Positions 1 to 64,000 of a stretch of 64,000 bases of DNA are shown here, piece by piece (positions within the stretch are counted from its first letter, which is position 1; every line of letters begins with the position of its first letter). The notes under the pieces are model-generated. The model saw nothing but the letters and a program-made list of their open reading frames with translations. It did not search any database and was not told where the DNA came from. The translations under genes were made by a program, and so were the position numbers. The DNA comes from a virus (taxonomy: Duplodnaviria; Caudoviricetes), in the IMG/VR virus record IMGVR_UViG_3300020718_000009, positions 1 through 64,000 of that record, one strand, 5' to 3'.

Positions 1-1107
1 TCTGGTGGTAATATATCTGGTACAGGTAATATCACTGGTGGCAACTTATTAACAGGTGGACTTATAAGTGCCACTGGTAACGTTACCGGTGGTAATATAT
101 TAACGGCTGGTTTAATTTCAGCAACAAGTACTATAACAAGTGCCGCTAATATTACAGGTGGTAACATAACCACTGTGGGTCTTGTAACAGCCACTGGTAA
201 CGTCACTGGTGGTAATATCTTAACAGCCAATAATATTTCAGCTGGTGGTAATATTACTGTCAGTACGGGCACAGGTGGTAATATTTCTGGTGCCAACGTA
301 ATTAGTGCCAACACTTTTACAGCTTCTGCCAACATAACAGCAGCCGCATATTATGGTCCATTGGCCAATACAACAAGTAACGTCTATATAAATGCCGCCG
401 CAGGTAATATAGCAATGACAGTAGGCGGTGTTGCCAACGTGGCTGTGTTTTCCAACACCGCTGCATTCCTTACTTTAAGTACAGGTAACACCACTGTAGC
501 ACCACTGGTACTAGCCAACTCCGCTACAAGATTAACTACACAAACCATTGGAGCAATAGAATTTGCCAACAGTTCATTGTTCTTTACACCATTTGCCGCT
601 AACCGTGCTGTGGTTTCAACACCATTCTTTTACAGAACCGGTGCCACAGCCAACACCACCAACGTGAACACAGGTCAGTCGTGGTTGGGTGTAGGCGTAC
701 AGTTAAATGCCAACACAACTTACAACTTTACCGGGCTGTTTAACATAACAACCTCCAACGTCAACAGTCACGTTGAGCAAATTGGATTTGGTGGTACTGC
801 TACTTTGGCCAACATTTATTATACAGCTACTCGTCTTCCATCCACAGTGGCCAACGGCGCCAACGTGTTTACACAGTATTTTAGTGCCAACACCCTGGCC
901 AATATGACACCGGCAATTACTACCGCACAAAACTCAATTTATCAGCTGAGTGGAACAGTATCAACCAACGCTGCTGGTAGCTTTACCCCGCAATGGGCCA
1001 CCAACGTGGCTATCAGCACCACTGGACAGTTCTTGGCAGGCGCAACATTCCGTATTGAACCAATCTCTCAGGGCAATACCACTGTCAGCGTTGGTGTCTG
1101 GGCTTAA
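1..1107 (+). CDS. Tail fibre-like protein, 5'-truncated by window edge, with GN(I/V)TGGN repeats
   Basis: Frame 1 is open from base 1 (SGGNISGTGNITGGNLL...); repeated GNxTGGN units then a beta-rich C-terminal domain. Confidence 0.7.
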   Translation, partial: SGGNISGTGNITGGNLLTGGLISATGNVTGGNILTAGLISATSTITSAANITGGNITTVGLVTATGNVTGGNILTANNISAGGNITVSTGTGGNISGANVISANTFTASANITAAAYYGPLANTTSNVYINAAAGNIAMTVGGVANVAVFSNTAAFLTLSTGNTTVAPLVLANSATRLTTQTIGAIEFANSSLFFTPFAANRAVVSTPFFYRTGATANTTNVNTGQSWLGVGVQLNANTTYNFTGLFNITTSNVNSHVEQIGFGGTATLANIYYTATRLPSTVANGANVFTQYFSANTLANMTPAITTAQNSIYQLSGTVSTNAAGSFTPQWATNVAISTTGQFLAGATFRIEPISQGNTTVSVGVWA

Positions 1108-1108
1108 T

Positions 1109-2029
1109 ATGGGGGTAATATCAATTACAGGTGGGGTAACAATTACAGGCGGTGTCAACACCACTGATCTGGTTGTACCCGCTAATTATATCATTGTTGC
1201 CGGTGGCGGTGGTGGCAATACAACCAGTGATAGAACAACCGGAGGTGGTGGTGGCGGCGGTGTACTTTCTGGCCTAGCATACCTAACCCCCGGAACTGTG
1301 TATTCAGTTGTTGTTGGCGCCGGTGGCACAGCAAATAATAATGGCGCCAACTCAACAGCATTTGGTTTAACAGCTATTGGCGGTGGTGCAGGTGGAAACA
1401 CAGCAGGCGCTGCCAATTCTGGTGGATCAGGTGGTGGAGCATATCATAATGCTGGTAGTACAGCAGGATTGGGAACACCGGGACAAGGATCAAACGGCAG
1501 TGGTGGTGGGTATGATAGTGGAAACGTTCAGTTAATATTTGGTGCTGCTGGCGGGGGTGGCGCCGGTGGTGTTGGTGGAGCCGCATCTAGTTCACTTACA
1601 GGATCTGCCGGCGCCGGAGGTGTTGGATATGTAAATCCAATTATAGGATCTACTTCAGGGCAAAACGTAAGTGGTGTTTATTATTTTTCTGGTGGTGGTG
1701 GTGGTGGAGCACAATATGGTAATCTCGCCACTAGTTATACTGCTGGCGCAGGTGGGTTAGGCGGCGGTGGCGCTGGGGGAGCAGGAAATGTCAACGCTGC
1801 TACAGGAGTTAACGGCACTGCCGGAACTGTAAATACCGGTGGAGGTGGTGGCGGGGCTGGGGCAGGTGTTGCTCAGGCAACTGGTGGTGCTGGCGGCTCT
1901 GGAATAATAATTTTTTCCGTGCCAACTGCCAAATTTTCAAATGTGTTTGCCAATGCTACTGTTACAACTAGCGGAGCAAATACCATAATTACATTTACAA
2001 CCGTTGGAAGTGGTTCATACACAGCGTAG
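1109..2029 (+). CDS. Glycine-rich virion/fibre-associated protein
   Basis: IVAGGGGG...GGGGGGG glycine-rich pattern; likely start ATG 1109 just after the previous stop. Confidence 0.65.
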   Translation: MGVISITGGVTITGGVNTTDLVVPANYIIVAGGGGGNTTSDRTTGGGGGGGVLSGLAYLTPGTVYSVVVGAGGTANNNGANSTAFGLTAIGGGAGGNTAGAANSGGSGGGAYHNAGSTAGLGTPGQGSNGSGGGYDSGNVQLIFGAAGGGGAGGVGGAASSSLTGSAGAGGVGYVNPIIGSTSGQNVSGVYYFSGGGGGGAQYGNLATSYTAGAGGLGGGGAGGAGNVNAATGVNGTAGTVNTGGGGGGAGAGVAQATGGAGGSGIIIFSVPTAKFSNVFANATVTTSGANTIITFTTVGSGSYTA

Positions 2030-2031
2030 CA

Positions 2032-2475
2032 CTAATTCAATTTGTTATTAAATAATTGCTCTTGAATAGTTGAAATTTTACTTTGTACCGCTTCAAAGTT
2101 TATAGTTGACCAAAGCCCAGGGTGCAGTGGGCGAGGCCATGTTCCCGAAGTAATCCAAGCATAACCTGAGTGTTCTTCATTTAATCGAGGGGTAAACTCT
2201 GACTCTACCACAGCAAAAAAAGTATTATATTCAAATACGCCGTCTGCCGATGTAAATTTTTCCAATGGAATTAATTTAATATACTCAGGCATAAATCCCA
2301 GCTCTTCTTGACATTCTCTAGTCATAGTGTCTAGTAATGATTCACCCAGTTCAGACTTTCCACCAGGCAAACTCCATGAATCTGGGTGTTTAACATCATT
2401 CCTCATCAAATACAAATAGCGATTAGTAGACTGAGAATAAAACCAAACGCCCACAGCTGAAATTATATTTGTCAT
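2032..2475 (-). CDS. NUDIX hydrolase
   Basis: Nudix box GGKSELGESLLDTMTRECQEELG. Confidence 0.9.
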   Translation of the reverse strand: MTNIISAVGVWFYSQSTNRYLYLMRNDVKHPDSWSLPGGKSELGESLLDTMTRECQEELGFMPEYIKLIPLEKFTSADGVFEYNTFFAVVESEFTPRLNEEHSGYAWITSGTWPRPLHPGLWSTINFEAVQSKISTIQEQLFNNKLN

Positions 2476-2509
2476 AGTGTGATATTTACTACAAAAAGAT
2501 TACTGCGTG

Positions 2510-3913
2510 TTATATTATAAGCGACCAGAACCCGCCTCTGTATAGACCCTGGTATGATTTGACCCAAGCCTCACCACTCCACTTGTACTGGATTTCTGTA
2601 GTTATGTTAGTCACGTATTGAGTATTGATGGGACTACTCATCGAATCAAAAGCAACTACCCAAGCATCGCCAGTGTACTCAACAATGTCATTGGCGTGAG
2701 CAATCAATATTTGACCACTGGCTCCTGCCCATGCTTGAGCATAGCCATTATCACTGCCAGTTGCTTCTGTCAACAAATAACGCTGACCGGTAGCTGCCGG
2801 AGCTAACCCCAACCCCGGACCACTGGCCAGTGGATTAATAACTGAGTTTACCGGGGATAATGTGTTTGAAGGTACTGATTCTTCCATTACTGTATACAGT
2901 AAAAATTGGTCATTAGTTGGGTCAAACGCCACCGTTCCATACACCTTACTACCATCTTCTTGGGTTAGTGCTATTAAACTTATACCTGGGCGCAATACTC
3001 CGTACATATTAATTACAGGAGTCCAATTTACATTACTGGGTTCAACAGGATCTGGTGGAGCTAGTTGATAATTTTGTTCATCTACTATAGCTGATTGTGC
3101 TAATATCTGTAATTTATTGCCAATAAGCACAACTTGATAGCCGTATGGCGTGATATATTGACGTGTGCCCAATAGTAAGTCACTGTCGGCAATGGCATTA
3201 ACCAAATCTCCGCGGGCGTCGTAAATTGATGCAACGATAGTTTCTACAACTCCCAATTTTTTAACTTTAGCAGGCAATGATAGCCAGATGGGAAGCACAA
3301 ATTTTAGTGTGGCAACATCAATGGGATCACCTGTGCCCACAGGAATCGTTTTACTGCTCCATCCAGTTGATGCCAATTCAACAATACTTAAACTGGTCCA
3401 ATCTAAAAAATTATCTGTGCTTTGTATTTCTAAACTGGGATTGAATAAAGGCAATATTTGCTCTAAAATCTGCATTTTTTGATTGGTATTTGAAGTCCAA
3501 ATGTCTAAACTAATGGACAACTTGTATGGCGCTGGCATATAGCGTTCAACTGTGAAAGCATTGCCTTGCGTAGTTTCATATGTGCCTGTAGCTGGATCAT
3601 ATTCGCGTTGGCGGATAGATTTGTTGTCAACATAAGTAGGATTTTGCATACGAGGCCGGTCAAAATCCAAGCCAGTAATATAAAATGTCATTAATGGAGT
3701 TGACGGCATATTACTAGCTGAATTTTCTTGTAATATAGTTTGTGCTTGCCGACTACTGTCACCATATCTAACAGGCACACGATAAAGTGTGTCGCCCGTG
3801 TTGGCTGCTCCGGCTTCGTTGCGCCCAAATTCAACAGAAAAACCACTGAACATTCTAGCAAATTGTATTAAGAAACGACGTATCTGTTCATCGTAGAAGA
3901 ATTGCTGTGCCAT
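2510..3913 (-). CDS. gp15: Tail sheath stabiliser/terminator, T4 gp15-like
   Basis: FFYDEQIRRFLIQF N-terminus, VPVRYG, PAPY..LDIWT, QILEQILPLFNP; context downstream of gp14. Confidence 0.75.
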   Translation of the reverse strand: MAQQFFYDEQIRRFLIQFARMFSGFSVEFGRNEAGAANTGDTLYRVPVRYGDSSRQAQTILQENSASNMPSTPLMTFYITGLDFDRPRMQNPTYVDNKSIRQREYDPATGTYETTQGNAFTVERYMPAPYKLSISLDIWTSNTNQKMQILEQILPLFNPSLEIQSTDNFLDWTSLSIVELASTGWSSKTIPVGTGDPIDVATLKFVLPIWLSLPAKVKKLGVVETIVASIYDARGDLVNAIADSDLLLGTRQYITPYGYQVVLIGNKLQILAQSAIVDEQNYQLAPPDPVEPSNVNWTPVINMYGVLRPGISLIALTQEDGSKVYGTVAFDPTNDQFLLYTVMEESVPSNTLSPVNSVINPLASGPGLGLAPAATGQRYLLTEATGSDNGYAQAWAGASGQILIAHANDIVEYTGDAWVVAFDSMSSPINTQYVTNITTEIQYKWSGEAWVKSYQGLYRGGFWSLII

Positions 3914-4632
3914 TATTTTTTCCTTTTACATTTATCGCCGTGATACCTGTAATAATTATTGCTTGCCATTTCGAGTTTACAATGAGGACATTCTAGTCTT
4001 TCCATTTGTTTTTTCCTCGGCAAAATTCGTTTTTTGTTAGTAAGTGTAATACAATTATCTCCATGATACCGGGCGTAGTTGCTTTTACCAAATCCTGATA
4101 CATTGCAATGAACACAAGTCCATAATTGTTTTGCCGGATGCGTTCCATCATCTAACATACGCTTATTGACTTTTCTTTGAATTGTACCACCTAAAAAATT
4201 ATGTGTTCCATTTTTTACAGCATCAGTTGCGTGACTTGTTCCATCAGCTCGACGTAACAAATGATGAGTGCCTGCTCGAACACGGTCTAGCGATACACTA
4301 CTACCGTTATTTTGTTTTTTAAATCTATTATTTTTTGCTGCCACTCCGCCTCCAGTTTCAGGTATACGATTAGCATAAATTTTATTACCAAAATCATCAG
4401 AAGCATTTACCACATTTAATAATGTGCTGTAGTATCTTCCTAACTGCGACATAATTTTTCGATCAGTGCCACTATATAAAATTTCAGTTTCTACATTATA
4501 ACCGTGTTGCGATAAATGTGGAACCCAATCTTTTCCTGAACCAGAATAACGATACGGATCGTAAGATGTTTGTCCTAAATATTTTAGGCCGGTTATTTTG
4601 TGAGTTTTAATATACAGCGTATAAGTTTTCAT
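3913..4632 (-). mobile_element. Free-standing GIY-YIG-like homing endonuclease with two C-terminal CxHC...NYxRYHGDxC repeats
   Basis: LYIKTHKITGLKYLGQT...YSGSG motif; 1-nt overlaps with gp14 stop and gp15 start. Confidence 0.75.
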
Positions 4633-5984
4633 TATCGTCCTAATGGTGGTGGGTTGGGCGGCAAGTTGCCACCATCGTTGCCATTGTCAGCCTGAGGTTT
4701 AAGCAACTCAGATAAACTTTGACGACTTGGAATATTACCTTGATCCGATGTTGGAACAGTATATGGATTATTTACAAACGAGCTACGCTGTGTTTCATTT
4801 GTCAAGCCCCAATCTAATGGAGTACGGACATCGTCGGAAATGGCGGCCCAAAATTTACCATTATAACGGAACAATCTGTTGGGAAAATAATCCAAGCGCA
4901 AACAGTAATCCCCCGATGCAGGGTGATGCGGGAACGAAACTCCCGGAGTAACTGGCAAACCATTCGGAGCCATCTTATCACCAGTGAGATAACCCATAGT
5001 ATAACCAAAAGATGTTGGGGTATTACCTTGGTCTTGTTGCGTACCATCAACTGTAACATTGGGATTGGCAGTGTCTATTCCAATACTGTTTGGGAAACCT
5101 TCCGGCGTTGTTGGTAATATATAAAATGAAACATTGTCATAACCACTTAGTGGAACATCAGCATTGGCTTGTACTACTAGAGCATCATTAATTGCCAGAT
5201 CTTTATTTCTTGTAGAGTTAGCATCAGCAAGTGTAGTTGGTTTGTCAATCAATGCCCAGTAATTGGGGTCAGTGATAGGTGTCCCGGGCGGCACATTTTT
5301 TGTTGCTTCGTAATATTTTCCGCCGTCATTAACTATATCACCAGCAGGATAAAAGTTTCCATTGTCCCAAATATTATCGGGCATAAATGGCTGATCTAAA
5401 ATTTGTTGGTATTCTTGGGCGTTAACCATTGGGGTGGCTTTGACACGCCAAGTGTGTGGTAACCAAGTTTGAGAGAACCCTTCGGCGGCATAGCTGGCAT
5501 CTTGAATCACATAATACTTTGGCAGTGCTCTTGTAATATTAGCATTAAGCGGATAGTAATCTTTTAAATTGGGCAACTCCAATACGTCGCCCGACATTAA
5601 CTTACGCCCAAAGGTGTCAATCATTTTATTATAATGAAATTGAATAAACAATGTATCGTTATTTAAAAATAACCCAAACTGCGTTAAGTCAAAATCAATA
5701 TCTTGATGAGTATAAACCCCACGCATGATATAAACATTGGGATCATAAGCGCGGTCACGATTTTCAAGCAATAGCAAATCTTCAATAAACAAAGGATTTT
5801 GTGATGAATAAACCGGAAGTGTGGCATCTTTATTTCCAGGATTATCTGTGGTGTCTACAATAGGTCCCAAATATTTGTGGACGTAAATGTCAACTCCGCC
5901 CACAGTAAATCTCTCCTCGATAGTTCGATCTAGGAACTGATAATCATTCGTGCGGTTTGGGCGCCAAAGGCTAAGTTTAGGCAT
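4632..5984 (-). CDS. gp14: Neck/head completion protein, T4 gp14-like, with inserted CBM5/12-like module
   Basis: DLLLLENRDR, FDLTQFGLFL, GDVLELP motifs; position next to gp13 and gp15. Confidence 0.7.
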   Translation of the reverse strand: MPKLSLWRPNRTNDYQFLDRTIEERFTVGGVDIYVHKYLGPIVDTTDNPGNKDATLPVYSSQNPLFIEDLLLLENRDRAYDPNVYIMRGVYTHQDIDFDLTQFGLFLNNDTLFIQFHYNKMIDTFGRKLMSGDVLELPNLKDYYPLNANITRALPKYYVIQDASYAAEGFSQTWLPHTWRVKATPMVNAQEYQQILDQPFMPDNIWDNGNFYPAGDIVNDGGKYYEATKNVPPGTPITDPNYWALIDKPTTLADANSTRNKDLAINDALVVQANADVPLSGYDNVSFYILPTTPEGFPNSIGIDTANPNVTVDGTQQDQGNTPTSFGYTMGYLTGDKMAPNGLPVTPGVSFPHHPASGDYCLRLDYFPNRLFRYNGKFWAAISDDVRTPLDWGLTNETQRSSFVNNPYTVPTSDQGNIPSRQSLSELLKPQADNGNDGGNLPPNPPPLGR

Positions 5985-6009
5985 AGTAATGTATTTAGCT
6001 GGTTATAGG

Positions 6010-6038
6010 TTGACTGTTTATTCCAAAAGCTATATAAT
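6010..6038 (+). promoter_or_regulatory. Sigma70-type early promoter, back-to-back with minus-strand late promoter TAAATA at 5992-5997
   Basis: TTGACT-17-TATAAT. Confidence 0.8.
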
Positions 6039-6045
6039 AGTTGTT

Positions 6046-6297
6046 ATGGATACTATATTAGACCGTATAAATCAAGCAGAAAAATCAATATCTACCGTAA
6101 AAAGTAAGGTAGCTTATAAAGATCTGCGCAAAATGCTGGCTGGGGTTGATAAGGTAGTAACACAATTAAGCCAAGAAAGTGTAGAGTGTCGTAGACTTAA
6201 ACGCGACACTTCAAAATATCAAGATTTACTCACAGAAGCTACTCAACTTTTGGATAATTTAGAACAACACATTACTTTCGCATCATTAATAGGTTGA
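6046..6297 (+). CDS. Hypothetical protein, probably leaderless
   Basis: ATG 7 nt after the -10 box; helical sequence. Confidence 0.7.
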   Translation: MDTILDRINQAEKSISTVKSKVAYKDLRKMLAGVDKVVTQLSQESVECRRLKRDTSKYQDLLTEATQLLDNLEQHITFASLIG

Positions 6298-6331
6298 CAT
6301 TTTACTAACTTGAATATAAACTAATAAAACT

Positions 6332-7477
6332 ATGGCAAAAAACGAAATTGTAATTAAAAGATTAAATCCCAAACACATCGAACAAAAGTACACAGGTGAC
6401 GAACCTGAGTGGAAATTTCAACCTGAAGAGTCTAATCGTATTAGCGCATTTGCTAAAGGATTTGCTTGGTATAATCGATACTATAACAAAAAAGATGCCA
6501 AGGAAATGATTGCTCAATACTTACATCTTAACCATCGCGAACGAGATGCTAAAACTATTCGTGGCATTCCAGATAGTCAAATTCGTGTAACACCGGCGTG
6601 GGTATGTCGTATGACCACAATGGGATTAGTACTTAACGAACATGAGCAATGTATTATCGACGAGCAAATTGCCGAAATGCTTAAAAGTAAACAAGAAGTT
6701 AAAAAAGCCGCCGCAACAGATGGGGAAGTTGAAGAACAACGATTAACAATTCAAGACCATTTGCGTGAAAAAGCATCAGAGTGTGCTGGCGAGCTTGAAG
6801 GAATGTTTGACGATTTTATTGTGGCAGGAGCGAAAATGTCGGCTGATTTTAAACCCGTGGCATTAATTCGTGGCATGAACATCTCCCCGCAAATGATTCC
6901 CAACATTACATCAGTTTGGAATCTACGCTTACAAGAATTTAACACAGTACTAGATGGTGACGACGAACAACTAGTAGAAGGTTACAGTCACTTGTCCAAA
7001 TTACAACTTAAAAATTGTGTAAAATTCTGTGAAACGGTTATAAATGATTGTGCTTCCTACATTCAAATTAAGAAAGTAGAGAAAAAACCACGCACTAAAA
7101 AGGCAGTAAGTCCAGAACGTGTAGCCAACAAATTTAAATATCTCAAAGAATTTGCCGAGTTTAATCTTAAATCACAAAGTCCAGCTAGTTTAGTTGGAGC
7201 AAGTGAAGCGTTTTTATACGATTCAGTAAAAAGAAAACTTGTTTATGTTGTTGCAGATACGCACTTAGGTACTTTTACTGTTAAAGGCTCCGCCGTTATT
7301 GCTTTTGATGCGGCACAGACAGTAACTAAAACATTGCGAAAACCAGCCGACCAATTGAAAGAATTATTAAAAGGCGGTAAGCCAGTAATGCGTAAATTCT
7401 TCAAGGATATTAAAGCAACCGAAGCGAAATGGAACGGTCGAGGCAACGAAAATTTAGTAATATTAAAAGCGTGGTAA
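6332..7477 (+). CDS. Conserved T4-like phage hypothetical protein
   Basis: 381-aa ORF with VKG...KTLRKP...NGRxN C-terminus; promoter TTGACA-17-TAAACT at 6294-6322. Confidence 0.7.
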   Translation: MAKNEIVIKRLNPKHIEQKYTGDEPEWKFQPEESNRISAFAKGFAWYNRYYNKKDAKEMIAQYLHLNHRERDAKTIRGIPDSQIRVTPAWVCRMTTMGLVLNEHEQCIIDEQIAEMLKSKQEVKKAAATDGEVEEQRLTIQDHLREKASECAGELEGMFDDFIVAGAKMSADFKPVALIRGMNISPQMIPNITSVWNLRLQEFNTVLDGDDEQLVEGYSHLSKLQLKNCVKFCETVINDCASYIQIKKVEKKPRTKKAVSPERVANKFKYLKEFAEFNLKSQSPASLVGASEAFLYDSVKRKLVYVVADTHLGTFTVKGSAVIAFDAAQTVTKTLRKPADQLKELLKGGKPVMRKFFKDIKATEAKWNGRGNENLVILKAW

Positions 7478-7508
7478 AAATGCTAAATATAAGGACGAGG
7501 GAGTCCTT

Positions 7509-8279
7509 ATGGCACTGGAAACAGAATCCACACTTGAAACATTAAAACAAGATTTAATTGAATACATCAGGCTACAATTAGCAGATCAAATAATTGATAT
7601 TGAGCTAGATGCGGCTCACTATGAAGCAGCTTATCGCAATGCCATAGGTACATATCGCCAGCGGGCAGAAAACGCCTATGAAGAAAGTTATTCTTTCATG
7701 GAGCTAGTGACCAATGTCAATATCTACGATTTGCCACAGGAAGTAATACAAGTTCGTCAAATTTATCGCAGAAGTTTTGGTGATTCAACCGGCCCGTTTG
7801 CCTCAAATTTTGATCCATTTAGTCAAGCTTCATTAAATGTATACCTTATGAATTTCAATGTTTCAGGCGGCCTAGCAACATACGACTTTTATTCACAATA
7901 TGTAAAATTAGCCGGACGTATGTTCGGTGCTTTTATGAACTATACTTGGAATCCAGTTACCAAAAAACTACAACTTATTCGAGATCCCAAAGGCACGGGA
8001 GAAAGTGTTTTACTTTGGACATACAATTTGAAACCAGAAGTTAATTTACTACAAGATTTTCAAATTAAACAATGGATTCGAAATTTTATGTATGCCAATT
8101 GCAAAGTAATTATTGGTGATGCTCGTGAAAAATTTGCCACAATCAATGGTCCGCAAGGTTCAACATCCTTAAATGGTGCCGCAATGAAAGCCGATGGCGA
8201 ACGATTAATGCTACAATGCTACGAAGACCTCAAAAACTATGTAGATGGATCGGCTCCGCTTACTTGGGTAACTGGTTAG
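7509..8279 (+). CDS. gp13: Neck protein, T4 gp13-like
   Basis: L..IIDIELD, R.KF..I.GPQG...LNG motifs; CTAAATA late promoter and GAGG SD upstream. Confidence 0.8.
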   Translation: MALETESTLETLKQDLIEYIRLQLADQIIDIELDAAHYEAAYRNAIGTYRQRAENAYEESYSFMELVTNVNIYDLPQEVIQVRQIYRRSFGDSTGPFASNFDPFSQASLNVYLMNFNVSGGLATYDFYSQYVKLAGRMFGAFMNYTWNPVTKKLQLIRDPKGTGESVLLWTYNLKPEVNLLQDFQIKQWIRNFMYANCKVIIGDAREKFATINGPQGSTSLNGAAMKADGERLMLQCYEDLKNYVDGSAPLTWVTG

Positions 8280-8329
8280 GTAGTCGGATAAGAAATTAAC
8301 CTATGTAGTCGGTTAGCATAAATAATAGT

Positions 8330-9127
8330 ATGAAAAATATACTATCGAATATTATTGATAACGATTTAAGTTATAATAAATCTGCTACAAGATATCTTTA
8401 TAAAACTCATCCTGAGTTATGGACAGACATTATCAATGCCACAGCATTTCTTCCTGTCACTGCAAAGCCTAAGCAACGCATTTGGCATATAGTAAACAAC
8501 ATTTATGAAATACCATTATGTCCTGTCACAAATCAACCGGTTAAATGGCACGAAAATAGATATCTCGAGACATTAAATCCTCGAGCTAGTATGTTATTAC
8601 AACATAAACGCGGAGATTTTGCTCACGGACACAGTCCAGAAATAAATGCTAAACGAAGCAAAACTAACAAAGCAACTGCTAATCGCGGTCGAAAATATAG
8701 GGATCTTAAAACATACACATTGGCTGATAGAGAAAAATCTAAACAAACCTGCTTAGAAAAATACGGTGTAGAAAACGGTAGTCAAACAAAAGCCGCTAAA
8801 GAAAAAATCTACCAACGAGCAGTGGAGCGTGGCTGTACTCGCCGAGAAGAACGATCGCTACGCCGCTTATATTATGATGCTGTATGGCGGATTACCGAGG
8901 AAAACTGGCGTGATCATTTTGATGACATTAACCCCACGAGATTGAACCGAAGCCATAATGCATTGGACCATATTTACAGCATCCAGCAGGGATTTAGAGA
9001 ATCGATACCACCATACATCATAGGGCATTATACCAATCTCCGCGTGATTGGACTAAGTGAAAATGGTATAAAAGGCATGCGATGCGACAAGTCTAGAGAC
9101 CAATTATTTGGCGATTTCTTTGGATAA
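8330..9127 (+). mobile_element. Free-standing HNH homing endonuclease
   Basis: TCLEKYGVEN repeat; LDHIYS...NLRVI...EN..KG HNH core; own late promoter TAAATA at 8319-8324. Confidence 0.75.
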
Positions 9128-9192
9128 AAATCTGTTGTAATTAAATCGTAATCATGCTATAATAGTAGTATTATGAATAACATGAAAATTAT

Positions 9193-9720
9193 ATGTCCAG
9201 TCACCTAATGCTGGATATTGAAGGACTGGCCACAACGCCAGATGCTGTAATTTTGACTATTGCCGCCCAATCTTTTAATCCTTTTGGAACGGGTTATTAC
9301 GATGACAGATTCTTTTATACTCGTGTTACATTAGAAAGTCAAGAAGACCGAGCGATAAATGATGAAACTGTAGCATGGTGGGCCACACAGGGCAAAGCGC
9401 AGGAAGAAGCATTTAACGAAGAAGGACGCATATCGTTAGATGATGCGCTGACTGGTTTACATAAGATAGCATGGCAACACGATTATATTTGGGCCAACGG
9501 ACCATGTTACGATATTAATATTTTAGAACACGCTTATCGTTCTAGAAATAAAAAACAACCATGGCAATTTTATCGAATTCGAGACGCCAGAACAGTATAT
9601 TCCCTACATCCAAACTTGCCTAGACCCCCAACTAGCCACCATGCTCTTGAGGATTGCAAACGACAAATAGACATGTTACAAGCGGCATTTCGGCAATTAA
9701 ATATTAAAGATATTAAATGA
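9193..9720 (+). CDS. DEDDh 3'-5' exo(ribo)nuclease, Rv2179c-like
   Basis: MLDIEGL, WANG..YD, RDART, HHALEDC motifs. Confidence 0.85.
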   Translation: MSSHLMLDIEGLATTPDAVILTIAAQSFNPFGTGYYDDRFFYTRVTLESQEDRAINDETVAWWATQGKAQEEAFNEEGRISLDDALTGLHKIAWQHDYIWANGPCYDINILEHAYRSRNKKQPWQFYRIRDARTVYSLHPNLPRPPTSHHALEDCKRQIDMLQAAFRQLNIKDIK

Positions 9721-10193
9721 CTTCAGTAGAAATTGTAGATGCGCTAATTGATCCCACAGAAGCTGGGGCATTAATACAACAGTCATTTGACTATAAACCC
9801 GCTGGGCGAATGCCCGATCTTGTTAGCAAACAAGTAGAACAACGCATTGAAATTGAAAAAATAGTTTATCTCATTGGCCTAGTTGAACCACCACGATATT
9901 ATATACTCGCTCGAGATCAAAATAAATTAGTGGGATTTGGAATTGTTAGTGAATCAAATTTACAACATTTTTATGACTTAACTTGGGTATGCGTGGATAA
10001 AAATTATAGAGGTCAAGGCTTGGGAAAACGTATAACAAGCAAGGCTGTAGATTTTGCCGCTGCCAAAGATAGAAATATTATAATAACAACTGATGCTCCT
10101 AAATTTTATACCGATTTAGGATTTACAACCAGTTCAGAATTTAGAACTGGTTGGTACTTAATGTTGTCGCCCACTTTAAAGGAAAAATTATGA
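9717..10193 (+). CDS. GNAT acetyltransferase
   Basis: VCVDKNYRGQGLG acetyl-CoA motif A; FY..LGF. Confidence 0.85.
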   Translation: MTSVEIVDALIDPTEAGALIQQSFDYKPAGRMPDLVSKQVEQRIEIEKIVYLIGLVEPPRYYILARDQNKLVGFGIVSESNLQHFYDLTWVCVDKNYRGQGLGKRITSKAVDFAAAKDRNIIITTDAPKFYTDLGFTTSSEFRTGWYLMLSPTLKEKL

Positions 10194-10852
10194 TTATTGG
10201 TATTTGTGGATTGATTGGTTCTGGCAAAGATACTATTGCTGATTACTTACAAAATATACACCAGTTCCGACGAGAATCATTTGCCCATACACTTAAAGAT
10301 GCTGTAGCCGCTATATTTGGATGGGATCGAGAACTATTGGAAGGCCGCACAAGAGAATCTAGGGAATGGCGCGAACGAGTTGATCCATGGTGGGCAGAAC
10401 GCTTAGGCATGCCCAATTTAACACCCCGTTGGGTATTACAATACTGGGGCACAGAAGTTTGCCGCCGAGGGTTTCACGACGATATTTGGATTGCTTCACT
10501 TGAAAATAAACTACGCACCATACATGATGACGTTGTAATTTCAGATTGTAGATTTCCTAATGAAATTGCAGCTATTAAAAGTGCTGGTGGCCGAGTAATT
10601 CGAGTAATTCGCGGACCGGAACCTGTTTGGTACGAGTTTGCAGTTTCTGTCAATACTGGTAGGGATCGGTCAGCGCAACGATTTTTAGGTAAATATAATG
10701 TACATGCCAGCGAAACAGCATGGGTTGGCACTAAATTTGATGCCGTGGTTGACAATAATGCGCCAGGGCTTGATAACTTATACGCTCAAGTTAACGATCT
10801 TCTTCAAGATCTCCGGGCCGCCAAGGCAAATCAGTCTTTTGAACTTCAATAG
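10190..10852 (+). CDS. Deoxynucleoside monophosphate kinase (T4 gp1-like)
   Basis: IIGICGLIGSGKDT, FA..LK, TPRWVLQYWGTE, ISDCRFPNE, HASE. Confidence 0.9.
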   Translation: MIIGICGLIGSGKDTIADYLQNIHQFRRESFAHTLKDAVAAIFGWDRELLEGRTRESREWRERVDPWWAERLGMPNLTPRWVLQYWGTEVCRRGFHDDIWIASLENKLRTIHDDVVISDCRFPNEIAAIKSAGGRVIRVIRGPEPVWYEFAVSVNTGRDRSAQRFLGKYNVHASETAWVGTKFDAVVDNNAPGLDNLYAQVNDLLQDLRAAKANQSFELQ

Positions 10853-11138
10853 CACAGTTTTGACAAACGGTTTTTAAGTTTTTTATTGCAGAATTATTTA
10901 AATTTCCGTCCACATGAAACACCAATAATTGTGCAATATATCTTGCCCTGAATCCACAACGGTCACAAATTGTTTTTTTCTTATATCCCGTTCTGGCCCA
11001 CTGTGGATCTGCAAGTTTGATTTTTCGACTTCGCTTTAGACAATTTTCACAACGACTACGATAATAAACTTTTTCACCTCGATAGCAATTTATAGCGCAC
11101 AAACGTTGGTTACAGGCTTTACATAATGGTCGATTCAT
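10791..11138 (-). CDS. Small Zn-binding HNH-like protein
   Basis: CxxC motifs, HVDGNLNN...NLKTVCQNC; late promoter at 11143-11148 (minus). Confidence 0.65.
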   Translation of the reverse strand: MNRPLCKACNQRLCAINCYRGEKVYYRSRCENCLKRSRKIKLADPQWARTGYKKKTICDRCGFRARYIAQLLVFHVDGNLNNSAIKNLKTVCQNCAIEVQKTDLPWRPGDLEEDR

Positions 11139-11246
11139 GGAGTATTTAGTTAAATTTCATACAAAAACCTTACTGTAAGGGATTCATTACACCTCTATTT
11201 TTGCCTTATGGAATAAATATTAGTAATTAATTAAAAGGATTTTACA

Positions 11247-14200
11247 ATGGCTAACACATTATTATCTCCAGGCGTACAAGTCACAGTAGTTGACGAAAGC
11301 CAATATCTTCCAGCTGCAACTAATTCAGTTCCGTTGATAGTACTAGCAACAGCATCAAATAAAGCAAATGCCGCCGGCACAGGAATTGCTGCGGGAACAT
11401 TAAATGTTAATGCTGATAAATTATTTTTGGCAACCAGCCAACGTGCTTTGCTTGCCCAGTATGGTAATCCATTATTTTATACAACTACTAACGGCACACC
11501 TATTAACGGTTATGAGCTCAACGAATATGGTTTATTGGCTGCCTATTCTGCTCTTGGAGTTACTAATCAATGTTATATTTTACGTGCAGATATTGATCTT
11601 TCAGCTCTTACTGCCTCATTAGTGCGTCCAAAAGGCGCACCAGCTGACGGTGAATTTTGGTTGGATGCTACCAATACTTTGTGGGGATTATTCCAGTGGA
11701 ATCAAGCCACTGGGGTGTTTACAAATGAAATTCCGTTAGTTATTACAGACCCAGCATATTTAACAGACATGTCCACCGTGCCATTGAATACATATGGCAG
11801 TATTGGAAATTATGCTGTAACTGCTACAAGTACTTCTAATCCTATTTACTTTAAACGTGGTGGACCAACAAGTACACAAACTAATGATACTAATATTAGT
11901 ATGCTGTTTAATACATGGGTATTAGTTGGAAGTAACGATTGGCAAACTTCTTGGGCTACGGTTCAAGGACAAAATACACCCTCTACTTTAACTCCGGGGG
12001 ACACATTTACAATCAATTCAACATATAGTGTAACGGTTCCTGGATCTCCAAATGATACCGTCACAGGATTGGTTGATGCAATCACTGCCGCAAATATTCC
12101 CGGAGTTCATGTTGCCAATATTGGTGGAGCATTGAACATATATGCTAATAATTTGTCGGCAAGTAATGGTTCTACTGTTGATGGTAAAGTTGCTATTACT
12201 GGTACTCCTGCTTTACTCACTGCGTTGGGAATTACAGCCAGTACATATTATGCTCCACAATATCAACCTAGTCCAAGTTATACAGTTCCACAATGGAATA
12301 AATTTAGTACTAGTCCAATGGGTGGTGCTCCTACTGGGTCCGTATGGCAAAAAACAAATACTGTAAATCTTGGTACTGATATAGTACTAAGCAGATATAA
12401 TTCAACTATTGAAGTATTTGTTAAACAATCTTGCCCACTTTATGCAAATGATGCTGAAGCAATTTATGCCTTGGATCCATCAGGTGGTGGCCAAAGTATT
12501 CCAGCTACATCAACTTACGCTCAGTACGAACCGTTGGCTAATGGTACAGCAGGATTAGTAATTTATGAAAGATTCATAACTGGCCCAACTCTTGTAACCG
12601 GAGGAGTTGCATTTACCGGTACAGGCACTCCATTTACTCCAGGCAATTCATTTACAATTAGTGGTACAGAACCAGGAACAGCAGCATTAACTACTGTTAC
12701 GGTTTCAATTGGTGGCACCGGTACTGTAAGTGATTTTATTGCGGCAGTAAGTAGTGCTAACATTTCTTATGTTAGTACTAAAGTTAATAGTTCTGGTTAT
12801 ATTGTTTTTGAACACTCTAAAGGTGGAGATATTTACCTCACTAATGTTACTGGTACTCCTATTACAACAGCTGGTTTTACTAATAGCACAGCATTAGTGA
12901 AACCACTTTATACTGCGGGAACAGAAACTGGTTTAATTTTATCTAATTGGATAGGTTCGCCAACATTTAGCTATACCGCAGCTACAGCGGCACCATACAA
13001 CAATCCTACAACAGGTACATATTGGTATTACAGTGATCCTACTCAAGTAGATATTATGATTCAAAATAATGGTGTTTGGGTTGGCTATCAAACTGTTACT
13101 AGCGATGCTCGTGGTTATAATTTATCTTTATGTAACGCCGCCGGTCCTATTATTTCAACCACAGCACCAACAACACAAACTGACTCGGCAGCTAGCCCGC
13201 TACAATACGGTGACTTATGGGTCAATACTGGTGATTTAGAAAACTATCCATTATTATATCGTTGGCAAAATGTTGGAGGAGTTGCACAGTGGGTACAAAT
13301 TAGTAATACTGATCAAACTACAAGTAATGGCATATTATTTCAAGATGCTCGCTGGGCTCCAAATGGTACAACAAATCCAGTGGATGATCCTCTTCCTCCA
13401 ATTGAAAATTTATTGACCAGTAATTACCTGGATCCAGACGCTCCACAAGCATTGCTATATCCATCGGGCATGTTGTTGTGGAACACACGTCGTTCAGGAT
13501 TTAATGTTAAAACATTTGAATTAGATGCTTGGAATCAGCAGGCCTGGCCTACATATGACTGGACATCAACCACACCATATACTATCGGACAATATGTACA
13601 GTATAGTGGATTGAACTATGCTTGTATCCAAAATAATACCAACGAAGAACCAGACACAAGCCCAACATACTGGGCATTACAAGATCAATTCAATACATGG
13701 AATTCTGCAACAGGCAGTCGTCCAGATGGATCTCCGTACATGGGTCGTCAATCACAACGTGCAATTATTGTAGAAGCACTAAAAGCCGCTATTGATACAA
13801 ACCCTGCTATCCGTGAAGAACAAAATTCTTATAACTTAATTGCTGTTACTGGTTATCCCGAATTGGCTCCCAACATGGCAGAATTAAATAATGAAATTAA
13901 TAATGTGGCATTTGCCATTATTGACACTCCATTACGTTTAACGCCTGATAATATTGCAACATGGGCTTCCAATAACGATGGACTAGGTTTAGCTACTGCT
14001 GATGGAAACTTAGCATCAGGTGACAGCTATGGAGGTACATTTTATCCAAGTTGCCGTACAACTGACTTAAGTGGTAATACAGCCGTTACATATCCAAGTC
14101 ACATGATGATTCGTACAATTATTCGGTCCGATGAAGTTGCTTATCCTTGGTTAGCTCCGGCTGGTACACGCCGTGGTTTAGTCGATAATGCTTTACAATT

Positions 14201-14690
14201 AGGTTATCTCAACGGAATTACTGGTATATTTGAACCATTGGGAGTTGGTCAAGCATTACGCGATGTGCTTTATCCAAATCATATCAATCCAATTACTTTT
14301 ATTCCAGGTGTTGGTATTGTAAACTTTGGTAATTTAACATTACAAGTAACTGCTACAGCATTAGATCGTATTAATGTGGCACGTTTAGTATCATTTATAC
14401 GTGGCAGATTAGTCGTAATTGGAAAACAATACTTATTTGAACCAAACGATACTATTACTCGTACAGAAATTAAAAACAGTATTACCAGTATGTTGCTTGA
14501 TATAGTATCCAAGCGCGGCATTTACGATTATTTGGTTGTATGCGACAATACAAATAATACACCAACTACAATTGATGAAAATCAGCTGTGGGTAGATATT
14601 GCTATCGAACCAGTCAAGGCAGTGGAATTCATTTATATTCCAATGCGTATAGAAGCTACAGGTGCGATCGCAGCACAGGCTATTGCGTAA
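11247..14690 (+). CDS. gp18: Contractile tail sheath protein, enlarged to 1147 aa
   Basis: LSPGVQVTVVDES N-terminus; PWLAPAGTRRG, INPI, DRINVARL, FEPND, IEPVKAVEFIYIP. Confidence 0.95.
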   Translation: MANTLLSPGVQVTVVDESQYLPAATNSVPLIVLATASNKANAAGTGIAAGTLNVNADKLFLATSQRALLAQYGNPLFYTTTNGTPINGYELNEYGLLAAYSALGVTNQCYILRADIDLSALTASLVRPKGAPADGEFWLDATNTLWGLFQWNQATGVFTNEIPLVITDPAYLTDMSTVPLNTYGSIGNYAVTATSTSNPIYFKRGGPTSTQTNDTNISMLFNTWVLVGSNDWQTSWATVQGQNTPSTLTPGDTFTINSTYSVTVPGSPNDTVTGLVDAITAANIPGVHVANIGGALNIYANNLSASNGSTVDGKVAITGTPALLTALGITASTYYAPQYQPSPSYTVPQWNKFSTSPMGGAPTGSVWQKTNTVNLGTDIVLSRYNSTIEVFVKQSCPLYANDAEAIYALDPSGGGQSIPATSTYAQYEPLANGTAGLVIYERFITGPTLVTGGVAFTGTGTPFTPGNSFTISGTEPGTAALTTVTVSIGGTGTVSDFIAAVSSANISYVSTKVNSSGYIVFEHSKGGDIYLTNVTGTPITTAGFTNSTALVKPLYTAGTETGLILSNWIGSPTFSYTAATAAPYNNPTTGTYWYYSDPTQVDIMIQNNGVWVGYQTVTSDARGYNLSLCNAAGPIISTTAPTTQTDSAASPLQYGDLWVNTGDLENYPLLYRWQNVGGVAQWVQISNTDQTTSNGILFQDARWAPNGTTNPVDDPLPPIENLLTSNYLDPDAPQALLYPSGMLLWNTRRSGFNVKTFELDAWNQQAWPTYDWTSTTPYTIGQYVQYSGLNYACIQNNTNEEPDTSPTYWALQDQFNTWNSATGSRPDGSPYMGRQSQRAIIVEALKAAIDTNPAIREEQNSYNLIAVTGYPELAPNMAELNNEINNVAFAIIDTPLRLTPDNIATWASNNDGLGLATADGNLASGDSYGGTFYPSCRTTDLSGNTAVTYPSHMMIRTIIRSDEVAYPWLAPAGTRRGLVDNALQLGYLNGITGIFEPLGVGQALRDVLYPNHINPITFIPGVGIVNFGNLTLQVTATALDRINVARLVSFIRGRLVVIGKQYLFEPNDTITRTEIKNSITSMLLDIVSKRGIYDYLVVCDNTNNTPTTIDENQLWVDIAIEPVKAVEFIYIPMRIEATGAIAAQAIA

Positions 14691-14695
14691 TGAAT

Positions 14696-14722
14696 AATTT
14701 GGGCAAGAATTTTGCCCAAATT
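14696..14722 (+). terminator. Stem-loop between sheath and tube genes
   Basis: AATTTGGGCAA / TTGCCCAAATT inverted repeat. Confidence 0.6.
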
Positions 14723-14756
14723 AATTAACTAAATAAAGTATATTGGAGATTAACAA

Positions 14757-15395
14757 ATGGCAACATCATCACTAACTAACATGACCGTTCCGCTAGGATC
14801 AGACGGCCAAAGCGCAACAACGCAGGGCTTATTAATGCCTAAGTTGTCATTCCGCTTTCGCGTATTTTTTACAAATTTTGGTGTTAGTAGCCCTACAACT
14901 GAATTAACTAAACAGGTTATGAACATAGCTCGTCCGCACGTTGATTTTGCAGAAATTACGTTACCAATTTATAATTCCACAATTAAAATTGCTGGTAAAC
15001 ATAAATGGAATGATATTACCTGTGAGTTGCGTGATGATGCAACGGGTTCTGTAAGTAAATTAGTTGGCGAACAATTACAGAAACAATTAGATTTTATGGA
15101 ACAAAGTTCAGCTGCTTCTGCTATTGATTATAAATTTACCACACAATTACAAGTATTAGACGGTGGCAACGGAACAAGTGTTCCCGTGGTATTAGAAGAG
15201 TGGAATGTTCTTGGCTGCTATTTGAAAGATGTAAACTATAATAAAATGGATTACAGTGAATCCAAAGCAGTTACAATCGCTTTAACAATTACCTATGACA
15301 ACGCAATTCAAGTTAATACAGCTGGAGTACCAGTTGGAGTAGGCGAAGCTATTACTAGAACTAACGGAACGATTGCTACCGGCGCAGGCGTTTAA
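14757..15395 (+). CDS. gp19: Tail tube protein
   Basis: Follows sheath; LMPKL.FRFRV, AGKHKW.DIT, YDNA motifs; CTAAATA late promoter and GGAG SD. Confidence 0.85.
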   Translation: MATSSLTNMTVPLGSDGQSATTQGLLMPKLSFRFRVFFTNFGVSSPTTELTKQVMNIARPHVDFAEITLPIYNSTIKIAGKHKWNDITCELRDDATGSVSKLVGEQLQKQLDFMEQSSAASAIDYKFTTQLQVLDGGNGTSVPVVLEEWNVLGCYLKDVNYNKMDYSESKAVTIALTITYDNAIQVNTAGVPVGVGEAITRTNGTIATGAGV

Positions 15396-15400
15396 AATAA

Positions 15401-16633
15401 ATGTCAGTCCAAGGATACCTGGGCCAAGGTAATCAATCCTTACAGCCGGCCACTACTCCTAATCTTAAAGATTATACTCACGCTTCTAAAACTTTTGTAA
15501 GCAACGGGTATCAATATACCCCACGATTAAAATTTTTATTCCAAGTTTATTTTAATATAAACACCGCTGAAATTCCACAATTACAAGCTGCGTATGGGTC
15601 AGGTGCTATAACGACTATTGGGTTATTGGTCAAAAGTGTTGATTTACCTAAATTTAAAATTGATACAGCAACAATGAATCAATACAATCGTAAAAGAGTT
15701 GTTCAAACTAAATTAAAATACGAGCCATCAAAAGTTGTTTTTCATGATGACCAAGCTGATTTAATTCGTAACATGTGGTTTGATTATTATGCTTACTATT
15801 ATGGAGATCCAAACCATCAATACGCTGGTATATCAACATTATCCGGTACAATGGGTACATTAATGACACAGGCAAATGCTTTTAATTATAATAGTAAAGA
15901 TTTATACAGCCCTCAACTTAGTCAAGATTGGGGATACATAGGTGAAAATTATCACGATGGAACAAACATAGCATTTTCGGGAACTCAAAATAAGCCAGCA
16001 TTTTTTCGAGACATTACCATCTACGGATTAAGTCAAAAAAAGTTTGCTCAATGGACTTTAATAAATCCGTTGATTACAAGTTGGAATGGTGACACTTACA
16101 GTTATTCTGAAAGTGGCGGCGCTATGCAAAATGAAATGCAATTTGAATATGAAACTGTAAAATATTATTCAGGAGATATTGGATCCAACCAACCGTCTAA
16201 TAGTGTAGTAGGATTTGCTGATCCATCAAATTATGATACGGTGCCATCAAGTATTACTACTGACGCAGGAAGAAAAACTGTATATAGCGGTAGCGGTGTT
16301 ATTGCTGCTGAATCAGGAACCGTGCAAGACTTAGCCGTAACATCGGCAGGATTAAGTGGTTTACAAAATGTTCTCGGAGCAGTACAAACAGCAGGCACAT
16401 TGCTTAACGTTTTGCAAAATAGCCAACTTTCGCAAACATTGGGCTTAACTGATGCTATAAACAATTCTTTACCAGGGGCAGCTACCAACGGCATACTAGG
16501 CGCGGCTACACAGCAAGCAGTGGGTGCCGTTGGAGGATTTTTCTTTCCCACGGCTCCGGCTACTCCCACCACATTAGCAGGGGCAACTAATGCTCAAGCT
16601 AATCCAAATTCTCCACAATTTTTAGGACCTTAA
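15401..16633 (+). CDS. Tube-fold baseplate/tube initiator protein (gp48/gp54-like)
   Basis: VKSVDLPKF, NQYNRKR, F.YE tube-like motifs; follows gp19. Confidence 0.55.
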   Translation: MSVQGYLGQGNQSLQPATTPNLKDYTHASKTFVSNGYQYTPRLKFLFQVYFNINTAEIPQLQAAYGSGAITTIGLLVKSVDLPKFKIDTATMNQYNRKRVVQTKLKYEPSKVVFHDDQADLIRNMWFDYYAYYYGDPNHQYAGISTLSGTMGTLMTQANAFNYNSKDLYSPQLSQDWGYIGENYHDGTNIAFSGTQNKPAFFRDITIYGLSQKKFAQWTLINPLITSWNGDTYSYSESGGAMQNEMQFEYETVKYYSGDIGSNQPSNSVVGFADPSNYDTVPSSITTDAGRKTVYSGSGVIAAESGTVQDLAVTSAGLSGLQNVLGAVQTAGTLLNVLQNSQLSQTLGLTDAINNSLPGAATNGILGAATQQAVGAVGGFFFPTAPATPTTLAGATNAQANPNSPQFLGP

Positions 16634-16634
16634 C

Positions 16635-16994
16635 GTGAGCACAGTTAACGCAATCAATCCTAAAATTGATAGAACCGTACAAATTTTTGATCGCTTTTAC
16701 AAATATAATCAATCAGTTTCTGGTCAAGAATATGATGCAGTACACAGTTATTTTTTATCTGTGTTTAATACTGCTCCTCAAGCAGATAATTTTACAACAA
16801 CATTATTTCGTATTTCCAGCTCAACTAACATACCAGTGATGAATTTATTACAATCAGTACAAGGGTTATCAGCTCCACAAGTTACATTGACTTTTGCCTA
16901 CTATCTCAATACTTTTCAAAGTCCAGCAACTATGTTAGGCGTACAAGTACCCACATTGCCTAATTATTATGTTGGGCATAATATAAAACAATAA
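16635..16994 (+). CDS. Hypothetical structural-region protein (GTG start)
   Basis: ORF in operon context. Confidence 0.65.
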   Translation: MSTVNAINPKIDRTVQIFDRFYKYNQSVSGQEYDAVHSYFLSVFNTAPQADNFTTTLFRISSSTNIPVMNLLQSVQGLSAPQVTLTFAYYLNTFQSPATMLGVQVPTLPNYYVGHNIKQ

Positions 16995-17000
16995 TAAGTT

Positions 17001-17438
17001 ATGCCTAATTTTCGTCAAGGTGAATACATTGTAAAAAACGGCCACAAATATGCTGGCAATGGAAAACCACGTTACAGAAGTGGCTGGGAATTTTCTTTTA
17101 TGCATTTTTGTGACCACAATGATAATATCACGCAATGGGCATCTGAACCGGTTAGAATTCCCTATCGTCATCCATTAACTGGAAAAATGAGCACTTATGT
17201 TCCAGATTTTTTAGTAACATATCGCGGCCCAAATAATACTGCCAAAGCTGAATTAATAGAAATCAAACCAAAAAGTCAAAGTATTGTTGAAAGTAAAATG
17301 AAAGATCGTGATAAAGCTATTGTAGCAATCAATTACGCTAAATGGCACCATGCTACAGTATGGGCCAAGCAAAATGGACTTACTTTTCGTGTTATTAACG
17401 AAGATCAAATATTCCATCAGGGTGGTAAAAAGAAGTAA
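17001..17438 (+). CDS. gp4: Head completion nuclease, T4 gp4-like (TnsA N-terminal fold)
   Basis: YRSGWE..FM.FCD, WASE, YVPDF, IEIKP, N.AKW. Confidence 0.85.
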   Translation: MPNFRQGEYIVKNGHKYAGNGKPRYRSGWEFSFMHFCDHNDNITQWASEPVRIPYRHPLTGKMSTYVPDFLVTYRGPNNTAKAELIEIKPKSQSIVESKMKDRDKAIVAINYAKWHHATVWAKQNGLTFRVINEDQIFHQGGKKK

Positions 17439-17466
17439 CAACTTTGCAAAATATGGTAAATACCAT

Positions 17467-17964
17467 ATGACAAAAAAATTGGAAGAAATTTTTGGTTTTG
17501 ATAAACTCAATGACGAAAACCCTGTTATCAGCGAACAAATGACTGTTGAAGAAACACGCTCGGCTATTATAGAAATAGACGATACAATTGATAAAATTGA
17601 CGAAGCGTTGCCAGCTATTCGTGATTTAGAAGCTTCAGATAAAGAGTTAGACGAGTTAGCAAATTTAGCCAAGCAAAGTTATACTGATCTTTCAGATCTT
17701 GGAATGAATGTAGACAGTAGATACGCTGCCGAGCTGTTTGCTGTAGCTGGAAATATGTTGGGACACGCTCTTACAGCTAAAACTACTAAACTTAATAAAA
17801 AATTAAAAATGATTGATCTACAACTTAAAAAGTTAAAGTTAGATCAAGATGCCGCTAAAAGATCGGGCGATTTAAATAGCCTGCCCACTGCGGAAGGACA
17901 GCTATTAACCAGAAATGATTTGTTAGAACGCTTATTAAGTGATAGAGCGCAAAAAGACAAATAG
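17467..17964 (+). CDS. Helical protein, possible terminase small subunit
   Basis: Coiled-coil; SR..E.F...ML..A pattern reminiscent of gp16; likely start ATG 17467. Confidence 0.45.
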   Translation: MTKKLEEIFGFDKLNDENPVISEQMTVEETRSAIIEIDDTIDKIDEALPAIRDLEASDKELDELANLAKQSYTDLSDLGMNVDSRYAAELFAVAGNMLGHALTAKTTKLNKKLKMIDLQLKKLKLDQDAAKRSGDLNSLPTAEGQLLTRNDLLERLLSDRAQKDK

Positions 17965-17989
17965 TATAAATATAATATAGGAAACAACC

Positions 17990-18610
17990 ATGAAAAATTT
18001 TAAAGATTATTTAACTGAATCAGAACGCACATATAACTATAGAATTAAAATAGTTGGTGATTTGCCCACTGGATTCTACTCTAAACTTAAAGACAAACTT
18101 GAACAGTTTGATCCTTTAACTATTGGGACAGAAAAAACTACCCCAATTCAAGCTAAACCAGCAGATTTTCCAGCATTTGAAAATGACAAGGTTACAAGTA
18201 TAGATGTTCAGTTACGTTACCCTGCTATTGAACCACAAATTAAACAAATTGCTAAATTGTTGGATCTTGACCCTAATAAAATTATTATGCAAACATCAGT
18301 ATACGATGATTCTCTCGACAGCGAGAAAGCCAAAGTTGAAAAAGAAAATAAAAATTTATTAACCAATACTGATTATCCGGCACCAGATGCTGAACAAAAA
18401 GCATTGAGCAAAGATTATTCAGCTGATCCATTTGATCATGCTGTACTAAAAAATTCTTATCGCAGTAACTTTACCATTGCTGGCGGTAAACCTAAACCAG
18501 CAGAAACAACAAATGATTTAAAAATGGGCGATGACAGCCCAATGACTCACGCCGAAAAGCGACCACGCAAGCCTGCTACAGGCGCACAACCATCAGGGAA
18601 TTACAAATGA
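17990..18610 (+). CDS. Putative head/core protein with CTS-like N-terminus MKNFKDYLTE
   Basis: Late promoter TATAAATA upstream; N-terminus resembles the T4 internal-protein capsid-targeting sequence. Confidence 0.6.
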   Translation: MKNFKDYLTESERTYNYRIKIVGDLPTGFYSKLKDKLEQFDPLTIGTEKTTPIQAKPADFPAFENDKVTSIDVQLRYPAIEPQIKQIAKLLDLDPNKIIMQTSVYDDSLDSEKAKVEKENKNLLTNTDYPAPDAEQKALSKDYSADPFDHAVLKNSYRSNFTIAGGKPKPAETTNDLKMGDDSPMTHAEKRPRKPATGAQPSGNYK

Positions 18611-21600
18611 ATCCATTTTACAAACTTAACGAAACTTTAGCCAACATTGGTAAAGAACAAGATAAAATTGCTGAGAATGTTGCAAAAGCAAAGGCTGCTC
18701 CTAAAACACCAGCTCGTATAACTCTTGAAGAATCGCTTAAACAAGATTTAAAATCTTTAATGGAAGATGGCACAGGCGGCATGAACTTTAGTGGTTCAGG
18801 ATCTTTAGAAGAAGATGATGGGCTTGAAGGCATTGCAAAAAAACATGGCATGAAATATCATCGCGGAACTTACGGAGCAAATATGTCACATCCTACTAAA
18901 GGATATGTAGACATTAATCGTTATGGCGAATGGTCACATCACAAACAAGGTAACGAATTCAGCGGTCGCGGACACGGAGCATCTACAGCACGTGGTGACA
19001 GTTCACAACATTTTAGTGACTTAGATCAACATTTATCTTCATTGAGTGAAGGTGAAAAATGGATTCAAAAGGCTACCAAGCCAAGTACGAAAGGCGATTT
19101 ACATAAAGCTCTACATGTGCCACAAGGTGAAACTATCCCCAAAGGCAAAATTGAAAAAGCAACACACAGTAAGAACGCACACTTACGTCACATGGCTCAG
19201 TTTGCTAAAAATATAGCCCACGAAGATGCAGAAATGGATGAAGCAGATACAATGACATTAGAAGATGCTTGTCCAGTATGTCACAAAGAACCTTGTGCTT
19301 GTAAAAAAGGTATTCCTGGAAATTTACCTGTTAAAGGAAAAATGGACCGTTTAAAAGGTAAACGTGATTTTTATGAAGATCAGGAAATGATGAATTATCT
19401 GCATAAAAAAGCAAACTTGATTCAAGAAGGTCCTTGGGGTACCGGTATTGGTGCCGGGCTTGGTGGACTGGCTGGTAAAGCAATGGGCGGTTGGCCTGGT
19501 GCCGCCGCTGGTGCCGCAGCCGGCGGAATAGCAGGCAATGCAGCCGGTGATTATGTAGGAGATAAAGCTACTGCCGCAGGCAATTTTATTGGAAATGCCG
19601 CTCAAAAAATTGGTCAAGTTGCCAAGGGAGCGTATCAAGGAGCAAAGCAAGCACTAAATCCTTCTGCTCCTGTTCAAGCCGCACCAGCAGCACCACAACC
19701 ATATACGGTAGTTGCGGGCGATAATTTGACCAAAATTGCTAAACAAATGAAAACAACTCTGCCTGAATTGTTAAAAGCCAATCCACAATATCAAAAAAAT
19801 CCTAATTTAATTCATCCAGGTGATAAAGTTAATCCGCCAGCCGAAGGACCGCCAACTCCAACAGGTGGCGGTGCTAAATCTGATCCAGCTGTTCTCAAAC
19901 AACAACAAGAGTTAATTGCTAAAGGCGCAAAAATTCAAGCAGATGGCATTATGGGACCAGCTACACAAGCGGCTATCAAACAATTTGGTGGAGGAACACC
20001 AGCTCCGGCAGCAACAGCTCCAGCAGGTACACCGGCTGCAGCTACATCAGTTGATGCGGCCAAGGCGTCAGGTGCTGCAATGAATGCTCCGGCTCCAGCA
20101 CCAGCAGTTAATAACGGACCATGGCCAGCTGGTAGCCCACAAGCGGCAGCTTATTCTAAAATGAGTCCAGAAGATCAAAAGTGGTTAGGCGGCGCAGATC
20201 CAACTGATGCTGCAATTTTATCCCGTGCTCCAAATGGTGGTAAACCTGTTGCGGCCCCTACTCCGGCGCCTGCAGTGCCAGGTGTTACTGCAGGCGGAGG
20301 TGTGGTAGACACTCGCGGTGGTATTGCCGGACAAGACGAAATGGAGGAAAGCAAAAAATATTTTAAAGAAAATGCAAGATCTAAACCATATAATGGTAAA
20401 GCCAATAAAGCTAATGCTTACAATGGTATGGAATTTGAAGGTAACGCATTTACTGGTAAACTTAAATCAACCCCTAAAGGTGGCAAGTTTAGCGTAGGTG
20501 GCAAAACTTATACTGACACCAGCGCCATTGAAGAAGCAATGACTCGCCAGCATTTCCGTCACACAGCCGAGTTGCTTAAACATATTGAAGATCCAGCAAA
20601 ACGTATGGAACTTGCTAAACAGCATGCAGATATGTTTAAAGCTAGCAATCCACGTTTTAACCACGACAAATTTTACAAGGCTTGTGGTCTTGACGAATGT
20701 GGAATGTATGAAGATGATATGACAGACGAAGGTAATGCCTTCACTGGTAAATTACATAGCACACCAAAAGGTGGAAAATTTAAATTAGGCAATAAAGAAT
20801 TTACTGACACAAGTGATATTGACGAAGGATTTGCTGAAATGGATGCTTGGTTAAAGCAACGCGAAGCAGAAAAAGGCACAGGTAAATTTGATAAACGTAA
20901 AACATCTACTGGTACAGTTTATACACGCAAGCCAGAAACATTTGATGAGCCAGAAGGTGACGATGATCAGCCCGCAGTTAAACGCGGTCGCGGTCGTCCT
21001 AGCAAAGCTCCGCAAGCGCATCGTTTTACCAAAGGAGCTTGGAAACATAAAGATCCAATGGCCAATGAAGATAGTGAACACGGCGACTCAATGACTAAAA
21101 ATCAAATTCACACAATTCGCCGCGCCGCTAAAGAATTAGAAGCAGTAGTTCAAAGTGACGAGTCAGTTCCAGAATGGGTCAAGAGTAAAATTACTATTGC
21201 TAGCGATTATTTAAAAACAGTTCGAGATTATTTGGAAAGTAATATTGAACGTAATATCGAACGTGCCACTGGCGAAGAAGGCGTTACTATTGGTGAAAAA
21301 ATTACTAAGAAAACCCCAGCCGGCGAAATCATTAGTGATTTTGAAAAGTCTAAAAACCCAAAGTTTGCTGGTAAAAGCAAAGAACAACGCAAAACACAAG
21401 CATTAGGTGCTTACTACGGCATGCATCCTGAAAAATCTAAAGAAGAAAGCGTTAAAAAAGATAATCGTGCTGAACGTGCCGGTAAAAAAGTAACTAAAGA
21501 CATTGAGTATGATGAAAAGAAAGGCAAGAAAAAAGAAGTTGATGAAACAACAACTTCTGGGTCTGTATCTACAAGCACTGGTACTCCTAAAAAGTCCAGC

Positions 21601-22215
21601 GGTGGTATGAGTATTGGCAAAGGCATTTATGATTCTTTCAACCGCGAAGTTGAATCAATGATTAGTGAGTCATTACAAGTTAAATCTACTGTAGCTGAAA
21701 ATATGATGGGTGATGAAGATTCAATTACTATTACAGCTACTGGTAATGATGTTCATCGAATTAAAGAGTTGCTACAGCATATGGGTATTTCACATAACGG
21801 TGAAGCAGGGCACGAACACGGTGAAGAACCATGTGGAACTTGCGGTGGGATTCCTTGTCAATGCGATGAATTAGGACATGAACACGGTGAAGAATTAAAC
21901 GAGTTAACAGCAGAGTATCCAGGTGGTAGTACAAATTTTAGTACTGGCGAAGTTAAGGGTTCATATACTCCAGCTCCAACTAAAGAAGCAGTTGACGAAG
22001 CCGATGTAACAGTTGATGAAAATGATCCTGACTATCCTACTAATCAAGAATATGATGACGACGCACTACAATATAGCGGCGGATTAAATGGTCCAAAACA
22101 TGATGTAGCTGGCAATGGCCAAACAACTATACCTGTAACGGCAGTAAGAGTCAAAGAAGATGCTGAACGCAGTATTGTTGATTTATACAAAGCAATTGAA
22201 ACACTTTCAAAATAA
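18607..22215 (+). CDS. Large modular putative internal head polyprotein (glycine zipper, LysM, PG-binding, AT-hook, Cys motifs, duplicated module)
   Basis: LysM YTVVAGDNLTKIA...NPNLIHPG; PG-binding ADGIMGPATQAAIKQF; KRGRGRP; EGNAFTGKL.STPKGGKF twice. Confidence 0.7.
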   Translation: MNPFYKLNETLANIGKEQDKIAENVAKAKAAPKTPARITLEESLKQDLKSLMEDGTGGMNFSGSGSLEEDDGLEGIAKKHGMKYHRGTYGANMSHPTKGYVDINRYGEWSHHKQGNEFSGRGHGASTARGDSSQHFSDLDQHLSSLSEGEKWIQKATKPSTKGDLHKALHVPQGETIPKGKIEKATHSKNAHLRHMAQFAKNIAHEDAEMDEADTMTLEDACPVCHKEPCACKKGIPGNLPVKGKMDRLKGKRDFYEDQEMMNYLHKKANLIQEGPWGTGIGAGLGGLAGKAMGGWPGAAAGAAAGGIAGNAAGDYVGDKATAAGNFIGNAAQKIGQVAKGAYQGAKQALNPSAPVQAAPAAPQPYTVVAGDNLTKIAKQMKTTLPELLKANPQYQKNPNLIHPGDKVNPPAEGPPTPTGGGAKSDPAVLKQQQELIAKGAKIQADGIMGPATQAAIKQFGGGTPAPAATAPAGTPAAATSVDAAKASGAAMNAPAPAPAVNNGPWPAGSPQAAAYSKMSPEDQKWLGGADPTDAAILSRAPNGGKPVAAPTPAPAVPGVTAGGGVVDTRGGIAGQDEMEESKKYFKENARSKPYNGKANKANAYNGMEFEGNAFTGKLKSTPKGGKFSVGGKTYTDTSAIEEAMTRQHFRHTAELLKHIEDPAKRMELAKQHADMFKASNPRFNHDKFYKACGLDECGMYEDDMTDEGNAFTGKLHSTPKGGKFKLGNKEFTDTSDIDEGFAEMDAWLKQREAEKGTGKFDKRKTSTGTVYTRKPETFDEPEGDDDQPAVKRGRGRPSKAPQAHRFTKGAWKHKDPMANEDSEHGDSMTKNQIHTIRRAAKELEAVVQSDESVPEWVKSKITIASDYLKTVRDYLESNIERNIERATGEEGVTIGEKITKKTPAGEIISDFEKSKNPKFAGKSKEQRKTQALGAYYGMHPEKSKEESVKKDNRAERAGKKVTKDIEYDEKKGKKKEVDETTTSGSVSTSTGTPKKSSGGMSIGKGIYDSFNREVESMISESLQVKSTVAENMMGDEDSITITATGNDVHRIKELLQHMGISHNGEAGHEHGEEPCGTCGGIPCQCDELGHEHGEELNELTAEYPGGSTNFSTGEVKGSYTPAPTKEAVDEADVTVDENDPDYPTNQEYDDDALQYSGGLNGPKHDVAGNGQTTIPVTAVRVKEDAERSIVDLYKAIETLSK

Positions 22216-22227
22216 TAGGAAATAACA

Positions 22228-22725
22228 ATGAGCACGGCAAACGTTTACAGTGGAAACTTATCAAACTCCGTTTGGTATACAGATAAAGCAGAAATTGTAA
22301 CAGGATCTAATCCTGTTACATATAACGTATATGTGCTGTCAACCGTTCAACCTATAACTATTGGCGGAAGTACCACTAACGGAGCTAATGTGCTAACTAC
22401 TACGGCTGCTCGCCCAGATATGGCAAATGCTACAATAACTGGCACTAACATACCAGCAAGTACAACTGTAGCTAATATAACACCTGGAATTAGTTTAACC
22501 TTAAGTGCTAATGCTACTGGTAATGTTAGTAATGGAGTTTTTACAGTAACACTACCAAATCCAGGCAATTTATATGGCAACAGCAATCCTCAAGTGGCTG
22601 CTAATTCTCGTCAACAAATTTATGTTGGCGCAGGAAATTATTTGACAATTACAGGTGGCAATAGTACTACTCGTGAGATTGGAACAGCTAGTTCTGCTCA
22701 AGCGAGTGTGTTTAGTCAAGGTTAA
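22228..22725 (+). CDS. Small beta-rich virion protein
   Basis: T/N/G/S-rich; GTNIPASTTV...LTLSANAT insert typical of phage fibre/surface proteins. Confidence 0.55.
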   Translation: MSTANVYSGNLSNSVWYTDKAEIVTGSNPVTYNVYVLSTVQPITIGGSTTNGANVLTTTAARPDMANATITGTNIPASTTVANITPGISLTLSANATGNVSNGVFTVTLPNPGNLYGNSNPQVAANSRQQIYVGAGNYLTITGGNSTTREIGTASSAQASVFSQG

Positions 22726-22731
22726 TTTATT

Positions 22732-23100
22732 ATGCGAGCTCGCGAGTTTATTGCCGAGAATGCATCTAGTGAAACATTTTCCGTATCAGAGCGTGATGTC
22801 ATTCCAGACATGGAAAAATTTAATTCATTAGATAATTCTAATCCCTACGACATGTGGAGATTTATTGTTGCCGCCGCCGGAGAACCGTACAACGGTGATT
22901 CATTTCGCATGAAAAAATATGGCCCAACGGGACAAAAATTTGTCACAGTGGCATATACACAAGCTGATGCTGATATTATAAATGCTACTGCTAAAACTTT
23001 GGGAGTAAAAGGCACACAAATTACCACTAAAAATTCTGATGAACCACCAGATACTAATATAACCAGTCCAATAAAAGGATTTAAAGGTTATCCAAAATGA
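22732..23100 (+). CDS. MRAREF-family paralog 1
   Basis: MRAREFIAE...YT..D...SPIKGFKGYPK. Confidence 0.75.
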   Translation: MRAREFIAENASSETFSVSERDVIPDMEKFNSLDNSNPYDMWRFIVAAAGEPYNGDSFRMKKYGPTGQKFVTVAYTQADADIINATAKTLGVKGTQITTKNSDEPPDTNITSPIKGFKGYPK

Positions 23101-23465
23101 GAGCTCGAGAATTTATAATTGAATCACTCAGAGGCAAACCTGATGCACATTTTCTTCATGCCAATCCTGGAATGATAGCTCCCAAAAATATGGAAAATTT
23201 ATATAGAAGCCGTAGCTATGATGAGTATCGCATAGGCATGCTTACTGGTATGGAGCCAGAAGACCTTGAAAAAATGGATACAGATAGTTGGGCTGGAAAT
23301 AAACCTTTGTATACAGCTTATACTCCAGAAGAACACGATAAAATATTGCGAGCAATGAAAAAAATGGGTCACACAGCCGAACATCATGCTTATGTAGGCA
23401 GCAAAGAACATCCTGAAATTTATAAAACAAGCCCTGTGACATCTTTTAAAGGATACGGAAAATGA
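23097..23465 (+). CDS. MRAREF-family paralog 2
   Basis: MRAREFIIE...YT.EE...SPVTSFKGYGK. Confidence 0.75.
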   Translation: MRAREFIIESLRGKPDAHFLHANPGMIAPKNMENLYRSRSYDEYRIGMLTGMEPEDLEKMDTDSWAGNKPLYTAYTPEEHDKILRAMKKMGHTAEHHAYVGSKEHPEIYKTSPVTSFKGYGK

Positions 23466-23836
23466 GAGCCCGTGAATTTTTAAATGAATTTGGTATTCCT
23501 AAAATGCGTAATAATGTAGCAAACGCAAGTCGTAGTGTTCATTTGGCACGTGATCCTGATACAGTAGATAGAATATATCATCTAAATCGCATAGGAATGG
23601 CTATGGGTATGGCTGATGGCAAAAGCCGTGATCCAGTAGACATGGATGAAAGTAGCTGGGCAGAAAAATACAACACTATTCATCCTTACACTCAAGAAGA
23701 AGAAAATATGTTTTATCAAGCTATGGCTACAATAGGTACTAAACATAAAATTCTAGTTAGTGATAGACGTTCTTTAGAATCAGAGGAAATACATAAAGTA
23801 AGTCCAGTAAAAGAATTTAAAGGATATGGTAAATAA
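23462..23836 (+). CDS. MRAREF-family paralog 3
   Basis: MRAREFLNE...YT.EE...SPVKEFKGYGK. Confidence 0.75.
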   Translation: MRAREFLNEFGIPKMRNNVANASRSVHLARDPDTVDRIYHLNRIGMAMGMADGKSRDPVDMDESSWAEKYNTIHPYTQEEENMFYQAMATIGTKHKILVSDRRSLESEEIHKVSPVKEFKGYGK

Positions 23837-23839
23837 ACC

Positions 23840-24781
23840 ATGTGTGTAATTATTGCAAAATATTTTGATGACCATGGTTGGGTAGCAGTTAAAAATCGTG
23901 ATCGAAACTACACACCTGAAATTTCTTTCAAACAAAAAAGATCAGACGGAAACGAAATACTTTATTTCTGGGATGATATAACACAATACTGTGAAGGATT
24001 AAATGGCGCTGGTATTGGTGTACTATCTGCTAGTCTTATGGTGTTAGATGACGAAAAAGAAATTTCAGTTAGAACAAAAACACCAAGCAAAGATGGTAAA
24101 AAAATTAAAAAAGCATTGACATACGGCAATGTACAAGAAGTAGTTCGAAGTTTAATTGAAAATGAACTTACTGGAAATACAGTAATATTCGACAGAGAAC
24201 ACATGTATTTGTTAGAAGGTACTTGGATCGAAGGACAGTACGAAAAACGCGGTGGATATGAGCATCGTGTAAAAGAAATTCCAAAAAATCAAACTGTTGC
24301 CAGAACTAATCATGGTATTTGGATACCTTGGGCGGGATACCAACGTTGTGAAGAAAAAAATGAAACATTAAGTCGTATAAGTTCAGAAGCTAGATTGGCA
24401 CAAGCAGAATATGTAGTTAATATGGCTAGCACGCCAGAAGAAATGATGGACGGGTTATGCCAAATATGGATTGATGATCCACAATTAAATGCCATGCGTA
24501 CTAGTACAGAGGTTAAAAAAATGCGTACGACTGCCCAATTGATGATTATTGCCGAAGAAAATACTTTATATTGTCGCCCAATATCTAGTCACATAACTTT
24601 TGATTTTTGGCAATTTAATGATCCTGATGTTAATACCTGGGTTGAAATTATAAGTAATAGGGCATTATATCAAAAACAAAAACAAGGCGAACCTCCGTTT
24701 AAAGATGTTCATGCCAAACATACAATTGAAGAAGCAACTAATCATTTAGCTCGTATTATTGAACTTAGTAAAATTAAATAA
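23840..24781 (+). CDS. Ntn-hydrolase (peptidase C45/C69-like, N-terminal Cys nucleophile)
   Basis: MCVIIA, KNRDR, EGLN..G, RTNHG, S..R motifs. Confidence 0.7.
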   Translation: MCVIIAKYFDDHGWVAVKNRDRNYTPEISFKQKRSDGNEILYFWDDITQYCEGLNGAGIGVLSASLMVLDDEKEISVRTKTPSKDGKKIKKALTYGNVQEVVRSLIENELTGNTVIFDREHMYLLEGTWIEGQYEKRGGYEHRVKEIPKNQTVARTNHGIWIPWAGYQRCEEKNETLSRISSEARLAQAEYVVNMASTPEEMMDGLCQIWIDDPQLNAMRTSTEVKKMRTTAQLMIIAEENTLYCRPISSHITFDFWQFNDPDVNTWVEIISNRALYQKQKQGEPPFKDVHAKHTIEEATNHLARIIELSKIK

Positions 24782-24783
24782 AA

Positions 24784-25491
24784 ATGAAAAAATATATATT
24801 TTTAGCATTATTTTTATTGATGCCGCTATTTGCGTCTGCCCAAATTAATAAACAATGCCCACAATTTACTCCTAATGGAACCCCTCAGTATGTATCAAAA
24901 AGCGGCGACCAAGAATTATGTAAAGCCAACTATGCGGTTATACATCGATGTGCAACTAAAACGCCAATGGCTGTATTTGAACATTTAACCCAGGCAAATA
25001 TTAATGGACCGGCTAAAAGATTAAACAATTTTCACGAAGATCCGGCAGTCAGCGTCGCGTGCCGAAGTACACTTAAAGACTATGACGGTGCGCCATATGA
25101 TAAAGGCCATATGAGTCCTGCGGGTAATAACACAGTCAACGCTCAAATTATGACAGAGAGTTTTTTATTGTCAAATATGGTACCGCAAAATTCCAATAAT
25201 AATCGCGATATATGGCGTGAATTAGAATTTTGGGAACGTGGGTGGGCACTTAAAGGCGGCGATTTTTACATTATTTCCGGTCCAGTTTATGATCCCGGAT
25301 ACAAAACAATTGGAAATGGTTTAGGGGTTCCAACCCGTTTATTTAAAATTATATATGATAAAAGCACCAACAAAATTATGGCATATATGATGCCTAATAC
25401 TGCTCTTCCTGTCACAGATTTGTCAAAATATCAAACAACTGTATCTGCTATAGAACAAGCAACTGGTATGAATTTTGGATTAGGGCAATAA
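24784..25491 (+). CDS. Secreted DNA/RNA non-specific endonuclease (NucA/EndoG family)
   Basis: Signal peptide ending ASA; YDKGHMSPA, SF.LSNMVPQ...NR..W..LE. Confidence 0.9.
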   Translation: MKKYIFLALFLLMPLFASAQINKQCPQFTPNGTPQYVSKSGDQELCKANYAVIHRCATKTPMAVFEHLTQANINGPAKRLNNFHEDPAVSVACRSTLKDYDGAPYDKGHMSPAGNNTVNAQIMTESFLLSNMVPQNSNNNRDIWRELEFWERGWALKGGDFYIISGPVYDPGYKTIGNGLGVPTRLFKIIYDKSTNKIMAYMMPNTALPVTDLSKYQTTVSAIEQATGMNFGLGQ

Positions 25492-25507
25492 CAACATAAA
25501 TTAATAT

Positions 25508-27070
25508 ATGTCATTTGATGCTTCATCGTTAGCAAAATCTCCTCATAAACAACAAGTTTATACGTCCCAACAGTTGGCTGAATTTGCAGCTTGTACTGAT
25601 CCAATTAATGGACCAGAATACTTTATGAAGCATTTTTTCTATATACAGCATCCAGTTCAAGGACGACAATTATATCAGCCATACGAATATCAAGAGAGAT
25701 TAATTAACACATATCATAACTATCGTTTTGCGATTGCCATGATGCCACGCCAAACAGGTAAGTCAACATCAGCAGCAGGATATTTGTTATGGTACGCTAT
25801 GTTTGTTCGAGACGCCACGGTATTAATTGCAGCACACAAATATGATGGTGCACAAGAAATTATGACACGTGTTCGCTTTGCTTATGAAATGTGTCCGGAT
25901 CATATTCGTGCTGGAGCTACAAATTATAATAAAGGATCTATAGAATTTGAAAATGGATCCCGTATTATTTCAGCTACAACAACAGAAAATACTGGTCGTG
26001 GTATGTCTATATCATTATTATATGCGGACGAGTTTGCGTTTGTGCGACCAAGTGTAGCTCAAGAATTCTGGACTTCTATATCACCAACATTAACAACTGG
26101 TGGTAAAGCAATTATCACTTCCACCCCTAACTCAGACGAAGACCAATTTGCGTTATTGTGGAAAGGTGCCAACAAAATGGAAGATTCGCACGGCAATATG
26201 CAAGAAGTTGGCGTAAATGGATTTAGAGCTTTTCGCTCCTATTGGGAAGAACATCCGGATAGAGATGAGGCATGGGCCGCGGCTACTCGAAGTCAATTGG
26301 GCGAAGATCGTTTCCGACGTGAGATGAATTGTGAATTTATTATTAACGACGAAACGCTAATTGCCCCAACTAAACTTATAGAATTAGAAGGAATCGAACC
26401 AATACATAGAACTAGCCAAGTTCGTTGGTTTAAAATGCCAGAGCCAGGAAAAATATATTGTGTTGGGCTTGACCCATCGTTAGGTACTGGCGGAGATCCG
26501 TCGGCTATACAAATATTTGAAGCCAATACAACACAGCAAATAGGTGAGTGGAAACACAATCGAACACCCATTCCCGAGCAAATTCGTATCCTTGCAGACA
26601 TTGTAAAATATTTGTATGGTATTGTTAAAGACGAAAACTCAATTTACTATTCAGTTGAGAATAATAACATTGGCGAGGCCGCCCTCATTTCCATTGAACA
26701 GTTTGGCGAACAAAATATAAAGGGTTATTTCCTCTCAGATCCTACCAGAGGAGCCGGCAGGTACCGTAAAGGTTTCAATACTAGCCCAAAAAATAAACTT
26801 ACAGCCTGTGCTAAATTTAAAACTTTAATTGAGTCAGGAAAAATGAAGATATTCAGTAAACCATTGATAAGTGAACTAAAGGATTTTATAGCCCATGGAC
26901 TAAGCTATGCTGCTAAACCAGGCTCTTCGGACGACTTAGTAATGGCTACTTTACTGGTTACAAGAATGATGATATTGTTACAAGAATATCACCCTGAAAT
27001 GAATGTGCAAATGCGTGATTTTGGTGATACCATCGAAGCCCCAATGCCTTTTATTTCAACTATGTATTAA
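25508..27070 (+). CDS. gp17: Terminase large subunit
   Basis: PRQTGKS Walker A, LLYADEFAF Walker B, ITSTPN, GLDPS, DDLVMA. Confidence 0.95.
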   Translation: MSFDASSLAKSPHKQQVYTSQQLAEFAACTDPINGPEYFMKHFFYIQHPVQGRQLYQPYEYQERLINTYHNYRFAIAMMPRQTGKSTSAAGYLLWYAMFVRDATVLIAAHKYDGAQEIMTRVRFAYEMCPDHIRAGATNYNKGSIEFENGSRIISATTTENTGRGMSISLLYADEFAFVRPSVAQEFWTSISPTLTTGGKAIITSTPNSDEDQFALLWKGANKMEDSHGNMQEVGVNGFRAFRSYWEEHPDRDEAWAAATRSQLGEDRFRREMNCEFIINDETLIAPTKLIELEGIEPIHRTSQVRWFKMPEPGKIYCVGLDPSLGTGGDPSAIQIFEANTTQQIGEWKHNRTPIPEQIRILADIVKYLYGIVKDENSIYYSVENNNIGEAALISIEQFGEQNIKGYFLSDPTRGAGRYRKGFNTSPKNKLTACAKFKTLIESGKMKIFSKPLISELKDFIAHGLSYAAKPGSSDDLVMATLLVTRMMILLQEYHPEMNVQMRDFGDTIEAPMPFISTMY

Positions 27071-27092
27071 ATTAAAGTAAACTAAATAATGT

Positions 27093-29549
27093 ATGACGCC
27101 AAATAACGCCAATAAAAAACTGTTTGACTTGCTAATTAGCAAAAACTTTGACCCACAAGCACTAAACAATCAGGGCAAACCAGCCCCATCTCCAGATCAA
27201 GCAACACTTTTTTCGTTTGATTATAAAGGGCAATCTGGACAAGATTATGGCACAGTAGTATTGCAATTGGGTGACGATTTAGATGTTTATTGCGGCGATA
27301 ATATTGGTAAAGCAATGGAAGATCAAAAGGATAGAACTGAATGGTTTGATGACTTTTTGTATCAATTAAAAAATTGGTCTGTAAGAAATGTCCCGGGCAC
27401 TTTTAATTTAATGAATCTAAATAAATTAAAATACAGCATGCAAGGACAAGCAGCCATCAAAGAAGGTTTATTTGAAAGCTGGCAAGGGACAAAAAATACA
27501 TCATGGAATGGTGATGCTACACAAGCTCGCTTGATGATTAAACATAAAAAGAATTTAGGTGAAAACGACAAACGTTTTCGTTATATTGAATCATTGTTTA
27601 TTGAAACTCAAGATGGAGAAAGATTTAAATTACCATTTTTAAAATTATCTGCCGGACGTGCCATGCTAGAGCATGTTAAACAAGGCGGAAAACCTTATGA
27701 TATTCGGGGCCAACATATTGTTACTATTGTAAGTGAAATGAATTTGCTAAGTCGTTTCCGTCGAGCCAATCACGGAAAAATATTTGAAGGCGAAACGCAA
27801 CAGTTAGTAGAACAAGCCACACATTATTACGAAACATTACAAAATACTTTAAAAAGTTTAAGCACAAAAAACGGATACGGAAAATATTTCGAGGGATGGG
27901 ATCCGGCTGCTCTTACTGATGAAGATGTTATAATTGAAGATTTACGTCACATGTTTATAGAACAAAACATTGACAGTCGTATTGAACAAGCATTGCCATT
28001 ACTGGCAAAATTACAAAAGGAAAATGCTATGAAAGAAGCTAACATATTTGAAGATTGGGCTAATCTTATTATTGAAGGTACTTGGGAAATACCCGATACT
28101 AAAGAAAAACAAAATGATTTGATAAAATTGTTAAGCAAAGAATTGCCAGTTGGTGCCGATGCTACTAATGCCACAGAACAATTATATAATTTGTTGGGCG
28201 ACGACGAATTATTCGATCGTTTAGAAGAATTAGCTGAAGAAGATGCTGATGCAGATGGGCGTAAAATTATACTAGCTCGCTTAGAAGAATTAAAAAGTAA
28301 TCCTGATATAGCAGAAGTTATTGGAAAAATTAAAACATCTCCTACTCCGCCTCCAGAAGATTTTTGGAATAGCCCTACTGACGACTCAAGTATCGAAGAT
28401 CCAAACGCTACCGCACAGCCGCCGGCAGATGCTCCAGCACAACCTCAACCGCCAGCACAACCCCCTGTGGCAGAAAATGAAATGGGTGAGGATAAATTTG
28501 AAATGGAAAGCATTTGCAAATTAGCTGGAGTAGCAGTTTTAAAAGAATCTGCTATGAGCGAAGTAGATATTCTACTACAAGACATAGCTCGCGGTGATGT
28601 TGACATTTATAATGTTTATGCCAATCCAAAAACAAATGTGGAAAAATTTGTTTCAGACCAAATACATGAAAAAGTTGATAACCTTATGATTGACGCAGGA
28701 TATCATAAAGATGATATAGAAGAAATGTTGCAAATCATTCACGATGAGTTAGCCAAAGATTATGGCACAGAACAAACTGACGAAACTGATATGGGCAAAA
28801 CTATCGGATCAACGGCCGGAGAAATTATAGGCGGAATGGCAGGTTCCAGAATGGGGCAACCTGTCGCAGGTGCTGCCGCAGGATCGGCAATTGGCGGACA
28901 TATTGGCGATAAAATTAGTGACATGATGTCTGATGACGAAGAAGCATTAGATGAAAATAATCAACAGTTATACAGAATAAAAGAAATGGCTGGGATAACT
29001 AATGAAGGGCCTATAGGACAGCATCTTGGTAAATTGGCCGGCGAATTTATTGCTGGTGGTCCAGAAGATCCCTTAGCCCCGCATTTTGCAAAAATTGGTG
29101 CACATTATGGCGAAAAATTAGGCACTAAGATATCTGACCATTTTTTAAATAATATATTACCTAAATTACAAGATAAAATAAAAAATAAACTTGTTAAAAA
29201 AAATCAACCAACTGAAGAAGGAATTATAGGTAAGAGCCTTGGTGCTGCCGCTGGTGAATTAGTGGCTTTAGGACCTGAAAATCCATTATCATTTATTACA
29301 GCACCAGCCGGGGCTTACATTGGTGACAAAATAGGCGATAAGGTTAGCGATATGTTTTCGCGTAGCAGTGATGATAGCGACACGCAAGATGAGGTAGAAA
29401 CAGTAGCCGAAGGTAAAATGAAAGAAGAATCTGGTGACCGTACTCCGCTTGCAGGACAATATGGTCATTCTGGTAAACTTCAAACAGTTGATGGGATTGA
29501 TCAAGACATGATGGATCGTATTAAATTCTTAGCAGGTATTACAAAGTAA
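27093..29549 (+). CDS. Large acidic putative head/core protein with three glycine-zipper modules and repeated RIKxLAG motif
   Basis: Late promoter at 27083; motifs read from the translation. Confidence 0.65.
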   Translation: MTPNNANKKLFDLLISKNFDPQALNNQGKPAPSPDQATLFSFDYKGQSGQDYGTVVLQLGDDLDVYCGDNIGKAMEDQKDRTEWFDDFLYQLKNWSVRNVPGTFNLMNLNKLKYSMQGQAAIKEGLFESWQGTKNTSWNGDATQARLMIKHKKNLGENDKRFRYIESLFIETQDGERFKLPFLKLSAGRAMLEHVKQGGKPYDIRGQHIVTIVSEMNLLSRFRRANHGKIFEGETQQLVEQATHYYETLQNTLKSLSTKNGYGKYFEGWDPAALTDEDVIIEDLRHMFIEQNIDSRIEQALPLLAKLQKENAMKEANIFEDWANLIIEGTWEIPDTKEKQNDLIKLLSKELPVGADATNATEQLYNLLGDDELFDRLEELAEEDADADGRKIILARLEELKSNPDIAEVIGKIKTSPTPPPEDFWNSPTDDSSIEDPNATAQPPADAPAQPQPPAQPPVAENEMGEDKFEMESICKLAGVAVLKESAMSEVDILLQDIARGDVDIYNVYANPKTNVEKFVSDQIHEKVDNLMIDAGYHKDDIEEMLQIIHDELAKDYGTEQTDETDMGKTIGSTAGEIIGGMAGSRMGQPVAGAAAGSAIGGHIGDKISDMMSDDEEALDENNQQLYRIKEMAGITNEGPIGQHLGKLAGEFIAGGPEDPLAPHFAKIGAHYGEKLGTKISDHFLNNILPKLQDKIKNKLVKKNQPTEEGIIGKSLGAAAGELVALGPENPLSFITAPAGAYIGDKIGDKVSDMFSRSSDDSDTQDEVETVAEGKMKEESGDRTPLAGQYGHSGKLQTVDGIDQDMMDRIKFLAGITK

Positions 29550-29569
29550 CATAAATAAACATACAATAA

Positions 29570-29596
29570 AAAACGGTTAATCTAATTAACCGTTTT
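29570..29596. terminator. Inverted repeat, possibly bidirectional terminator
   Basis: AAAACGGTTAAT-CTA-ATTAACCGTTTT. Confidence 0.6.
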
Positions 29597-29598
29597 AG

Positions 29599-29627
29599 TT
29601 GTAAACACAGACCTAGATGTGTATAAT
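29599..29627 (+). promoter_or_regulatory. Sigma70-type promoter of gene 32
   Basis: TTGTAA-17-TATAAT with TG upstream of -10. Confidence 0.7.
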
Positions 29628-29701
29628 AGCTAGGCAAGCAACGTAATTTAATCTAGTAATATAGATAGGCAACACATTTTAAAACTTGAAAGGCAACTAA
29701 A

Positions 29702-30679
29702 ATGGCATCATTATCAGAAATCAGAGCCCGCTTACAAGCGGCAGACAGTAAACAAACAGGCGGTCAATCACAAGGCGATTCAGCAATTTATCCACATTGG
29801 AATATTGCAGAAGGTACAGCCTCAACACTACGATTCCTTCCAGACGGTAACACAAAAAACACTTTCTTTTGGCAAGAACGTGCTATGATTCGTTTACCAT
29901 TTAATGGCATCAAAGGTGATTTAGAATCCAAACAAGTACAAGTTCGTGTACCATGCGTAGAAATGTGGAACGAAACTTGTCCAATACTTACGGAAGTACG
30001 CACATGGTTTAAAGACAAATCTTTAGAAGAAATGGGTCGTAAATATTGGAAAAAACGCGATTATATTTTCCAAGGTTTTGTTCGTGAGAATCCACTCTCA
30101 GATGACAAAGCTCCAGAAAATCCAATTCGTAGATTTATTATTGGCCCACAAATTTTCACACTTATTAAAGGTGCGTTAATGGATCCAGAGTTGGAAGAAT
30201 TGCCAACTGACTATTTGCGTGGTTTAGATTTCCGTATCTCCAAAGGTGCCAAAGGTGGCTTTGCAGACTACAGCGGAAGTAAATGGGCCCGTAAAGAATC
30301 AGCACTTACTGAAGCTGAACAAGCCGCAATTGAGCAATATGGTTTAGCAGATTTAAGTACATTCTTACCCAAGAAGCCCGGCGAAGTTGAACTTAAAGTT
30401 ATCAAAGAAATGTTTGAAGCTTCGGTTGATGGTCAAAGTTATGACACAGAACGTTGGGGACAATATTTCCGTCCAGCAGGGGTCAATGCTCCAGCAAGTG
30501 GCTCAGCTCCAGCAAGTACTGTAGATGAAGATGCTCCCGTGGCTAAGATAACACTACCTACGGTAAGCGATTTTGATGATGAAGATGCTCCTGTGGCTAC
30601 TACCGCAGTTCAAGCTAAGCCAACATCGGACAAAGCCCAAGATATTTTGGCCATGATCCGTGCTCGTCAAAAAGCCTAA
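29702..30679 (+). CDS. gp32: Single-stranded DNA binding protein
   Basis: LRFLPDG, CPIL, DF.I.K...GG.ADY..S.W, acidic tail; upstream of UvsX. Confidence 0.85.
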   Translation: MASLSEIRARLQAADSKQTGGQSQGDSAIYPHWNIAEGTASTLRFLPDGNTKNTFFWQERAMIRLPFNGIKGDLESKQVQVRVPCVEMWNETCPILTEVRTWFKDKSLEEMGRKYWKKRDYIFQGFVRENPLSDDKAPENPIRRFIIGPQIFTLIKGALMDPELEELPTDYLRGLDFRISKGAKGGFADYSGSKWARKESALTEAEQAAIEQYGLADLSTFLPKKPGEVELKVIKEMFEASVDGQSYDTERWGQYFRPAGVNAPASGSAPASTVDEDAPVAKITLPTVSDFDDEDAPVATTAVQAKPTSDKAQDILAMIRARQKA

Positions 30680-30691
30680 GCATTTAACCAA

Positions 30692-30725
30692 ATAATAACA
30701 CAAGAGTTGCCTCTTGTGTTATTAT
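30692..30725 (+). terminator. Stem-loop after gene 32
   Basis: ATAATAACACAAGAG-TTGC-CTCTTGTGTTATTAT. Confidence 0.65.
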
Positions 30726-30751
30726 ATCTACTATAACTTAAAGGATTAAAA

Positions 30752-31810
30752 ATGGCAAAGCCATATGACTTCAGTAAATTCCGCAAGGATATTACTAAAT
30801 CAATTGACGGCATGTCAATTGGATTTAATGATCCAACTGATTGGATCTCAACAGGCAACTTTGCCTTAAATTATCTTATTTCAGGAGACTTTAACAAAGG
30901 TATTCCGCTAGGTAAGGTTACAGTATTTGCTGGCGAATCAGGTGCTGGTAAATCTTATATTTGTTCAGGCAACATTGTCAAAAACGCACAGGACCAAGGT
31001 ATTTTTGTTGTGCTAATTGACACAGAAAATGCTCTTGATGAATTATGGTTACATAATCTTGGTGTTGATACAAGCGAAAGCAAACTGCTTAAACTTAATA
31101 TGGCAATGATTGATGACGTGGCAAAGACTATTTCAACATTTATGCAAGATTACAAAACACTACCAGATGGTGAACGTCCAAAGGTATTGTTTGTAGTTGA
31201 TAGTTTAGGCATGTTGTTAACTCCAACGGATGTAAATCAGTTTGAGGCTGGTGACATGAAAGGCGATATGGGTCGTAAACCCAAAGCACTTACAGCACTA
31301 GTTCGTAACTCAGTTAACTTTTTTGGTAGTTATAACGTTGGAATGGTATGTACAAATCACACATACGCAAGTCAAGACATGTTTGACCCAGATGACAAAA
31401 TTTCTGGCGGACAAGGTTTTATCTACGCATCAAGTATTGTTGTTGCTATGAAAAAAATGAAACTCAAAGAAGATGAAGATGGTAACAAGATTACTGATGT
31501 TATGGGTATCCGTGCTGGTTGTAAAGTAATGAAAACTCGTTATGCCAAACCGTTTGAAGGTATGCAAATTAAGATTCCTTACGAAACAGGTATGAATCCT
31601 TACTCCGGTATGGTAGACTTAGCTGAAAAACGTGGCTTACTTAAAAAGGAAGGTAACAGTTTAGTATTTGTCACAGCAGATGGTGAAGTTATTAAACAAT
31701 TCCGTAAAAAGTGGGAAGCCAACGAAGATGGATGCCTTGATAAAATTATGGTAGACTTTGGAAATCAGCGTGAACCGGTAAGTACTGATGACACACCAAC
31801 GGAGGAATAA
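30752..31810 (+). CDS. uvsX: RecA-like recombinase
   Basis: GESGAGKS, IDTENA, VVDSLG, NHTY, SGG.G..YASS. Confidence 0.95.
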   Translation: MAKPYDFSKFRKDITKSIDGMSIGFNDPTDWISTGNFALNYLISGDFNKGIPLGKVTVFAGESGAGKSYICSGNIVKNAQDQGIFVVLIDTENALDELWLHNLGVDTSESKLLKLNMAMIDDVAKTISTFMQDYKTLPDGERPKVLFVVDSLGMLLTPTDVNQFEAGDMKGDMGRKPKALTALVRNSVNFFGSYNVGMVCTNHTYASQDMFDPDDKISGGQGFIYASSIVVAMKKMKLKEDEDGNKITDVMGIRAGCKVMKTRYAKPFEGMQIKIPYETGMNPYSGMVDLAEKRGLLKKEGNSLVFVTADGEVIKQFRKKWEANEDGCLDKIMVDFGNQREPVSTDDTPTEE

Positions 31811-31812
31811 GA

Positions 31813-32067
31813 ATGTCAGTTGATTTAACAAAAGAAATTTGGAACGAACTCAAACGGTACGTTAATTCAGTAGACCGAGTAGACGCGGCAACCGCATTTG
31901 TTGAAGTACTAATCGATAATGATGTTGATGCTGATGATATTAAATCTACTTTTAAATCTGACTCAGAAGTCAACCGTGCTCTAGCCAGCTATCTTAAAGA
32001 TCACGAAGATGACGATGAATTTGAAGACGAAGAAGATTTTGAAATTGATGAGGACGAAGATTATTAA
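31813..32067 (+). CDS. Small protein with acidic C-terminus
   Basis: GGAGG SD; D/E tail. Confidence 0.7.
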   Translation: MSVDLTKEIWNELKRYVNSVDRVDAATAFVEVLIDNDVDADDIKSTFKSDSEVNRALASYLKDHEDDDEFEDEEDFEIDEDEDY

Positions 32068-32519
32068 TGTGGTATAGCCGCGTAACTTCGGATTTGAGTG
32101 CTATTCCAGATTTTATTGCGCACTATGAAAAAGAGTTGGAAGATTCCAAGCGTGACTGTAGAATAGGTGGGCTTGTAGAAAAGAACATTACTGCTTTACC
32201 GGGCATCACTGAGCATAGGTTTAATCAACTTCAAGAAATAGAAGCAGTATTAAATTATCTTAATATTCAAATCCGCAAAATTCGTCGTAAACATTTTCAA
32301 AAGTATTTAGAAGGGTATGCTCGTGCGTTAACCAGTCGAGATGCTGAAAAATATGTTGATGGCGAAGATGAAGTTATTGACTTTGAAACATTGATAAATG
32401 AAGTAGCATTGCTACGAAATCGTTATTTGGGAATCATGAAAGCCATGGAATCTAAGAACTTTATGCTTGGACATATTGTCAGATTACGGGCGGCCGGAAT
32501 GGAAGATATTCAAGTATAA
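32067..32519 (+). CDS. uvsY: Recombination mediator UvsY-like
   Basis: Helical 150 aa, KY.DGE motif, downstream of uvsX. Confidence 0.7.
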   Translation: MWYSRVTSDLSAIPDFIAHYEKELEDSKRDCRIGGLVEKNITALPGITEHRFNQLQEIEAVLNYLNIQIRKIRRKHFQKYLEGYARALTSRDAEKYVDGEDEVIDFETLINEVALLRNRYLGIMKAMESKNFMLGHIVRLRAAGMEDIQV

Positions 32520-32551
32520 CCGTTGTAAAAATACAACAATATATCTTTTGG

Positions 32552-32580
32552 TTGACTGAATATTTCAATTTTGCTATACT
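32552..32580 (+). promoter_or_regulatory. Sigma70-type early promoter
   Basis: TTGACT-17-TATACT. Confidence 0.8.
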
Positions 32581-32614
32581 AGTTTTATAGTAAAAATTAA
32601 CGAAAGGAAGCAAA

Positions 32615-32779
32615 ATGACCGTTTATAATGTAACTTATACAGCCTACGAAAAAGGTTCTAACAATGTAGTAAGCGAAGGTACTATGCCTATTAATACCGA
32701 GTCAGCTTATGTAGCTGAGCAAACAGTTAAGGCAATGTTTAGCAGTACCGATATTATTATTCGTTATACTAGGGGTTAA
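32615..32779 (+). CDS. 54-aa hypothetical protein missing from the ORF track (MTVYNVTYTAYEKG...)
   Basis: Own promoter, AAGGA SD, ATG 32615, TAA 32777-32779. Confidence 0.65.
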   Translation: MTVYNVTYTAYEKGSNNVVSEGTMPINTESAYVAEQTVKAMFSSTDIIIRYTRG

Positions 32780-32951
32780 TAGGAAACAGCATAACAACCC
32801 CACTTGAACAACATGAATTTGATAAAGAAAAAGTTGAGCGACGTCGGTACGAAAAAGCCGAATTTGATCATGTCAAAAGAACTGAAAAAGTGCGCCGGGT
32901 TGCCGCAAATTTTCGGGATCAGATTAAAGGAATTTTTAGACGTAAAAATAG

Positions 32952-32980
32952 TTGACTTGTAATTCAATTAACGCTATAAT
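32952..32980 (+). promoter_or_regulatory. Sigma70-type early promoter
   Basis: TTGACT-17-TATAAT. Confidence 0.85.
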
Positions 32981-33013
32981 AGTTACTTAAAATATAAAAG
33001 TAGGAGCTAAAGT

Positions 33014-34033
33014 ATGTCAACAGTATTAATTAAAAATGGTGTGTATCGCAACAAAACAGTTCAAAATATTGCATTTACACTTGCTAAAGGTTATCAGACA
33101 GGCGTTAAAGGAGGCTACGTGACTGTAGAATCAGAAGGATATTTCGGAGAAGAATTCGATAAAGTTCGTATTAAAGTAAATTCAATAGAAGATATTGAGT
33201 TTACAAATGAATCAGTTCCAGTAGCAGAATTTGTTGCTCCTATTGTAACCCCTATAGAAACAGACGACGAAGTTATGGATCGCATTGAACAGCGATTTGA
33301 AATTTTACAGCAAATGACTCGTGCTACTATTTCAGGTGACGTTCGTGCGATGATTGTAGTTGGTCCTCCGGGTGTAGGTAAAAGTTACGGTGTAGAATTT
33401 GAACTTGAGAAATCAGGTTTGTTTGATAAGATTTCAGGTAAAAAAATTAAGTACGAAGTGGTTAAAGGGGCAATGACTCCGATTGGATTGTACTGTACCC
33501 TTTATCGTCATAGTGACGCTAACAACGTTTTAGTGTTTGACGATTGTGATTCGGTATTCCAAGACGAGTTATCCTTAAATATTCTTAAAGCCGCCCTTGA
33601 CTCTGGCAAGAAACGTAAGATTTTTTGGAATTCAGATTCAGCTATGCTACGCCGCGAGGGAGTTCCTGACCAGTTTGATTTTAAGGGCGGAGCAATTTTT
33701 ATTACCAACCTTAAATTTGAAAACATTCAAAGTAAAAAAATGAAGGATCACTTGGAAGCATTGCAATCACGTTGTCACTTTTTGGATTTGACCTTGGATA
33801 CGATGCGTGATAAGTTTTTGCGTATTAAACAAATTTTCCGCCAAGGACAACTGTTTAGAGATTACGACTTTAGTCCAGAAACAGGTGAAAACATTCTAGC
33901 ATTTATGGATGCTAATCAAACTAAACTACGCGAAATGTCGTTACGTATGGCATTAAAGTTAGCTGATTTAACTAAAGTATCAGAAGAAAATTGGAAGTCT
34001 TTAGCCTCGGCAACTTGTATGAAGAATGTTTAA
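33014..34033 (+). CDS. AAA-family ATPase
   Basis: GPPGVGKS, LVFDDCD, FITN, ALQSRC. Confidence 0.85.
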   Translation: MSTVLIKNGVYRNKTVQNIAFTLAKGYQTGVKGGYVTVESEGYFGEEFDKVRIKVNSIEDIEFTNESVPVAEFVAPIVTPIETDDEVMDRIEQRFEILQQMTRATISGDVRAMIVVGPPGVGKSYGVEFELEKSGLFDKISGKKIKYEVVKGAMTPIGLYCTLYRHSDANNVLVFDDCDSVFQDELSLNILKAALDSGKKRKIFWNSDSAMLRREGVPDQFDFKGGAIFITNLKFENIQSKKMKDHLEALQSRCHFLDLTLDTMRDKFLRIKQIFRQGQLFRDYDFSPETGENILAFMDANQTKLREMSLRMALKLADLTKVSEENWKSLASATCMKNV

Positions 34034-34253
34034 TAAATTAAAACAACAAGCCGGCATTCAGGACAATCCAGACCAAGAAGGATTAGACTTGTTTGCCGAG
34101 TTAATTGTGCGGGAATGTGTTAGTGTTACTGATGATTTAGTAAATCGTAATGTAGATGGCAGTTGGACCAGCAATGAACTATACACAGATTACAATGGTG
34201 CTTTACATGAAGTTAAACGAAGAATTCAAGACCATTTTGGAGTTGCGGAATAA
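34026..34253 (+). CDS. Small hypothetical protein, FAELIVxEC family
   Basis: LDLFAELIVREC; paralog of 34955..35218. Confidence 0.65.
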   Translation: MFNKLKQQAGIQDNPDQEGLDLFAELIVRECVSVTDDLVNRNVDGSWTSNELYTDYNGALHEVKRRIQDHFGVAE

Positions 34254-34295
34254 AGATGTACCAACAGAAATTGAGGACATTAGAGGAAAAACATT

Positions 34296-34484
34296 ATGAA
34301 TACAATTTATCCAACAACCACGATTGAATCACAAGGCCTTCAATACGCTTCAGTAATTGATATGGGTGATAAGGTGAGAATACAACTGTATCCTAACCAA
34401 GTGAATAAAACAATGTTTATTAATATTGATAAACGAGTGGTATCTGAATTGATTAGAGCTTTAGAGAAAGTGGAGCAATGGTAA
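34296..34484 (+). CDS. Small hypothetical protein
   Basis: VRIQL...IDKR..LIR.LE shared with 34780..34953. Confidence 0.65.
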   Translation: MNTIYPTTTIESQGLQYASVIDMGDKVRIQLYPNQVNKTMFINIDKRVVSELIRALEKVEQW

Positions 34485-34783
34485 TGAACGCAAATGAACT
34501 AGCTGATGAATTGGATATTCATGTGTCAATGGGGCAGAGTAAGTTTTTTAAAGAGTGTGCCGAAATGCTACGCCAGCTACAAAAGGAACGAGACCGGCTG
34601 TTCTCGGCACACTCACACGAAATGGTTCGAGCAGATGAATTGGCAGTTGAGAATGAATTATTAAAAGCTAAATTAGCACAAGCAGATCGGGTATATGATT
34701 TTGATAATCCGTTATTAGATGTATGTAAACATGGAAATGATAGTGCTTGTAAAGAATGCTACCTGGAGGCAGTAAAGAAATGA
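34478..34783 (+). CDS. Small coiled-coil hypothetical protein with C-terminal CKHG...CKEC
   Basis: ORF coupled to neighbours. Confidence 0.6.
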   Translation: MVMNANELADELDIHVSMGQSKFFKECAEMLRQLQKERDRLFSAHSHEMVRADELAVENELLKAKLAQADRVYDFDNPLLDVCKHGNDSACKECYLEAVKK

Positions 34784-34953
34784 TCACGATCAATGGCCCA
34801 ACAGGTCTGCCGTATCTATCAGTATCAGACAATAAAGACGCCGTTCGAATCCAATTACACGCCTACGATGATATTGGTCCATATTACCTGACCATAGACA
34901 AGCGAGCACTACCTGATCTAATAAGAACACTGGAACAATACGAAGGATATTGA
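34780..34953 (+). CDS. Small hypothetical protein
   Basis: Paralog of 34296..34484; ATGA overlap with upstream gene. Confidence 0.6.
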   Translation: MITINGPTGLPYLSVSDNKDAVRIQLHAYDDIGPYYLTIDKRALPDLIRTLEQYEGY

Positions 34954-34954
34954 T

Positions 34955-35218
34955 ATGAACAAGCGGATTCGACAACTTGCCCTTGATGCTGGTATAGGAT
35001 TTACCTTATGGGACGATAGTGGCAGAGAAATGATTGACAACTATACTCCTGAAGAAGACTTGGAAAAGTTTGCCGAGCTAATTGTTAAAGAATGTGCTGA
35101 ACTAGCATATAGCTATAACATTTATGGTAAAGGGCGAGCCTGGAATTTAATTATTAAGGAACATTTTGATTTACCCATTACAGATACAGATTTACCACCA
35201 TATTTAAGAAATTTGTAG
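34955..35218 (+). CDS. Small hypothetical protein, FAELIVxEC family
   Basis: MNKRIRQLA...LEKFAELIVKEC. Confidence 0.65.
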   Translation: MNKRIRQLALDAGIGFTLWDDSGREMIDNYTPEEDLEKFAELIVKECAELAYSYNIYGKGRAWNLIIKEHFDLPITDTDLPPYLRNL

Positions 35219-35280
35219 TATTCAACTGATGTTGGATATACACAAAGTAGCTCCTGAACTGTATAAACAGTTCATTTTAT

Positions 35281-35312
35281 ACAGATACCTATAAAACGGT
35301 ATCTGTTTTTTT
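35281..35312 (+). terminator. Rho-independent terminator, followed by uvsW promoter TTGACT-18-TACAAT (35311-35340)
   Basis: ACAGATACC-loop-GGTATCTGT then T run. Confidence 0.75.
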
Positions 35313-35347
35313 GACTTATCTTAATTAAATATGCTACAATAGCAATA

Positions 35348-36379
35348 ATGCGAACAGCTACAATTATAATACGCGACGAGGTTAATATCAAAATTGAAGG
35401 TCTTGAGCTTGACGCACGACGAAAATTAGTTAATACCTTTAAATATGATGTACCCGGGGCTCGTTATTTACCGGCGGTTAGACTTGGTCGATGGGATGGT
35501 AAGGTATCTTATTTTCAACTGGGCGGAAGTACCTTTACAAATTTACTGCCAGAAATTATTCCTATATTAGAAAGTTTTAACTATGATATCATACTTGATG
35601 ATCAGCGTGATTATTCTACTAATTTTGTTTTTGAGCGAGTAAACGAAGATACATTTATTCATATTAATTGGGGGGCCGGCCACCCGATGGAAGGCCAGCC
35701 AATTAAATTGCGAGATTATCAAGTTGAAATCATTAATAATTTTTTAGAAAATCCTCAATCAATTCAGGAAATTGCCACCGGAGCAGGCAAAACTATTATG
35801 ACTGCGGCACTAAGTCAACGATGTGAACAACATGGTAGGACTATTGTAATTGTTCCCAACAAGTCATTAGTAACACAAACAGAAAAAGATTATCGCGGAT
35901 TGGGGTTAGATGTCGGCGTTTTCTTTGGTGATCGTAAAGAATTTGGAAAAACGCACACAATTTGTACTTGGCAAAGTTTAAATATTTTGCTTAAAAATAC
36001 AAAAAATTCTACAGCAGAAATTACAATTCAAGATTTTCTTGAAGATGTAGTATGCGTAATGGTTGACGAGTGTTTTACTGCTGATAGTAAAGTTTTAACA
36101 CCTTCGGGATATGTAGCAATCAAAGATATTAAAGCGGGCGATACAGTTATTAATTATTCAGAAGATACAAAAGAATTTAAGACCGACATCGTAGTTAAAC
36201 AGCATATAAATTTAACCAATTCCTCTAGTGAAAAAATGTACAATTTGGAGTTCGATAATGGAAGTAAAATACAAGTTACTGGAAACCATAAATTTTTAAC
36301 TAACGATGGATGGATACGGGCAGATAGATTGACAAAAAATCACGAAATAGTTTATACTAGTATAAATACAGTTAACTAA
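35348..36379 (+). CDS. uvsW: UvsW SF2 helicase N-extein fused to split-intein N-fragment (IntN, 36071-36376)
   Basis: LRDYQ, ATGAGKT, then VDE|CFTADSKVLT (intein block A) and VTGNHKFLT (block B), then stop. Confidence 0.92.
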   Translation: MRTATIIIRDEVNIKIEGLELDARRKLVNTFKYDVPGARYLPAVRLGRWDGKVSYFQLGGSTFTNLLPEIIPILESFNYDIILDDQRDYSTNFVFERVNEDTFIHINWGAGHPMEGQPIKLRDYQVEIINNFLENPQSIQEIATGAGKTIMTAALSQRCEQHGRTIVIVPNKSLVTQTEKDYRGLGLDVGVFFGDRKEFGKTHTICTWQSLNILLKNTKNSTAEITIQDFLEDVVCVMVDECFTADSKVLTPSGYVAIKDIKAGDTVINYSEDTKEFKTDIVVKQHINLTNSSSEKMYNLEFDNGSKIQVTGNHKFLTNDGWIRADRLTKNHEIVYTSINTVN

Positions 36380-36392
36380 AGCGAAAGTATTT

Positions 36393-37295
36393 ATGAAACA
36401 GTCAGCCCAACAAATGATAGATCGATTTAACGCTAAGATGATAGATCATAATCAACTTACCAGAGTTATTGCGTATTCGGGTAACAGTATAACGTTATCG
36501 ACGGGAGTAACTTTGATTGATAATGATAAAGATAGGTTTTGCAGAAGATTATTAAGCACTAAAACTATATTATGGGTTAGTAACATTGATAACTTACTAA
36601 ACGGGTCAATCACTACTAACGAGATTAAGGCTAAGTTATCCTCTATTGGTGGCAACGCAGTTCAGGAAAAATATGGAGATATAATTAAACAAAACCTTAA
36701 TACTGGTACTCCGTGGAATGCTGGCACCAAAGGACAAAATATAGGCACACTCAGTCCTAGACCGCAATCAGTCAAAGATAAAATTAGTAAAAAAAATTCT
36801 GGTTCTAGCAACGGTATGTACGGTATTAAAATGTCAGTTGCTGATAAACAAGTAAGATCTGATATTATGAAAAAGAAAATATTAAACGGGGAATTTACCC
36901 CGAATAGTAATAATAGAAATACCCACTGGAATTCGACATTCGACGATAAGCCTTACCGATCAAGTTGGGAAGCGTTATACCAATTTATTAATCAATCTGC
37001 CGAATATGAAACATTGCGAATCGAATATAATTTACAAGGTATCACAAAAGTCTATATAGTTGACTTTGTGGATCATCAAAACAAAATAGTAGCCGAAGTT
37101 AAACCGCGTGAATTATGTGTGGGCGAAAAATTTAACTCAAAAATTATGGCATTGCACGAGTGGGCAAAAATAGCAGGATATACTGTGACTATAGCTGATC
37201 AAGATTGGCTACGATTGCAAAATATAGATATTGATTACTCACGTTTTGATGACAATACAGCAAGAAAAATTAAAGCATTATATGAAACTAATTAA
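36393..37295 (+). mobile_element. Free-standing homing endonuclease (NUMOD3-like repeats plus PD-(D/E)xK/TnsA-like domain) between the uvsW halves
   Basis: PWNAG, KISKKNSG..N.MYG, YRSSWE, YIVDF....AEVKP; TATAAATA at 36361. Confidence 0.8.
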
Positions 37296-38124
37296 AAAAA
37301 CTGAAATAACTAAACCGGCAGAAGTATATAATTTACATATAGAAAACAATCACAACTATGTAGTAGACGGGGCAGTAGTATCAAATTGTCATATGGCAAA
37401 AGCCGATGCCCTAAAAAATTTAATGACAACAGTAATGAGTCGTGTTCCAATTCGATGGGGGCTAACAGGGACAATACCTAAAGAAGCATTTGAATTCCAA
37501 GCACTTAAAATAAGTTTAGGGCCAGTTATTAACCAACTTGCTGCTAGTGAGCTACAAGAACGGGGAGTATTAGCGCAATGCCATGTTAATATTGTTCAGT
37601 TAATAGACCACGCAGAATTTACAAATTATCAATCAGAATTAAAATTTTTATTAGAAGACTCAGATAGACTTGAGACTATATCCAAACTAGTGGCACAAGT
37701 TAATGCCACTGGCAATACTCTTGTACTAGTAGACCGTGTAGCTGCCGGACATGCTCTAGTGTCATTGTTAGGAGACCATGCTGTATTTGTAAGCGGGGCA
37801 ACAAAAGGAACAAAACGAGATGAAGAATATGATGAAATTGCGACAAGTACTGGAAAAATTATTGTGGCTACCTATGGTGTTGCTGCTGTTGGTATTAATT
37901 TACCCCGTATCTTTAATCTTGTTCTTATTGAACCTGGTAAATCTTTTGTGCGAGTTATACAGTCGATTGGTCGCGGTATACGCAAAGCAGAAGACAAAGA
38001 CCATGTAGAAATCTGGGACGTAACCTCTACTTGTAAGTTTGCACGACGACATTTAACCAAACGCAAACAGTTTTACAAGGAAGCTAACTATCCATTTACT
38101 CAAGAAAAATTGGAGTGGAAATAA
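37282..38124 (+). CDS. uvsW: Split-intein C-fragment (35 aa) fused to UvsW C-extein
   Basis: MKLIKK...VYNLHIENNHNYVVDGAVVSN|CHMAKA; helicase motifs GLTGT, GINLP, QSIGRGIR. Confidence 0.92.
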   Translation: MKLIKKTEITKPAEVYNLHIENNHNYVVDGAVVSNCHMAKADALKNLMTTVMSRVPIRWGLTGTIPKEAFEFQALKISLGPVINQLAASELQERGVLAQCHVNIVQLIDHAEFTNYQSELKFLLEDSDRLETISKLVAQVNATGNTLVLVDRVAAGHALVSLLGDHAVFVSGATKGTKRDEEYDEIATSTGKIIVATYGVAAVGINLPRIFNLVLIEPGKSFVRVIQSIGRGIRKAEDKDHVEIWDVTSTCKFARRHLTKRKQFYKEANYPFTQEKLEWK

Positions 38125-38162
38125 AGGTTGCGTTGCATAAAATAATTTGTTATAATAAGACT

Positions 38163-38663
38163 ATGAAAATATTAACCTTGGAAAACGAAGCATATGATTT
38201 AGATCATCTACCTGACGAAATAGATGATATGAGATTTGCTATTCTGGATAATTCTAATCCGCAAGATCCTGATTATCATTATATTCCATTAATATTTTTG
38301 GAAAGTTTTAATGCTCCGGCATTGGTATTGCGTATAGGAGAGCACCGTGTACGCATGCCTGTAGATTGGCAATTATTAATAGGCGAACCAGACTTTGGAG
38401 ATTTAGAAGTTATTCCGCTATCAGCATTAAATGATCGAGGATTTAAAGCATTTCAATTTAATCCATTAACTAGTTTTAGACCAAGTTTTTTAGATGTAGA
38501 AATTTTAGACGTGTATCAGGATGTGTCATGGTATGCTCCTAAACTTAAAAATGGACAAATGTTATGTGTGCCAATCAATGAGGACAAAGAACCTTTATGT
38601 GTTTATTTTGTCAAAGATATTAGTCGTAACTGCGAGGTGGTTGACTACAATCGGGCGTTTTAA
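38163..38663 (+). CDS. Hypothetical beta-rich protein
   Basis: TTGCGT-17-TATAAT promoter at 38128-38156, ATG 6 nt later. Confidence 0.7.
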   Translation: MKILTLENEAYDLDHLPDEIDDMRFAILDNSNPQDPDYHYIPLIFLESFNAPALVLRIGEHRVRMPVDWQLLIGEPDFGDLEVIPLSALNDRGFKAFQFNPLTSFRPSFLDVEILDVYQDVSWYAPKLKNGQMLCVPINEDKEPLCVYFVKDISRNCEVVDYNRAF

Positions 38664-39100
38664 TGGATAAGTTACATATTGCAAATGAAATGTCATGTTT
38701 TGATCGCAAAGATCGAAATTTTTATAATTCCTTAACAGACGAAGAGCGTAAAAAATTTAGTAATTATCTCATGATTCGTTGGGGAAGTGCGGTGACCGGT
38801 AGTAAGGATTTACAAGAATTTTACTTGATTAGTTGTAATGAAAGACTAAACAAACATTTTTTTAACATAAACAAACATCCACAATTACAATGGCTATGTG
38901 CTACTTCAGTTAGCCCAGGATTAGGCGCCCAGAGACATCAGTGGATTGCTCCCAAGAAAAAAGCATCTGGTGGCAGTATTAAAAAACAGTTAGCAGAACT
39001 ATTCCCTCATTTGAAAGATGATGAATTAGAAGTTATGGCTCAAATCAATACTAAAAAGGATATAGATGCTTATTTGCATAAGCTAGGCGTAGAAAAATGA
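38663..39100 (+). CDS. Possible clamp-loader small subunit (gp62-like)
   Basis: YLMIRW.S, N.....HP.LQW, ..WI..KK pattern. Confidence 0.45.
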   Translation: MDKLHIANEMSCFDRKDRNFYNSLTDEERKKFSNYLMIRWGSAVTGSKDLQEFYLISCNERLNKHFFNINKHPQLQWLCATSVSPGLGAQRHQWIAPKKKASGGSIKKQLAELFPHLKDDELEVMAQINTKKDIDAYLHKLGVEK

Positions 39101-39771
39101 GCTATATTTGTCAGTACTGTAAAAAATCATTTATTAAAGAATCTTCTTTAACGGTACATTCTTGTGAACCACGCCGACGTCGGCAAGAACAAAACGAAGC
39201 CGGTGTAAGAATGGGATTTAACGCTTATTTAAAATTTTATGAACTTACACAAGGTTCAGCTAAACTAAAAACATTTGATGACTTTGCAGAGTCGCCATAC
39301 TATAAGGCATTCGTAAAATTTGGTAGATATTGTGTAAACACAAAAGTTATTAACCCAGCTCGTTTTACTGAATGGGTATTAAAACAAAATAAAAAATTAG
39401 ACTATTGGTGTAGTGACAAACTGTATGAAGAATATTTAATGTATTATTTGAAAGTAGAAAGAATGGAGGATGCGCTAGCCCGCGGAATAGAACACGCTAT
39501 GAAGTGGGCAGAAGAAAAACAAGCTCCATCGCAAGATTTCTTGCGTTACGGAAATCATAATTCTATAACAAGCGCAATAGTTAATGGTCGTATTAGTCCG
39601 TGGTTATTATATAATTGTGAGTCAGGTCAAAAGTTTTTATCTGAAATGAATGTTGAACAACAAGCTATGGTATGGCCATATATTGACACAGATATATGGC
39701 AAAAGAAATTAAAAGAAGATCCTGCCAATCGTATTGAAGCGCAGGAATTGTTAAAAAAGGCAGGCTGGTGA
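39097..39771 (+). CDS. Hypothetical protein with N-terminal C2HC zinc finger
   Basis: CQYCKKSF...H.C. Confidence 0.7.
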   Translation: MSYICQYCKKSFIKESSLTVHSCEPRRRRQEQNEAGVRMGFNAYLKFYELTQGSAKLKTFDDFAESPYYKAFVKFGRYCVNTKVINPARFTEWVLKQNKKLDYWCSDKLYEEYLMYYLKVERMEDALARGIEHAMKWAEEKQAPSQDFLRYGNHNSITSAIVNGRISPWLLYNCESGQKFLSEMNVEQQAMVWPYIDTDIWQKKLKEDPANRIEAQELLKKAGW

Positions 39772-40145
39772 TGAAAATTATTTGTATATTATTAGCGTTA
39801 TTTGGTATCAAACATTTTATATGCGATTTTCTTTTACAAAATGAAAAGATGCTTAAGGATAAGGGAGTATATATGGCCCCGGGTGGTTGCAATCATGCGG
39901 CTATACACGCACTCGGAACCTTAATTGTATTATTATTATTTTTCCCGTGGGACCCAGTTGCTCATATTTTTGCCATTGCAATTGGTTTACTAGATGGCGT
40001 AATACATTATCATATTGATTGGGCAAAAACAAATTTAAGTCAAGGGTTGACTCCTGCTGATCGTAAATTTTGGGTATGGTTCGGGGCCGACCAAGGTCTA
40101 CACTATTTGACATATGTTGGAATAATTGCTATACTTGTTCTATGA
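39768..40145 (+). CDS. DUF3307-like membrane protein
   Basis: KHFICDF.LQ, HA.IH, HYHIDWAK, DQ.LH. Confidence 0.8.
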   Translation: MMKIICILLALFGIKHFICDFLLQNEKMLKDKGVYMAPGGCNHAAIHALGTLIVLLLFFPWDPVAHIFAIAIGLLDGVIHYHIDWAKTNLSQGLTPADRKFWVWFGADQGLHYLTYVGIIAILVL

Positions 40146-40720
40146 GCGCAGATATTGATATTGACTTGGCAGACCGAGAACAAGTACTAAAACTTATTCA
40201 AGCTATACCAGCACGGCAACTACATCAAGGTCAAGTCAGACGTCACGCATCGGGAGTTTATATTACTGATATTCCTTATGACCCAATAAATCAATGCGCG
40301 GCTATAGATTATGAAGAAGCAGAAAAACGCGGATATTTTAAAATTGATTTACTTAACATGTCGGTATACCAGTTAATTAAATCTCCTGAACATTATCAAG
40401 AATTATTAGCAAAAGAACCGCCGTGGGAAAGATTGTGGAATGATTTGGAATGGGCAAAACAACTAGTACATATAGGCAACTATACTGATTTATTATTGAA
40501 AATGAAACCAGATTCTATTCCGCGAATGGCAGCTTTTATAGCAATTATTAGACCAGGAAAAGCTCATTTACAAAATAAATCTTGGCCAAAAATCTTTGAA
40601 ACTGTATGGGATGGGGATGATTCTAAAGGTTTTGTGTTTAAAAAAAGTCATTCAATTTCTTATGCAGCATTAGTAACCTTACACATGAACCTACTTGACG
40701 AAGTTACTCCATCTTCCTAA
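40142..40720 (+). CDS. Miniature DNA polymerase III alpha (DnaE)-like catalytic core, 192 aa
   Basis: DIDID, HASGVY, GYFKIDLL, IRPG, FKKSHSISYA; promoter TTGACA-17-TATACT at 40107-40135. Confidence 0.8.
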   Translation: MSADIDIDLADREQVLKLIQAIPARQLHQGQVRRHASGVYITDIPYDPINQCAAIDYEEAEKRGYFKIDLLNMSVYQLIKSPEHYQELLAKEPPWERLWNDLEWAKQLVHIGNYTDLLLKMKPDSIPRMAAFIAIIRPGKAHLQNKSWPKIFETVWDGDDSKGFVFKKSHSISYAALVTLHMNLLDEVTPSS

Positions 40721-41081
40721 CTAAAGTAATAGATTTTCTTTTTGACTTTTTACGGGCTAATTCAGCTAAACTACAGACTGGTCCATGCATAATTTCGAGA
40801 TCTTTGTTTATAAAAGTACGCAAATAAACTTTAAACGGATCCCATTCGTTTTTTAAGAAAATATTTATAGGTATAGATCTGTTGCTTTCCCACCACCAAA
40901 TGTTGGCTAATTTTAAGAAATCTTTCTTTATATCAAGGTCGCTTATACTTCCAAAGTCATAAATTGTTGTAATTATATCGTCCCGATTTTGTATAATTCC
41001 CACATATTCTTGAGAAGCGTAAACACATAGCGTTATAAACGGGTATTTGTCAGTTAATTTAGTGAATATTTCAGTGCTCAT
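40704..41081 (-). CDS. Hypothetical protein
   Basis: 125-aa ORF with WWWESNRSIPI motif; minus-strand TAAATA upstream. Confidence 0.7.
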   Translation of the reverse strand: MSTEIFTKLTDKYPFITLCVYASQEYVGIIQNRDDIITTIYDFGSISDLDIKKDFLKLANIWWWESNRSIPINIFLKNEWDPFKVYLRTFINKDLEIMHGPVCSLAELARKKSKRKSITLVRKME

Positions 41082-41151
41082 CTATTAGTAGTTATTCGTA
41101 TGGGATATTTATGTTCCAAAAGTTTATAGTTAAATATCACTAAATATTAAT

Positions 41152-41673
41152 ATGAGTTTTAACCGACAACAACCGCCCTTAAATTTTTATGTTTACTTGT
41201 ATTTGCGAGAAGATGGAACACCTTACTATTGCGGTAAAGGATTAGGATCACGAGCATGGGCAACACACAGAACGCCCATCCCGCACAATGATCGCATAAA
41301 AATAGTTGCACATAATTTAGCAGAAGTTGAGGCACTTTTGTTAGAAAAAAAACTTATCACGTATTATGGCCGCAAAGATTTAGGTACTGGATTATTACAT
41401 AATATGACAGAAGGGGGCGAGGGATCGTCGGGTAGAATAACTGAAGAAATAACAAAAAATAAAATATCTAAAGTAAAAACTGGAAAACCCAATAAAGGGG
41501 CAGGCTGGAATAGAGGTGTTAAATATACTGAAGAATTCAAACAACGATTAGATATGTCTGGTTTAGAAAAAGGACATGGCTGGAATAAAGGGCTTAAATT
41601 GTCAGAAACTCACAAAGAAAATCTTAAAAAAGCATGGGAAAAGCGAAAATTAGCTCAGCAAATTAATGTATAA
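41152..41673 (+). mobile_element. GIY-YIG homing endonuclease with NUMOD3-like repeats
   Basis: FYVYLYLREDGTPYYCGKG, RA, LE..LI..YGR, N.T.GGEG, WNKG repeats. Confidence 0.85.
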
Positions 41674-41681
41674 ATATATGA

Positions 41682-42842
41682 ATGTACTCCACAGAAGTTT
41701 TCCTCTATCAGCAACGAACTCAAGTAGTTTTATTGGATTCGAGCGGGCAGTATTTTACAATGAGGTACAATTCGGTGTATTCTAAACGCCTAACTTTAAA
41801 TCTCGGAGTTGATAATGTGCTGTTATTTTCATTTGTCAATCAAGACGAAAAACCTGTAAATGTAAACGGATGCACTTTTATATTTCGGGTAACAAATACT
41901 CAAGGAACTACATTGTTGCTACAAGAGCCAATGACTATTCTTAATGCCGCCGCAGGGCAAGTTAAAGTAACAGTTCCAGCAGAACACACTTTAGAACTAA
42001 TAGCACAACCAGCATCCTATTCAATCAGTGTACAAAGTGGTAATTTAAATCAAGCGGTCTTTACCAATGCTCAGTCTGGTGCTCGCGCTCCCATTGATCT
42101 TGTTAATTCTGTATTTCCACAATTTGTACCATCAGCACCATTAACTATTCCAACTATAAAGTTAAGTGCTCAGTCAAGTTTAGACGGAGCCGGATATGAA
42201 AATTTTCCAGGTTGGGCAGGGGTTGGATATTGGGGATCAGCAGCCAGTGGGTCGCCTTACTGGAACACTTACTCTAATTCCGAATATTATTCTAGTTTTA
42301 TAGTACCAAAAAATTATATTACAACTATACAAATGGATTTAATTGGGTATACTGGTACTATAAAAGCTCAATGGGCACAAAATTATCAAAGTATTTGGTA
42401 TAACATTACCGAAAGTACTACCTACTATAACGAAACTAGAACCATTTATATGAATGTGGTAGGTTGGTATCCTTTGTTGCGTTTGGGATTTAATAATAGT
42501 ATTTTTTCAGTACCAGACCAACCTGGTTATCCAGCTAACGCATTTGCCACATGCGTAGACGGAGTGGTTACTAACATTACTGTTCAAAATCCTGGTTCTG
42601 GATATTTGGCACCGCCACAAGTTAATATTTTAGGTAACGGATCAGGTGCTCGTGCCGAAGCTGTGCTTGGACCAAACGGCTCTGTTACTGGAATTAATGT
42701 TATAAATGGTGGTTCTGGTTATTGGCCAATTCCTATTGGCGGCCCCGGAAGTAACGGGCAAATAAATCCTATTCCACCAAATAATTCTGGAGCTTTTGTG
42801 GCTATATCAACTGGATACGTTGTAAATTTAATGTATCGATAA
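41682..42842 (+). CDS. Virion structural protein (BppU-like N-terminus)
   Basis: GVDN.L.F.F.N.D.KPV, GSGY repeats; late promoter at 41671. Confidence 0.6.
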   Translation: MYSTEVFLYQQRTQVVLLDSSGQYFTMRYNSVYSKRLTLNLGVDNVLLFSFVNQDEKPVNVNGCTFIFRVTNTQGTTLLLQEPMTILNAAAGQVKVTVPAEHTLELIAQPASYSISVQSGNLNQAVFTNAQSGARAPIDLVNSVFPQFVPSAPLTIPTIKLSAQSSLDGAGYENFPGWAGVGYWGSAASGSPYWNTYSNSEYYSSFIVPKNYITTIQMDLIGYTGTIKAQWAQNYQSIWYNITESTTYYNETRTIYMNVVGWYPLLRLGFNNSIFSVPDQPGYPANAFATCVDGVVTNITVQNPGSGYLAPPQVNILGNGSGARAEAVLGPNGSVTGINVINGGSGYWPIPIGGPGSNGQINPIPPNNSGAFVAISTGYVVNLMYR

Positions 42843-42878
42843 TGTTGTAATCAGCTGGTAATTATGCTATACTGTAGC

Positions 42879-43859
42879 ATGATTGATGTAATTTCTTTTT
42901 TACCCGGTAAGAAAAAACACACAAGTTCTGGTTGGATTTCATTCAATGCTCCTTGTTGTATTCATCGCGGTAACACTCAAGATAAAAGACAACGTGGAGG
43001 AATTAAACCAACGCCGGAAGGTGGATGGAGTTATCATTGTTTTAATTGCGGTCTCACAGCAAGTTTTATACCCGGCAGAAGTTTATCATTTAAAGCACGA
43101 AAATTATTAGAATGGTTCGGGGTTGATAATGTTACTATCGAACAAATAAATCTCGAAAGTTTACGCCATCGCACAATGCATGGCTTGCTTGAAAATCAAA
43201 AAAATGTAATTAAAGCCGTAGAATTTGAAGAACGAGATTTGCCCGCCGAGCTAGAACTTATAGATGTTAATAATCCTAATCATATTCCATATATAGAATA
43301 TTTAGAAGGACGCAGCGTAGATTGTACAGCGTATCCTTATATGGTAAGTTCTACGGCAGAAGGTAGACAATCCAAACGTATTGTCATACCCTTTACGCAT
43401 AACGGATTAATAGTTGGAAATAGCGCCAGGTATATAGATGGACGACAGCCTAAATTCATATCAGACACACAACAAGGATATGTATTTGGAGTTGATTTAC
43501 AAAAAGATAATTGGGAACATGCCATTGTAGTAGAGGGAGTATTTGACGCACTTGTCATAAATGGATTGGCAGTATTACATAATAATATTAATGACACGCA
43601 ATCGCAAGTTATTAAAAGTTTGGGAAAAACTATTACTGTAGTTCCAGATCAAGACCAAGCAGGTATGGCATTAGTAGATAGAGCAATAGAATTGGGGTGG
43701 GCTGTTAGTATACCAGAATGGCCACAAGGTATTAAAGATGTAAATGATGCGGTAAATTGTATGGGTAAGATAGCGACCTTGCTAACTATATTAAAAGCCA
43801 GAGAAACTAACAAATATAAAATTGATATAAAAAGGAAACAACTTGTTAAAAGATTATAG
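42879..43859 (+). CDS. gp61: DNA primase
   Basis: Zn-binding C..HCFNC, TOPRIM VVEGVFDA, PDQD.AG, KDVND. Confidence 0.9.
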   Translation: MIDVISFLPGKKKHTSSGWISFNAPCCIHRGNTQDKRQRGGIKPTPEGGWSYHCFNCGLTASFIPGRSLSFKARKLLEWFGVDNVTIEQINLESLRHRTMHGLLENQKNVIKAVEFEERDLPAELELIDVNNPNHIPYIEYLEGRSVDCTAYPYMVSSTAEGRQSKRIVIPFTHNGLIVGNSARYIDGRQPKFISDTQQGYVFGVDLQKDNWEHAIVVEGVFDALVINGLAVLHNNINDTQSQVIKSLGKTITVVPDQDQAGMALVDRAIELGWAVSIPEWPQGIKDVNDAVNCMGKIATLLTILKARETNKYKIDIKRKQLVKRL

Positions 43860-45246
43860 TATAGAAGTACAAAAATTATTTTTAGAAATGATGCTCAGCG
43901 ATGCTGAATCATTTGTTCGCGTTCAAAATATATACAATCCCGAAAATTTCGATCGCAGTATTCGTACTGCCGCTGATTTTATTAAAAAACATTATGAAGA
44001 ACATGGATCACTTCCGGTATTACAACAAGTTAATGCTACATCAGGGATTAAATTAAACGAATTGCCAGATTTACCAGATGGTAATATGGAATGGTTTATG
44101 GAAGAATTTGAAGGTTTTACTAAAAAAGAAGAACTTAGCAGAGCTATTCTTAAATCATATGACATGTTGGATAAAGGCGATTTTGACCCGGTTGAAAAAT
44201 TAATTAAAGATGCCGTACAAATTAGTTTACAAAAAGACATGGGCACAGATTATTTTGCTGATCCTAGAGCCCGTAATGACAAATATTTTAATTCTGGCGG
44301 TCAAGTAAGCACTGGCTGGCCATCTTTGGATAAAATATTATATGGTGGATTTAGTCGTGGCGAACTGAATATTTTTGCTGGCGGATCTGGATCGGGTAAA
44401 TCTTTGGTAATGATGAATATTGCTATCAGCTGGCTTGAACAAGGACTAAGTGGAGCATATATAAGTTTAGAGCTTAGTGAAGAATTGGTTGGATTGCGTA
44501 CTGATGCAATGCTATCAAGCATGTCAACTAAAGACATCAGAAAAGATTTAGAAACAGCCGAATTAAAAGTTAAAATGTTTGGTAAAAAAGCCGGGCAATA
44601 TCGTGTCAAAGCACTACCAGCACAAAGTAATATCAATGATGTACGCTCCTATTTAAAAGAAGTACAAGTACAAACAGATATTAAAATTGACTTTGTAATG
44701 GTTGATTATTTAGATTTATTAATGCCAGTTAGTGCCAAAGTTAGTCCCAACGATTTGTTTGTCAAAGACAAATATGTGTCGGAAGAATTGCGAAATTTAG
44801 CCAAAGAATTGGGAGTATTACTAGTAACCGCTAGTCAGTTAAATCGTGCGGCAGTGGAAGAAATTGAATTTGACCATAGTCATATTTCGGGTGGTATTAG
44901 TAAAATTAATACCGCTGATAATGTGTTTGGTATTTTTACAAGTCGTGCTATGAAAGAACGTGGGCGTTATCAATTACAATGTATGAAAACTCGTACAAGT
45001 AATGGAACTGGGCAAAAAGTAGAATTAGAATATAATATTGAAACTATGAGAATTACGGATTTACCTGAGGAAACAACCCCTATAAATTCATTTAAAAAAG
45101 CTAATATTTACGATAGCATAAAAACACAAAGCAAAGTAATTAATTCAGAACCTATAGATGATGAATTAGGTGAAACTGGAAAAATTACTGCGGATGTACA
45201 AAGTGCTAAATTAAAGCAATTATTAGGACAAATTAAGCAGAATTAA
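43843..45246 (+). CDS. gp41: Replicative DnaB-family helicase (TTG start)
   Basis: GGSGSGKS, SLELSE, VDYLDL, TASQLNR. Confidence 0.92.
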   Translation: MLKDYSIEVQKLFLEMMLSDAESFVRVQNIYNPENFDRSIRTAADFIKKHYEEHGSLPVLQQVNATSGIKLNELPDLPDGNMEWFMEEFEGFTKKEELSRAILKSYDMLDKGDFDPVEKLIKDAVQISLQKDMGTDYFADPRARNDKYFNSGGQVSTGWPSLDKILYGGFSRGELNIFAGGSGSGKSLVMMNIAISWLEQGLSGAYISLELSEELVGLRTDAMLSSMSTKDIRKDLETAELKVKMFGKKAGQYRVKALPAQSNINDVRSYLKEVQVQTDIKIDFVMVDYLDLLMPVSAKVSPNDLFVKDKYVSEELRNLAKELGVLLVTASQLNRAAVEEIEFDHSHISGGISKINTADNVFGIFTSRAMKERGRYQLQCMKTRTSNGTGQKVELEYNIETMRITDLPEETTPINSFKKANIYDSIKTQSKVINSEPIDDELGETGKITADVQSAKLKQLLGQIKQN

Positions 45247-45298
45247 ACCAGACTACATAATTTAAAATGTAATAAATAATAAAAAGGTTCTGGCAAAA

Positions 45299-45547
45299 AT
45301 GCAAAAGAAAACTCGTAGTATTCTAGAAGAATTAGACAGTTTATATACAGAGCGCGATAATCGTCATATTATTGAAAATCGTGCTAATAATATTATTACT
45401 AGTGCTATACGCTTACTAGAACAGATTGATGAGTCTTACAGTCCTGAACAAGCAGATAATCTTACACGAAAATTAATTAATGCTATTAAACTTCGTGATC
45501 CAGGCAAGTTTACTCGCACCGTGAGGAAAACGGATGAAAATTTATAA
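45299..45547 (+). CDS. Hypothetical late protein
   Basis: ATAAATA and AAGG upstream. Confidence 0.65.
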   Translation: MQKKTRSILEELDSLYTERDNRHIIENRANNIITSAIRLLEQIDESYSPEQADNLTRKLINAIKLRDPGKFTRTVRKTDENL

Positions 45548-45574
45548 AATAACTGAACGTCAGCGATAATAACT

Positions 45575-47479
45575 ATGATATTAAAAGAAGGTGGTAATGT
45601 ATTTAAAAATTCCGATGGGCAAATACAGACACAACGTATTAATCAAATAGATGTTAAACCAACACTAGATTGGCTTGAACAAATGGTTGACCTTGATTTG
45701 CAAAATAATACTTTAGGATCAACTGGACTTAAACCTACATCCGGTGATCTTGATGTAGCAGTTGATAGCAGTAAAATAACCCCCGAGCAGTTAATCGCCG
45801 AACTTACACAGTGGTGTAATAGTCATCAACTTAATCCCAGAGATTACGTTAAAAAAGGTGGCGGACAAATACATTTTAAAACACCCATTGCTGGTAATCC
45901 TGATAAAGGATATGTACAAACAGATTTTATGTTTATGAAAAATTTGGGAGTAGGTAAATTCTTTTTATCGGCTCCGGCAAATTCAGAGTATTCAGGTCGA
46001 GATCGGCATATTATGTTTAACAGTATTGGGAAACCCTTGGGATATAAAATTGTCCCTCGTGAAGGTCTTGTAAGTCGGGATAGTAACCAAGTAGTAGAAA
46101 CTGATCCGGACAAAATTGCAAAACTTTTATTAGGCAAATCTGCTACCAAAGAAGATTTATATAGCGTAGAAACCATGGTACAGGCCTTGCAAAATGATTC
46201 ACAGCGAGATTTAAAGTTGGCCGATGCTAGAGCATTCTTTAGTAAAGAAGGTGTACCATTTTTTGAAACTCGCGGCGAAAGCGATGTTAACTTTTTGGCA
46301 AGACTACGAGACCGCATTGTCAATCAAAAAATGACACAGCTAATTGAAGATACCCAAGTACAAGGTGGAAAAGCCAAAGGTATAGAACACATAGAAGATT
46401 TGGTATTCAGGCGTGGTACAGCTGGGATAAAAGATGCCTTGGCTGTAATTGATCATCTTAAAGATAATACCAAAACATCAACTTCAGTTAAATGGGACGG
46501 TAAACCTGCAGTTATATTTGGTCGCCAACCTGACGGTGCTTTTGTATTAACTGATGTGGCCGGATTTACTGCTGTTGGATATAGCGGATTGTTTACTAGC
46601 CCTCGCCAACTTACGCAGCAATTAGCACATCGTGACGCCGAAGCACGATCTAAGGGTAATCAAGCCACTCGAGTAGACGAGCTCGCACCAATTTATCAAA
46701 AATTATGGCCCATGTTAGAAGCAGCCACTCCAGAAAACTTTAAAGGATTTATTCAAGGAGATTTACTTTATACGCAAACTCCTACCGAACAAACAGGAGC
46801 TTATGTGTTTAAACCTAACACTATAGCATACAGTATTCCCGCCGCCAGTGATTTAGGACAACAAATTGGAGCAAGTGAAGTGGGTATTGCCATTCATACT
46901 CAGTACAACGAGCCAGGTGCTCCTAAACAAGCAATTGGAAAATTAAATTTAAATCCTGTTCCTGGGTTACTGTTAATTGAACCCATAAGACCTACAGAAA
47001 ATGTTAAGCCCAAAGATAGTGGGAAAGTTAAACAATTAAAACAACTGATAAGCATTCATGGTAACAGTATTAATACTTTGTTTGATCCAACAGAGCTTAG
47101 AACTTTAAAAATTACAGATTTACCTAAACTTTGTATTGATTATATCAATAGTTTAGTAAAGAATGTTAATATTACTAATTTTGATCCTAATCAACTATTA
47201 CCAGAATTTGGTAAATGGCTACAGCAAAAAGTTACTCCTAGCAAGTATAATAATATTGTAGAATATTTACAAAGCCCCCGCTCAAATATGAATGGTATTT
47301 CTGCCGCATTTTCGGCGTTTGTATTGTTACACGATATAAAAACTGATTTATTGCATCAACTGGACCTGCAGCACCCAGGGCAAGAGGGTTGGGTTATAGC
47401 AATTCCCGGCGGAACTGTTAAATTTGTTAATAGATTTGACTTTAGTCGCGCCAATCGCCAGCAAAATAATCCTGTATAA
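45575..47479 (+). CDS. Two-domain protein: pol-beta-type nucleotidyltransferase plus ligase-like (KxDG) domain
   Basis: LGSTG...SGDLDV and QTDF; then KWDG, QGDL, EGWV, K.VNR. Confidence 0.7.
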   Translation: MILKEGGNVFKNSDGQIQTQRINQIDVKPTLDWLEQMVDLDLQNNTLGSTGLKPTSGDLDVAVDSSKITPEQLIAELTQWCNSHQLNPRDYVKKGGGQIHFKTPIAGNPDKGYVQTDFMFMKNLGVGKFFLSAPANSEYSGRDRHIMFNSIGKPLGYKIVPREGLVSRDSNQVVETDPDKIAKLLLGKSATKEDLYSVETMVQALQNDSQRDLKLADARAFFSKEGVPFFETRGESDVNFLARLRDRIVNQKMTQLIEDTQVQGGKAKGIEHIEDLVFRRGTAGIKDALAVIDHLKDNTKTSTSVKWDGKPAVIFGRQPDGAFVLTDVAGFTAVGYSGLFTSPRQLTQQLAHRDAEARSKGNQATRVDELAPIYQKLWPMLEAATPENFKGFIQGDLLYTQTPTEQTGAYVFKPNTIAYSIPAASDLGQQIGASEVGIAIHTQYNEPGAPKQAIGKLNLNPVPGLLLIEPIRPTENVKPKDSGKVKQLKQLISIHGNSINTLFDPTELRTLKITDLPKLCIDYINSLVKNVNITNFDPNQLLPEFGKWLQQKVTPSKYNNIVEYLQSPRSNMNGISAAFSAFVLLHDIKTDLLHQLDLQHPGQEGWVIAIPGGTVKFVNRFDFSRANRQQNNPV

Positions 47480-47561
47480 TCTACACCAAAGATGCCATTT
47501 TTAGTCATTTGACTAAATACTTGTAGGACTTTCGGGTCCACATACATAAGGAGATTTAAAA

Positions 47562-48032
47562 ATGGCACAAATTCCATTAGTATCAGGTGGTTCACAACCA
47601 GTATTCGCTATTGACACACTCAATGGCCCACAGTTAGCAGCAAACACAGCATATGCCCCAGCTGGCGTACCAGTAATGATTCAAGGTCCAAAACTAGACT
47701 TTTTTGGTGTTGGTCTTGGCAATTCAGGTTTTAATCAAGCTGGTGTTAACGGCGCAATTCAGCAAATTATCCAAGCTATTCAACAAACTTGTACAGTTGC
47801 TTTTTATCAAGTAGACAATACAAATAACGCAGTTGATTTTAGTTTGGCCGTTTATCCAACAGGCGCTTTTGGTAACATTGCTAACGCCCAAGCAGCAACA
47901 AACTTTGCCGCTACAATTACAGCATTGGGAAATATTTACAATTCCACAGCTAATACATATTGTAACGTAGCAGCTGCAACTGTAACAACAGTTGGTTTCC
48001 GTTTGGCTTCTACAGCAACTTCAGCCAGCTAA
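47562..48032 (+). CDS. Small, probably abundant virion protein
   Basis: Late promoter CTAAATA, AAGGAG SD, own terminator. Confidence 0.6.
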   Translation: MAQIPLVSGGSQPVFAIDTLNGPQLAANTAYAPAGVPVMIQGPKLDFFGVGLGNSGFNQAGVNGAIQQIIQAIQQTCTVAFYQVDNTNNAVDFSLAVYPTGAFGNIANAQAATNFAATITALGNIYNSTANTYCNVAAATVTTVGFRLASTATSAS

Positions 48033-48058
48033 TTTTAAAGGCAACTTTAAAATATCAG

Positions 48059-48082
48059 GAAAGCACCGCAAGGTGCTTTTTT
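48059..48082 (+). terminator. Rho-independent terminator
   Basis: AAAGCACC-GCAA-GGTGCTTT then T run. Confidence 0.85.
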
Positions 48083-48130
48083 GTTGACATTAGTTTACGT
48101 CCTTGCTAAAATGAGTTAAATACATCTATT

Positions 48131-48385
48131 ATGACAGTTAGTAAGATTACCGAAGTTACCATTTTTGAATCTTTAGAAGGCGGCCGCACGGTTTATGCTC
48201 GGCATCCTGGTTCAAACATTAGGAAATTGCATTCACAAGATCCAGCTTTGGAAAAGGATTTAGCAGATTTACGGGAGCAAGAACGCTGGCAATTTATATT
48301 AGCCGCCAGAAAAGATAACCCGGTAATTAATGAATTGTGTGAGCAAGTCGAGATTTTATATGAATTGTCAAAAAACTCACAATGA
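48131..48385 (+). CDS. Hypothetical protein
   Basis: IFES..GG.TVYAR motif; both sigma70 and TAAATA promoters upstream. Confidence 0.65.
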   Translation: MTVSKITEVTIFESLEGGRTVYARHPGSNIRKLHSQDPALEKDLADLREQERWQFILAARKDNPVINELCEQVEILYELSKNSQ

Positions 48386-48795
48386 AATTTTCATGTAAAA
48401 CTTTTTTTGATATTACTGCCACTGGTATTACTGGGCACTACAAATCATCGCGAATACCATTTAAAGATAAAGCCGATCAATCTATTGAAAATGAAATATT
48501 ATGGAATCGTTCTAGAAATCAACAGAGGAATTGGGAAACTATTACCCAACTATTATCTATGCGTACCCAAATATTTGATTTAACAATACCAAAAAAGATA
48601 AAAAACGTTTGGGAATTTGAGTTTGAAGTTGAGGCTGTAGGAGTTTTTGAATCACAAGACAACCCAGTGGGAATACTATTAATAGATGCTGATGGTGTTC
48701 CCATGCTTACGGGGTTGACTGAAAAGCAAGGAATTGGGCCTGTTCTTGTGCCAAAAGGCGAAAATCAAAACATCTGGTTTAGCAAATTATTATAA
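48382..48795 (+). CDS. Hypothetical protein
   Basis: T.FDIT.TG, RNQQRNWET motifs. Confidence 0.65.
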   Translation: MKFSCKTFFDITATGITGHYKSSRIPFKDKADQSIENEILWNRSRNQQRNWETITQLLSMRTQIFDLTIPKKIKNVWEFEFEVEAVGVFESQDNPVGILLIDADGVPMLTGLTEKQGIGPVLVPKGENQNIWFSKLL

Positions 48796-48828
48796 ATAAT
48801 GCAAAGAATTATAATAGAGGATTTAAAA

Positions 48829-49092
48829 ATGATTGAAGCTACCGATATCGAAAAGAAAAGCCTTGAGGCTCATGTAGAACTCTGCGCAGAAAGATACAAC
48901 GCACTAGAAAATAGATTAGACATATTAGACGAAAAAATTGAAGATAATAATTCTATGATTCGTGAAATTCGAGATATGGTCGTTGCAATGTCTTCTAAAC
49001 GCAATGATCAAATTATTGCTTGGGGAACCGCATTAATAGGTGTTTTTGCTGGCACCACAGCTTGGTTAGTAATTCACTACGGTTTTAAATGA
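48829..49092 (+). CDS. Coiled-coil protein with C-terminal transmembrane helix
   Basis: LEAHVELCAERY coiled coil; hydrophobic tail. Confidence 0.65.
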   Translation: MIEATDIEKKSLEAHVELCAERYNALENRLDILDEKIEDNNSMIREIRDMVVAMSSKRNDQIIAWGTALIGVFAGTTAWLVIHYGFK

Positions 49093-49586
49093 ACTATACA
49101 GCCGAATTTAAACATATACTTCGCGAAGAATTTGGTACGCTAACAAATAATCTTATTTGGAAAAACGACAATGGCGATTATGAAGTATTTGATCACTATT
49201 TAATTGTCATTGAAAAAAAAGGCTACCGCGTATATTGTTCGGCCACTGACGTAGGACTTTTTAACAGCACTAAATCAGCTCTTAGTTGGTGTATTGCAGA
49301 CAAATATAAACACTTTAATTTAGCAAGAGATATATTAACATTAGATAACAAATTAACTTCATTAATTAATGATATAGCAATTCGTGCTAATTTAGCAGAC
49401 AGCAGTAAAAATCCTGTATTTCGCGAAACTATAGAAATCAAGCTAGAAACCAAGATTATACGCAAAAAACAAGTAGAACAGGAATTAACCAAATGTGTCA
49501 ATTACGCTAAATACTGTCAACAACGAGGATTTAATAATGAAACTATTCGAACTGGCCGCCCAACAGCCGTCAAAAAAAGCCGCTAA
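49089..49586 (+). CDS. Hypothetical protein
   Basis: Coupled ORF. Confidence 0.6.
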   Translation: MNYTAEFKHILREEFGTLTNNLIWKNDNGDYEVFDHYLIVIEKKGYRVYCSATDVGLFNSTKSALSWCIADKYKHFNLARDILTLDNKLTSLINDIAIRANLADSSKNPVFRETIEIKLETKIIRKKQVEQELTKCVNYAKYCQQRGFNNETIRTGRPTAVKKSR

Positions 49587-50472
49587 GGTATTCGAGAGCT
49601 ATTTCGGTGATAGCATCAATGTTGATGTAATTTCACCAAAACAAGCCCGTATAATGTTGAGTAAAATAAACAAACTAGTAAACGAGCATCGTCAAACTAT
49701 AGAATTTCATCACAGTGAAAAGAATCCAACTTATCTTAAATTAATGATGATGGAACGTGTTTTATCCGCTAAAGTTAAAGAAACAGCCAGTGTTCCCGTT
49801 GGTGTAGCAGTAGGCGCTCCCGCCACGGCTGCCCAACAAAATGCACAAATTGCTCCGGTTAATCCTACAGTAGCAGCAGGAAATGCAGAAAAAGACCAAC
49901 AACGTCAAGCACAAGTTAATAATATTTCTGATCCTAAATTAAAAGATGCTATGCAAAAAGCCACACAAGGTACTGGATCACCAGACGATCAAAAAATGAT
50001 TGCTCAGGCTGCGCTTCAAACAACAAATGAATCTTTACGTCGACAATTATATAATATTCTTCGTGAATCAGAAGTACAGCAAGCACAAGTTATTCTTGCG
50101 GCACAGGATATGGTAGATAACATACAAAAAATGTTAGAAGAAGTTACAAGTATGCAATTTAAAGATTTGCCAGCACTAGTAGATCAAATTAAAAATCAAG
50201 TAGGTGTTGATCAAGCAATGCAATTTAACACAGATTCAACTAATGCTCTTTCTAGTTTAGTTCAAAGTATTCAAGGCACTAAACAACAAATGGATCAAGC
50301 ACTTGGTGTTGTTACAGGTCAAGGAGCTCCCGTTGTACCAGGACAAGATCAAATGGCACCTCAATCGGCGCCTGCTCCCGATGTAGGAGCTCCGGCACCT
50401 GCTCCACAAGAACCAGAAGCCCCAGAAGCCCCAGAAGGTAGTGGTGCTAATTTAGGTCGTGCTAAGAGATAA
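49537..50472 (+). CDS. Putative prohead core/scaffold-like protein
   Basis: MKLFE N-terminus, LRESE site, coiled coil; CTAAATA and GAGG upstream. Confidence 0.5.
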   Translation: MKLFELAAQQPSKKAAKVFESYFGDSINVDVISPKQARIMLSKINKLVNEHRQTIEFHHSEKNPTYLKLMMMERVLSAKVKETASVPVGVAVGAPATAAQQNAQIAPVNPTVAAGNAEKDQQRQAQVNNISDPKLKDAMQKATQGTGSPDDQKMIAQAALQTTNESLRRQLYNILRESEVQQAQVILAAQDMVDNIQKMLEEVTSMQFKDLPALVDQIKNQVGVDQAMQFNTDSTNALSSLVQSIQGTKQQMDQALGVVTGQGAPVVPGQDQMAPQSAPAPDVGAPAPAPQEPEAPEAPEGSGANLGRAKR

Positions 50473-50825
50473 TGTTAATCTTTGAAGTAATAGATTCTGG
50501 TAAAGTTGATTCTACCAAATTATTAGCATTAACTCAGTTTCTTGCTGGCCGTGCCAACGATACTAGTGCCAAAAAACAAATATCAACTTCTGCATTTATA
50601 ACTTTGGCACAAGATTTAGGGGTTAATGTTACCGCAGATTCATTAGGTGATTTAATTGCTAAAGAACCACTAAAAAATGTATTACTACCATACGAACCAA
50701 ATTCTGGAGTAGTCAAATTTAAAGGTAATGAGGAGCCAGGCGAAGAACCAATGGATACAGACCAAGCCGAAAAAATAGTAAGTCAAAATGCCAAATCTGC
50801 TTTGAATCGCGGATTATCTAAATAA
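50472..50825 (+). CDS. Hypothetical protein with MLIFE N-terminus
   Basis: Coupled ORF. Confidence 0.6.
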   Translation: MLIFEVIDSGKVDSTKLLALTQFLAGRANDTSAKKQISTSAFITLAQDLGVNVTADSLGDLIAKEPLKNVLLPYEPNSGVVKFKGNEEPGEEPMDTDQAEKIVSQNAKSALNRGLSK

Positions 50826-50906
50826 ATCAATAAACTACAGTATGGCGGTTGACAATCAATTCGAAACTAAGTACTATTAACATAGTAACATAAAAGGAGT
50901 TTCAAA

Positions 50907-51206
50907 ATGAAAAAGATTATTTTATCGTTGTTATTAGTAACATCTGTATTTGGCACCACTCAAGCTAACGCATGGTGTTGTTATCGCGGTGGATATTATC
51001 ATGGTGGATATAATAGTTGGGTAGCCCCGGCAATTGTTGGCGGAGTTGTTGGATACTCATTAGCTCGCCCTTATTATGCCCCGCCCCCAGTTTATGTTCA
51101 ACAGCCAGTTTATGTTCAACAACCTGCTCCAGCTGGGTATCATCAAGAAAACATTCTTGATGCTAACTGTAATTGTTATAGAACTGTATGGGTACAAAAC
51201 AATTAA
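50907..51206 (+). CDS. Secreted Gly/Tyr/Pro-rich small protein
   Basis: Signal peptide ending ANA; PVYVQQ repeats; promoter TTGACA-17-TACTAT. Confidence 0.75.
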   Translation: MKKIILSLLLVTSVFGTTQANAWCCYRGGYYHGGYNSWVAPAIVGGVVGYSLARPYYAPPPVYVQQPVYVQQPAPAGYHQENILDANCNCYRTVWVQNN

Positions 51207-51367
51207 TTTTTGTCAGTTTATTGTTAATTTCAACTTTATCTAATGCCGCGGGCATTGCTAATCTTTTTAATGATTTAATGAAAAAACCAGTGCCAGCAAA
51301 TCAAAATACACAACGGCCACAGGCGCCAACTACGCCAAAATCTATACCAACACCGGTGAAAAAATAA
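51188..51367 (+). CDS. 59-aa putative secreted Pro/Lys-rich peptide missing from the ORF track
   Basis: MGTKQLIFVSLLLISTLSNA-AGIANLFNDLMKKPVP... Confidence 0.5.
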   Translation: MGTKQLIFVSLLLISTLSNAAGIANLFNDLMKKPVPANQNTQRPQAPTTPKSIPTPVKK

Positions 51368-51368
51368 T

Positions 51369-51671
51369 ATGCCATATTCAGAAAAAGTATTAGAACCTTT
51401 TTTGCCTGAATACAAAACAAACAGTAAAGTTGGTAAATACAAACCTGATTATTTAAATGAAGAAACAAAGCATATTATCGAGGTTTACGGAGATTATTGG
51501 CATTGTAATCCTACTTTAATGGAGGAACATTCTTATCATCCTCAGTTAAAAATGACAGCGAAAGAAAAACGAGAGTTAGACAAACAACGAATAGATTATT
51601 TAAAATCACAAGGATATGATGTAACTATTGTGTGGGAAAGTGATTTAAAAAAATTTATAAAAACATTATGA
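51369..51671 (+). mobile_element. Vsr/DUF559-like endonuclease domain with IscU-like first nine residues
   Basis: PD, IEVYGDYWHCNP, GY.V..VWE.D; N-terminus MPYSEKVLE. Confidence 0.7.
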
Positions 51672-51988
51672 TTACAGTAACAGACACTGCCGCTAATAAA
51701 ATTAAAAATAATCTTGAACGTCGTGGCAAGGGTATTGCTATTCGCATAGGTGTAAAAACTACAGGCTGTTCAGGGTATGCTTATTTCATGGAATATGTTG
51801 ACCAGCTTGATATCGAAGATATATTACTGTCTGATAATAATACTGTAATAGTAACTGATCCAAAATCTATCCCTTTAGTTGCAGGCATTACTGTAGACTA
51901 TGTCCGACAGGGTCTTAATGAAGGTTTTGAATTTAATAATCCCCAGGAAAAAGATCGTTGCGGATGCGGTGAATCATTTCGGATATAG
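51668..51988 (+). CDS. iscA: A-type Fe-S cluster carrier
   Basis: GVKTTGCSG, F.F.NP, CGCGESF. Confidence 0.95.
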   Translation: MITVTDTAANKIKNNLERRGKGIAIRIGVKTTGCSGYAYFMEYVDQLDIEDILLSDNNTVIVTDPKSIPLVAGITVDYVRQGLNEGFEFNNPQEKDRCGCGESFRI

Positions 51989-52029
51989 TTAGGTTGCGGC
52001 AATGTTATTGATGTGTTATAATTAATTTA

Positions 52030-52749
52030 ATGTACATTCCAAAATTTGACTATAAAGATTTATCACGAACCACTGATGAAAACGGTAAAAGACTTTATCA
52101 AACCCCGGATGGTCGCCGAGTTCCATCAGTAACTACAATTCTTTCCGCCACACAACCCGAAGAAAAAAAACAAGCACTGCAAAACTGGCGCAAAGCAGTT
52201 GGGGTAGAGCGAGCACAAGCTATTACTACCGATGCCGCAAATCGTGGTACTCGAATGCACAAATATTTAGAAGATTATATTAAAAATAATATTTTAAGCG
52301 AGCGCGGATCTAACCCTTATAGTTTTGCCTCCCATGCCATGGCACAAACCGTTATTGAAGACGGGCTCAAAAATGTCAACGAAATATGGGGAGTGGAAAT
52401 TCCTTTATATTTCCCTCAAATGTATGCTGGAACAACTGACGGATGCGGATTGCATTTAAATGATGAAAGTATTTTAGATTACAAACAAACAAATAAACCC
52501 AAACGCGAAGAGTGGATTGAGGATTATTATTTGCAACTAGTAGCATACGCACTAGCACACAATGAGGTTTACGGAACTAAAATCCGTAAAGGTGTAGTTT
52601 TAATGTGCGTAAAACCCCCAGTTGATCCCGTTACCATGGAACCACTAGAGCGCCCTAAATATCAAGAATTTATATTAAAACCTGAAGATTTTGACTACTG
52701 GGAACAGCAGTGGTGGAAACGATTAGAGCTCTACTATACAATTAGCTAA
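52030..52749 (+). CDS. PD-(D/E)xK exonuclease (lambda-exo-like)
   Basis: PSVTTIL, RGT.MH, AGTTD, LDYKQ, LQL.AYA. Confidence 0.85.
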   Translation: MYIPKFDYKDLSRTTDENGKRLYQTPDGRRVPSVTTILSATQPEEKKQALQNWRKAVGVERAQAITTDAANRGTRMHKYLEDYIKNNILSERGSNPYSFASHAMAQTVIEDGLKNVNEIWGVEIPLYFPQMYAGTTDGCGLHLNDESILDYKQTNKPKREEWIEDYYLQLVAYALAHNEVYGTKIRKGVVLMCVKPPVDPVTMEPLERPKYQEFILKPEDFDYWEQQWWKRLELYYTIS

Positions 52750-52773
52750 ATACTAGATAAAAGGAATATCAAA

Positions 52774-54375
52774 ATGGCAATAGTGCAAATTAGTCAAATT
52801 AGTAACCGTTTAGGGTTAAACATAGATTTGCCCCAACTAGCGGGCGGAGAATTAGGCTGGTCAACAGATACACGTCAACTTTACATTGGTAACGGCACAC
52901 TAGAGGAAGGCGCTCCGGTTATTGGAAATACTGAAATTTTAACAGAATTTTCAGATATATTAAATTTAGCCGCAGCCTATACCTACAAAGGTACGGCCGC
53001 TGGTTACACCGTACAAACTGGTCCTACCCCTGGATCCCCAGTAGTATTAAGTTTACAATCTTGGTTGGACCAATTTGCCACGGTCAAAGATTTTGGAGCA
53101 ACAGGTAATGGGTTGACTGACGATACAGCCGCCATCAACAGAGCACTTAACCAACTATATTGTCAACAATCAAACCCACAAATCCGCCGTTCATTATTTT
53201 TTCCAGCAGGGGTATATCGTATCAGTGGACCAATTAATATTCCACCTTATGCTACTTTATATGGAGAAGGTCCAGACAATTCTATTATACAAATGGTTGC
53301 CAGCGGTGGATCTGGATCGTATGTAGCACAAACAGCGGATAGCTTACAGCAAACTGGTATTAATATAGGTAACAACGGAGCTACACCTCCAACTGATATT
53401 AATATAATTAATATGGCTTTTCAAAGTCTTGATAATAGTAAAAATATTTTCCTAGTACAGTCAGCTACCGATTGCGAATTCCACGGTGTGAGTTTTATTG
53501 GAGCCGGCACTACAAGTACATTAACTGTGGATACTTTGGGCACTAGCGGTGTTAATTTTGGTAGTTTTGGAATTTCATTGGTCACTACTAATATTTTATT
53601 TGATGGTTGTAGATTTGGCGGAACTGTTTACGGAATTAATACAAGCCAACAAATCAAAGGTGTGGCAGTTAATAATTCTAGTTTTAATATTTTATATCAA
53701 GGCATAGCATTGGGAACCGGATCAATCGTTAATGGCGGTCCGACTGGCACACGCATTACAAATAATGTTTTTGATAACATTTATAGTTATGGAATTATAT
53801 TTGGTGCGATTAGTCTTAACGCAACTGGTTATAATATTTTTTATGATGTAGCAGATCACTTCCAAGGTGTTTCTAATCCAGCATTGCCAATAATTTCATT
53901 CGGCGGAGACAACAATGCTAGTATCGGTGATATGTTCCAACGCTCAGATAGTTATGCGGTTGGTCATCCTAGAATTTATATCGGTGAAACTCTTAGTATT
54001 GCTACAACTAACGGTAGTCAATTGCAATTAGGAACAAAAACCGTACAATCTGGATCAAGTGTTATATTACTTGACGGCGAAGCCAGCCCAACAACAGCAT
54101 TTACAGTACCTATCAATGCTACCGCCACAAGTTTTAAAATTGATTACTCAATAACACGCAGTGGCGATTTTCGAACTGGGACATTTTGGGTAGCCAGTAC
54201 CGGTGGAGAAATTTTTAATTACATGGATGATTATACTGAAAACATACCAAACGGCGGCAATAATATTACATTGAGTGCTAGTCAGTCTGGAACAAATGTG
54301 TTTATTCAATATACATCAACCCCATCTACAAGCGTAGATGCTCAAATGAGTTATTCTATTTCTTATCTTAATTAA
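52774..54375 (+). CDS. Tail/baseplate protein with pectate-lyase-like beta-helix
   Basis: LPQLAGGELGW..D..QLYIGNG; VKDFGATGNGLTDDTAAI; FPAGVY. Confidence 0.8.
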   Translation: MAIVQISQISNRLGLNIDLPQLAGGELGWSTDTRQLYIGNGTLEEGAPVIGNTEILTEFSDILNLAAAYTYKGTAAGYTVQTGPTPGSPVVLSLQSWLDQFATVKDFGATGNGLTDDTAAINRALNQLYCQQSNPQIRRSLFFPAGVYRISGPINIPPYATLYGEGPDNSIIQMVASGGSGSYVAQTADSLQQTGINIGNNGATPPTDINIINMAFQSLDNSKNIFLVQSATDCEFHGVSFIGAGTTSTLTVDTLGTSGVNFGSFGISLVTTNILFDGCRFGGTVYGINTSQQIKGVAVNNSSFNILYQGIALGTGSIVNGGPTGTRITNNVFDNIYSYGIIFGAISLNATGYNIFYDVADHFQGVSNPALPIISFGGDNNASIGDMFQRSDSYAVGHPRIYIGETLSIATTNGSQLQLGTKTVQSGSSVILLDGEASPTTAFTVPINATATSFKIDYSITRSGDFRTGTFWVASTGGEIFNYMDDYTENIPNGGNNITLSASQSGTNVFIQYTSTPSTSVDAQMSYSISYLN

Positions 54376-54788
54376 TGTGGCATACTGATTTTGCTGATAG
54401 GTTAGAAGCCTGGGCAATATTACGGGAAAAGGCACAATCTTTACCTTTGGACGAGGCTCTCCAAATAATCAATGATTGGTGGTTTAATTCTCCCTGGAAA
54501 TCTTATTATTTGCACTGGGATGACAAACCCACTTGGCCTGATCCCTGGCAACTTTTGAATGATAATATTTTTTGTGAACTTGCTCGCGGGCTCGGAATCC
54601 TGTATACTATAACTTTATTGGAACATAAAGATTTGAAGTCAGCAAAGCTGGTTTTGACTGAGGACGATCGTAATTTAGTCTTAGTTAACAAAGAAAAATA
54701 TACACTTAATTGGGATCACAAAGTTATAGTAAATACTCCACTAAGCAGTAAAATTAAAAGAAGTTTTATCCACGAACAAATAAAATAG
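54375..54788 (+). CDS. Hypothetical protein
   Basis: WPDPWQL...FC..ARGLG motif. Confidence 0.65.
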   Translation: MWHTDFADRLEAWAILREKAQSLPLDEALQIINDWWFNSPWKSYYLHWDDKPTWPDPWQLLNDNIFCELARGLGILYTITLLEHKDLKSAKLVLTEDDRNLVLVNKEKYTLNWDHKVIVNTPLSSKIKRSFIHEQIK

Positions 54789-54824
54789 TAGCATAAGTAG
54801 TATACACAATTAAATGAGAGTTGA

Positions 54825-57149
54825 ATGACGCAAATTACAGTTGTAAAAAGAAGCGGAGCAAAAGAACCGCTCCACATTGAAAAGTGGCAAACACAGGTAG
54901 CTAAAATTTGTCAAGGTATTGCCGATGTTAGCCAGTCAATGGTGGAAATCAAAGCACAATTACATTTTTATGATGGTATTACTACGCAAGAAATTGACGG
55001 TATTACTTTAAGAGCTATTGTTGATCTTATTGATATAGAGTCTAATCCGGATGTAGGGCATACCAATTATCAATATGTTGCTGGAAAACAACGTCTATCG
55101 ATGTTGCGTAAAGATGTATATGGAAGTTACGAAGTACCGCACCTATATGAAATTGTAAAGAAAAATGTAGACACAGGTCTTTACACCGCAGAGCTTCTTG
55201 AGTGGTACTCAGAAGACGACTGGAACCGCATGAATGACATGCTGGATCATGATAAAGATGAAGGATATAGTTATGCCGCAATTGAACAACTTATTGAGAA
55301 ATATCTCGTACGCAATCGCGCCACGAAAGAGATCTATGAGACGCCACAGATTAGATATATTATTGCGGCCGCCACTGTGTTCCATAAAGAAGAACCTAAC
55401 TCGGTCCGTATGCGTCTTATTAAAGAATATTATAACTGTGCATCCGATGGCTTGTTCACTCTTGCTACCCCTGTCCTTGCTGGGCTTGGGACTCCTACTA
55501 AACAGTTCAGTAGTTGTGTGCTTATCCGTAGCGATGACAACCTTGATAGTATTTTCGCATCTGGAGAGATGATGGCCAAGTATGCCGCAAAACGAGCCGG
55601 TATCGGATTAGAAATTGGTCGATTGAGGCCGTTAGGAGCACCTATACGTGGCGGGGAAGTTATGCATACTGGCATGATACCTTTCCTTAAAAAATGGTTT
55701 GGTGACTTGCGTAGTTGCTCACAAGGAGGAATTAGAAATGCTTCTGCTACTGTGTTTTATCCAATTTGGCATTATCAGTTTGACGATCTTATTGTTCTCA
55801 AGAACAATCAAGGGACCGAAGAAACACGAGTTCGCTTCATGGATTACGGAGTGGTTCTATCCGCCTTCTTCTGGCGTCGCTTCAAAAACAAAGAACAAAT
55901 AACATTCTTTGATCCCAACGAAGTGCCTGATTTGTATGAAGCGTTTTATAAAAATACTGTTTTGTTTGAAGAACTATATGTTAAATACGAAAAACGTAAA
56001 GACTTACGTAAGAAGCAAATGGCCGCCGAAGATGTATTCAAAGGTGGAATACTAAAGGAGAGAACTGATACCGGCAGAATTTATCTTGTGTTCATTGATA
56101 ATGTTATGAACCAAGGTCCATTTGACCCAGCAGTTCATACCATTTATCAGTCAAACCTCTGTATGGAAATTCTTTTGCCGACTAAGAGCTTCAAACGTCT
56201 GGATGACGAAGAAGGCCGAATCAGTTTATGTACGCTCGGCTCAATGAATTGGGGTGCGTTCCGCAATCCGGAAGATATGCGTAGAGCAAGCAAACTATTA
56301 TTAAGGTCACTTAATAACATTCTTGATTATCAAGACTTCTTGAGTATTCAAAGTAAGTTAAGCAATGACGAGATTTGTCCTATTGGTATTGGTATTACTA
56401 ACTTGGCATATTGGCACGCTAAACGCGGAATGAAATACGGAACTCCAGAAGCGTTAGCTGAAGTTAAGTCTTGGATGGAGCATCAAGCGTTCTATCTCAC
56501 CGAAGCAACTGTAGAATTGGCTAAAGAGCGTGGTGCCTGCTTACATTCAGAAAAAACACGATATGGTCAAGGAATATTCCCGTGGGAATTAAGAGCCGCT
56601 GGGGTAAACGAACTTACAAACTTTGCTCCTGAATTAGACTGGGAAACCTTGCGTGAGCAAATGAAACAGTACGGCGTCCGTAATGCTACAGTAATGGCTG
56701 TAGCACCTGTAGAATCAAGTAGTGTAGTAATTAACTCAACTAACGGCATTGAAATGCCTATGAGCCTTATTACAGTTAAAGAGTCAAAAGCAGGATCGCT
56801 CATCCAAGTAGCACCGGAATACAATAAGTTAAAAGCAAAATATCAACTTATGTGGGATCAAAAAGACTGTATCGAATACCTTAAGACAGCCGCTGTTATC
56901 GCGGCATACACCGATCAAAGCATAAGTACTAATACATTCTATTCGCCGCGACACTTTGCTGATCGTAAAGTACCATCAACACTTATTGCTAAGAATTTAA
57001 TGTTAGCTCATAAGTTCGGGTTAAAATCGATATACTATAGCTTAATCGAAAAAACTGGAAGTAAAGGGCAAGATGAACCAGCTGACACAAAGTTAGAAGT
57101 AATAGACTTTGATGATGACGAAGAAGGCTGCGAAAGTTGTAAACTTTAA
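54825..57149 (+). CDS. nrdA: Class Ia ribonucleotide reductase alpha subunit with ATP cone
   Basis: VVKRSG, ATP.L, SSCVL, SNLCME, AP..SSS, KSIYY, C-terminal CESC. Confidence 0.97.
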   Translation: MTQITVVKRSGAKEPLHIEKWQTQVAKICQGIADVSQSMVEIKAQLHFYDGITTQEIDGITLRAIVDLIDIESNPDVGHTNYQYVAGKQRLSMLRKDVYGSYEVPHLYEIVKKNVDTGLYTAELLEWYSEDDWNRMNDMLDHDKDEGYSYAAIEQLIEKYLVRNRATKEIYETPQIRYIIAAATVFHKEEPNSVRMRLIKEYYNCASDGLFTLATPVLAGLGTPTKQFSSCVLIRSDDNLDSIFASGEMMAKYAAKRAGIGLEIGRLRPLGAPIRGGEVMHTGMIPFLKKWFGDLRSCSQGGIRNASATVFYPIWHYQFDDLIVLKNNQGTEETRVRFMDYGVVLSAFFWRRFKNKEQITFFDPNEVPDLYEAFYKNTVLFEELYVKYEKRKDLRKKQMAAEDVFKGGILKERTDTGRIYLVFIDNVMNQGPFDPAVHTIYQSNLCMEILLPTKSFKRLDDEEGRISLCTLGSMNWGAFRNPEDMRRASKLLLRSLNNILDYQDFLSIQSKLSNDEICPIGIGITNLAYWHAKRGMKYGTPEALAEVKSWMEHQAFYLTEATVELAKERGACLHSEKTRYGQGIFPWELRAAGVNELTNFAPELDWETLREQMKQYGVRNATVMAVAPVESSSVVINSTNGIEMPMSLITVKESKAGSLIQVAPEYNKLKAKYQLMWDQKDCIEYLKTAAVIAAYTDQSISTNTFYSPRHFADRKVPSTLIAKNLMLAHKFGLKSIYYSLIEKTGSKGQDEPADTKLEVIDFDDDEEGCESCKL

Positions 57150-57170
57150 GAAAGTATGTTACAATAGAGT

Positions 57171-57866
57171 ATGGATTATCAACAGATTTACAATAACTTA
57201 ATAGATCGTGCTACACGCAGGGTTAGTGAAGGCTATGTTGAAAAACATCACATAGTTCCTCGCTGTCTTGGCGGAACTGACGCTAAAGAAAACATTGTAA
57301 ATCTTTATCCTGAAGAACATTACCTTGCTCACTTGCTGTTATGTAAAATAAACAAAGGTAACTCAAAATTATTGTATGCCGCAATGAATATGACTTCGGG
57401 ATCTATGATTAATAACGGCAAGCGAAATAATAAAGCATACGGCTGGCTTCGTAGACAATACGCAGAATCTATGTCAGGAGATAACAATCCTAACAGACGC
57501 ACCCCCGAAATACAAAAGAAAGCTGCACTAAAACGAGTAGGACAAAAACGCACGGAAGAAACTAAAGCAAGAATGTCAGCGGCACAAAAAGGTAGAAGTG
57601 TTAGCGAAGAGACAAAACAAAAAATGTCTATATCAGCAAAGAATAAACCTCCCGTTAGTAAAGAGACTCGAGAAAAACTGTCAGCAAAATCTAAAGGGCG
57701 TGTTGGTCCGTGGGCTGGTAAGAAACAGCCAGCTGATGTTGTTGCTAAACGAGCCGATTCTAACCGCGGTAGAAAAGATAGCGACGAAGTTCGATTAAAA
57801 AAATCCGCCGCGGCAAAAATGAGAGAATCCATTAAAAGACAACAGAGAGAATTACTCGAGTCATAG
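57171..57866 (+). mobile_element. HNH homing endonuclease with NUMOD3 repeats
   Basis: EKHHIVPRCLGG...N...L.PEEHY.AH.LL; EETK.KMS repeats; promoter TTGTAA-17-TACAAT at 57137-57165. Confidence 0.9.
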
Positions 57867-57972
57867 ATGGGCAACAGACGGTGTTAAGAATGTTAAACTT
57901 AATGCTGAAGATTTAGATAAGTTCTTGAAAGAGAACAGAACATACAAACAAGGAAGAACAATATAAAGGAAA

Positions 57973-59199
57973 ATGATGAAGAAGCGTAATTACACAAAGG
58001 AAGATGTAACAAAGTTACAAGGTAGTCTAAAAATTGAATACACATTGGCTCGTCGTGGGGCAACCAAACTCCGCGAATTATTGGCAACAGAACCATTTGT
58101 GCCTACCTTAGGCGCATACAATGGACAGCAAGCGGTACAACACGCTAAAGCAGGATTAAAAGCAATTTACTTGTCAGGTTGGCAAGTAGCGGCAGCTGCG
58201 AACGTATCGGGTCGTGTTTACCCTGACCAATCATTGTATCCAGTAAACTCAGTGCCAGAAGTTGTTCGAGCAATTAACAACGCACTTCGTCGTGCTGATC
58301 AAATTCAAACACTAGAAAGAACCAGTGACGATGAACCACAGATGGATTACTACTTGCCAATTATCGCTGATTGTGAAGCAGGCTTTGGCGGTGCTCTCAA
58401 CGCCTACGAATTAACATTGAGTTGTATTGAGGCCGGTGCGGCTGCTGTTCACTTTGAAGATCAACTGAGCTCGGAAAAGAAGTGTGGACACCTGGGTGGC
58501 AAGGTACTGATTCCAATCCGGCAAGCCATTCGCAACCTAAATGCCGCTCGTCTTGCTGCGGATGTAGCAGAAGTAGATACAGTTATTCTCGCTCGTACAG
58601 ATGCAGAGAGTGGAACACTTATTACTACAGATATAGATCCTTTGGATCAACCATTTATTGATTATTCCAAGGAACGTACACCCGAAGGTTTTTATCACTT
58701 TAAAAATGGATTAGGTGCGTGCATTGCTCGTGGCCTTGCTTATGCCGAGTACGCAGACTTACTATGGTTTGAAACATCAACTCCGGATCTGGCACAGGCA
58801 CAGGCATTTGCTGATGCTATTCACGAAAAGTTTCCTGATCAACAGTTAGCATACAACTGCTCACCCAGCTTTAACTGGCGCAAGTATTTGACAGAAGAAC
58901 AATGTGAAAGTTTCCAATCAGAGATTGGTAAAATGGGTTACAAATATCAATTCATCACCCTTGCTGGTTTCCATTGCAACAACCTTGCTACGTTTGAAAT
59001 GGCCGAAGCATATCAGAAAACAGGCATGCGTGGTTATTCAGATATGCAACAGCGTGAGTTCGCCGCACAAGAGCGTGGCTTTACTACAGTTAAACATCAG
59101 CGTGAAGCAGGTGTTCCATACTTTGATGCTATTGCTACAGCAGTTGGCGCCACAAGCACCACGGCCTTAGAACACTCAACAGAAGCGGACCAGTTCTAA
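57973..59199 (+). CDS. aceA: Isocitrate lyase
   Basis: [45 protein letters not shown]. Confidence 0.97.
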
Positions 59200-60299
59200 T
59201 GGGTCAAGCACAATACAATCTTAATACTAAGACTGACTACTTACATCGCAAGATGTTCTTAGATCCAGCGGGCCCAGTTACTATTCAACGTTTCGAAGAA
59301 GTTAAGTATAACAAACTCACAAAGTTTGAACAAGAAGCTCGTGGATTCTTTTGGGTGCCAGAAGAAATCTCTCTTACTAAAGATGCTAACGATTTTAAAG
59401 AAGCGTCAGATACAGTTCGTCATATCTTTACTAGTAACCTGCTTAGACAAACAGCATTAGACAGTATCCAAGGCCGTGGCCCAAGTCAAATTTTTACTCC
59501 AGTATGTTCTATTCCTGAACTAGAAGCATTAATGTATGCTTGGACTTTCTTTGAAACAAATATTCACAGTCGTAGTTACAGTCATATCATTCGTAATATC
59601 TATAATGTACCTAAAGATATTTTTAACACTATTCACGACACACAACAAATTATTGACATGGCAAGTAGCATTGGCCTTTACTATGACAAACTACATATGA
59701 TTAATTGTCGTAAAGAGTTGTTGGAAAAGTTTGACGAACAATTACACATCAATGCTATCTGGTTGGCACTCAACGCAAGTTACGGACTAGAAGCATTTCG
59801 CTTTATGGTATCGTTTGCCACAAGTTTAGCCATGGTAGAGAATCGTATCTTTATTGGCAACGGTAATATTATTAGTCTGATCCTTCAAGATGAAATCCTA
59901 CACAAGGATTGGACCGCTTGGTTAATCAATCAAGTGGTCAAAGAAGATCCACGCTTTGCTCGCGCCAAGATAGAATGTGAAGCGGAAGTCTATCAAATGT
60001 ATTTAGATGTCATACGCGAAGAAAAACAATGGGCTGATTATTTGTTTAATCGAGGACCGGTTATCGGTCTAAACGCAAACATTCTTAAAGAGTTTGTTGA
60101 CTACACAGCCGCCGGTGCATTAAAAGAGATTGGTATTAAATATCAAACTCCGGCGCCAAAAACAACACCCATTCCTTGGTTTAACAAACATGTGAATGTT
60201 AGTAATAAACAGACGGCACTACAAGAATCGGAATCAACAAACTATGTCATCGGAGTAATGGGCGACACCTTAGACTACGATGCATTACCGAACTTATAA
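59199..60299 (+). CDS. nrdB: Ribonucleotide reductase beta subunit
   Basis: FFW.PEE, LDS.QG, E..HSRSY, LE..RF..SF, DE.LH. Confidence 0.95.
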   Translation: MGQAQYNLNTKTDYLHRKMFLDPAGPVTIQRFEEVKYNKLTKFEQEARGFFWVPEEISLTKDANDFKEASDTVRHIFTSNLLRQTALDSIQGRGPSQIFTPVCSIPELEALMYAWTFFETNIHSRSYSHIIRNIYNVPKDIFNTIHDTQQIIDMASSIGLYYDKLHMINCRKELLEKFDEQLHINAIWLALNASYGLEAFRFMVSFATSLAMVENRIFIGNGNIISLILQDEILHKDWTAWLINQVVKEDPRFARAKIECEAEVYQMYLDVIREEKQWADYLFNRGPVIGLNANILKEFVDYTAAGALKEIGIKYQTPAPKTTPIPWFNKHVNVSNKQTALQESESTNYVIGVMGDTLDYDALPNL

Positions 60300-60318
60300 T
60301 AATAAGGAGAATAATAAT

Positions 60319-60543
60319 ATGAAAGCAATAGTATGGTCAAAAAACTCGTGTACTTTTTGTTTACAAGCAAAAAGTCTATTATCGGCTAAAGGTATTGAAT
60401 TTGAAGAACGTAACATACAAAAAGATTGGACTCGAGAACAGTTATTGGAAGCAATACCTACTGCAAAAACTTTACCCCAGATCTTCTTAGACGATAACTA
60501 TATTGGCGGGTTTACAGAACTTCGCAAACATTTTCAAGGATAA
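60319..60543 (+). CDS. Glutaredoxin
   Basis: CTFC, TLPQIF, IGGF; AAGGAG SD. Confidence 0.92.
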   Translation: MKAIVWSKNSCTFCLQAKSLLSAKGIEFEERNIQKDWTREQLLEAIPTAKTLPQIFLDDNYIGGFTELRKHFQG

Positions 60544-60544
60544 T

Positions 60545-60847
60545 ATGAAACTAGAAACAGGTAAAGTATATACATTAAAACTACACAACGCCGATGAAGT
60601 TGTTGCCAAAATTATTGAAGATAACGAGGATAATATTGTAGTTACACAACCATTATCAGCGGTCCCTACTGAAAAAGGTGTACAGTTAATTTTTACAGTA
60701 TTTACAGCAGACCCCAAGGAAAACATCACTATAAATAAGTCAGCAATCACAATGATTTGTAGTACTGCTGAACAAGTTAGTGATCATTACTTAGAAGCAA
60801 CTACAGGAATTAAGGCAATTAGAAATAATAAAATATTAATGGGGTAG
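60545..60847 (+). CDS. Small Sm/LSm-like beta protein
   Basis: TLKL...EVVAK pattern, YLE.TTGI tail. Confidence 0.5.
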   Translation: MKLETGKVYTLKLHNADEVVAKIIEDNEDNIVVTQPLSAVPTEKGVQLIFTVFTADPKENITINKSAITMICSTAEQVSDHYLEATTGIKAIRNNKILMG

Positions 60848-60848
60848 T

Positions 60849-61121
60849 ATGGGAAGACAAATAGTCAGAGTTGGAGATGTAAATAGTGCCGGCGGAGCAG
60901 TAATATCTGGAACACAAACAGTTACCATGAATGGTCTAGCCATAGCACTCGACGGTTCTCCAGTTACTTGTCATACTCCTAACAAAGGAGAGCATGTTCA
61001 TGCTCATTGTGTGGCCTCTGAATACAGTATTAAAATTGAAGGCAAAAGAGTAATTTATGTCGGAGATGTTGACAGCTGCGGACACGTTCGCATTCAAGGA
61101 AGTCCAACCATAGGTTCTTAA
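60849..61121 (+). CDS. PAAR-like spike tip protein (T4 gp5.4-like)
   Basis: RVGD, V..NG, CH, GD..SCGH....GS. Confidence 0.8.
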   Translation: MGRQIVRVGDVNSAGGAVISGTQTVTMNGLAIALDGSPVTCHTPNKGEHVHAHCVASEYSIKIEGKRVIYVGDVDSCGHVRIQGSPTIGS

Positions 61122-61122
61122 A

Positions 61123-61599
61123 ATGGCAAGTACACCAAGTTTATATACCCCCTTACAAATTAATGTTGTTTCCAGTTTATTGCAAAATCAAGGATTAGCA
61201 GCAAATTCTGTTTTTACGGCTGCGGTTAATTCATACACTTCATCCTTAATTGCTCCACTTATACAAACTGTAGCTATAGTTGGTTCTGGTGGATCAGTTC
61301 AAGCAGGATCTCCTCCCGGAGCATCGCCAGCAATAATGACGCCTGAAATTGCGAGCCAGCTATTGACATTGGGTGCTACCACTTGTCCAGCATTAGGCGA
61401 TAGTATCCCCGCCGCCAATGCCGCCAGTTGGCCATCTGAATTAATGTCTACTTTGATTGGCACTACTGCTAATTCATACATAGGTAACGGGGATTTAAGT
61501 AAATTTTGTCAGGCAGTGTCGTCAGCACAAGCCTATGCCAGCATAACAAATCAAACTATTAATACCGCTCTTAATAGTCAAACATATTTAGGACAATAA
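61123..61599 (+). CDS. Putative baseplate/tail-associated protein, part 1
   Basis: TPLQ, CPALGDSIP motifs; follows PAAR. Confidence 0.55.
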   Translation: MASTPSLYTPLQINVVSSLLQNQGLAANSVFTAAVNSYTSSLIAPLIQTVAIVGSGGSVQAGSPPGASPAIMTPEIASQLLTLGATTCPALGDSIPAANAASWPSELMSTLIGTTANSYIGNGDLSKFCQAVSSAQAYASITNQTINTALNSQTYLGQ

Positions 61600-61601
61600 T
61601 A

Positions 61602-62153
61602 ATGACTAGCACTTTTACTAATATGAATGATATGGTAAGCGGCGGAATTACCGGCGTTAATATTTGTACAACACAATGGGGCGAAGATTTAAAAAATCTT
61701 GGATCATTAATCAATTTAGCTAATCTTGGCAGTTTAGGTACACCGTTAGCATTAATACAACAACTTGCATCTGTTGGTGGAATTATTTCAGAAATTTCAT
61801 TGGCATTTGACACTGCCGGGGTTTTTCCTGACACTATTATCAAATTAAGTAATTCAAATAATTCAAATGTTACAGTAACTACAGCCGAACAAGCTGCTAT
61901 GTATCAAGCCATGACAACAATTACAGGAACAACCCTTGCACAAATATTACAATTACTAGGTGTTACAACAGCCAATATTAATACTATGGCTGATTTGCTC
62001 AACCCGTACAAAATATTTCCTAACAGTTTTCAAACATTAACTGTAACCGGAGTTAATGGTGTAAGTCAAAATATTTATCTTAATTCTAACGGAACTGTAA
62101 ACGCTACAATAAAAAATACTTTACCTAAAATATCATTGAGTTCCTTAACATGA
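61602..62153 (+). CDS. Putative baseplate/tail-associated protein, part 2
   Basis: DL..LG.LI, MADLLNP.K.FP.SF. Confidence 0.55.
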   Translation: MTSTFTNMNDMVSGGITGVNICTTQWGEDLKNLGSLINLANLGSLGTPLALIQQLASVGGIISEISLAFDTAGVFPDTIIKLSNSNNSNVTVTTAEQAAMYQAMTTITGTTLAQILQLLGVTTANINTMADLLNPYKIFPNSFQTLTVTGVNGVSQNIYLNSNGTVNATIKNTLPKISLSSLT

Positions 62154-63394
62154 CATCAGTTTTTGTAACAACTCCTTTGGACCAATTAACTCAGATGATA
62201 CCGCCAGATCAAGCTCTGGCTAATAAAGCATTGGCGGTATCAATGTTACAAATAACTAATATCAGTACTTTATCATTACCTGTGTTTGCAGCCGCAGTGG
62301 CAAATGTACAAACAATGTATGGGTTATCTTTAGTTAATGCTCAAACATCGGCGGTAAATCCAGCAACTGTAAATAATCTTGTGGCTAGCGCAGGAAGTGG
62401 AACTGGTGCTAATGGTACCGTATATATAAACAATCTTTTAGGCACAGTTGCTGGTACTGTGGTGGCTAATGCTTTATCAAATACAGTAACTATAATTAAT
62501 TCGTTATCAACTGCCGGATTAACACAAGTATATCAAGATATGTTGAATACTGTTACTGGGGCTTATGGCAACCCTATTGCTGGGCCCATTGTAATTCCAA
62601 GCGGACCAGCAGCTGGCACATATCCAGCGGCTAGAGCTGCTAGTTTAGCATTCGGGACAGCCGCATCGGGCACTACAGCCGCTACAGGCAGAATAATATT
62701 TTTAGCCAACACGGTAACTACACAAGGTATCCTTCCAGGAGCATTGGTAACATTTAATACTAATCTTCCGGCTAATGTTCAAACTACGCAATCAGTACTA
62801 AGTCTTGACACATCAAACCCATCACTGATAGGTTTAGTGTTTAGCCCTAACTTAAATAAAACTCCGGGATTTCCTATTAAGATTACAAATGTACCAGCTA
62901 CGAGTATTCTTTTGGCCACAGCAGCATCTGTGGCATTTAGTGGAGAAAACGTTTCACAAAGCTCTACGTCACCGTCAGGACCAGGATTGATTCCGGCCGC
63001 ACAAACTGCTATTGCCAGCTTAGTAAATACCAATTTAAATTCCAATTGGGCAAACATTATGACAGAGTTAACTTTAGAACAAACCAATCAAAAAAAAGCT
63101 GGTTTAGATTTTACACAGTTACAAAGCAATAATACTCCTGCGATTTACGGATTTGTTTCATCATTGCCACAGTATGGACAAGATACTGCCGTAGGTGGTA
63201 TGAATCAATTTATTCAATCACTGGTGACTAACAATTTAGGTGGGCAATCTATTACCGCTGTAATGCGACAAGGACAAACAAATTTAGGAAGCACTGGTAT
63301 TGCATCCGATGCGCAGATTCCGGTAGCGCCAAGCACACCTCCTCCGACAGCAACAAACGTACCTCCCGCAGAATATCCTTACCCACAAGTTTAA
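62150..63394 (+). CDS. Putative baseplate/tail-associated protein, part 3
   Basis: IPPDQALANKAL, LP.YG.DT, GGQSI...MRQG. Confidence 0.55.
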   Translation: MTSVFVTTPLDQLTQMIPPDQALANKALAVSMLQITNISTLSLPVFAAAVANVQTMYGLSLVNAQTSAVNPATVNNLVASAGSGTGANGTVYINNLLGTVAGTVVANALSNTVTIINSLSTAGLTQVYQDMLNTVTGAYGNPIAGPIVIPSGPAAGTYPAARAASLAFGTAASGTTAATGRIIFLANTVTTQGILPGALVTFNTNLPANVQTTQSVLSLDTSNPSLIGLVFSPNLNKTPGFPIKITNVPATSILLATAASVAFSGENVSQSSTSPSGPGLIPAAQTAIASLVNTNLNSNWANIMTELTLEQTNQKKAGLDFTQLQSNNTPAIYGFVSSLPQYGQDTAVGGMNQFIQSLVTNNLGGQSITAVMRQGQTNLGSTGIASDAQIPVAPSTPPPTATNVPPAEYPYPQV

Positions 63395-63434
63395 CTTTCC
63401 CACTAAAATAACTTCGTTGTTTTAAAACAACATT

Positions 63435-63464
63435 AAAGCTCTAATAATCAATAGAGCTTTTTTT
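63435..63464 (+). terminator. Rho-independent terminator
   Basis: AAAGCTCTA-loop-TAGAGCTTT then T run. Confidence 0.8.
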
Positions 63465-63524
63465 GGTTGACGATAAATTCCAAATGCCATACAATAGCAT
63501 TATTGTAACTATTTTAGGGTAGTA

Positions 63525-64000
63525 ATGAATAATCGCATTTTATCAATTATAGCATTTATTTTTCTTGCTATTATATTAATTCGATCAGAAATGCGTATGG
63601 ACCGCATCGAAGAAAAATTAGATGACATTGTTCAAACTAAAGAAACTATCAAATATACACCAAAGGATGTTGAGTGTCTAACTAAAAATATCTACTACGA
63701 AGCAGGTATAGAAGACCGTATTGGAAAATACGCAGTTGCTAATATCACTATTAATCGTATAAAATCTGGGTACTGGGGTAAAGATGTTTGTAGAGTAGTG
63801 TATGCCAAAAAACAATTTTCGTGGACGTTAAAAAAACAATTGCCAAAACCTAATCAAAAATTATGGCAAGAATCTCAAAACATTGCCCTTGACGTATTAT
63901 CTGGAGCAAGAGTTAGAGGCTTGGCACGCAGCCTATATTATCATGCCAATTATATACGCCAACCTTATTGGGTTGATACTACTGAACACGTCTTAACTAT
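63525..64000 (+). CDS. SleB/Hydrolase_2 cell-wall hydrolase with N-terminal TM helix, 3'-truncated by window edge
   Basis: Hand translation: CLTKNIYYEA, AVA..T.NR, VC.VVY...QFSW, YYHA.Y..P.W; promoter TTGACG-17-TACAAT at 63467. Confidence 0.9.
   Translation, partial: MNNRILSIIAFIFLAIILIRSEMRMDRIEEKLDDIVQTKETIKYTPKDVECLTKNIYYEAGIEDRIGKYAVANITINRIKSGYWGKDVCRVVYAKKQFSWTLKKQLPKPNQKLWQESQNIALDVLSGARVRGLARSLYYHANYIRQPYWVDTTEHVLT

Follow-up and report, generated by a model that had tools for sequence, protein, structure and literature searches.

A fractured UvsW-type helicase gene with a probable trans-splicing split-intein cassette at motif II in a giant uncultured phage

Results

Layout of the fractured helicase gene

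A UvsW-type helicase gene of a giant uncultured phage is very probably (a probability of about 0.85) fractured at motif II by a mobile cassette consisting of a split intein and a homing-endonuclease gene, the two gene products being joined by trans-splicing. The analyzed stretch, hereafter the window, comprises 64,000 nucleotides, positions 1–64,000 of IMGVR_UViG_3300020718_000009, a metagenome assembly. Three open reading frames (ORFs) were listed on the same strand at 35348–36379 (343 aa), 36393–37295 (300 aa), and 37231–38124. The features of the locus were as follows.

35348–36070, + strand: N-extein of 241 aa, ending in VMVDE; N-terminal domain and motifs I to II of a UvsW-like SF2 helicase
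36071–36376, + strand: IntN of 102 aa, starting with CFTADS; Cys1 (block A) and TGNH (block B)
36377–36379, + strand: stop codon of IntN
36329–36358, + strand: putative promoter-like site inside the 3′ end of IntN
36393–37295, + strand: candidate free-standing homing-endonuclease gene of 300 aa; NUMOD3-like motifs and a PD-(D/E)xK nuclease
37282–37386, + strand: IntC of 35 aa, ending in VVSN; block F His24-Asn25, terminal Asn35, penultimate Ser
37387–38124, + strand: C-extein of 245 aa and stop codon; +1 Cys, CH of motif II, motifs III–VI, and helicase C domain
36068–37447, no strand assigned: recently transferred block of IntN, nuclease gene, IntC, and about 60 nt of the C-extein, delimited by a 60-nt identity profile

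The helicase is cut at VMVDE/C, and the +1 Cys at 37387 opens the sequence CHMAKA. A sequence-only reading had described an N-half followed by IntN and a stop codon, a 300-aa endonuclease gene, and a 35-aa IntC ahead of CHMAKA; our coordinates agree with it on all of these elements. The in-frame stretch from TTG 37231 to the IntC start codon (ATG 37282) was placed outside IntC because relatives have a stop codon directly before the conserved Met. A gap of 13 nt separates the IntN stop codon from the nuclease ATG, and the 3′ end of the nuclease gene overlaps the IntC ATG by 14 nt. From this packing as one operon, we infer co-transcription of the three ORFs. The promoter-like site lies 35 nt upstream of the nuclease ATG and matches 11 of 12 consensus positions, and the total count of such sites in the region was not above the shuffled expectation.

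The host gene is a UvsW-like helicase

The N-extein matched Pfam ResIII (E 1.5e-15) and the C-extein Helicase_C (E 3.6e-7). T4 UvsW (1rif, 2oca) was the top PDB match for both halves, with E 1e-7 for the N part and E 2.9e-16 for the C part, the latter covering T4 residues 234–476 and beginning with the CH at T4 residue 234. The Pfam match to UvsW_N was under its cut-off (21.3 versus 25.3 bits), and the protein, about 25% identical to the T4 type, was therefore assigned to the UvsW-like helicases of a jumbo-phage clade. The N-extein shared about 50% identity with the helicases of jumbo phages Atu_ph07, PA5oct, and 121Q. The conserved core genes of this jumbo-phage group include a UvsW-type helicase (PMC7824862). 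A megablast search with the locus as query gave no near-identical phage among those deposited.

The intein halves retain the splicing residues and are under purifying selection

IntN matched TIGR01445 intein_Nterm (E 2e-10; 41.5 bits against a cut-off of 24.5), IntC matched TIGR01443 intein_Cterm (E 5.6e-5; 23.2 bits against a cut-off of 15.6), and a match to Pfam Intein_splicing was obtained with E 5.6e-9. Among 13 aligned relatives, the class-1 block A nucleophile, Cys at 36071 directly after VMVDE, was invariant. In the block B TxxH motif, TGNH in the window, N72 and H73 were likewise invariant and T70 was nearly so. M1, H24, N25, and N35 of IntC were invariant as well, and the +1 residue was Cys in every occupied allele. 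The last 5–8 or so residues of IntN form an unconserved tail, the relatives stopping at 97 to 102 aa.

A penultimate His and a block F Asp are auxiliary residues that are common in class-1 inteins without defining them. Both are absent here, and splicing could therefore be slow. Block F reads VYN, compared with VYD in the solved Spl DnaX intein. The earlier remark that the penultimate residue is Ser rather than the usual His was correct, and the feature is a trait of the jumbo-phage family rather than a peculiarity of the window copy: the position is occupied by S, A, T, E, or Q across that family, and His was found only in the T4-like copies. A contiguous relative aligned end to end, at the sequence level, with solved mini-inteins.

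Purifying selection acts on both halves of the intein. The dN/dS values were 0.07–0.19 for IntN and 0–0.16 for IntC, including comparisons between split lineages, and were far below 1 for the exteins, the values covering the intein halves and clean extein pairs only, since ungapped codon windows slipped at indels elsewhere.

A PD-(D/E)xK nuclease is encoded between the halves

The nuclease is predicted, from its sequence and a structural model, to be a PD-(D/E)xK enzyme with NUMOD3 motifs. It comprises an N-terminal domain, NUMOD3-like motifs at about residues 100–160, and a C-terminal PD-(D/E)xK domain at about residues 173–284. We found 446 homologues; among 51 family members, TnsA-like_N was matched by 34 and NUMOD3 by 23. 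E193, D224, E235, and K237, which constitute the classical PD-(D/E)xK signature, were invariant in the 51 homologues. The structure predicted from the 51-sequence alignment had a pLDDT of 85, compared with only 33 for the single-sequence prediction. In a wide fold search, the top matches of this model all had the restriction-endonuclease fold with middling Z scores of 5–7.8 (TnsA, 7.8; Vsr, 5.8; I-Bth0305I, 5.1). A Foldseek search of the model against the PDB gave no hit with an E of 0.001 or lower, and the family profile matched nothing among PDB sequences at E up to 10.

The EDxHD family, which includes I-Bth0305I, is defined by a composite E-D-x-H-D active-site motif (PMC3239194). Vsr-like EDxHD membership was rejected for the window nuclease, whose active site is E...D...ExK with an invariant Lys.

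The cassette is widespread and was recently mobile

About 45 independent viral contigs carried the same three-ORF split layout, as did cultured T4-like phages with complete genomes, the Salmonella S16 group and Proteus PM2; the family as a whole comprised about 57 viral contigs in addition to the cultured Salmonella and Proteus phages. The whole cassette moved recently. Compared with its counterpart in contig L005, the element was 95–100% identical and the flanks 70–85% identical in a 60-nt identity profile; the identity stepped up exactly at the first base of the intein, and high identity extended some 60 nt into the C-extein beyond the +1 Cys.

Among the 80 nearest helicase alleles, 78 were empty and carried DEVH with a GTN codon, and every occupied allele read DE/CH with a TGY codon for Cys. 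The suggestion that trans-splicing would restore DECH thus stood as regards the junction, which does read DE/CH, and fell as regards restoration, DEVH being the native motif of the helicase clade. Since splicing would give DECH in a clade with native DEVH, the Cys travels with the intein.

The relatives showed at least four independent losses of the nuclease gene and one apparent re-fusion to a contiguous mini-intein, a 139-aa sister form found in L006–L010.

Alternative explanations

The least credible alternative, and an extremely unlikely one, is that false frameshifts have broken up what is in reality a contiguous intein carrying the nuclease as an in-frame domain. The window is a metagenome assembly, which leaves room for such errors. 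However, two other metagenomes (L004 and L005) yielded the same 1316-nt element with identical stop codon and frames, the layout was repeated in about 40 further contigs and in two finished genomes of cultured phages, and the nuclease ORF, in another frame, starts at an ATG of its own beyond the 13-nt spacer. We conclude that the layout is not an assembly artefact, because it recurs in independent contigs and complete cultured-phage genomes. Decay of the helicase gene, in which insertion of the nuclease gene inactivated the helicase and left drifting pseudogene pieces, appears very improbable. The gene is indeed interrupted, and in one relative (L049) IntN has lost 12 aa through an internal deletion; against this, all three ORFs are intact, dN/dS of exteins and intein is far below 1, the layout persists across lineages with saturated synonymous sites, and the UvsW-type helicase belongs to the conserved core genes of the jumbo-phage group (PMC7824862).

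Slightly less remote, though still quite unlikely, is the idea that the intein halves merely dock the helicase halves non-covalently without forming a peptide bond. Non-covalent assembly of split halves has been shown for Aeh1 NrdA (PMC3045599), and the missing penultimate His and block F Asp would fit a non-splicing clasp. On the other hand, every nucleophile is present and invariant (Cys1, the terminal Asn, and the +1 Cys). The +1 Cys occurs in all occupied alleles as opposed to Val in the 78 empty ones, a two-base change that would be pointless for a mere clasp, and the contiguous sister form in L006–L010 can give a working helicase only through splicing. A clasp built on a dead intein was rejected for the window. 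The reading of the locus as a gene fractured by a split intein is upheld by the complete set of catalytic residues, the recurrent layout, the purifying selection, and the recent mobility.

Discussion

Proposed mechanism

We propose that a canonically split class-1 intein occupies motif II of the helicase gene with the nuclease gene in its split site. Two polypeptides, N-extein-IntN and IntC-C-extein, would be produced; their intein halves would assemble as a HINT domain, and trans-splicing would then yield a 486-aa helicase with DECH at motif II. The most likely targets of the nuclease are intein-less DEVH alleles in co-infecting relatives, and repair would copy in the whole cassette together with its +1 Cys codon.

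The relatives may, in addition, capture a reversible homing cycle, an interpretation we favor with some reserve. According to it, re-fusion in L006–L010 came about through loss of the nuclease gene by deletion between two TCACG microhomologies, its last 17 or so codons being kept as the intein linker in another frame, and homing turns DEVH into DECH in each allele that is invaded. The split/contiguous pairs, together with the 50-plus variants without a penultimate His, would then make up a new, probably orthogonal, Cys1/Cys+1 ligation family. The re-fusion step, if true, is missing from the published gene-breaking model.

Comparison with known systems

The arrangement is of a known kind, and the host gene is an apparently undescribed site. 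Genes fractured by split inteins, including gp41-1, NrdJ-1, and IMPDH-1, were described by Dassa et al. 2009 (PMC2677866), and the resemblance to the gp41, NrdJ, and IMPDH layouts pointed out from the sequence was borne out. Shared features are a phage DNA-metabolism gene cut at a conserved catalytic motif, the canonical split site with an IntN of about 100 aa and an IntC of about 35 aa, and a free-standing nuclease gene between the halves whose 3′ end overlaps the downstream start codon. In contrast to those systems, the window nuclease combines NUMOD3 and PD-(D/E)xK instead of being GIY-YIG, HNH, or Vsr-like EDxHD, and its intein pairs Cys1 with a +1 Cys and has no penultimate His. The window intein gave no match to gp41-1 and a marginal one to NrdJ-1 (E 2.8e-4). 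Dassa et al. describe a hairpin ahead of the nuclease gene; its counterpart in the window is weak (−5.7 kcal/mol, z −0.6), compared with z −2.3 in S16 and z −2.1 in L050.

A UvsW-type helicase is absent from the split-intein hosts in Dassa et al. 2009 (PMC2677866), and our literature search turned up no publication describing a split intein in UvsW, the S16 and PM2 copies included. The earlier statement that a characterized UvsW example was not known therefore still holds for the literature searched, although the element is not unique: homologous cassettes are present in GenBank phages, where they are unannotated, and have already been clustered as PHROG families. A split intein named T4Lh may sit in a T4-like helicase; the papers that a literature search returned for it were all unrelated.

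Among these are S16 gp114/gp114.1/gp115 (NC_020416) and PM2 gp180–182 (NC_055727), homologous cassettes at the identical DE/CH site of uvsW, with three ORFs arranged in the same way and no annotation beyond helicase, hypothetical protein, and helicase. The window copy is 57–64% identical to them in IntN and 35–41% identical in the nuclease; the exteins are only 21–26% identical. Their host, unlike that of the window, is a true T4-type uvsW with DECH as the native motif, and they have the penultimate His.

I-Bth0305I (PMC3239194; PDB 3r3p) also has an N-terminal NUMOD-type DNA-binding region followed by a C-terminal restriction-fold nuclease. The I-Bth0305I/EDxHD family and the window nuclease both occur in phage introns and fractured genes, and their folds overlap (Z 5.1); they differ in that the window nuclease has the E...D...ExK active site and TnsA as its best fold match (Z 7.8). 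The closest solved HINT domains are the Spl DnaX and Npu DnaB mini-inteins (PDB 7cfv and 4o1r), with which the contiguous relative aligns over its whole length. The match, to Spl DnaX 7cfv with E 5.4e-9, is nevertheless remote, and these two inteins have other hosts and insertion sites and retain both the Asp of block F and the His in penultimate position. In Aeromonas phage Aeh1, nrdA-a/mobE/nrdA-b is likewise a phage gene split by a homing-endonuclease gene, but no intein is present and the halves assemble non-covalently (PMC3045599).

Significance

Protein ligation relies mainly on natural split inteins, of which only a small number of families have been characterized. The uvsW split-intein family appears, from its sequences, to be diverse, to lie far from gp41-1, NrdJ-1, and DnaE, and to dispense with both the His in penultimate position and the Asp of block F. 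Defined deletions distinguish its split, nuclease-less split, and contiguous versions, which thus form a series for the speed, origin, and reversion of split inteins. The family also represents a selfish cassette that moves between very distant phages, T4-like and jumbo, and that imposes a different residue on the DExH box, a catalytic motif, of a helicase central to recombination.

Organization of the split uvsW locus

Three closely spaced ORFs were found on the + strand in the ORF listing of the region, and they comprise the following features.

Features of the split uvsW locus in the window
35348–36070, + strand: N-extein, 241 aa, with VMVDE at its end
36071–36376, + strand: IntN, 102 aa, with Cys as the first residue and TGNH inside; stop codon at 36377–36379
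13 nt: spacer from the IntN stop codon to the nuclease ORF
36393–37295, + strand: nuclease ORF, 300 aa
37282–37386, + strand: IntC, 35 aa, with VVSN at its end; its ATG begins a 14-nt overlap with the nuclease gene
37387–38124, + strand: C-extein, with the +1 Cys as its first residue at 37387

Both intein halves were confirmed, because IntN and IntC matched the curated models TIGR01445 (intein_Nterm, E = 2e-10) and TIGR01443 (intein_Cterm, E = 5.6e-5), respectively, above the model cut-offs. The Pfam Intein_splicing profile was matched at positions 17–93 in ORF1 and 119–155 in ORF3. The sequence-only reading had described this layout from VMVDE to the Cys after VVSN, and it was right in all points. 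In PHROGs, the two chimeric halves fall into clusters phrog_16259 and phrog_9690.

T4 UvsW was the best solved match for the N-extein and C-extein alike, and the C-extein alignment begins precisely at Cys-His, T4 residue 234. The source of the window is a 103-kb viral contig with an estimated completeness of 29%. The nearest deposited helicases, approximately 50% identical, come from Atu_ph07, PA5oct, and the 121Q group, all jumbo phages, with alignments that stop at the intein junction. Because these helicases are from jumbo phages and related contigs reach 329–360 kb, the host gene is assigned, by sequence similarity, as the UvsW-type helicase of an uncultured jumbo phage. Iyer et al. (PMC7824862) name this helicase among the features conserved in "group 2" jumbo phages.

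Two terminator-like hairpins (35255–35274 and 35281–35306) precede the helicase gene. They are followed by a promoter-like site whose −10 element is of the extended (TG) type (35311–35340), and the helicase start at 35348 comes directly after it. Farther upstream, a run of small ORFs (34026–35218) contains two pairs of apparent paralogues, as judged by eye: 34296–34484 and 34756–34953 have the common pattern "...VRIQL...IDKR...L...LIR.LE...", and 34026–34253 and 34955–35218 have "FAELIV.EC".

Recurrence of the split frames

Relatives were collected with an IntN alignment and dissected by script, giving 62 viral contigs, 57 of which had a clearly related IntN. In approximately 45 contigs, IntN, a stop codon, a homologous 300-aa nuclease gene, and IntC lie within an element of 1281–1342 nt; two contigs from other metagenomes, L004 and L005, carry a 1316-nt element with a frame structure identical to that of the window. 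Cultured T4-like phages with finished genomes (Salmonella S16, STP4-a, SEA1, and CF-SP2, and Proteus PM2) had the same layout, and their records annotate only a DNA helicase, a hypothetical protein, and a DNA helicase. With the layout recurring in these independent contigs and finished genomes, a contiguous intein broken by false frameshifts in assembly is very improbable, and the split frames are taken as real.

Catalytic residues and motif II alleles

Among 13 diverse relatives, Cys1, the block B Asn-His, the block F His-Asn, and the terminal Asn were invariant, and the block B Thr was nearly so. Where the solved Spl DnaX intein, like most class-1 inteins, has Asp in block F, the window intein has Asn. 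The penultimate Ser noticed in the sequence-only reading was indeed seen, but it is not peculiar to the window copy: jumbo-phage copies vary freely at this position (S, A, T, E, or Q), which makes the Ser a family trait, and His was found only in the S16 and PM2 copies. Splicing is reportedly still possible in inteins without a penultimate His, as attributed to Chen, Benner and Perler in 2000. The dN/dS values (Nei-Gojobori) were 0.07–0.19 for IntN and 0–0.16 for IntC, including pairs in which both copies are split (window–L011, L016–L032, and L041–L043).

When the 80 viral contigs closest in N-extein sequence (72–90% identity) were compared, 78 had intein-less alleles, which have DEVH with a GTN codon. 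All occupied alleles have Cys at +1 (DE/CH, the slash marking the intein; TGY codon). Since the empty alleles of the clade have DEVH and the occupied ones DE/CH, splicing would yield a helicase differing from the clade's own motif II by one residue; DECH is the native motif II of T4-type UvsW. The +1 Cys nucleophile thus moves together with the intein.

This distribution bears on the possibility that the intein halves only dock the helicase halves non-covalently, forming no peptide bond: Cys at +1 in occupied alleles versus DEVH in empty ones is the strongest argument against it. Retention of the nucleophiles in this manner would not be expected of a dead or merely docking element either. Judged from its sequence, the locus is a genuine and very probably functional split intein with a homing-endonuclease cassette.

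Mobility of the cassette

Horizontal movement is supported by three observations, one of which is the predominance of empty alleles described above. The IntN of the window is 57–64% identical to those of S16 and PM2, whereas the exteins are only 21–26% identical, which indicates that the cassette was transferred to one common site across widely separated phage lineages. When the window was compared with L005 in 60-nt windows, the flanking genome was 70–85% identical; identity stepped to 95–100% exactly at 36068–36071, persisted as far as the end of IntC, nuclease gene included, and dropped again approximately 60 nt beyond the +1 Cys. Because of these steps, the whole cassette is interpreted as recently transferred with a short downstream co-conversion tract.

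In Campylobacter phages (e.g., NC_027996), a related IntN (approximately 40% identity; 119087–119365) lies inside the ribonucleotide reductase alpha gene, and a nuclease homologue lies elsewhere (59705–60154), in a gene recorded as disrupted relative to phage CP220.

The nuclease

The protein collection contained 446 homologues of the 300-aa nuclease; among 51 representatives, 34 gave matches to the TnsA-like endonuclease N-terminal domain and 23 to NUMOD3. E193, D224, E235, and K237 were invariant in the homologue alignment. No solved chain was found by sequence match to the family. An alignment-based structure model was confident (pLDDT 85), and its residues 173–284 matched restriction-fold nucleases only, with Z values of 7.8, 5.8, 5.3, 5.1, and 5.1 for TnsA, Vsr, VRR-NUC, the I-Bth0305I catalytic domain, and Hjc, respectively. 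These values from the model are middling, but they agree with the Pfam matches. As in I-Bth0305I, a NUMOD region precedes the nuclease, but the active site is of the D...ExK type, and the EDxHD signature that defines the I-Bth0305I family (PMC3239194) is absent.

In many T4-like coliphages and phages of Yersinia and Salmonella (e.g., NC_031047, NC_054936, and HE956709), relatives of the nuclease domain (41–46% identity over residues 155–273) are encoded by free-standing genes that either lie just 5′ of the large terminase gene or overlap it.

Variant forms and family history

Besides empty sites and split inteins with the nuclease gene, other states were found among the relatives, and together they are read as stages of a homing cycle. 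In L023 (4031–5290), the IntN ORF has no stop codon and reads into the nuclease frame for 419 aa after Cys1, an in-frame IntN–nuclease fusion with IntC still separate. The nuclease gene is cut to a short 3′ stump in L039, L048, L053, L056, and L057 and to a stump of 68 codons in L033 and L035, and the IntC ATG directly adjoins the IntN stop codon in L026. L049 (2112–2370) has an IntN of 85 aa in all with approximately 12 residues deleted internally, the result perhaps of decay of this copy or of misassembly.

L006–L010, with helicases 87–90% identical to that of the window, carry a contiguous mini-intein of 139 aa. Its linker is the nuclease C-terminal tail in another frame (16 of 18 residues identical to those of the window), and the pentamer TCACG is common to both deletion end-points. 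In the intein tree, which requires at least four independent nuclease-gene losses, the contiguous forms are sister to the window and L005 (support 91/91), and this group is nested in the crown of split, nuclease-bearing forms. Because of this nesting, the contiguous mini-intein is most likely a re-fusion product.

In L048 (1793–5215), L046, and L047, and probably also in L060, the helicase is encoded in three parts. These relatives have a second, different split intein at the Walker A P-loop (GAGK/C ... HHN/T), with an atypical split site that falls between blocks A and B (IntN, approximately 39 aa; IntC, approximately 141 aa). This intein has a nuclease gene of its own, different from the first (338 aa, Vsr/DUF559-like on visual inspection). 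The IntC of one intein and the IntN of the other are both part of the middle protein. Outside the window, on its contig (G000:C1:100817–101038, − strand; L147:1096–2154), a 352-aa repeat-rich protein encoded near tail-fibre-like genes gave a weak intein-N/Hint match in its C-terminal half, with an E value of 0.002 and a score below the cut-off. The match probably marks a Hint-type autoprocessing domain that has no relation to the helicase intein.

The locus has the "fractured gene" arrangement of Dassa et al. 2009 (PMC2677866), who reported it for gp41, IMPDH, DnaE, NrdA, NrdJ, ligase, and terminase. Our full-text search of literature open without subscription found no paper on "split intein" and UvsW, and none of the papers mentioning intein and UvsW placed an intein in uvsW; an earlier mention in a subscription journal is possible. 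The host gene and insertion site appear to be new, and the nuclease seems to be of a type not described in this role. Nuclease-gene loss and in-frame nuclease capture are included in the gene-breaking model of Dassa et al. 2009 (PMC2677866), but the re-fusion step inferred for L006–L010 is not, and the family history of the cassette is instructive.
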